From positions 1-32,415 of the IMG/VR virus record IMGVR_UViG_3300020042_001672: DNA of 32,415 nucleotides, one strand, 5' to 3'. Below, one piece after another: positions 1-32,415 of this stretch. Each line of letters opens with the position of its first letter. Position 1 is the first letter of the stretch. The notes under the pieces were generated by a model. It was not told the origin of the DNA. It saw nothing but the letters and a program-made list of their open reading frames with translations, and searched no databases. The position numbers and the translations under genes are program-made. Source of the stretch: a virus. Taxonomy: Duplodnaviria > Caudoviricetes.

Positions 1-209
1 TGAATACATCTAAAACGCATTTTAAGCACTCTTATACGCTTGAAAAAGTATATTTAGGGGATAGCTATAAGGTAATAAGTGCAAACGTCTACAAAGACGC
101 CAAAAAGGTTTTTAACATTGAGAACTCATGCAACCTAAAAAGTGATATATTTGTTAATGAAATAAATCAACTTTTAGAAAATGAAATGACAAACTTAACA
201 GGAGAATAA
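1..209 (+). CDS. Small hypothetical phage protein (5' edge truncated; the ATG appears to start one base before the window)
   Basis: Frame 3 is open from (A)TG AAT ACA TCT to TAA at 207-209; its end carries the AGGAG RBS of the next gene. Confidence 0.55.
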   Translation, partial: NTSKTHFKHSYTLEKVYLGDSYKVISANVYKDAKKVFNIENSCNLKSDIFVNEINQLLENEMTNLTGE

Positions 210-211
210 CC

Positions 212-388
212 ATGCACCAAATTATATATAACAATTATCTTATAAATAACAGTTATAGCTTTACAGGGAAAACAGAATACTATCACGTTTGGAAACTAGA
301 CGAAAATGGAGACCCTTATGACGTTTGGGGAGATAATTTTCGGTCTATTAAACAAGCTAAAAACTTTATAAACATGGAGAATACATAA
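212..388 (+). CDS. Small hypothetical protein, 58 aa (MHQIIYNNYL...NMENT)
   Basis: Translated by hand; AGGAG RBS upstream; TAATG stop/start overlap with the next ORF. Confidence 0.7.
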   Translation: MHQIIYNNYLINNSYSFTGKTEYYHVWKLDENGDPYDVWGDNFRSIKQAKNFINMENT

Positions 389-564
389 TGCAACCTGATT
401 TAGATTATATTACTGATGTTTTATACGCTATTGACATTAATTTAGAAGACGTCAATAGAGGCTTTACCCCTAGCGGATATTTAACCATAAATTCTTATTT
501 AGAAGACATGCGTTATAGACTATCCGAAATTACTACTGAAATATTAAATATGGAGATAAAATAA
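388..564 (+). CDS. Small hypothetical protein, 58 aa (MQPDLDYITD...NMEIK)
   Basis: Translated by hand; GGAG RBS; TAATG coupling at both ends. Confidence 0.7.
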   Translation: MQPDLDYITDVLYAIDINLEDVNRGFTPSGYLTINSYLEDMRYRLSEITTEILNMEIK

Positions 565-761
565 TGAGTGATTTTACTTATTCTTATGAACCTGATACAA
601 AAAAATTCAAGTTATTTATAAATCATAACCTTATCTACTCATTTGCAGATTGTGAGCCTATGACAGAAAATGAGGCTTATAACATGGCGGAAGACTTATA
701 TACTGAATGGCTAAACAATACCATGTCATTTAGACCTAATAATTTTATGAGTTACTTATAA
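564..761 (+). CDS. Hypothetical protein, 65 aa
   Basis: ORF track; GGAG RBS; TAATG coupling. Confidence 0.75.
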   Translation: MSDFTYSYEPDTKKFKLFINHNLIYSFADCEPMTENEAYNMAEDLYTEWLNNTMSFRPNNFMSYL

Positions 762-770
762 GGAGGCATT

Positions 771-995
771 ATGACTACAGATATTTTAGATTTAGACCAA
801 GTATGCACTATTACCCAAGAGGTTTACTTTGAGATTGTAAGCCATTTTGACATTGCTAAAAAATGTATTGAGCATGACCCAGATAATAAAGATGGCACTC
901 GCAATACTGAATATGGCGAGGAACTTTATAATCTTATTGAATATTCTATTAAAAACGCTATTGACTATCAAGGAGACCTAAAATGTATGTTATAG
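771..995 (+). CDS. Hypothetical protein, 74 aa
   Basis: ORF track; strong AGGAGG RBS. Confidence 0.75.
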   Translation: MTTDILDLDQVCTITQEVYFEIVSHFDIAKKCIEHDPDNKDGTRNTEYGEELYNLIEYSIKNAIDYQGDLKCML

Positions 996-1162
996 ACTTT
1001 AAAAATAGGACTATTGCTAACTTTACCAATAAAAGACTATCTAGCTTTTTAAATGATGTAGTTATTTATAATCACTCTACAATTAAAAACTATTATTTTC
1101 TTAACACTAAAAAAGAAGCTGAATCAATTATTCAAAAACAATTAAAACATAATAATAAATAA
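983..1162 (+). CDS. Small hypothetical protein, 59 aa (MYVIDFKNRT...KHNNK)
   Basis: Translated by hand; AGGAG RBS at 971; ends just before a terminator hairpin. Confidence 0.65.
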   Translation: MYVIDFKNRTIANFTNKRLSSFLNDVVIYNHSTIKNYYFLNTKKEAESIIQKQLKHNNK

Positions 1163-1190
1163 AAAAACCCTTATCAATAAAGGGTTAAAA
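1161..1190 (-). terminator. Intrinsic terminator (tR'-like), possibly bidirectional
   Basis: Minus strand reads AACCCTT-loop-AAGGGTT followed by a T run; lies between convergent units. Confidence 0.7.
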
Positions 1191-1228
1191 ACTACGGAGA
1201 TTGTGGGCGAGACTATCCCAACAGCGTG

Positions 1229-1257
1229 ATTATACCACAATTAAATACTTGTGTCAA
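1229..1257 (-). promoter_or_regulatory. Consensus sigma70 promoter directly after the Q-like gene (pR'-like late promoter)
   Basis: TTGACA (1257-1252), 17 bp spacer, TATAAT (1234-1229) with extended TGn; the -35 overlaps the stop codon of the Q-like gene. Confidence 0.85.
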
Positions 1258-1580
1258 GCGACTATACGCCTTGAAGCTATAGTCAGTAGGTTATCCATAG
1301 CCATCATTAACTCATGCTCATAATTGAGAGATTTGCGAGTTTTTAAATACCTAGTATAGACGGCTTCCTTTTGTTTGGAGGGTAGGCTATCTATAATAGC
1401 ATCTATTGTCCTAACATTAGTCATGTCCATTTGCCCTACCATATCCTCAAAGGCATCGCTTGTAGACTCACCGCCTGAAATCATACCTAAAGACTTGCTT
1501 GGATAGCCTAAACGTGTGCTTGGTGCTCTATGCCACAATGCCCAATCATCTAAAATCTGTTTAAGCCTATCTATGTGCAT
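1254..1580 (-). CDS. Antitermination protein Q-like late regulator (probable start MHIDRL at 1580 rather than 1715)
   Basis: L-DDWALW N-terminus, GYPSKS motif and C-terminal sigma4-like 'IDAIIDSLPSKQKEAVYTRY'; last gene of the early right operon; GAGGA RBS. Confidence 0.65.
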   Translation of the reverse strand: MHIDRLKQILDDWALWHRAPSTRLGYPSKSLGMISGGESTSDAFEDMVGQMDMTNVRTIDAIIDSLPSKQKEAVYTRYLKTRKSLNYEHELMMAMDNLLTIASRRIVA

Positions 1581-1914
1581 TAGCTTCCTCTTCTGTGTGG
1601 ATATAAATGCTTTTAATCCTGTCGCTAAAGTCTGGCATAGGGTGTAATATTGATTGCAATAAGTTAGTTTGTGGTTTAAAATATTTGTATATTTTATGTT
1701 GTCCTTGTTGCTCACGTTTAGTAGAATTTAACATGCCTAAGTTTTTCATGTTCAATACAATATACTGAACCTTTCTGTGTTCCATACCCATTTCTTTAGA
1801 TAACTCTGCAATGGTTAATGATTTATCGTTTAAAATATCTAAAATTAAACTACGCATTTTTTCTACATTAACTAAACGACCTTTAACATTATAATTTCTA
1901 CCTTTAGCTTCCAT
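1567..1914 (-). CDS. Winged helix-turn-helix DNA-binding protein
   Basis: ILDILNDKSLTIAELSKEMGMEHRKVQYIVLNMKNLGML wHTH pattern. Confidence 0.65.
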   Translation of the reverse strand: MEAKGRNYNVKGRLVNVEKMRSLILDILNDKSLTIAELSKEMGMEHRKVQYIVLNMKNLGMLNSTKREQQGQHKIYKYFKPQTNLLQSILHPMPDFSDRIKSIYIHTEEEANAHR

Positions 1915-1922
1915 ATTTTTCC

Positions 1923-2240
1923 TTATGATACATCTCTGACCTTACACTCCCAACGATTGCTTTTATTCTTGAACCACCCATGAACTAACACTGTAATGCC
2001 AGCTTTGCGAACAGCACCGATAGCTTCTGAATCAGCTATCTTTTTACAACGTGCCAATGCGTTTGTTGCAGTTGTAGTCTGAACAAATACTATTTCTTTA
2101 TCACGAAGAGCAATGATATCGCAAAAATTAAAGAGGTCTCTGCGTTGACGGCTAAATGGATTCCAGTGTTCTGTAATGTCAACCGTATATCCTTGTTCTC
2201 TTAAAAGTTTAAGGCTTAATTGCGTTGGGCTAGTTGCCAT
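1923..2240 (-). CDS. PD-(D/E)XK nuclease, Holliday-junction-resolvase-like (probable start MATSPT)
   Basis: 'LREQGYTV...DLFNFCDIIAL...IVFVQ' matches the Hjc-like fold; located in the nin region. Confidence 0.6.
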   Translation of the reverse strand: MATSPTQLSLKLLREQGYTVDITEHWNPFSRQRRDLFNFCDIIALRDKEIVFVQTTTATNALARCKKIADSEAIGAVRKAGITVLVHGWFKNKSNRWECKVRDVS

Positions 2241-2409
2241 CAAATTGACTTTCGTTAGGTTTAGATATGCCATCTAGAAAACGCTTTTCTACTTCACCAC
2301 TAGACTTGTTTAATTCGTATTCGTAATCTTTTTTAAATATTTTATTCCAATTGTCTTCTGCTTGTTGCTCAGAAATTAACAATGGTCTTCTTGTAGAACC
2401 TTTACCCAA
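2230..2409 (-). CDS. Small phage protein, 59 aa, TTG start (MGKGSTRRP...DNWNKIFKK)
   Basis: Translated by hand; fills the gap and overlaps both neighbours; the GKGS.RRP...NW..IF pattern is common in small phage proteins. Confidence 0.6.
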   Translation of the reverse strand: MGKGSTRRPLLISEQQAEDNWNKIFKKDYEYELNKSSGEVEKRFLDGISKPNESQFDGN

Positions 2410-2695
2410 TTTTAATTAACCCCTTATCAAATAACCAACCTATAGTTTTACGATGAGCTTGTTCCCATGCTTCTACTTTATCTGCCCTACTTAACTCTTT
2501 GTGATTGTCTATCATATCATGGCAGGCATAGCAAAGACTAGCGATACGATAATCATGTGCCTTAATTCCTGTGCCTTTGCCATCTCTTTGTTGATTAGAG
2601 TGAGAAGCACATACTGTTCCGTCTTCTCTACCACACATAGCACAAGGAAACTCACGAACTAATTCAAGTAGTTTTTTGTTTCTGTAATTACTCAA
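2402..2695 (-). CDS. DUF1364/YbcO-like zinc-binding HNH-like nuclease
   Basis: CxxC...H...GKGTGIKAHD...LCxxCH motif; follows ninB. Confidence 0.75.
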   Translation of the reverse strand: MSNYRNKKLLELVREFPCAMCGREDGTVCASHSNQQRDGKGTGIKAHDYRIASLCYACHDMIDNHKELSRADKVEAWEQAHRKTIGWLFDKGLIKIG

Positions 2696-3041
2696 AACTC
2701 CAACCTAACTGACTAGCCCAACGTTCAATGTTTTCTTGATATTCCGCCATCTGTTTACTATCTAACTTTGTTGTTGACTTAATAAGCTCTACAGGATTAC
2801 CACATATTTCACGTTGTTCTCTTAAAAACTTATACCCCATAAGCTCATGTATTGTAGTAGGGTCTTCACCAAGATGATTAGCTACTGAACCATACAATGC
2901 CCATAGCCTTTCGTTCTGCTCTAAAGACCTAACTGTTTTCTCTTCCACAATGTTTACCCTCCATCGTTTAGTAAAATCAAGTGCTTTTATTTTCTCTAAT
3001 AAATTGTTTAGGTTCTGTTGATTTAGACTCCACTTTATCAT
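2688..3041 (-). CDS. ninB: NinB/Orf-family recombination protein
   Basis: 'RSLEQNERLWA' and 'STTKLDSKQMAEYQENIERWA' are NinB signatures. Confidence 0.8.
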   Translation of the reverse strand: MIKWSLNQQNLNNLLEKIKALDFTKRWRVNIVEEKTVRSLEQNERLWALYGSVANHLGEDPTTIHELMGYKFLREQREICGNPVELIKSTTKLDSKQMAEYQENIERWASQLGWSFE

Positions 3042-3156
3042 AACTGTCCTTCCATTTACTTTTAAATACTACACCGTCTTTAGAAGTTGCCTTGTAAGCA
3101 ATGTCATCACCAAATAATTCTTTACATTTAAGTATAAAATTATTTATTGTCCCCAT
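2977..3156 (-). CDS. Small hypothetical protein, 59 aa (MGTINNFILKCKELFG...)
   Basis: Translated by hand; overlaps neighbours in an operon-like manner. Confidence 0.5.
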   Translation of the reverse strand: MGTINNFILKCKELFGDDIAYKATSKDGVVFKSKWKDSYDKVESKSTEPKQFIRENKST

Positions 3157-3308
3157 GTTGCTTTTCTACCTTCTATCTTGTAAATACTCATACATCTATT
3201 TAAAACTTTAGCATCACGATTATATCTTTCGCCAGTTTGGTTTGAATCTGCACATCGTTTAGCATGTAACTTAATACGCCATTGTTTTCTAACTTGATAT
3301 GGTGTCAT
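3144..3308 (-). CDS. Small basic hypothetical protein, 54 aa (MTPYQVRKQWRIKLH...)
   Basis: Translated by hand; AAGGAG RBS. Confidence 0.55.
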   Translation of the reverse strand: MTPYQVRKQWRIKLHAKRCADSNQTGERYNRDAKVLNRCMSIYKIEGRKATWGQ

Positions 3309-3429
3309 TTTTTTTCTCCTTATAAGTGTAAATGATTAATGATCTAAGACCTTTTATTTCCATGTTTAACAAGTCAACAATGGCTAAAAGTTTATCTAGT
3401 TTTTGTGCGTCTGTTAATTTATCTTGCAT
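3289..3429 (-). CDS. Small hypothetical protein (MQDKLTDAQKLDKLLAIVD...); 3' end approximate
   Basis: Translated by hand; GGAG RBS inside the helicase 3' end; the stop position depends on a poly-A run. Confidence 0.45.
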   Translation of the reverse strand: MQDKLTDAQKLDKLLAIVDLLNMEIKGLRSLIIYTYKEKKNDTISS

Positions 3430-4342
3430 TAGGACTCTCCTTGTAACTTAAACTTTTTTTATCAAACCAAAAAGACCACTTACCCTCTACAGGATAATTA
3501 CGTTGCTTTTGTAAATAAACAACACAATCTGGCAACCCCTTTAACTCTTCTTCTGTTTTATCACCATGTTCAATATCATACTCTTTCTTCTTGTTGCGGA
3601 ACACACATAAGATGTTATCACAAAGGTTACGAATATGCGAACTGCCTAAAATATGAGTAGCATCTGGAACTACGGTTTCATCTGACATCTTACGAGTGTG
3701 TGCAACCAAGAATACATGCACGTTTAAATCACGACAAGTTGTAGCAAGTCTGTCTATAAAAAGTTTTTGTCTATCGTAATTGTCTTCAGATATATCTGAC
3801 ATTTTCATAAGAGAATCAATTACAAACACTTCTACACCTAAAACATGCTTACCCCAATACAATGTAGCAATCATATCTTCTGATGTAGTAGAGCCTGTTT
3901 GGTCATAAAGATATAATTTATCTTTAGCAGTATCACAAAACTTTATTACATATTCATCTGTAGGTTCTGATGACTTTAATGTTTGTTGCACCATACGAGC
4001 AAGAGTTAATACAGGTCTCATCTCTAAAGAAGCAATTAAACATTTAGTATCTTGTTTCATTAAAGATAAAATAATTTGAGACAAGAACATACTTTTACCA
4101 TGCCCTGACACTCCTGTCAACACAGTTAATTCAGCAGGTCTTATTTTGAAGTCATCTTCCGTTTTAAGGAAGCCCAAAGATTTGCCAGAGTGTATTTCAG
4201 AATTAAAATATCGAACGACATCTTCAGTAAAAACATCCGTACTCTTAACGAGAAATTCTGCATTTGCATTTTCACCTTTATAATACTCATTTATGATTTC
4301 CTTATTAACGGTTAATTTTTCTAATGCTTCACCTATATTCAT
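3419..4342 (-). CDS. DnaB-like (SF4) replicative helicase
   Basis: Walker A GVSGHGKS, SLEM, Walker B VFVIDSL, LVAHTRK, GSS, KQRN motifs. Confidence 0.9.
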   Translation of the reverse strand: MNIGEALEKLTVNKEIINEYYKGENANAEFLVKSTDVFTEDVVRYFNSEIHSGKSLGFLKTEDDFKIRPAELTVLTGVSGHGKSMFLSQIILSLMKQDTKCLIASLEMRPVLTLARMVQQTLKSSEPTDEYVIKFCDTAKDKLYLYDQTGSTTSEDMIATLYWGKHVLGVEVFVIDSLMKMSDISEDNYDRQKLFIDRLATTCRDLNVHVFLVAHTRKMSDETVVPDATHILGSSHIRNLCDNILCVFRNKKKEYDIEHGDKTEEELKGLPDCVVYLQKQRNYPVEGKWSFWFDKKSLSYKESPNAR

Positions 4343-4935
4343 TTAGCACCATCCCATGGATTTCTAACTTTCTGTAATTCATCTTCCCATCTTTCTTGAT
4401 TAATGTAAGTTAGTGGTGAAGGGTTAAATCCTTCTTTCCATGATTTAGTTTTACTCATTTCTTTTACATGGTAAATAATCTTATCTGCAATCTTATCTAA
4501 GCCATTTCTTTTCCATTTCGTCTCACATGGCTTACGACCTACTTTTCTATTACTTGGATACTCTTTCCAAAAGTCATTAAATCTACTGACATGTATATCT
4601 GTCTCTCTCTCTGTCTCTGTCTCTGTAACCCCACTTTGCTTGCATGGTGCTAGCATGATGCTATCATTCTCAATAAGCCATTGATTTAATACAGATAAAT
4701 GTTTATTCAATTCACCTTCTGTCATTTGCAAGCGAAATGCTAGCGTTCTGTTATCTGGTAAATTTCCATCAACATCTTCTGATGCAATCAGCCAAATATT
4801 TATTAAAGCCCAAGCACTTTTACTATCTTTTAATGCAAACCAATCTGGATTCTTTAATAAGTCATTATGCACCTTAATCCAAGGAGGACATCTATTATTA
4901 TAGTGCTGGAATTTCTTCCAGTTTCTCGGCATCAT
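4339..4935 (-). CDS. Phage replication initiator protein (lambda O-like position)
   Basis: N-terminal 'WKKFQHY...PWIKVH', central TETETE linker, C-terminal 'FNDFWKEYP..RKVG...PLTYINQERWEDE'; lies between cro and the helicase. Confidence 0.8.
   Translation of the reverse strand: MMPRNWKKFQHYNNRCPPWIKVHNDLLKNPDWFALKDSKSAWALINIWLIASEDVDGNLPDNRTLAFRLQMTEGELNKHLSVLNQWLIENDSIMLAPCKQSGVTETETERETDIHVSRFNDFWKEYPSNRKVGRKPCETKWKRNGLDKIADKIIYHVKEMSKTKSWKEGFNPSPLTYINQERWEDELQKVRNPWDGAK
4637..4748. repeat. Iteron-like 11-bp periodic repeats (candidate replication origin)
   Basis: TGCTTGCATGG/TGCTAGCATGA/TGCTATCATTC at 4637-4669 and TGCAAGCGAAA/TGCTAGCGTTC at 4727-4748, with an AT-rich spacer, inside the initiator gene. 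Confidence 0.5.
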
Positions 4936-4943
4936 ATTGTCTC

Positions 4944-5132
4944 CTATTCTGGAATAGTTTCTGATTGTCTACGTTTAACTAAAAGCTCTTCAATTTGTTC
5001 TGCTCTTTTATTTGGGATTGGCTTTTCAGGATTCTTTGCCCAATTCTGAACTGCTTGAATGGAAAGGTCTAAGGCATATGCCATCTTACGTCTTGAGTTA
5101 TTAAAGTGTGCTACAGCTTCTTGAAAGGTCAT
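4944..5132 (-). CDS. cro: Cro-like HTH transcriptional regulator
   Basis: 'AVAHFNNSRRKMAYALDLSIQAVQNW...IP..RA.QIE' is typical of Cro/YdaS; first gene after the leftward promoter; AAGGAG RBS. Confidence 0.8.
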   Translation of the reverse strand: MTFQEAVAHFNNSRRKMAYALDLSIQAVQNWAKNPEKPIPNKRAEQIEELLVKRRQSETIPE

Positions 5133-5161
5133 GTTGCTCTCCTTGATTGAAATGAATGGCG

Positions 5162-5190
5162 ACTATAACACCTTATTAAAATCTTGTCAA
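5162..5190 (-). promoter_or_regulatory. Sigma70 promoter for the cro-replication operon (PR-like)
   Basis: TTGACA (5190-5185), 17 bp, TATAGT (5167-5162). Confidence 0.85.
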
Positions 5191-5232
5191 GGATTATAAA
5201 AGTCGGATAAATACCCCCTACTAAAATACTTA

Positions 5233-5261
5233 TTGACAATTTATTAAAGTAGGAGTATAGT
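5233..5261 (+). promoter_or_regulatory. Sigma70 promoter for the recombination operon (PL-like)
   Basis: TTGACA (5233-5238), 17 bp, TATAGT (5256-5261). Confidence 0.85.
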
Positions 5262-5285
5262 GTGTTTTCAAGTTTAGGAGTAAAT

Positions 5286-5417
5286 ATGAATATAGATAAA
5301 TTTATGAGAATCATTACTAATGACAGACTACAAAAAAAGTTTACACAAAAGTTCTATTATGTGGTATGGTTCTTTTTAGTAATATTTTGGGGATATTTTA
5401 TATGTCGCTTACTCTAG
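5286..5417 (+). CDS. Small membrane protein, 43 aa (MNIDKFMRII...FYYVVWFFLVIFWGYFICRLL)
   Basis: Translated by hand; AGGAG RBS at 5276; one aromatic-rich TM segment. Confidence 0.65.
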   Translation: MNIDKFMRIITNDRLQKKFTQKFYYVVWFFLVIFWGYFICRLL

Positions 5418-5599
5418 AAGACGTAGTAAAAGAATTACGCAGATGCACAGCAGAACTTAAAGAGTCTAACGACAAATGGGAGAAAGCAAATGAGCCACAG
5501 ACAACATTACGACCAAGTGATGATGGAGCAACACCAAAAGGAAGTATTAGAGACGTTAAATTATGTAACAGGAGAGAAGACGATGAGCATACACAGTAA
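5402..5599 (+). CDS. Hypothetical protein (probable start MSLTLEDVV)
   Basis: Part of ORF 5366..5599; GGGGA RBS; coiled-coil-like N-terminus; 3' half overlaps the next ORF. Confidence 0.45.
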   Translation: MSLTLEDVVKELRRCTAELKESNDKWEKANEPQTTLRPSDDGATPKGSIRDVKLCNRREDDEHTQ

Positions 5600-6002
5600 G
5601 TTAATGCAAGCAAGATTAAAGTTACAAGTAGCAGACCTTAAAAAGTCTGGTCATAATAAGTTTGCGGGATACAAGTATTTTGAGTTAGGTGATTTCTTAC
5701 CTACTATTCAAGAGATTTGTAATGAGGTAGGTATCTGTGGCACAGTCACATTTTATACAGACATTGCAGTTTTAACTGTTACAGACGTAAATGATGCTAC
5801 ACAATTCATTGAGTTTAAATGCCCTATGTCTTCAGCAGCTTTAAAAGGTTGCCATGAGGTTCAGAACTTAGGTGCAGTTCAAACTTACTTGCGTAGATAT
5901 TTATGGACTAATGCTTTTGAGATTGTAGAGCATGACGCTATTGATGCTAGTGCAGGTGCAGTTATCAAGATGAAAGATACTAAAGCGGAGGACTTTATCT
6001 AA
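5583..6002 (+). CDS. erf: ERF-family single-strand annealing recombinase (alternative in-frame start at 5490)
   Basis: 'KKSGHNKFAGYKYFELGDFLP' and 'QNLGAVQTYLRRY' ERF motifs; GGAG RBS. Confidence 0.85.
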   Translation: MSIHSKLMQARLKLQVADLKKSGHNKFAGYKYFELGDFLPTIQEICNEVGICGTVTFYTDIAVLTVTDVNDATQFIEFKCPMSSAALKGCHEVQNLGAVQTYLRRYLWTNAFEIVEHDAIDASAGAVIKMKDTKAEDFI

Positions 6003-6604
6003 TGGAACAACGTTCAGAAGAGTGGTTTCAAGCGAGGCTAGGTTTGGTTACAGCTAGTCGTGTAGCTGATGTATTAGCAAAGATTAAGAGTGGTGAATCT
6101 GCATCTAGACGTAACTACAAAATTCAGTTAGTAAGCGAAAGATTGACTGGAGAAAGGCAAGAGTCCTATATTAACCAAGCAATGCAAGACGGTATAGATA
6201 GAGAGCAGTTTGCTAGAGATAGATATGTGCAAGAACATGGGGGAGTGGAAGAGGTGGGATTCGTTAAGCATCCCACTTTGGAAGCTGGTGCTAGTCCTGA
6301 TGGTATGGTAGGTGATGATGGTATTCTTGAGATTAAATGTCCTATGGGAAGTACGCATACTGAGACATTGATGACACAAGATATTCCAAGTAAATACGTT
6401 CCTCAGGTACAGTTTCAACTTTTGGTAACAGGTCGTAAGTGGTGTGACTTTGTAAGCTATCACCCAATGTTTCCAAAGCATTTACAGATATTTGTAAAGC
6501 GTATAGAAGCAGACCCAGCATATCAACAAGAATTAGAGGCAGAAGTAAAGCAGTTTTTAAAAGAAGTGGATGATGTAATTAATAAACTGAAGGAGATTAA
6601 GTAA
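6002..6604 (+). CDS. YqaJ/lambda-exonuclease-family protein
   Basis: 'QRSEEWFQARLGLVTAS', 'GASPDG', 'LEIKCP', 'YVPQVQFQL' motifs. Confidence 0.92.
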   Translation: MEQRSEEWFQARLGLVTASRVADVLAKIKSGESASRRNYKIQLVSERLTGERQESYINQAMQDGIDREQFARDRYVQEHGGVEEVGFVKHPTLEAGASPDGMVGDDGILEIKCPMGSTHTETLMTQDIPSKYVPQVQFQLLVTGRKWCDFVSYHPMFPKHLQIFVKRIEADPAYQQELEAEVKQFLKEVDDVINKLKEIK

Positions 6605-6804
6605 TGTTTAATGACTTAGAAAGACAGATGTTAGTAAATGCGTCTAGTGGGTTACACGCAGAAACATTTGATTTGCTAAATATTGAAGAGCAAGAGAAGC
6701 AGATGGCAAAGTTAGATAAAGTTATTGGTACTTTGATTAAAAAGAATCCTAATAATTTTACAGGTGAAACAGTAGCAAACTTTTATAAAACACAAAGGAA
6801 ATAA
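6604..6804 (+). CDS. Hypothetical protein, 66 aa
   Basis: ORF track; AAGGAG RBS; TAATG coupling. Confidence 0.7.
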   Translation: MFNDLERQMLVNASSGLHAETFDLLNIEEQEKQMAKLDKVIGTLIKKNPNNFTGETVANFYKTQRK

Positions 6805-6805
6805 A

Positions 6806-7036
6806 ATGGCAGAATATGACAACACAAACACGTTTACTTTATTTAAGAATGATAAAGGCGATAACCCGAAACGACCAGACTATACAGGCAATGCTAACGT
6901 AGATGGTATTGAGTTTAGAATTAGTGGTTGGATAAGAGAGAGTGCTAAGGGGAAGTTTATTAGTGGCTCTGTACAAATGAAAGAAGGTGACTTTAAACCT
7001 AAACAAGAAGCAATAGATGAGGATGTTCCTTTTTAG
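6806..7036 (+). CDS. Small SSB-like protein (DUF736-like) with acidic C-terminal DEDVPF tail
   Basis: 'LFKN...RPDYTG...ISGW' pattern; SSB-type C-terminus; follows the recombinase and exonuclease. Confidence 0.7.
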   Translation: MAEYDNTNTFTLFKNDKGDNPKRPDYTGNANVDGIEFRISGWIRESAKGKFISGSVQMKEGDFKPKQEAIDEDVPF

Positions 7037-7044
7037 GAGCATCC
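7021..7044. terminator. Hairpin between the convergent ssb-like and pqqA genes
   Basis: GGATGTTCCT-TTTT-AGGAGCATCC 10-bp stem (one G-U pair); no strong U tail. Confidence 0.5.
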
Positions 7045-7058
7045 CCATAGTGCAATAA

Positions 7059-7130
7059 CTATTTGTTCATAACGTACATTGTAACTTCAAAGCCGAAACG
7101 CATTTCAGTAGCTGATGGTTTTGTCCACAT
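7059..7130 (-). CDS. pqqA: Pyrroloquinoline quinone precursor peptide PqqA, 23 aa (MWTKPSATEMRFGFEVTMYVMNK)
   Basis: Translated by hand; canonical MW.KP...RFGFE-x-x-x-Y PqqA motif; AAGGA RBS 7 nt upstream; too short for the ORF track. Confidence 0.95.
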   Translation of the reverse strand: MWTKPSATEMRFGFEVTMYVMNK

Positions 7131-7247
7131 AATTTTGTCCTTAATAAAATACAAGCAACATAGCTTGTGTGTATTATTGTGAAGAATTTTACATACAAAA
7201 GCAAGGAAGAAACATTTAGATTACCCTAATGAAAATACGGAGACATT

Positions 7248-7577
7248 ATGGAAGAGATTATAGATTTTGATGATAATAGTATGCTGGCACATACCCCAGA
7301 GGGTAAGTTGCTAACATGTATACTAACGCAAGCAGTAGAAGATGCTTTATATAGACACACACCTAATAGAACAGGTACTAAAAATATGAAGTATCAGCAT
7401 AAGATTAATTTTGAAAACAAAATAGATGCTATTAAATGGTTGTTTACTAATAGCGAATTATTAGATTCATGCTGTTTTATAGTTAATGTGCATAAAGATT
7501 CTATTAGGAAAAAGATTATAGATATAATAGGTGCAGATGTTATTCATCCTCTTGTTTATAATATTTACAAACCATAA
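7248..7577 (+). CDS. Hypothetical phage protein
   Basis: ORF track; GGAG RBS; 'ILTQAVEDA...AIKWLF' pattern seen in small phage proteins. Confidence 0.75.
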   Translation: MEEIIDFDDNSMLAHTPEGKLLTCILTQAVEDALYRHTPNRTGTKNMKYQHKINFENKIDAIKWLFTNSELLDSCCFIVNVHKDSIRKKIIDIIGADVIHPLVYNIYKP

Positions 7578-7966
7578 TGGATATGCACCTTACAGAGCAT
7601 GACGTTCATTGCATAGCCACAGCAGTCTATACAGAGGTCAATACTCAGTCATTAGAGGAGAAGCTAGGAGTCATTCATGTCATTGCTAATAGAGTTAGGT
7701 CTAAACGGTTTGGCAAAGACGCTTGCGAAGTTGTGTATGCTCGTGGGCAGTTTATAGGGGTAACGAACATGTTAAATGGCAAGCAAGCTAAACCTAACAA
7801 AAGAATGTTTTTAAAAACTAAGCTACTTGTACTTGACACATTGGTTTTTAAGAAGTATTCTAACCCCGTTGCGAATAGTCTTTATTTCCATGATGATAGT
7901 ATAGATATGAGATTTGTTTGGAATAAAAAGAAAGTAGTCCACATAGGAAGGATGGTATTTTATTAA
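7577..7966 (+). CDS. SleB-like cell wall hydrolase (Hydrolase_2)
   Basis: 'CIATAVYTE...VIHVIANRV...CEVVY..GQF...LYFH...IGRMVFY'. Confidence 0.85.
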   Translation: MDMHLTEHDVHCIATAVYTEVNTQSLEEKLGVIHVIANRVRSKRFGKDACEVVYARGQFIGVTNMLNGKQAKPNKRMFLKTKLLVLDTLVFKKYSNPVANSLYFHDDSIDMRFVWNKKKVVHIGRMVFY

Positions 7967-8196
7967 TGAAACCTATAGCATGGCTTGTAGAAGAGTTTGA
8001 CAGCACAGGGAAACTTGTATGGTCTGGGCTTATGTCGTCTGAACCTACAGAACTGTCATGGCTTAAAGACCTTAAATTGAAACTTCATAATGTAACTATT
8101 ACGCCACTTATTCCAGATACAAAGAATATTATTAAAGTCAATAACACAAAGAAATACAATAGTAAGTTATTAACGGAGGCTTACGGTGGCGATTAA
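7966..8196 (+). CDS. Hypothetical protein, 76 aa
   Basis: ORF track; TAATG coupling. Confidence 0.7.
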   Translation: MKPIAWLVEEFDSTGKLVWSGLMSSEPTELSWLKDLKLKLHNVTITPLIPDTKNIIKVNNTKKYNSKLLTEAYGGD

Positions 8197-8923
8197 ACCA
8201 AACTTATTTATAGCAACACCTATGTATGGCGGGCTATGTTATGGAACTTATTTAGAGTCTATGTTAAAGCTGCAAGCGTGGCTTAATGCTAAAGACATAG
8301 ACGCATACTTTTCATTTTTATACAATGAGAGCCTTATTACCAGAGGTCGCAATACTTTAGTAAATGATTTCTTAAAAAGCGACTCTACACATTTAATGTT
8401 TATTGATGCTGATATACAGTTTGAGGCAAAAGATTTATTAAAAATGATTGACTCTGACGTAGAAATTATATGTGGTCTTTACCCTAAGAAAGAAATTAAC
8501 TGGGGTGGTGTGGCTTATGCTATTGAAAAGAAAGTACCACAAGACCAACTTAAATACTTTACAGGTGAATATGTAGTCAACATGGTAGGTGATGTTAAGA
8601 AACAACTTGTGCCTTTAGATAAGCCATTTGAGATTAAACATGGTGGTACAGGCTTTATGTTAATTAAACGTGAGGTGTTTGATAAGCTAAAAGACAAGTG
8701 CCCATCTTATACACACAATATGAGTGATGTGAATGATAACTCTGATTTGGGTGACAAGGTTACAGAATACTTTACCACTAGCATTGATGAGCAAAATCAT
8801 TTGTTAAGTGAGGATTATCATTTCTGTAAACTAGCTAGGGACAATGGTATTAAGGTTTGGGGTGCAGCATGGGCTCAACTAGGTCACACAGGTACTTATC
8901 AATTTAGTGGCAGGCTTGTATGA
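8186..8923 (+). CDS. GT-A-fold glycosyltransferase-like protein (GTG start)
   Basis: 'FIATPMYGG', 'ESLITRGRN', DxD 'FIDADI', 'GTGFMLIKR', 'LSEDYHFC', 'LGHTG'. Confidence 0.8.
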   Translation: MAIKPNLFIATPMYGGLCYGTYLESMLKLQAWLNAKDIDAYFSFLYNESLITRGRNTLVNDFLKSDSTHLMFIDADIQFEAKDLLKMIDSDVEIICGLYPKKEINWGGVAYAIEKKVPQDQLKYFTGEYVVNMVGDVKKQLVPLDKPFEIKHGGTGFMLIKREVFDKLKDKCPSYTHNMSDVNDNSDLGDKVTEYFTTSIDEQNHLLSEDYHFCKLARDNGIKVWGAAWAQLGHTGTYQFSGRLV

Positions 8924-9501
8924 TAATACCTAATAACATGATTAGTCATGTAGGGAAGATATTTCAAGGTGAGTATGCTATAGGTGCTATGCCAAGTCCA
9001 TATATTATAGACATTGGTGCTAACGTAGGTGGGTTTGCAGTATGGGCACATGAGTACTTTGATAAGCCAAAGATAGATTGCTATGAGCCTATAAAAGAAA
9101 ACTATAATTTGTTAAGACAAAATACAGAAGGAACGGATATAGCCATTAGGAACTTTGCTATAGGCAAAGATGATGGTGAACGTCAGATGTATTATGGATT
9201 AAATAATTGTGGTGAAGCCAGTATGTTTGAAGGTGAAGAGCAAGCTAAAGAGGGTGAGTTAGTTAAGGTGATGAGTGCAAAGAACTTGCCACCATGCGAC
9301 ATTATGAAGATTGATACAGAGGGTGCAGAGATTGAGATACTTGAAAACCTAGTAAACTTTCCTATTATATTTTTAATAGAGTTTCATTCTGCATACAATA
9401 GACGTAGAATTGATGAATTATTACTTGACTATACGCTAATAGAGTGTACAATGCGAGGGTATAATTATGGAATACTTAAATATATTAGGGGTAACCTATG
9501 A
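8920..9501 (+). CDS. FkbM-family SAM-dependent methyltransferase
   Basis: 'IIDIGANVG', 'YEP', 'MKIDTEGAEIEIL', 'IEFH'. Confidence 0.88.
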   Translation: MIIPNNMISHVGKIFQGEYAIGAMPSPYIIDIGANVGGFAVWAHEYFDKPKIDCYEPIKENYNLLRQNTEGTDIAIRNFAIGKDDGERQMYYGLNNCGEASMFEGEEQAKEGELVKVMSAKNLPPCDIMKIDTEGAEIEILENLVNFPIIFLIEFHSAYNRRRIDELLLDYTLIECTMRGYNYGILKYIRGNL

Positions 9502-9602
9502 TTTATTTTTTGATGGCACCAGCAGTAATATTAATAGCAATGGTAATTGTAGCAATTATTCAAGTTGAAGTTAAACAATATATGGAGGATGATGATGGAT
9601 AA
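9498..9602 (+). CDS. Small membrane protein, 34 aa (MIYFLMAPAVILIAMVIVAIIQ...)
   Basis: Translated by hand; ATGA overlap with the methyltransferase stop; hydrophobic helix. Confidence 0.55.
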   Translation: MIYFLMAPAVILIAMVIVAIIQVEVKQYMEDDDG

Positions 9603-9867
9603 CGTGAACCACCCAAAGCATTATTTACAAGGCGGAATTGAAGCGATAGATGTTATTGCTAGTCGCTTGACGAAAGAAGAGTTTGTTGGATACCTTAAAG
9701 GTTGTAAGATGAAATACGACTTACGATACCCTTTTAAAGGCAATTTTGAGGAAGATTTGCAAAAGTCTGAATGGTATAAAAACAAACTATTAGAAATAGT
9801 TAAAGATGAAGACGCTATAAACCCACCTGAAGTTGAGGCTATTTTAGAGAGGTTTGATGATGAATAA
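9595..9867 (+). CDS. DUF3310 protein (T7 gp1.7-like nucleotide kinase family)
   Basis: 'DNVNHPKHY..GGIEAID...GYLKG..MKY..R...K...EDLQKSEWY'; GGAGG RBS. Confidence 0.85.
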   Translation: MDNVNHPKHYLQGGIEAIDVIASRLTKEEFVGYLKGCKMKYDLRYPFKGNFEEDLQKSEWYKNKLLEIVKDEDAINPPEVEAILERFDDE

Positions 9868-10012
9868 AATTCATTGGATATTTGTTGTGGTAATAGCTGC
9901 ATTGGCTATTTTTTATACAGAAAAATCTTTTAGCCAAACAACTACTATATTTGCACCTAATGGCACCGTAACTGTGTGTCAAATATATCAGGGTATAGTT
10001 GTTTGTGTATAG
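9860..10012 (+). CDS. Small exported or membrane-anchored protein, 50 aa (MNKIHWIFVVVIAALAIF...VCQIYQGIVVCV)
   Basis: Translated by hand; GAGG RBS; signal-peptide-like N-terminus; two Cys. Confidence 0.6.
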   Translation: MNKIHWIFVVVIAALAIFYTEKSFSQTTTIFAPNGTVTVCQIYQGIVVCV

Positions 10013-10073
10013 GTAGGTATCAACTTACAAAGATAATGCGTCCTAGACCCCTTAGCAAGCGTTAAACAGGCAT

Positions 10074-10241
10074 TTAATCGTCTAGTTCTGGTACTTCAGA
10101 GTAAACGGATAAGCCTTCTCCACTAATTTCTATATGGCTACCGTCATCTAAAACTATAATAAGCACGTCTTCCCCGTAATAGGCTTCTGCTTCTACTACC
10201 ATTTTGCCTACCATGTGCTCACATAATTGCTGAATATTCAT
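10074..10241 (-). CDS. Hypothetical acidic protein (probable start MNIQQL)
   Basis: C-terminal part of ORF 10074..10325; AAGGA RBS before ATG 10241. Confidence 0.65.
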   Translation of the reverse strand: MNIQQLCEHMVGKMVVEAEAYYGEDVLIIVLDDGSHIEISGEGLSVYSEVPELDD

Positions 10242-10249
10242 TATTTTCC

Positions 10250-10987
10250 TTATATGCTGATAACTGATTCTTTGGACAACTGTTCCGCTTTTGCTGCTCG
10301 ACTCCATGTCCCACATTGCTGGCATTGAAACCTCTGATAATGTCTAGTTGTAGTAATAGCAGTACCACGCTTTTGTAATTTGCTAGAACCGCAATTTGGA
10401 CAACAAACACTTGCGGAATACGCATTATGATTAGGATGGTGTTTAATCCAACCTTTAAACTTATCATAAACCTTCTCTAACAGAACAACATCGTTTTTAT
10501 TGTACTCTTCCATAGTTTTCCATGCCTTACGATCATCATTCATACACTTAACCCATAAAGTATGACCTTCATGTTCTGTCTTACCACCTAGCCCTAAAGC
10601 TTGTGCAACATAATCTAGTTTGTTAGAAACAAACCTGAACTGTCTTCTTGCTACTTGTAATAAATCTATCTGTTTAGAGGGTGCTGGTGGTGGCATACCA
10701 GAGAGTAAGAATTCTTTGTGTAGTATGGGTATGTCAAACCTAGAACCGTTGTAGTGGACAATGGCATCGGCTTCGTCAAGAAGTTTATGCACAGAGTCTA
10801 GCATCTTTTGTTTACCAGATTTTTGGATAGAGTCAAACATAATTTTAGATTCACCGTACCACTTGGCTGCATAGCAGAGGGTGTAAGATGATTCTAGTAA
10901 TTGGTTTATAGAGATGTTCTGGTCAAAGATACCCCAGACATGAGCAGTATTTGGTGCTACTTCTATATCAATAAGTAATATTTTCAT
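10250..10987 (-). CDS. DEDD 3'-5' exonuclease (RNase H-like/YprB/PolB-exo type) with C-terminal Zn ribbon
   Basis: 'LLIDIE', 'YNGSRFDIP', 'YNKNDV' Exo I-III motifs; CPNC...CQQC. Confidence 0.85.
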   Translation of the reverse strand: MKILLIDIEVAPNTAHVWGIFDQNISINQLLESSYTLCYAAKWYGESKIMFDSIQKSGKQKMLDSVHKLLDEADAIVHYNGSRFDIPILHKEFLLSGMPPPAPSKQIDLLQVARRQFRFVSNKLDYVAQALGLGGKTEHEGHTLWVKCMNDDRKAWKTMEEYNKNDVVLLEKVYDKFKGWIKHHPNHNAYSASVCCPNCGSSKLQKRGTAITTTRHYQRFQCQQCGTWSRAAKAEQLSKESVISI

Positions 10988-11021
10988 ATTAACCTTTGGT
11001 TATGAGTTTACCTATTATATA

Positions 11022-11411
11022 CTATAAAATAGTAATAGATGCAGTTTTATCTTCTTTAAGTTTATTAAAGAATACATCGTATGCTAGTTTAGAATTACCT
11101 ATAAAGTCTTTACCTGCATAGGTATGACCTAATAGGATACATCCATCTGTGTCTTTAGAGGTATTGCCAGCATGTATTCTTACGCCTGTAAAATTAGGTA
11201 CATTAAGAATGTGTGGCATTGGTTTGCCAAAACGAACAGAGTCATCAATAATAACATCGTAAGTTCCAGCAGGAATAGCTGTTTTGCCATTTACCTTTTT
11301 ACCTTCTCTGACTACATCTTCTAGGGTGTAACAGAAATAAACATTGTTGATATACATTCTACCTACAGTATAGGTATCATTGAATTCATATCTTTTTACT
11401 TCAATCAACAT
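11022..11411 (-). CDS. DUF5675-family protein, probable endolysin
   Basis: 'CYTLED...TAIPAGTY...VPNFTGVRIHAGN...DTDGCILLG'; downstream of holin-like genes. Confidence 0.75.
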   Translation of the reverse strand: MLIEVKRYEFNDTYTVGRMYINNVYFCYTLEDVVREGKKVNGKTAIPAGTYDVIIDDSVRFGKPMPHILNVPNFTGVRIHAGNTSKDTDGCILLGHTYAGKDFIGNSKLAYDVFFNKLKEDKTASITIL

Positions 11412-11559
11412 TTTTGTCTATATGTGTAAGTGCTTTAGTTAAAATTTGCATAGCCATCATAAATAAAATAGAGAATCCCATAGCTACAAATAACAAAGCA
11501 ACAACAATAAATTTAAGTATAAATAAACCAATAAAATTAAGGATGTTTAAGACTATCAT
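11401..11559 (-). CDS. Small membrane protein, 52 aa, in the lysis cassette
   Basis: Translated by hand (MIVLNILNFIGLFILKFIVVALLFVAMGFSILFMMAMQ...); ATGA overlap with the upstream gene. Confidence 0.6.
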   Translation of the reverse strand: MIVLNILNFIGLFILKFIVVALLFVAMGFSILFMMAMQILTKALTHIDKNVD

Positions 11560-11942
11560 TTTTTAAGTGTCAGGTACATTCTTTCGCCAATCACAAAAGA
11601 CATACAAGCTCCAGTCATGTCAAGGAATACTGCAACTACAGTAGCACCTACAATGTCAGGGTTGAATACTACAATAGCAGTAAACACCATGATAGCACTA
11701 ATAATGATGTATCTCAATGAAGCACGAAGGTCTACTATCCATTTAGAAGGTTCACCAGTAGGACTATCTAATGCAGCTAAAGCCTGTAGTTTTTCTGCTT
11801 CTGCTTTCATAAGCTCTATACGTTCTGCTATGTTCTGTGGTTGTCCACCTGCACCGCCTGTAAACTTTGCAATAAGACCTCTAGCTCCGTCAGCAAATGC
11901 TGGGACTAAAGCAGGTAAGATTAAACTAATTAAATTAAACAT
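11556..11942 (-). CDS. Holin-like membrane protein (3TM holin type)
   Basis: Hydrophobic N-terminus, 'SKWIVDLRASLRY', two C-terminal TM helices, 'FVIGER'. Confidence 0.7.
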   Translation of the reverse strand: MFNLISLILPALVPAFADGARGLIAKFTGGAGGQPQNIAERIELMKAEAEKLQALAALDSPTGEPSKWIVDLRASLRYIIISAIMVFTAIVVFNPDIVGATVVAVFLDMTGACMSFVIGERMYLTLKK

Positions 11943-11951
11943 TAAAGCTCC

Positions 11952-12455
11952 TTAAAATTGTTTATTTATTTCAAACCCCATTGACCTATCATAAGGATTA
12001 ATACTGCCAAATAATTTTAGTAAAACATTATCTTCTAATTGTTTTTGATAAGCTGCATTTGCAGCCAATCCAGTAGCATCATATTGACCGCCAATAGTTC
12101 CTCTACCCCCTGCAATATCTGTTGAATACTGTCCGCTAACATTAGGATTATTACCACCCATAATTTGAGCTTTAATATCATTAGTAATATATTCTGCATA
12201 AGGCGAAGTATTGCCTTCGGTATTTAATAAACCACCTCTAAAATTATCTTTAGTGACAGCATAATCTCTATAAGATGGTTGATTAACTTCTTTACCAATA
12301 GTAGCACTTAATAACCCAACAGGAGTTTCTGTTGCAGCATTAACATTGCCACCTAATTGAGGTGAGGTATAAGCATTTAAGTTTAAATTTTCATTGCCTA
12401 TAGTAGTCTGTTGTGGCATTAAATTATATTGTTTTAAAAATTCGTCTACAGTCAT
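11952..12455 (-). CDS. Hypothetical protein, beta-strand-rich, ending in ...MGFEINKQF
   Basis: ORF track; TAATG-coupled to the upstream gene. Confidence 0.7.
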   Translation of the reverse strand: MTVDEFLKQYNLMPQQTTIGNENLNLNAYTSPQLGGNVNAATETPVGLLSATIGKEVNQPSYRDYAVTKDNFRGGLLNTEGNTSPYAEYITNDIKAQIMGGNNPNVSGQYSTDIAGGRGTIGGQYDATGLAANAAYQKQLEDNVLLKLFGSINPYDRSMGFEINKQF

Positions 12456-12814
12456 TACAATTCCTTTGGGTCAAAGCCTAGATGATTGGCTACACGCTTT
12501 TGTAGTTTTAAGAATAAGCCTTTATGGCTACAGTATCTATCAGTTTTAGGTGAATCAAGATATACGCACATGTGTATGATTTCATGCGTTAGAGTCATCA
12601 AGACTGGATACAAATGAGTATGACGTGCTGTGCTAATGGTAATAATATGTGGCTCACCTGATTGTGGTGGTTCGTATTGTCCACACATACTGTCATCATG
12701 CACAATTACAAAGTCTACTTTAGATGCAGGCGGAAGTTTATACTCGTCAAAAACAGGAAACTCTATTAAAGCCGAATAAAGATTAGCTATGTTGTTCTCT
12801 GTAATAAATGTCAT
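12455..12814 (-). CDS. SprT-like zinc metalloprotease
   Basis: 'TLTHEIIH' HExxH motif plus a downstream H...F. Confidence 0.75.
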   Translation of the reverse strand: MTFITENNIANLYSALIEFPVFDEYKLPPASKVDFVIVHDDSMCGQYEPPQSGEPHIITISTARHTHLYPVLMTLTHEIIHMCVYLDSPKTDRYCSHKGLFLKLQKRVANHLGFDPKEL

Positions 12815-13140
12815 ATCGTGGCTTTAGGTTGGAATAGTTTAGCGTCAAATACTGCTGTTTGGTTTATCTCTGGAAAGTAAATGTAGACTGCTTGCTTGCC
12901 TTCATAGTTATCAGACTTCCAACAACCTTCATGATTAGGATGACCTCTGTCAGTTGCATAAGCAGCGTATTCATAACCTTGTAAACCTTGTTTTGTAAAA
13001 ATACATTCTTTTGTGGTTAATACTATTTCACCTGCTTCTGTAGCCATGCTCATTTCTTTTGGAAGCTCTTTAGCTTCTGCGTAATCATAAAGAAACACCC
13101 ACAGCAATAATAAAGTAATTGCCATGAGTAATTGTTTCAT
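12811..13140 (-). CDS. Exported protein with signal peptide
   Basis: MKQLLMAITLLLLWVFL...AEA cleavage-like site; two Cys. Confidence 0.7.
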   Translation of the reverse strand: MKQLLMAITLLLLWVFLYDYAEAKELPKEMSMATEAGEIVLTTKECIFTKQGLQGYEYAAYATDRGHPNHEGCWKSDNYEGKQAVYIYFPEINQTAVFDAKLFQPKATI

Positions 13141-13141
13141 T

Positions 13142-13348
13142 TTATTTTCCTATCCAATGATTAACAATAAATGTTATAAAGCCACCTATAGCAGAGGCAA
13201 TTGCCATGCCTGCCCAGAAGCCACCTTTAGACTTGTTTGCAAGCTCTAGGAGAGACTTTATATCTGTTTCCATGCTATCTACCTTGTCTTGCAGGGATTG
13301 AACTTGTGCGGTTAATTTGCCGTACTCAAATGGGTCTATATTACTCAT
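13142..13348 (-). CDS. Coiled-coil plus C-terminal TM protein (XhlA/holin-like)
   Basis: Heptad stretch followed by 'KGGFWAGMAIASAIGGFITFIV'. Confidence 0.7.
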   Translation of the reverse strand: MSNIDPFEYGKLTAQVQSLQDKVDSMETDIKSLLELANKSKGGFWAGMAIASAIGGFITFIVNHWIGK

Positions 13349-13356
13349 TATTGTCC

Positions 13357-16218
13357 TTATGAATATTTCTTTTTACGTTGTTCTGCTTCATACTTTTCAA
13401 GTCCACCACCAAAAAAGTTATGTATAGCCCAACCTACTAATGGTATTTTACTAGGAGTTTTATATTTATAATTTTCTTTGCCTGACAAATAACCTATTGC
13501 ATCTTCTATAGGTGCAGTTATAATATCTAATGGAGGAGCAACTGTTCTAATTGCTGCTTCACCAATCTTACCTTGAGAAAGATATTTGTCATATAAGAAT
13601 TTAGAACCACCAAATAATTTAAGCACGTTAAATGCAAACTCATCTGGTATATCTTCTAAATTAATATCTTTACCTTCAATTAATTTTTTAAACTGTTCTA
13701 CAGTAGTATTTGAACCAGCTACAAGAGTAAGGTATGATGTTGCATTTTTAGCTGCTTGTTTTTTATTGCCAGTTTTATATACATCATAAATGTTTTTTTT
13801 CATTACATCTAATTGTTTAATTGTAAATGATTTAAGTGCATACAAAATTCTACCATTAGGGCTTTCAAGATATTGTCTTGGAAGTTGAGACAATGTAATA
13901 GGCTGTACTTCAGCTAATTCATTAAACAAATAATACTTTACATTATCTGTAATATTACCTTGTTGTAAATCTTTAGCAAAGCTATCAAACTCATCGCCAA
14001 GAACATTTCCATATTTGCCACGCAGTTTTGCTAAACCTTTTTCATTTTTAGATAATGCTCGTGCATTATTAAGAGCTGCATTAATAAATGTTTCTTTACC
14101 AAGTCTGTCAATTGTTCTAAATCCAGATATTGTAAATAATTGATTAAGTAATTTAGATGTACCTTTAGCTGTGCTTAATTCAGCAGAAATAGTATCAAGA
14201 CCTAAATCTTTAATAGTAACTGTTTTACTTCCAACTAAACTTCTAATAGAATTAATATTGCCATTAATAAAATTACTTGTACCTACATCGCCTAACTGTG
14301 TAATAGCTGATTTAGGATTAGCAATAGTAGCAGCATAGATAATATCTTTAGCTGTTTTTACAATCTTGCTAGGAGAACGTTCTCCCATATTAAATCTTGC
14401 ACGCAATAGTGCAGTAACCTCATCACCACTACCGCCAAGAGTATCTAAATCTTTTGCTATTAAACTGCCAATAGATGAATCTAAATTTAATGTTTTGCCA
14501 TTGTCTATAACAGCATTTTTACCAAAGAATTTATTCTTTTCAATGTTGTTAATAGAAGACCTAATATAGTTTTCTAAACTCTCTATAGGTGAAGCATAGT
14601 ATGGAAGTATTCTTTCATCTACTTGTGATACTGTTCTAGATTTAGTAAAGTATGGTTTACCAGATGCAGACTTTTGTCCATACCCTCTTAAATATTTATT
14701 AATAGTATCTGCTATTTGTTCATCAGTTAAATCTTGTCTAGCTACTTTAAGTGTGTTGGCTTTATTAACAAGTAAAGATTCAACTTGACCTTTTTGTTTT
14801 ACACCTATTTCTTTATAAAATCCTTCTAAATCATTTACTCTTCTAGGAAAGTAATTAGATTCATACCCTAAATTTTTATATCCAGAGTCTTTTAGTTCTT
14901 GGTATAAACTTTTTAAAGCATTTTCTACTTTATTAAAACTTTCAATAGACTCTGGTGCAACAGTTTTTAATGTATTTCTAACGCCATTAAAATTACCATT
15001 AAACAAATCAAGAGATAATTTATTTGCAATAGAAGCATCAAACTTTACAATAGTAGATAAAAATGGAGTTACTTCATTTAAATATTGTTGAGTTCTATTA
15101 TGTATATTAAATTCATAACGACCTAATCTATTTGCTATAGGTTCTGCTATTGTTTTTAATCTGCTTTGAATAGGCTCAAGTAGTTTAGAAAATAAAGATG
15201 GGTCTTTGTATTGACTTAACTTTTTAAGTTGTGTAAGTGCTTGTGCTTCTTCTATTGTTTTAGGAATTGAAATTGGTTTATTAAGCGTGCTAGATGCTTT
15301 GTTTAATGTAGCATCATCTATACCAAGTCTTTGTAAAACATAAGGTTTAATATCTTGTGCAGGAATACCTTTGACTACAGCATCTGCTGACTCTAACTCA
15401 TAATTATCTAATACATCATTGTATTGTTTTAATTTAGCTGATTGACCAAAACGTTCAGATGTTTTTTCTATTACTTTAGATATAGGAGACGTAACAATTT
15501 CAGCAGCTTTAGATACTCCTTTAGCTATTGGAGCTGCAACGCTTTCTGCACCTTGAATAACTTGACCTACTACTGGGATTTCTCTTGGTCTAAATGTAGA
15601 CGGTATATTGCGTGCACCTTTTAGAAATCTTAAACTAGCTAGTGCTTCTAATTCACCAAGCATAGGAAGTCCTTCTATACCAGATTGCTGAATAACTTCT
15701 GGAATAGCTTGTACAATTTCTTGACCAGCTATAGTTCTAGGGTCATAACCATATCTAGTTCCTTCTTCAAAACCTAAATTATCTTGAGTCATTTCCCCAC
15801 GAACTGCTTTACCAGCCACGCCAGATAATCCACCAAGAAGTTTGCCAGCTACAGAAAGAGGTGCTTCTGCTGCCCCTATTAATTTAGAGCCAATACCTTC
15901 TTGTGCTTTAGCTATATCATAAGCACTACGTTCAGCTTGTCGTTGTCCTCTAAATTGCAATACATTTTCTGGTGGCATGTCTTCAGGTATACCACGAATA
16001 TCTGTTAAACCTTTTGCATAACTTTCTTTTAGCTTATCTTGAGGAGCAGGTTCTTTAGATTGTTCTATTCTAGATATTAAATGCTTAACAATCTCTTCGT
16101 CAGAATAACCTTCTTTTTGTGCACCTTGCAAATTAAATTTATTTTGTTGAGAAAGATGGTTTGCAATATCAGAATAAGAATAGCCTTCTTTCAAAGCTCC
16201 TTCTAAATTAAATGCCAT
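13357..16218 (-). CDS. Large internal virion / DNA ejection protein
   Basis: 953 aa, helical; last of the ejection-protein cluster in podovirus gene order; duplicated N-terminal 'FNL.GA.KEGYS' motif. Confidence 0.65.
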   Translation of the reverse strand: MAFNLEGALKEGYSYSDIANHLSQQNKFNLQGAQKEGYSDEEIVKHLISRIEQSKEPAPQDKLKESYAKGLTDIRGIPEDMPPENVLQFRGQRQAERSAYDIAKAQEGIGSKLIGAAEAPLSVAGKLLGGLSGVAGKAVRGEMTQDNLGFEEGTRYGYDPRTIAGQEIVQAIPEVIQQSGIEGLPMLGELEALASLRFLKGARNIPSTFRPREIPVVGQVIQGAESVAAPIAKGVSKAAEIVTSPISKVIEKTSERFGQSAKLKQYNDVLDNYELESADAVVKGIPAQDIKPYVLQRLGIDDATLNKASSTLNKPISIPKTIEEAQALTQLKKLSQYKDPSLFSKLLEPIQSRLKTIAEPIANRLGRYEFNIHNRTQQYLNEVTPFLSTIVKFDASIANKLSLDLFNGNFNGVRNTLKTVAPESIESFNKVENALKSLYQELKDSGYKNLGYESNYFPRRVNDLEGFYKEIGVKQKGQVESLLVNKANTLKVARQDLTDEQIADTINKYLRGYGQKSASGKPYFTKSRTVSQVDERILPYYASPIESLENYIRSSINNIEKNKFFGKNAVIDNGKTLNLDSSIGSLIAKDLDTLGGSGDEVTALLRARFNMGERSPSKIVKTAKDIIYAATIANPKSAITQLGDVGTSNFINGNINSIRSLVGSKTVTIKDLGLDTISAELSTAKGTSKLLNQLFTISGFRTIDRLGKETFINAALNNARALSKNEKGLAKLRGKYGNVLGDEFDSFAKDLQQGNITDNVKYYLFNELAEVQPITLSQLPRQYLESPNGRILYALKSFTIKQLDVMKKNIYDVYKTGNKKQAAKNATSYLTLVAGSNTTVEQFKKLIEGKDINLEDIPDEFAFNVLKLFGGSKFLYDKYLSQGKIGEAAIRTVAPPLDIITAPIEDAIGYLSGKENYKYKTPSKIPLVGWAIHNFFGGGLEKYEAEQRKKKYS

Positions 16219-16221
16219 GAA

Positions 16222-17313
16222 CTATTCCTCAAATGAACGTAAAGGTTTTTTAGATGTGCTAGGTACGCTACTTTTTGTTATGTCAAATTCTGTAGACTTA
16301 GTTGTTGGGAATCCAAGAATTGTATTTTGATATGTTTTTAAAGCCTTAGATTTTCTTAACTCTTCAATAGATTTTTGAATGGCTGATGTTTGATCAAGAC
16401 CTTCATCTGTCATTAATTTATTTGCTCTAGATGCAACGGCTGTAGTAAGAACATCATTTTTTGTAGTAATGCCAGCATTATCTAATAAAATATTTACATT
16501 TTCTCTATCTGCTTTTGAAACAGTTTGTGGTGTTCTAACTTTATCTTGAGGTGCAATTTGACCACCAATTAAATTAATATTGCCACTTGAATTTACTTGA
16601 TATTTTTGACCACGAGATGTATCTAATCCAGCTTTAATTGCTTCATCATTTGTTAATGTTCTATATATGTCTTTAGGAGTTTCTTTACTTGGCATTGTTC
16701 CTGTTATTGGGTCATATTGACCTGTAGTAGCATTAAATTGCCATGTTGCAGCAGGATTAAGGTTATATCCTTTTTCGTTTAATGCCTTGACCTCATCTTT
16801 AGTTAATATGTTATACCCAGTTTTAACTGGAGCATAAAGTTTTTGCATATCTGTTTCAGCATTAAGTATTTTATTTGCAATATCAATAGATGCTGGGTCG
16901 CCAGTTTTATAAAGACCTTGTATAGTTTCTCTTGAAACAGGTTTGTTAGGGTCTAAAGATAATCCAGATAATATAGATTTAAGATTTGCTTCTTTAGCTT
17001 TTGTTGCCTTTATATCTTCAATTTTAGTTTTAGTCAAATAGTCTTGAGTAGCTTTATCATATACATCTTGAGACTGACCCATGCCAGTTAAAAATGCTTT
17101 ACCAAGATAAGGTAATGCAGAACCATAACGTTGATTTTTAGGTTGAGCAAGATATGTTATAGCTGTGCCTAATAGTCCAGACGTCAAAGCTCTTTGTGAT
17201 AATTTTTGTTGTTCAGACTCATTTAACAATCCTTCTTTACCAACAAGATAATCTGCGGGTCTAGCACCAAAGATGTTTGAGCCAGTTCCTAATATATCGT
17301 CATACCATGCCAT
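16222..17313 (-). CDS. Internal virion / DNA ejection protein
   Basis: Synteny; N-terminal hydrophobic Gly-rich segment; internal repeat. Confidence 0.55.
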   Translation of the reverse strand: MAWYDDILGTGSNIFGARPADYLVGKEGLLNESEQQKLSQRALTSGLLGTAITYLAQPKNQRYGSALPYLGKAFLTGMGQSQDVYDKATQDYLTKTKIEDIKATKAKEANLKSILSGLSLDPNKPVSRETIQGLYKTGDPASIDIANKILNAETDMQKLYAPVKTGYNILTKDEVKALNEKGYNLNPAATWQFNATTGQYDPITGTMPSKETPKDIYRTLTNDEAIKAGLDTSRGQKYQVNSSGNINLIGGQIAPQDKVRTPQTVSKADRENVNILLDNAGITTKNDVLTTAVASRANKLMTDEGLDQTSAIQKSIEELRKSKALKTYQNTILGFPTTKSTEFDITKSSVPSTSKKPLRSFEE

Positions 17314-17317
17314 AATA

Positions 17318-18118
17318 TTATCCTATCAATGATGTATAAAATTGACGTATTTTACGTTCATCTTCGTCATTTAATCTTGCTTTTGAAGCTATTTGTCCAA
17401 CTTTTCCAGCTGCAACTTCTTCTTTAGTTATACCATAAGATGGAGCTGCTACAATAGCTGATGATGGGTCAAATGGTTTTTGTTGAATTGGTTGAACACC
17501 ACTAGCAGGTTGAATAGGAGGAGTAGGTTGCATTGCTAATTCAACACCTTTAAGTCCCAAACCTAATTTATCAGATGTAGATAATCCGCCAAACATATCT
17601 TTTATGCCACCAAATAAACCACCATTAGGATTATATCCACCGCCTGTAAATCCTTCAGATGCACCTCTGCTAATATTTTCAAATTGAGGTCTATATACGT
17701 CTTGGATACCTTCTGCATAAGTTGAGGGCTGTGATGCAACTGTAGACATAGGCAGTTCAGTACCTTGAGTAACTAAATTTTGTGGCACATATTCGTTCAT
17801 AAATGATGTAGAAAGATTTGGTGCAACTGTTTCAGCTACTGCTGGCACAGCACTTGTTAGTGCATTAGGAATCACTTGACCACCAATGCCAGAAGCAAAT
17901 CCACCCGTACCCATACTTACTGGAGTAGTAGCAACACCTTGTAAATTAGATAATAAACCACCAGCATCACCTAATCCAAAGCCACTACCAAAGCCACCAG
18001 CACCACCAAATGCACCACCTGTAACACCACCAAGTAAAGCACCTGTAAATGGGCTTTTGCCCATAGCAGCAGAGCTTAAAGCACCTAAACCTGCACCAAT
18101 TAACATAGGAGGTCCCAT
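17318..18118 (-). CDS. Gly-rich pilot/ejection protein
   Basis: Hydrophobic Gly/Ala-rich N-terminus typical of membrane-penetrating ejection proteins; synteny. Confidence 0.55.
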   Translation of the reverse strand: MGPPMLIGAGLGALSSAAMGKSPFTGALLGGVTGGAFGGAGGFGSGFGLGDAGGLLSNLQGVATTPVSMGTGGFASGIGGQVIPNALTSAVPAVAETVAPNLSTSFMNEYVPQNLVTQGTELPMSTVASQPSTYAEGIQDVYRPQFENISRGASEGFTGGGYNPNGGLFGGIKDMFGGLSTSDKLGLGLKGVELAMQPTPPIQPASGVQPIQQKPFDPSSAIVAAPSYGITKEEVAAGKVGQIASKARLNDEDERKIRQFYTSLIG

Positions 18119-19236
18119 TATTTACCTACCTTACCTGCTACATAGCATAATGGCTCAATGATTGCACGATAGATACGACCTAGTGGATCTCTGCGTTTAC
18201 CACGCATTTCTTTCCATAAGTCTGCTGTTCTGTGTCTAGCAATATGTTCTGCAATTTTGCGTACAATATTGCGAGTCCATGTTGGTTTTGCATTAAACGC
18301 AAAGTTTACTATTGGAAGGCATAATCTGTGATAACCCTTCTCAATTTGTTTAGCGTTAGGCATTGTAGCTGAATGTTGTAACCAGATAGCTTGACGGAAT
18401 GAACCAAAGCCATAAGCCTCATTCATAGCGGTACATACTATCTTACCACCACCAGATTGAGTAGTAGTAGATACTGTGCCTGTAGGAGCACCATAAGCAG
18501 CACCAAGATAAGCAGAAAGTTTTTGATATGGTTTGTTTTGTTCAAAGTTAAATCTATCAATGTCAGCTTGTAGGGCTGTTTTAGAATAGTCTTCTTGAGC
18601 CTTGCCTACGTTCATAAGTTGTTGAATATCACCATAATCAGCTTGTGCTAATGCAGGTGCATTTGCCGCTGCTTGGTTTTGCATAGCACGTTCACCAGCA
18701 TAATTGCTGTAAGCTAACTCACCATACTTGTTAGCAAGTGTTGATGCTAAAGTATTAGCTGCTCTGTTTTGAATATCAGCACCTACGTTAGAACCATAAC
18801 GACCTGCCATAGATAAAGAGCCTTGTGCTTTAGCAATAGCGTCATTGTATGCTTGTGTAGCTTGTTGAGTAGGTCCAGCAAGAGCTTGTGTAAAGTATGG
18901 ATTACCAGCGTTTAAATAGTCACCTTGAATAGAACCTAATTGTTGTTGTTGAGCAGCAGGAAGTAATGGATTGCCACCTAATGCTCTATTTTGAGCATAC
19001 TCTAATGCTGATTGTGTTTGTTGTGATGGACCAACATAAGTTTGACCACCATAATATTGTGGGGTATCTGTTTTATAAAGATTTTGAGCTTCTTCAAGAC
19101 CATATTTAACAAATGGTTGTATTGTGGGGTCTAATTGGTTATTAGTTTGAGATGTACTGCCACCTCCACCGCCACCGCCTTTGTAAAAGGTAAAACTATC
19201 TACTAAATTAAATAGCCAGTTATTAAGATTAATCAT
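18118..19236 (-). CDS. Virion (pilot-like) protein with appended C-terminal 'KIVCTAM' domain
   Basis: KGGGGGG-STSQT N-terminus, Gln/Ala-rich body, 'DIDRFNFEQNKPY'; Gly linker followed by a basic ~105 aa domain. Confidence 0.6.
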   Translation of the reverse strand: MINLNNWLFNLVDSFTFYKGGGGGGGSTSQTNNQLDPTIQPFVKYGLEEAQNLYKTDTPQYYGGQTYVGPSQQTQSALEYAQNRALGGNPLLPAAQQQQLGSIQGDYLNAGNPYFTQALAGPTQQATQAYNDAIAKAQGSLSMAGRYGSNVGADIQNRAANTLASTLANKYGELAYSNYAGERAMQNQAAANAPALAQADYGDIQQLMNVGKAQEDYSKTALQADIDRFNFEQNKPYQKLSAYLGAAYGAPTGTVSTTTQSGGGKIVCTAMNEAYGFGSFRQAIWLQHSATMPNAKQIEKGYHRLCLPIVNFAFNAKPTWTRNIVRKIAEHIARHRTADLWKEMRGKRRDPLGRIYRAIIEPLCYVAGKVGK

Positions 19237-19643
19237 GTTATTTGTTTCTCCACTATAATATATCTGTTTTCAAATCCGTAAGCACGCTTCCAAAGCCTAG
19301 CTACTGCTTCAAAAGCTGCTCCCTGTATTTTTGTACCACCATTAACTTTAACCCATTGCTCAAATTCACCAAAGCCTTTTTTATCTGTTTTACCACCAAT
19401 AGCTGTTATAAATGCTACTCTGTCGTTAGGATAATTAATCCACTCTATAGTCATAGCACATTTAATTATTAAATCTTCTTCTGTACCTACACAAAGAACT
19501 TGCTTCCCTTGCGTAAGCAATACTTTAAGTTGGTCAAGGTCATATTCACCACCAGAATGAGCCATAGCTCTATCTAACATGATCTCTACTTTGTCCCATG
19601 TTTGTTGGATATGTGATGTAGGAACTACATAAAACTTTAACAC
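19233..19643 (-). CDS. GNAT-like virion morphogenesis protein, copy 2
   Basis: Size and position between nozzle and ejection genes; 'AFITAIGG...RLWKRAYGF'. Confidence 0.55.
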   Translation of the reverse strand: MLKFYVVPTSHIQQTWDKVEIMLDRAMAHSGGEYDLDQLKVLLTQGKQVLCVGTEEDLIIKCAMTIEWINYPNDRVAFITAIGGKTDKKGFGEFEQWVKVNGGTKIQGAAFEAVARLWKRAYGFENRYIIVEKQIT

Positions 19644-20026
19644 TCAAACCTCCATGTGTATGGTCTGAAACCCAATTTTGGTGCAATCTTTTCAAAGCCC
19701 TTACGGTAAGAACTGAATGTTATGTCTTTAGCATTAGACTTATGTGCTATTTCCGCTATCTCTGCTAAACCTTCTGACAGTATGTCATGTGACTGACTAT
19801 AAGCAGCCCATACATGAAGTGAGTTATTTATAAGTTGTGTTATAATGTAACCTATAAAGTAACCGTCTTTAATGCCTAGATATAGTTGAGCCTTGCCTAC
19901 CTTAATATCACAATAAGCATCTTCTGGAATCCAGTCACCACCTAGTTCAGCTATTTCACCTAAGCTTGGTTTAATCTGATTCCAAATTTGTTTTAATTCA
20001 TTAGGGTTGACGTATTTAAGTTTCAT
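19637..20026 (-). CDS. GNAT-like virion morphogenesis protein, copy 1 (probable start MKLKYV)
   Basis: TAATG coupling at 20026; 'LHVWAAYS...SYRKGFEKIAPKLGF'. Confidence 0.55.
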   Translation of the reverse strand: MKLKYVNPNELKQIWNQIKPSLGEIAELGGDWIPEDAYCDIKVGKAQLYLGIKDGYFIGYIITQLINNSLHVWAAYSQSHDILSEGLAEIAEIAHKSNAKDITFSSYRKGFEKIAPKLGFRPYTWRFEC

Positions 20027-20340
20027 TATCCTACTATTATATAACGATAATTCCTTGCAACACCATGACTTCCATGATGGACTGTGCAACTACCTTGTGC
20101 AAAGGTATCAAAATATATGTCTTTTAATTCTTGAGATGAATTATGATCTAATGGCATAAATACAATGACCGAGTTAAAGCCTATACGTTCATCAGTAAGT
20201 GTTGTAGTGGTTGTGCTAGTAGCTGTAACAAATTCACCTGTGTTATTAGACTTGCCTTCTATTAATCCATTTACAACTGTGCTAATATCTCTAGGCTCTG
20301 AACCTGTAGGGTTTAGCTTGCGGTACATATCACGAGCCAT
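20026..20340 (-). CDS. Small conserved virion/tail protein
   Basis: TAATG-coupled; 'GKSNNTG.F...TTTLTDERIG' ending in 'YIIVG'. Confidence 0.6.
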   Translation of the reverse strand: MARDMYRKLNPTGSEPRDISTVVNGLIEGKSNNTGEFVTATSTTTTTLTDERIGFNSVIVFMPLDHNSSQELKDIYFDTFAQGSCTVHHGSHGVARNYRYIIVG

Positions 20341-21761
20341 TATCTGCTCCCATTAGTAGTAGAGTCTACATCTACCCCTATACAATGTGTCCATGAGCCT
20401 GTAGGCACGACTTTAAGTCTATGATAACGACCATAAGACCTTAAAGGTACTCTGCCCTCTGCTGAAGCTGCAACACCTGTTGAGAATGTAATAGTGTCAT
20501 CTAGTTCACGTCTGGAAGCTACAGAAACTGTTGCAGAGCCATTATCTATTTGTGGTCTTGCTAATGTAACGACAGAGTTATAACCAAATTCTAATTCACC
20601 TACGACAAGAGAAGCTGTGGTACTAGCACCTGTAAAGGTGACTATTTTAGTGTTATCTATACCACCAAAAATAAACTTACCACCTGCCCAAAACCTATTA
20701 TCAAATGATGTAGTAATAGAGTCTACTGTACCATAAGCATCTAAACCTTCTAGGGTAATAGTAGTGCTTGCTAGAGAAGCTACATATTCTGTAGTGGTAT
20801 CAGCACTTGACCATTTTTTAACTAGCCAATTATAAATAAGAAGTGAACGACCACCTGAAGTATTAGGATAATTCCATACTACAATATTATTTACAGGGTC
20901 TACAGCAGAACTAATAGTATCTGATAAAGCAGTATTTAAAGTGCTGTAAAAGTATTCGTCTACCTTATCGTTACCAATATTATAGAGTTGTTGTCCATCA
21001 CAAGAATAGAAACCATCATCCGCTAGGAAGTATGTCATATTGCCATATTGTGTAATTGAGCCAGGTGAGTTACATCCTAAATTTCTACTGATTGCATCAA
21101 ACTGAAAGAATAAAGGACTACCAATATAGGACATTCTTACAATAGCTCGTTCTAATAAGACTAGACCAAACTCCCCACCTGTGATGCCAACTATGTTCCC
21201 GCCTTCGGCGATCAACTGATAGTCTGACTGACTTGCACCACCTGACACCCAATCAGTTTCATCATTAATGTCTGACCAGTTTACCTTGTTAGCTTCTGTA
21301 TCTATGTATGCTGCGACTACAAAGTCACGCACTACAGTTATAAATTTGGCTTTAGGTGCTGATGCTGATACATCTGCAAAAGCTGTAGATGTGCCTATAG
21401 TCCATGCTTGTATGACTTGGTTATTATTAGTGGCAAGTAAAGTTTCACCAAATTGTGTGAAAGCCCATCTATCAGAGCCAGTATAACCACCACTCTTACT
21501 TACATCAGAAAGAGCTAATGTTGTACCATTGTATTTAAATAATTTAGTAGCACCACCCGCAAAGAGTTCTGTAGATAATTGATATTTAGCGGCTACTACG
21601 TTATTAAGAGCCTCACTAGCAGCACTAGATAAGTCTGCTGATGCAGGAAATGGTGCGTATCCTACTGTGAGTGGATAGACGTTATTAGCCTCTAATAAAG
21701 CACCAGTCGTTGTAGGTTGGTCTGGTAACCATTCTGTAAATGCTACTCTTTGAATTGCCAT
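20340..21761 (-). CDS. Tail nozzle / packaged-DNA stabilisation protein (P22 gp10-like)
   Basis: 473 aa beta-propeller-like; 'EWLPDQP', 'WSDIND...W', 'LGC....SI'; synteny. Confidence 0.7.
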   Translation of the reverse strand: MAIQRVAFTEWLPDQPTTTGALLEANNVYPLTVGYAPFPASADLSSAASEALNNVVAAKYQLSTELFAGGATKLFKYNGTTLALSDVSKSGGYTGSDRWAFTQFGETLLATNNNQVIQAWTIGTSTAFADVSASAPKAKFITVVRDFVVAAYIDTEANKVNWSDINDETDWVSGGASQSDYQLIAEGGNIVGITGGEFGLVLLERAIVRMSYIGSPLFFQFDAISRNLGCNSPGSITQYGNMTYFLADDGFYSCDGQQLYNIGNDKVDEYFYSTLNTALSDTISSAVDPVNNIVVWNYPNTSGGRSLLIYNWLVKKWSSADTTTEYVASLASTTITLEGLDAYGTVDSITTSFDNRFWAGGKFIFGGIDNTKIVTFTGASTTASLVVGELEFGYNSVVTLARPQIDNGSATVSVASRRELDDTITFSTGVAASAEGRVPLRSYGRYHRLKVVPTGSWTHCIGVDVDSTTNGSR

Positions 21762-22222
21762 TACTCACCCCAGTTTTGTGCGTTTAATACCTCTATAAGA
21801 GCTTCTACAGTAGTTGATGATTTGATACCAACTTCTAATCTATTAGCCTCTGCAACGACTTGTGTGCGTTTTAGAGCTACTTCTGAAGGTACTTCTACAT
21901 TGCGTTCAGCTTTGCGGATAACATACCAGTCTGTAGCGTTAAGTAGTTTACCTGCTGTGTCTTTAACTTGAGCTACATATTGAGTTTTAAGTCCTTTAGT
22001 AGTAGAACCATCTTCCTCTATCTTATCTTCAAGAGCTTTAGGTAAGTTTGTGTCCCAGTAGAAACGATTGTCTACAGGTGTTGGGTCTGCTACCCATGTA
22101 ATACCAATAGCGTTCTTTTCTTCTTCTGTAGAAAGGTTTAAAAAGTTAGCTGGATATTTGTTTCCGTTAGCATCTGTAAAAGCTGTGCCTTCTGGAAGTC
22201 TGTTGCCGTTTAATAAAAACAT
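21761..22222 (-). CDS. Tail fibre assembly chaperone-like protein
   Basis: 'LLNATDWYVIRKAE...VPSEV...R' motif; directly after the fibre gene. Confidence 0.65.
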   Translation of the reverse strand: MFLLNGNRLPEGTAFTDANGNKYPANFLNLSTEEEKNAIGITWVADPTPVDNRFYWDTNLPKALEDKIEEDGSTTKGLKTQYVAQVKDTAGKLLNATDWYVIRKAERNVEVPSEVALKRTQVVAEANRLEVGIKSSTTVEALIEVLNAQNWGE

Positions 22223-22236
22223 ATTATTTTCCTTTG

Positions 22237-24684
22237 TTATCTTGCGTTAGCGTTTTTAAATGGGTTTTCTGCAAATGCCATAAATATAATAGTATTTCCA
22301 TTACCATTAAGTTCTGTTCCTATAGATGTTCTAATTTTAAATCCATTAGATACAAAGTCTACAGCAATATTAGCGTCTGTATATTCAGCACCTGAAGTAT
22401 TTGCAGATAACCATTGTGTCATTTTATTTTTTGTATCTCTTGCTGTATCCATAATTATCCAGTCTTGTGTTGTATTTGTATTTTTAAATAATACAAATTT
22501 AGGTCTAAAACCACAAAATACAAATGGACCATCACCATTTACACCATTACCTGTGTAAGAACCAAACTTACTAAACCCTGCTATTTCTGCCCAGCAATAG
22601 GCTACATAAGTTCCTGTGTTAGCATTTACTTCAGAGCTTGTTCCTATACTAAATACAGATGATGTTGGGTTAGTGTTATTCCAAATTGCAGAGTCTGTAT
22701 TAGATGCGTTAGTAAGATTTAGCAACATTCTATTGTTACCTGGATTTGCATTAGGTGTGGTAACTGCTGCATGATAAACCATCCAATTCTCTGTTCCACC
22801 ACCATTTCTGCGTTTAACAACTACCCATTTAGGTGCAACACCTAACCCATGTCCTACTGTTGCATTAGCACCTGTTCCTGTATAAGTCACAATACTAAAG
22901 CCAGCAGTTGTGCTTGCAGATACAGTAGATGTAATAGAGCCATTAGTGTTAGATGATGTTGAGCCTTGACCAGCTTGCCATTGCCAACCTACATAAGTAT
23001 CGCCATTAAGATTCCAGCCATAGTAAGCATCAACAATATCAGCACCCAATGTAAATCCATTGGAAGCAAAACCAACGCCTTGTGCATCATAAATTTCTGC
23101 ATTAGTTTGGTTTGATGAAAGTTGATACCCAGCACCACGAACAGAATCAGCTAAAATATGCCAAGTAGCAGCATTGCTACGAGATTTAACCCATACCAAA
23201 TCAGTTTTGAATGAACCTGCATTAGTTACTGTACGACTTGCACCATTGCCCGTATATAGCGTTGCATCCATCACAGTATTACCTTTTTTGATAGTGCTAT
23301 CAGGTAGGTTAAATGTGTTTAGTCTTACAAAGCCTGTAGGTGGTGTGTAAGCGAATGGGCGTTGTCCAGCATTAAAAGCAAATACAGAAGTTAAGCTACC
23401 TGTAGCAACAGCAGGTGACATTAAAGTTGATGTTGGAATATTTGTTGCTACTGCCCCTGTGCCTGACTCTGGAACAGCACTATTTTGCCATGTGCCATTT
23501 TTAGATACATAGAATTTTCCTGCATCACAGTCTAAACAAAAACCTAAAACATCATTAGTAGCATAAGTGGAAACAGTTGCTAAAGTTGAACCATTGTAAA
23601 TATTTCCAGTATTATTTTCCCATCTCCATCCAGCTGAGTCTGCTGCAAAGTCTGTAGAAGCAACAGTTGTATTTTGAACACCTATTCTAGCATAAGTACC
23701 ACTAGTCCAAATAACTTCCCAATACCATTTTCCACTAGATGGGTAAATAGTAGCTAATGCAGGAGTTTGGTTAGCAGTTGCACAAGAAACAGATAAATTT
23801 CCGTTTGTATAAGAAACAGATGCTGGTGCAGGCATTTTAAGCGGATTAAATGTAGCATAATTAGCCACAGTCGTACTTGTTAGCGTAGGACTGTCTATCA
23901 TAGCATCATAGGTTGTGCCAGCAGTTACAGATATGCCACTAGGTGTCCAGTTGTTTCCGTTACCTGAACTATCTTTACCTATAGCGGCAGCAGTTGCAGC
24001 AGATGTGTCAGCAAATGTTAGGTAGAAGCCATTAGTGCCATATGTGCTTGTGTATTTCTTTGGTATCCATGAGCCTGTAGTTGTAGATGTTTCACCGAAT
24101 GATGATGGTGTTAGTTGTTGAGCATTAACAAAATTAACTTCTGCCATGTAACCATCAAAGTAATTTGCGTTTGGTATTTCAACACCAATATATGTATCAG
24201 CGGTTGTATTAAAATCAAGATTTGTATTTTGTGATGGATATGTTGCTGTGCTAAACGCAGTTATTTCAGTTCCATTAACATAAAATTTAATTCTATTTGC
24301 TGCGGTTGCTTGAGTAGTATCTACAGCTAAAACTATATGATACCAAGCAGAAGGGTCACGAAATACTTGAGTTGTATTTAATAATGCAGTTGTAACTGAA
24401 GATGAATTTCTTGCGAAAAATTGTAATACATCTCCACTTGAAAATACCAATCTTCCAAATGCAGCATTGCTTCCTGTTCTACAAACAATAATTGCTTGTT
24501 CAGAAGATAATTGACCACGCTTTACCCATCCAGACCAAGTAAATATTTGTTGATTGCCATTACTTGCTGGAGTTCTTGATAGATAAGCAGATGCACTACT
24601 TCTAAAGCGAAGTGAGTTATTTATGTTATATCCTGTTGCTTGTCCACTAGAACCTGCTAATATATTTGAGCCAATAATTGACAT
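22237..24684 (-). CDS. Tail fibre / receptor-binding protein with ConA-like (LamG) and SPRY-like domains
   Basis: 'SLRF...TWSGWVKRG...FRDPSAWYHIV', 'SGKWYWEV', repeated 'YTGNG/YTGTG' modules. Confidence 0.8.
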   Translation of the reverse strand: MSIIGSNILAGSSGQATGYNINNSLRFRSSASAYLSRTPASNGNQQIFTWSGWVKRGQLSSEQAIIVCRTGSNAAFGRLVFSSGDVLQFFARNSSSVTTALLNTTQVFRDPSAWYHIVLAVDTTQATAANRIKFYVNGTEITAFSTATYPSQNTNLDFNTTADTYIGVEIPNANYFDGYMAEVNFVNAQQLTPSSFGETSTTTGSWIPKKYTSTYGTNGFYLTFADTSAATAAAIGKDSSGNGNNWTPSGISVTAGTTYDAMIDSPTLTSTTVANYATFNPLKMPAPASVSYTNGNLSVSCATANQTPALATIYPSSGKWYWEVIWTSGTYARIGVQNTTVASTDFAADSAGWRWENNTGNIYNGSTLATVSTYATNDVLGFCLDCDAGKFYVSKNGTWQNSAVPESGTGAVATNIPTSTLMSPAVATGSLTSVFAFNAGQRPFAYTPPTGFVRLNTFNLPDSTIKKGNTVMDATLYTGNGASRTVTNAGSFKTDLVWVKSRSNAATWHILADSVRGAGYQLSSNQTNAEIYDAQGVGFASNGFTLGADIVDAYYGWNLNGDTYVGWQWQAGQGSTSSNTNGSITSTVSASTTAGFSIVTYTGTGANATVGHGLGVAPKWVVVKRRNGGGTENWMVYHAAVTTPNANPGNNRMLLNLTNASNTDSAIWNNTNPTSSVFSIGTSSEVNANTGTYVAYCWAEIAGFSKFGSYTGNGVNGDGPFVFCGFRPKFVLFKNTNTTQDWIIMDTARDTKNKMTQWLSANTSGAEYTDANIAVDFVSNGFKIRTSIGTELNGNGNTIIFMAFAENPFKNANAR

Positions 24685-24693
24685 TCGTAATCC

Positions 24694-25608
24694 TTAACTA
24701 TAATTAGCGGTAAATACTGCATGGATAGAAGTAGCAGTTCTGACTACATAGTCTATGCGATCTATAGCAGAAGCAGCAGTTGATAATGTAGGTGCTGTGC
24801 CACCAGCAAAGTCCCAGTTAGTGCCATAAGCTAGTGTGCGTGAGCCTGTGCCATCTTGTGATACAAAGATAGAACCACTTTGTCCAGCAGTAATGTTAGT
24901 AGGATTAGCTAAAGTTCTATTGCCACCGAGTGTAACTGAATAATTATTAGTCACAGCAAAGTCAGGTGTAATAGTAGCACCATCTGTTAAGACAGTAATT
25001 GTGCCTCGTTGTGAAGCTGTAAATGTTTGTGCAGTATTAAGAAAAGCTGTGTTTGCACTATACGCTTGCACATCTGTACCAATCACTAAACCTAGTGATG
25101 TTCTAGCACCTGCCGCAGTTGAAGCTGCTGTGCCACCTTGAGCCACAGGTACTGTGCTAGTGAAGCCTTGAATATCAGCATCCCAAGAAGCAGCAGTTGT
25201 GCCTGTAATTAAGATACAAGTGCAAACTGTTGTAATGCCTGCTGGGACAGTAGCCACTAGGTTTCCACCTGATGAGTTTACTGTAATAGCACCTGACGAG
25301 TTATTATGTATCTCGTAGCGTTGTCCAGTTGATAAGGTAGTGACTACAGGTAATACAACTGTTTGTGTGGTAGAGCCTGTAAAGAATTGTAATAGTGTGC
25401 TAGATGCAGTAAGTGTAGTTGTACCTGCCGCAGTTGCTGTAGTGGTATAGGCTTGTGTAGATGTATAGTCTACAGCTAGGTGAGCCATTAGGGAACGTAT
25501 AGCGTTGTTTATCCCTGAAGGTGCACAACCCTCATTAATATCGGTGCTATCAATATCCGTATTACTTGCAGCGGTTGTTGAATATTCTGAAATTTTTGTC
25601 TTTGCCAT
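24694..25608 (-). CDS. Tail fibre protein (proximal/anchor)
   Basis: 'INEGCAPSGINNAIRSLMA' anchor, 'VAQGGTAASTAAGARTSLG', 'QDGTGSRTL..G..W.FAGG' fibre motifs. Confidence 0.75.
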   Translation of the reverse strand: MAKTKISEYSTTAASNTDIDSTDINEGCAPSGINNAIRSLMAHLAVDYTSTQAYTTTATAAGTTTLTASSTLLQFFTGSTTQTVVLPVVTTLSTGQRYEIHNNSSGAITVNSSGGNLVATVPAGITTVCTCILITGTTAASWDADIQGFTSTVPVAQGGTAASTAAGARTSLGLVIGTDVQAYSANTAFLNTAQTFTASQRGTITVLTDGATITPDFAVTNNYSVTLGGNRTLANPTNITAGQSGSIFVSQDGTGSRTLAYGTNWDFAGGTAPTLSTAASAIDRIDYVVRTATSIHAVFTANYS

Positions 25609-25622
25609 GTTGAGTCCTTAAT

Positions 25623-26594
25623 TTATCCTTGTTGAAGCCATGTGTTACTACTAGAAGAAGTGTCTGTCCAAGTGTTAGAGCCTACTGCTATATCACTCCA
25701 TGTTTCTGTTCCTGCTGTTACATTTGTCCAAGTTTCTACACCTGCTGAAACTGTAGACCATGTTTCTGTGCCTGCGGTAGAAGTAGACCATTCCTCACCT
25801 AGTCTATAACCTTTAGCGGTTAGAGATGCTAGACTTGAAACACTACCTACGCCTACTAATATTGCATTTGCACTACATGAAGCTAATGCTGTTGCACTAA
25901 TACTACCTACACCAGTTGCGGTAAAGCCACCTAATGCAGTTGTTGTTGCTGTTGCTGATATAGAACCTGATGTCGTTCTTGTCCTAACACTATCAGAAGC
26001 TACTGTTCCTGTAGAAGCGATAACTCCAACGCCTGACCTAATTCTATTGCAATCACTTACTATAGTTGCTGTGCCATTTATAGTACCATTACTTATAAAG
26101 ATAGCATTACCATTTGCTACTGTTGTAGCGTTGCCTGTGATGCTTCCTATACCTGATCTAACAATATTAGCGTTAGATGTTGCAGTAGCAGTAGCAGTTA
26201 TTGAACCTATGCCACCTGTAATTTTATTAGCATTTGACTCTAAAAATGCGTTAGCAGTAACAGAACCTACACCAGCAGCAATTCTATTTCCACTAGAAAT
26301 AACTGTGCCTGTAGCTGTTACACTTCCTATACCTGTTCTTACTCTATTAGCAGAAGTACTAGCGGTTGCACTAGCTGTTACAATACCTTCTGATAAATTT
26401 ATACAAGCATTAGTAGTCCATAAAGGGTCGTCTAGTGATAAAACTAAACTATCTAAACTACCAAAGGCATCTAACTCGTCTAATGTCCAAGGTCCACAAA
26501 CTTTACCAGTATAAAAGTTATGGTCTAAACTATATGGGACACTTTCTAAACTACCATAGACGTCTAGTTGTTCTAGCGTTAATGGCGTAGGCAT
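25623..26594 (-). CDS. Repetitive Thr/Ser/Ala/Gly-rich structural protein
   Basis: About ten 20-aa repeats (GIGSxTAT...) and five 10-aa W-repeats at the C-terminus. Confidence 0.7.
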   Translation of the reverse strand: MPTPLTLEQLDVYGSLESVPYSLDHNFYTGKVCGPWTLDELDAFGSLDSLVLSLDDPLWTTNACINLSEGIVTASATASTSANRVRTGIGSVTATGTVISSGNRIAAGVGSVTANAFLESNANKITGGIGSITATATATSNANIVRSGIGSITGNATTVANGNAIFISNGTINGTATIVSDCNRIRSGVGVIASTGTVASDSVRTRTTSGSISATATTTALGGFTATGVGSISATALASCSANAILVGVGSVSSLASLTAKGYRLGEEWSTSTAGTETWSTVSAGVETWTNVTAGTETWSDIAVGSNTWTDTSSSSNTWLQQG

Positions 26595-26595
26595 A

Positions 26596-26982
26596 TTAAG
26601 CCAATGTAACTGTTAAACTACCTGAAGCTATCTTAAATATATCACCAGTTTCAATTGTTTTAGATGTGTCTAAAGGTGTGTGATATAAAAGGTTTCCTGA
26701 TGTAGATGCGTCAAATATACCTATATGACTTACTGTTCCCCATGTAGATGTGCAAGTTGGAAATGTGCAGTCAGCATTACTTGCAGCAGCTCCATTAGAA
26801 GGTGCAGCAAAGGTAACGGATGTTCTAGCGTATGAACCACCTGATACTTCTGTGCCTGTATTTGCGTCTGTTGGGTCTGTTGTAAATAATGCTACATATA
26901 CTGTAGCGGGTGATGTATAGCTTGTGTTGCGTAGAGTTGCATTTACAAGTGCGTTCTCTAAATAATTACTCATTTCTGCCAT
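26596..26982 (-). CDS. Conserved virion structural protein (fibre/decoration type)
   Basis: 'MSNYLEN...YVALFTTDP...EVSGGSYAR...WGTVSHIGIFDA..GNLL'. Confidence 0.75.
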   Translation of the reverse strand: MAEMSNYLENALVNATLRNTSYTSPATVYVALFTTDPTDANTGTEVSGGSYARTSVTFAAPSNGAAASNADCTFPTCTSTWGTVSHIGIFDASTSGNLLYHTPLDTSKTIETGDIFKIASGSLTVTLA

Positions 26983-26991
26983 GATATTTTC

Positions 26992-27606
26992 CTATGCGAT
27001 TGTTATTGATAATGGACTGCTTGCGTACTCACTAGACTCATCTGATGATGATAAAGAATTAACACCTCTATCATATAGAGCAGCCCAAGTCTGTATTCTT
27101 GCGTCATTCAGTAAGTATGGTTCTGCTTCACCTAGTGCACCATAAAGAAGTAAATCTGGGCAGTTAGCCAAAAATACATTAGATGATACAGATGAACTTA
27201 ATTCTGTAGGTGCTGCATAATAAAGCATAGAAAGTGTGTAAGCACTATCAGGAACAGGTGCAAAAACAAACTCTGCTGCTAGTACTGTATATTTTGTAGG
27301 TTTACCAGACTCTGTTGTTCTGGCATTTGTATAAAAATTACTAGGGCTTAAATATTCTATAGCACTAGCTGGGTTAGTAGATAAGTGTAAATCTCTCATT
27401 GCTAGAAAGTCACTAGGCAAGGCTACTGTGCCATCACCTGCTGTCATAGCAGTTGTTACGACTTTAAGCATTTGTCTAATACGCAAATCTCTTTTTAGTC
27501 TTTTTTCTGCTAGTGTAATAAAGTCTGGGATTTGTGTTGTTAAGTCTGTACGAGCCAAGTAATCAGCTACAGATGCTTTTAGTTCTGTGTATGTTGTAAA
27601 TGCCAT
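26992..27606 (-). CDS. Head-tail adaptor protein
   Basis: 'YTELKASVADYLAR.DLT..IPDFITLAE' and 'PDLLLYGAL.EA.PYL.ND.R'. Confidence 0.75.
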   Translation of the reverse strand: MAFTTYTELKASVADYLARTDLTTQIPDFITLAEKRLKRDLRIRQMLKVVTTAMTAGDGTVALPSDFLAMRDLHLSTNPASAIEYLSPSNFYTNARTTESGKPTKYTVLAAEFVFAPVPDSAYTLSMLYYAAPTELSSSVSSNVFLANCPDLLLYGALGEAEPYLLNDARIQTWAALYDRGVNSLSSSDESSEYASSPLSITIA

Positions 27607-27914
27607 TATACTGTGCCTTCTCGTGTGCGAAACACTTTGTTATCTGGGTCATTAAGAAATCTTCTAAAGCCTTTTTGGTCTATGACATGGAATCCACGCA
27701 TAATACCTTTTTTGTTTAATTCGTCAAAGACAGTCATAGGAATACTTGCTATCTTGTTATCAAATATATCATCACCCCAACGAGTGCGTTTATCTGTATA
27801 TTTGCGTTGATTGTGATTGTCCTCAATAATATCTGTAATGTCTTGTCTAGTTTCAATTACTAAACCATCATCAGTATCATGGACAACGTTTGTTCTAAAT
27901 GTTGTAGGTTGCAT
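27606..27914 (-). CDS. Conserved hypothetical protein downstream of the capsid gene
   Basis: 'IASIP...FLNDPDNKVFRT' pattern; TAATG coupling. Confidence 0.7.
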   Translation of the reverse strand: MQPTTFRTNVVHDTDDGLVIETRQDITDIIEDNHNQRKYTDKRTRWGDDIFDNKIASIPMTVFDELNKKGIMRGFHVIDQKGFRRFLNDPDNKVFRTREGTV

Positions 27915-27929
27915 ATTAAAATGTCACTA

Positions 27930-27972
27930 TAAAAAGAATGACAGAGGTGTAAGTATGACCTACAACCTCTGC
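27930..27972 (-). terminator. Probable terminator or stabilising hairpin after the major capsid gene
   Basis: Minus strand CAGAGGT(T)GTA...TACACCTCTG stem followed by TCATTCTTTTT. Confidence 0.55.
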
Positions 27973-28006
27973 ACTCAATAATGGATAAAATTCCATTAAA
28001 TTACAA

Positions 28007-28957
28007 CTACTCTGCTAAGTCAGCAATGATTGCGTGAGCACCTTGATTCTTAACTTCTAGTGTGTATTCTACTAAAAGTTGAGTTACATCTGCGTCACCA
28101 GATTTAGCCAATTCATTTGTTTGGAATGGGCGTAAATATGCAACTGCTGCGTACTCTGGGTCAAGAACAAATGCTACTTCACCGCTATCACCAGAATCTG
28201 CAGTCATGAATCTGTTAGGAACAACAGATAATGTACCGAAGTCTGATAAGTAAATATCAGCTGCACCGATGATTGTTGTAGGTTTGTCACTTGGAGCCAT
28301 GTAACGTTGAGCAGCAACACCAGTAAACGCTGAAATGTTTACTTTTTGTGTTGGAGTTGTCATAAGAATGGTTGGAGTACCACCATTAGTATATGCAGAT
28401 TTAACTGCTGACTTAATCATTGCTTCTGTGAAAGCTGCGTCTGTACCAGATACACGAGCTGTAGTGCCTAATGAACCAGCAGTACCGTTAGTGCCACCAA
28501 CGTAGTTAGAATTTAACCAAGTTTGTAGACCACCAAGTGTACGAGCTGTAGTAGCATTACCTGCTGATGCAACTGTGTTGTTTAAAAGTGCTTTTTCCAT
28601 ATCACGTTTAAGTTCGCTAGAAACTTTAGCTAATTGGTAAGCCTTTTCAGATTTACGACCAGCTTTGTTTACTGCTTCCATAGTGCCAGAAATCTTAATT
28701 GTCTTTTCAGAAATTTGAGTTCTGTTACCTACGCGTGTTGTTGGAGTTACTGTAATATCAGAAGCTGTTGCACCTTCAACTGCTGCATTAGCTGCTGCGG
28801 CTGCAAGTGAGTCAAGTTGCCATTCGTGATATGTTGCTGTTGCTTTTGTTTTACCAATAGAACTCATAAATGGAGTTTCTGTAGGTGAGATGTTGTAAAT
28901 AACATCTGTTAAATCTTCTCTAATACCGATAGCGGTATAGGTTTGGAACGTTGCCAT
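28007..28957 (-). CDS. Major capsid protein (DUF5309/SU10-like)
   Basis: 'REDLTDVIYNISPTETPF', 'HEWQLDSL', 'NRTQI', 'ELKRDME', 'EYTLEV'; follows the scaffold. Confidence 0.9.
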   Translation of the reverse strand: MATFQTYTAIGIREDLTDVIYNISPTETPFMSSIGKTKATATYHEWQLDSLAAAAANAAVEGATASDITVTPTTRVGNRTQISEKTIKISGTMEAVNKAGRKSEKAYQLAKVSSELKRDMEKALLNNTVASAGNATTARTLGGLQTWLNSNYVGGTNGTAGSLGTTARVSGTDAAFTEAMIKSAVKSAYTNGGTPTILMTTPTQKVNISAFTGVAAQRYMAPSDKPTTIIGAADIYLSDFGTLSVVPNRFMTADSGDSGEVAFVLDPEYAAVAYLRPFQTNELAKSGDADVTQLLVEYTLEVKNQGAHAIIADLAE

Positions 28958-28966
28958 GATTTTTCC

Positions 28967-29958
28967 TTATTCTAAAAATTGTTCAAATAAAGCTGCGGCA
29001 TCTCGGACTTTGCCTGTTTGTCGCAACTGCTGTGATTGTTTCTTTATTGTTTCGGTGTTATTTGCTTTTGTATTAGCAGAACCAGCCTTCAGCATTTTAG
29101 GTGCTTCTGAACTTTTTTTGTTACTGCTGGCTTTGACTTTTGTAATTTGTCATACATCATAGCCTTATGCAAAGTAACAACGTGCCTAGAGTCATAGACT
29201 TGAGATAACTCTTCGTCTGTAAAACCAAGCGTTTTGCCATAGTTGCGAATTTCCTTACGGACTGTTTCGCCTTTGGTTGGATCTGAAAACTCTGGTAGGA
29301 TTGCAGTTAGCTTTTGTGCTTCTTGAGCAACTCTTTGTTGCATGGCTTGAGCTTGTTCAGATTGTTGGATTTGTCCAATTCTGTACTGCTCGGCTCTTAT
29401 AGCATTAAGTTGGTCTTTCTTTTCAGAAAGTTCAGCCACTTTAACAGCATATCCGATAGGGTCGTTTTCCTTTAGGTAAGATAAATCTTCCTGTGGCGTC
29501 TGTGAAGTTATAAATTGCTCTATAGCTTGCAGACGTTGAGCATATGTATCTCTCGCATACTTGGCTTCTTCTATTGCTGCACGTTCAGCTTCATTAGCCT
29601 TACGTTGTTCAGCAACTTCAGTAGTCTTTTTAGTGTAGTCAGCACCAAGTTGATAACCTTTAACTAATTCATCAAGGGTAACTTCCTTTTCTTCGCCAGC
29701 AGCTTTTACCTTGTAGCGAGGTTGTTCCTCTTCTTCAGTTTCATCATCTTCTTGTTCTTCTTCAGTAGCCTCTACTTCTTCAACTTCTTCTTGTGGCTCT
29801 GCTTCTAGAGCTTCTGCTTCTAATGATTCTTGTTCTACACCTTCTGATTCCTCTTTCGAGTTCGCTGGTGTATTCATTAAACCTTCAAACGCATTGGCTG
29901 CTTGTCCTACTGTAAGCGTGCCACTTCCATCTTCTGGAGTCATGGTTGTTTCACTCAT
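28967..29958 (-). CDS. Capsid scaffolding protein; -1 frameshift near 29113-29119 (zero frame stops at 29089)
   Basis: Acidic N-terminus, 'EVTLDEL..GY...ADYTKKT', 'DSRHV'; the -1 frame continues SEAPKMLKAGS...DAAALFEQFLE and stops next to the capsid RBS. Confidence 0.8.
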
Positions 29959-30007
29959 TTTTATTTCCTATGTTTCCACTAGGGGTGGTAGCCCATTTTA
30001 GAATTGT

Positions 30008-30241
30008 CTAAAATATGTTCCATCGTTTACTCTTAATATCGCTAGTTTTAGCAATGCCTTCAAGAGTATTGATGAGTTCGTTTATACAAGCTATACGGTT
30101 GTATGCTTGTTCTCTAACTTCGTAATCTGTTTGGTTAGAGTTAATAATAGTTTGTAAGTGGTTATCTGTTATTTCTTTAATGACTTCTTGGAAATACTTA
30201 TCGTTTAAAAAGTTAGCTATTGCTTGTGTTTTATCCGACAT
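30008..30241 (-). CDS. Small conserved protein between portal and scaffold
   Basis: ORF track; 'REQAY' helix; synteny. Confidence 0.7.
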   Translation of the reverse strand: MSDKTQAIANFLNDKYFQEVIKEITDNHLQTIINSNQTDYEVREQAYNRIACINELINTLEGIAKTSDIKSKRWNIF

Positions 30242-32327
30242 TCATATCGCCTTTTTGCATTTCATTAAACTTAGATAATGCCTCTATAATAATTTTAGTT
30301 TGGTCACCACGAGTTTTTTCTGCATTATTCTCTGCATCTGCTTGTATTTTCATTTCTTGCATTTGTAGCTCAAGTTGTTTACGAGCATTGTCTATTTGCA
30401 TTTGTTCACGTTCTAAATCTAGTTTAGCCATCTCTGTTCTAGACCTGAGGTCAGCTTTTTCACGTTCTACTTGTGCTAAGATTTGTGTAGCTTCTACGTT
30501 AGCATCTACTTTAGGTGGAGTAGGTTGTGAGAACTGTTCATTTTGTTCTGGAGTAATTTCATTCATAAATGCAGTTGCATCTTTGAATCCAGCCATATTA
30601 ATAAACTTAGCTAATGTATCTCTGTATTGTTTAATAGAGACAAGTGGATTAGAAAGTCCATAACCTTGTATAATTTCTTCTTGTTTAGAAAGAATCATTT
30701 GCATAGTAGCAAGTTGCTCTTGACGAGTTCCTGTACCTAAACCTACATTAATAGAAACATTGTATTGATCGTTCCATTCTCTTGGATTAAATGGTATAAA
30801 TTTGCCATTTAAACGAATCACACGCTCTTTATCTTGATACTTGCATAGTAACTGTAGGATTCCTTTGAAAAGGCTCTTAACACCTGTTTCTGCAAAGATA
30901 CGGGCTATTAATTCTAGCTTACCTGCACTTGCTTGTGACATTGCTGACACAGCAGCAGCCGTTACGTTTTGTAGTATGTTAGGGTCAATACCATTTTGTG
31001 AATCTGATACACCTGTACGTCTTGCTTGTATGCCATCTAAATACTCTAGCATTGGGAAAGACTGTGCTACGTTAGATTGAACAATCATAGGCACAATGGC
31101 GTTAGGATTCTTAATACGAACCACACCACCTGCTGTAGATGTAAGTAAATCATCAAGGTTTACTTGTCCTTCTACTGCACCTACACGATAATTGTTTGTA
31201 AGGTAGAGGTTATCTAACATTTGTCTTACAACTGTAGACTTAATAAGCTGTAAGTCTAAGGCTCTGTCTGCTAAAGACTGACCATAGAACTTATGTGGGA
31301 TAGGAATAGGGCAAATAGAATGGAAAGGTACATAATCACAATCCATATCTTCTAAAATCTCTTGAGAAGCGTATACTACACGCCTTAATTCAGCAATACC
31401 GTCATTATTATAGTCAGTTTTGATGTAACATTCGTAAACTTCTATGATTTCCATAGATTCATCTTGTGAACCCATAGAGTTTGGCTCTTCGCCACGAGTA
31501 TAACGAGCAATTCTTTCAGGACTAAACTCTAATGTATCACCAGCAGCAAGACCTTCTACAATTTTTCTATCAAAACCCATTGCAATCAACTCTGAACGAG
31601 TCATTTGTCTACGATGAGCTACAAAAGGTGAGTCTTGTATAGTCTTTGCACGTTTAGATATTAAAAATTCTTCTGGTGGTATGTTTTCTACGACTACTGA
31701 ACCCTTGTTTACAGTCTTTTTAATTTTAACGTTATGCGTTCTGTTAGTTTGCATCATAGGCATACCAGTCATTAGGTCTACTGCTGGCATCCCTGTCATA
31801 GGGTCTATGACTTCTATAGAGTTTTCTATAGTTTCTTGACTAATAACTTCTAATTCTTGGTCTTGCATAAGCATAAGGAGTTCATCGTCTGATAAACCTT
31901 CATACTTTTCTTTAGTAACGTCTTGTTTGTCATCCCAATAGGCTTTAACTACACCTGTTTTTTGTAAAAGTGCGTCTTTAAACCAATTATGTAGGATTAA
32001 GAAACCATCATTATCTTTATAAAATACCCAGTTACAATATTCTGTAGCTTGTTTAGAAAATGGTTCATCACCATCATTGACTGGTTGAAATTCAACTACG
32101 TTATCAGAAGATGTAAATACACGAATAAGTTGTGGGAGTGCACCGTCTACTACTTCTGCTACTTCTCCAGTAACAATAGAAGACTTACCTTCTATTTCAT
32201 TACCATAAGGCTCACGAAGATAGTACTCTAATGCTTTTTGTCTTTCGTCTGTAGTATCTGTTTCGATAAACCCTAAGGCATTATCTATTTCAGATTCAAT
32301 AATCGACTTTAATTTATTTTCATCCAT
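30231..32327 (-). CDS. Portal protein (P22-like); probable start MDENK at 32327
   Basis: 'ALEYY..EPYGNE..GKS', 'WFKDALLQKTGVVK', 'PIPHKFYG', 'LIARIFAETG', C-terminal coiled-coil barrel; TAATG coupling. Confidence 0.9.
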   Translation of the reverse strand: MDENKLKSIIESEIDNALGFIETDTTDERQKALEYYLREPYGNEIEGKSSIVTGEVAEVVDGALPQLIRVFTSSDNVVEFQPVNDGDEPFSKQATEYCNWVFYKDNDGFLILHNWFKDALLQKTGVVKAYWDDKQDVTKEKYEGLSDDELLMLMQDQELEVISQETIENSIEVIDPMTGMPAVDLMTGMPMMQTNRTHNVKIKKTVNKGSVVVENIPPEEFLISKRAKTIQDSPFVAHRRQMTRSELIAMGFDRKIVEGLAAGDTLEFSPERIARYTRGEEPNSMGSQDESMEIIEVYECYIKTDYNNDGIAELRRVVYASQEILEDMDCDYVPFHSICPIPIPHKFYGQSLADRALDLQLIKSTVVRQMLDNLYLTNNYRVGAVEGQVNLDDLLTSTAGGVVRIKNPNAIVPMIVQSNVAQSFPMLEYLDGIQARRTGVSDSQNGIDPNILQNVTAAAVSAMSQASAGKLELIARIFAETGVKSLFKGILQLLCKYQDKERVIRLNGKFIPFNPREWNDQYNVSINVGLGTGTRQEQLATMQMILSKQEEIIQGYGLSNPLVSIKQYRDTLAKFINMAGFKDATAFMNEITPEQNEQFSQPTPPKVDANVEATQILAQVEREKADLRSRTEMAKLDLEREQMQIDNARKQLELQMQEMKIQADAENNAEKTRGDQTKIIIEALSKFNEMQKGDMNVG

Positions 32328-32365
32328 TAAACTATCCATTTAGTATTTACGTTAATCGGTTTATT
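32327..32365 (-). CDS. Possible extreme C-terminus of the terminase large subunit (NKPINVNTKWIV*)
   Basis: Stop overlaps the portal ATG (TAATG) at the expected position; the frame is not open to the window edge. Confidence 0.35.
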   Translation of the reverse strand, partial: NKPINVNTKWIV

Positions 32366-32415
32366 CACAGGTAAAGAACATAGCAAATCATCTAAAAAAC
32401 TTGTGCACTATAAAG

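Follow-up and report, generated by a model that had tools for sequence, protein, structure and literature searches.

PqqE, together with PqqD, cross-links the Glu and the Tyr of the peptide PqqA, and one peptide is consumed per PQQ. PQQ is the cofactor of XoxF/MxaF; methanol dehydrogenase is its main user and the energy entry of the methylotrophs considered here. In the Methylophilaceae, the available text of PMC4109929 gives 3–12 host copies of pqqA against a single pqqBCDE cluster, so that hosts multiply pqqA but not pqqBCDE. We found pqqA in 151/151 host-family genomes, with at least two matches in 147/151. The closest viral case is the Lake Baikal population VP_266, for whose PqqA Coutinho et al. 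(2020; PMC7678222, available text) proposed an AMG role in raising methanol oxidation; the presence of pqqA in a phage and its interpretation as an AMG have thus been published since 2020. A second report, in its available text, lists viral pqqA, pqqD and pqqE from reservoir sediment among phosphorus-cycling AMGs; pqqA is virus-encoded there as in our window, but it is read as phosphate solubilisation, without gene-level analysis (PMC13188868). The promoter, selection and prevalence of viral PqqA are not treated in the available sections of PMC7678222. The main texts of PMC9004378, PMC10580990, PMC8024684 and PMC8163748 do not mention pqqA, and PQQ is named there only as a medium component, the published OM43 medium holding 1 nM of it.

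Here we describe a pqqA cassette in a phage window of 32,415 nucleotides, the whole stretch of DNA that was analysed. Like VP_266, as given in the available text, it combines a phage PqqA with a predicted Methylophilaceae virus and a methanol-oxidation reading as an AMG. In contrast to VP_266, a T4-like virus with a methanol dehydrogenase gene of its own, the window belongs to a small phage with an SU10-type capsid and carries pqqA alone. What is new here is the host-type box ahead of phage pqqA, and the unannotated pqqA in nine cultured phage records. The features of the locus are as follows.

6806–7036, plus strand: SSB (single-strand DNA binding protein; phrog_18154, E 1e-14), the convergent neighbour, outside the cassette
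7019–7046, both strands: downstream hairpin (minus strand, z −4.9; plus strand, z −5.1), overlapping the final SSB codons
7059–7130, minus strand: pqqA ORF, 23 aa plus TAG, with Glu15-x3-Tyr19 (PF08042, TIGR02107)
7138–7142, minus strand: Shine-Dalgarno AAGGA, 7 nt ahead of the ATG
7151–7168, minus strand: leader hairpin of 6 bp (−7.7 kcal/mol, z −2.0), predicted at the 5' end of the transcript
7176–7181, minus strand: candidate −10 CACAAT, 61 nt from the box start and 17 nt after TTGCTT
7199–7204, minus strand: candidate −35 TTGCTT, with TTGACT, TTGATT or TTGCTT at equal offset in relatives
7226–7242, no strand assigned: 17-bp palindromic "pqq box", a candidate operator, its right end overlapping the GGAG ahead of the 109-aa gene
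from 7248, opposite to pqqA: divergent 109-aa gene, preceded by GGAG

The pqqA cassette and its phage genome

The initial annotation had proposed a stand-alone phage pqqA in a minus-strand ORF of 72 nt, and the frame from 7130 to 7059 does translate as claimed. The peptide scored far over the curated cut-offs of both PqqA family models (43.3 bits against 21.1 for PF08042, 40 bits against 20 for TIGR02107), and the Glu-x3-Tyr pair of the ~23-aa PqqA was present near its C-terminus. That this ORF is pqqA is close to certain. The AAGGA ribosome-binding site was located where proposed, and an SD-like word stood ahead of 101/102 dereplicated viral pqqA copies. The orientation was likewise borne out: pqqA runs against ERF-YqaJ-SSB and against the next gene at 7248. 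Tblastn with host PqqB, C, D and E returned no match in the window at E 1e-3, in line with the claim that no further pqq gene is present; the gene thus lacks the adjacent pqqB, C, D and E of a pqqABCDE operon and is of the orphan type common in the host family. The peptide is one residue away from a common host form and 100% identical to that of phage Venkman.

When set against the orphan pqqA of Methylophilaceae (PF08042/TIGR02107; PMC4109929, available text), the cassette shares a near-identical peptide, the RBS, a box 61 nt before the −10, a short monocistronic layout and a downstream hairpin. It differs in being phage-borne, in its shorter leader, in a recognisable −35 and in having no clear second half-site, and its downstream hairpin, unlike that of the host gene, is without a U-tract and forms part of the SSB stop region. 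Many other phages depart from the host arrangement in another way, with the box ~38 nt before the −10.

The window record is a linear virus with a completeness of ~85%. Profile searches with its 48 proteins found ERF, YqaJ, SSB, endolysin, an SU10-type capsid and portal, and pqqA is therefore a host metabolic gene with viral neighbours in a genuine phage genome, as is asked of an AMG. No family for the PqqA peptide was found in PHROGs, and Rfam gave no match in the window at gathering score, two weak matches near the pqqA locus being at chance level. Downstream of the endolysin-like gene, positions 8186–9501 hold a 245-aa protein with a weak Anp1 match (possibly glycosyltransferase-like), followed by an FkbM-family methyltransferase. 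The nearest record to the phage is MW202481, an uncultured spring phage (YqaJ 90%, capsid 80%), and the nearest cultured phage with a named host, judged by capsid, is Methylophilales phage Venkman (61%). The host is likely a methanol-eating bacterium; since MW202481 is uncultured and the capsid of Venkman only 61% identical, we infer the host family, Methylophilaceae, rather than read it from a close isolate.

Small multi-copy host genes can be integration targets, by analogy with tRNA genes, and on this analogy the locus might be an attachment-site remnant at host pqqA; it might also be a neutral passenger or an assembly chimera. With the window ~85% complete, an integrase could lie outside it. 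However, no integrase was found among the 48 window proteins, and the tyrosine integrase family PF00589 was found in 0/5 complete cultured phage genomes. Between the window's CDS and the closest host CDS sampled, 4/69 bases differ; the flanks are phage-like, and the same arrangement recurs in isolates and in many independent contigs, which rules out the chimera that the initial annotation had named as its refuter. This group of explanations is hardly tenable and largely refuted.

Promoter elements, hairpins and the pqq box

The upstream regions of host pqqA have in common a 17-bp palindrome with a consensus of about YTMATGAWWWTCATKAR, present in 102/111 sequences, a circular figure since these formed the training set. 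In 87/102 of the host promoters a −10-like hexamer followed 61–62 nt after the box start. In Ca. Methylopumilus universalis the box stood ahead of all three pqqA copies, of pqqB, which has no pqqA in front, and of a TonB receptor just past the pqq operon, and the remaining matches to the box pattern in this genome lay mostly within coding sequence. The gene of this TonB-dependent receptor (10839–13169 of the retrieved segment), with a box of its own at 13.9 bits, comes after the pqq operon and an MFS-like gene; judged by its sequence, the receptor possibly takes up PQQ. Small host-family genomes carry two tandem pqqA ~200 nt apart, with a box ahead of the first in 3/6 within the range scanned. 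No box was found ahead of xoxF in M. universalis. Among xoxF/mxaF-type promoters, 2/11 upstream regions exceeded 8 bits, one site ending in an RBS-like GGAG and the other lying 385 nt away; as both are unconvincingly placed, we set aside the box as a methanol-dehydrogenase operator.

With the matrix trained on host promoters only, the site at 7226–7242 scored 17.4 bits, the best of the whole window (32 kb; runner-up 13.0), and CACAAT sits at the same distance from it as in hosts. The window thus carries a palindromic box of host type, spaced from the −10 as in host promoters; this candidate operator is absent from the initial annotation. The second and third scores in the window (10237–10253, 13.0 bits; 13344–13360, 11.5 bits) fall on the RBS plus ATG of minus-strand genes and were judged look-alikes. 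A box pattern drafted from the window's own site was not counted, because 0.58 matches were expected by chance.

Boxes of at least 8 bits were present in 64/100 dereplicated viral pqqA upstream regions, against 1.0% of shuffles, 1/97 downstream stretches and 5/480 upstream regions of other phage genes. The box was absent or weak in 36/100 viral copies, that of MEP402 included, and in 25/71 relatives gathered through the neighbouring SSB. It tracked the peptide type, occurring with 18/22 Methylophilaceae-like viral pqqA vs 3/55 of other types. Of the 70 viral copies that have a box, 51 carried a −10-like hexamer at 37–39 or 60–62 nt, with peaks at 38 and 61, and the 38-nt class places the box where hosts carry a weaker second site. 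Since the window has this box at host spacing, since the box is rare ahead of other phage genes, and since in M. universalis it marks pqqA and pqqB but not xoxF, the phage cassette is likely wired into the host PQQ regulon. A NarL-type protein common to 4/4 hosts (75–94% identity) is a candidate regulator; a search of host pqqA neighbourhoods found no regulator gene recurring tellingly beside pqqA. No treatment of the pqq box or of its occurrence in phages was found in the titles and abstract openings of the accessible literature, which covers few subscription journals.

In the phage family of the window, one half of the box also serves the divergent gene as its RBS; the variants of the other half among relatives all fall within the host variant set. 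The overlap with the RBS at 7248, in a phage without PQQ enzymes, could point to a decoy or sensor: the peptide would tie up PqqD/PqqE, the phage boxes would titrate the regulator, or the bound regulator would control the divergent gene and so report host state. But both cross-linked residues are kept in every copy read, the peptide is substrate-like in being only one residue off a common host form, and elsewhere among phages the box is not constantly paired with a divergent gene. We consider such a role unlikely.

The promoter TTGCTT-17-CACAAT had been proposed from the window alone. Both hexamers are at the claimed places, but a consensus promoter scan did not list the promoter, so that taken alone the call is weak; in addition, two other hexamers slightly outscore CACAAT on a simple −10 matrix. 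Conservation among relatives lends the call support at the level of sequence: TTGACT, TTGATT or TTGCTT stood at the same offset in 37/37 SSB-anchored relatives that share the distal box, a set that was not dereplicated and has many near-identical members, and CATAAT occupies the −10 offset in many relatives. With its recognisable −35, the window promoter may be able to work without an activator.

Of the leader hairpin that had been described at 7151–7168, the stem is present; the loop letters had been given from the plus strand. Its support is modest, with the z-score listed above and 7/200 shuffles folding as well. Viral pqqA leaders had a median z of −1.66, vs 0.17 in a control stretch, and the hairpin possibly stabilises the transcript. 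The downstream hairpin, described at 7021–7044, was recovered and is strong on either strand. As for an intrinsic terminator, no U-tract was found on either strand of 7021–7044 and a terminator scan made no call there. Its pairs are mostly kept in 37 distinct relatives, with the register partly shifted through 1-nt indels, and it is likely a 3' end or a barrier between the convergent SSB and pqqA transcripts.

Other pqqA copies carry a candidate structured leader RNA that is absent from the window. It consists of CUCAAG, a 5-bp stem enclosing a variable hairpin, and UGA-N-CUG, ~30–60 nt before the start. A pattern without pqqA letters matched 69 viral stretches, 48 of them followed by pqqA, and 12/151 host-family genomes, all of 1.2–1.4 Mb. 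In 24 distinct pqqA-linked copies the stem was 100% paired, with 31 double-sided changes and 0/500 shuffles as high, figures to be read with the pattern partly constraining the letters. Rfam gave no match at gathering score in 10 loci. This RNA is a possible riboswitch or leader.

Spread and selection of pqqA among phages

Relatives were gathered through DNA patterns and through the neighbouring SSB protein. In the SSB-anchored set 79/80 loci were processed, and five were not evaluable (three too short, two with the SSB end not located), leaving 74. An intact antisense pqqA lay within 600 nt in 73/74, and the remaining locus had a motif match elsewhere. Glu-x3-Tyr, which was not selected for in this set, was kept in 73/73 copies. 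The 32 distinct CDS gave pS 0.46, pN 0.046 and pN/pS 0.10; an earlier estimate from the first DNA pattern (pN/pS 0.053/0.512) was discarded, because that pattern itself fixes amino acids. The synonymous-biased variation at the same locus for which the initial annotation had proposed a check was seen. When a pattern fixing codons 1–13 only was used, 120 stretches were retrieved, and 119/119 of the matches read had Glu-x3-Tyr and a stop after codon 23. Arg11 was encoded by AGA in 31/112 distinct viral CDS vs 0/112 host CDS. Taken together, the pN/pS of 0.10, the constancy of ExxxY and the AGA codon in viral CDS show that selection acts on the peptide and not on base identity with the host. Purifying selection in phages, as is asked of an AMG, was thus found for pqqA.

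These data also bear on a role of the locus as RNA, in which early-operon read-through would be antisense to host pqqA mRNA, or minus-strand RNA would dampen the SSB operon. The antisense placement beside SSB in 73/74 relatives and a hairpin that folds on both strands would fit such a role. Against it, variation is mostly synonymous, the AGA codon at Arg11 is a two-base silent change that breaks pairing with host mRNA, the RBS and the stop are conserved, and both neighbours are on the pqqA strand in 19/102 loci. We hold this explanation to be very improbable.

The strict pqqA pattern gave an estimate of ~1500 stored IMG/VR stretches, which are stretches and not genomes. Neighbour clustering placed pqqA, in both orientations, in several unrelated settings: next to recombination genes on the opposite strand, after a capsid-like gene, and surrounded by genes of T4-like type, as assigned from cluster sequences. 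Matches to pqqBCDE numbered 0 in 247 viral pqqA loci, 130 of them at least 4 kb, and pqqE was absent from 5/5 complete cultured phage genomes; two regex matches to "pqqC" in viral loci were judged chance. A second PqqA pattern matched ~140 IMG/VR stretches, many with PqqA types unlike those of Methylophilaceae, so phage pqqA is not confined to the window's peptide type. Many viral contigs carry such other types (an aromatic residue at position 7, often an MKWE start), without a box and without nearby pqqBCDE.

Tblastn of PqqA against 50,697 phage records gave 12 matches: nine cultured Methylophilaceae/Methylophilales phages, MW202481, and two records of "Acinetobacter phage MD-2021a". The latter two were dropped, since the one examined holds a pqqABCDE operon and belongs to an assembly of several contigs that is likely bacterial. 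None of the other ten records annotates pqqA, which agrees with the proposal that a stand-alone phage pqqA is overlooked by gene callers. The cultured carriers include Venkman, P19250A, MEP301, MEP401/402 and Melnitz, and their peptides are 77–100% identical to that of the window. According to the available text of PMC7678222, these AMGs are all missing from P19250A; this is contradicted by pqqA at 28085–28153 of its genome. Venkman resembles the window, with pqqA antisense beside YqaJ recombination genes and a box of 17.9 bits, whereas the other cultured carriers have different gene neighbourhoods and MEP402 is without a box. Opposite pqqA, the records of Melnitz and MW202481 annotate a hypothetical protein that is likely a shadow call (sites 2998–3069 and 2119–2190 of the retrieved segments). 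In Melnitz pqqA lies directly ahead of a tRNA-Leu gene.

A wider account is that unrelated podo-, sipho- and T4-like Methylophilaceae phages repeatedly took up pqqA plus the host operator and joined the host regulon with two promoter geometries that differ by about two helical turns, which would make pqqA a near-core, host-gated micro-AMG overlooked in cultured carriers. We regard this account as evenly balanced between true and false.

A proposed precursor supply to the host

In our favoured reading, the window holds an intact, phage-borne version of the orphan pqqA cassette of the host, which is likely switched by the host and likely supplies PqqBCDE with precursor and methanol dehydrogenase with PQQ; we consider this reading as a whole reasonably probable. 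In this mechanism the host would activate and transcribe the cassette through its PQQ regulator and RNA polymerase, like one more pqqA copy, and replication of the phage genome would multiply it. The phage peptide would then add precursor for host PqqBCDE and so maintain the PQQ supply of methanol dehydrogenase in infected cells. Supply of precursor to host PqqBCDE appears to be the best reading of phage pqqA; binding of the regulator, transcription in infection, processing to PQQ and a benefit to the phage are proposed parts of it.

Two points weigh on this mechanism. PQQ is recycled by methanol dehydrogenase, which is abundant before infection, and it is therefore not self-evident that a single lytic cycle would call for new PQQ. 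Furthermore, PqqB and PqqC are named rate-limiting in another methylotroph in the available text of PMC9851590, and limitation by precursor is thus not established. RNA is the recorded source of 14/17 listed runs, all of them available as contigs. In four lake-water RNA runs one contig spans 6799–7092 (4 differences) and another 6806–7144 (11 differences), and these contigs give neither strand nor level. Deep short RNA contigs over the pqqA ORF were not counted as expression of the window phage, because their flanks are foreign, from the host or other phages.

The peptide might also become PQQ with a benefit outside methanol oxidation, as an antioxidant, as the cofactor of another PQQ dehydrogenase, or in replacing PQQ leaked from infected cells. 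The five host genomes examined hold more PQQ-type dehydrogenase matches under the TIGR03075 cut-off, the box marks PQQ synthesis and the TonB receptor and not xoxF promoters, and many of the stretches matching the second pattern have PqqA types unlike Methylophilaceae. On the other hand, XoxF/MxaF-type enzymes over the TIGR03075 cut-off were found in 5/5 hosts, methylotrophs are the hosts of all nine cultured carriers, and methanol dehydrogenase is the established main user of PQQ. A benefit of this kind seems to us rather unlikely. Supply of PQQ to methanol dehydrogenase remains our preferred reading, and because cultured phage-host pairs carry pqqA (Venkman and Melnitz with H5P1, MEP301 with FZCC2181, P19250A with IMCC19250), the effect of this AMG on the host cofactor pool is directly testable.

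From the box together with a Methylophilaceae-type peptide, the host of an uncultured phage contig can be predicted at little cost. The box also gives access to the way Methylophilaceae regulate PQQ synthesis, of which no description was found in the literature searched. If our reading is true, a gene of 23 codons would rank with the commonest metabolic genes of phages whose methylotroph hosts abound in fresh water and the sea, and pqqA would tie infection to methanol turnover.
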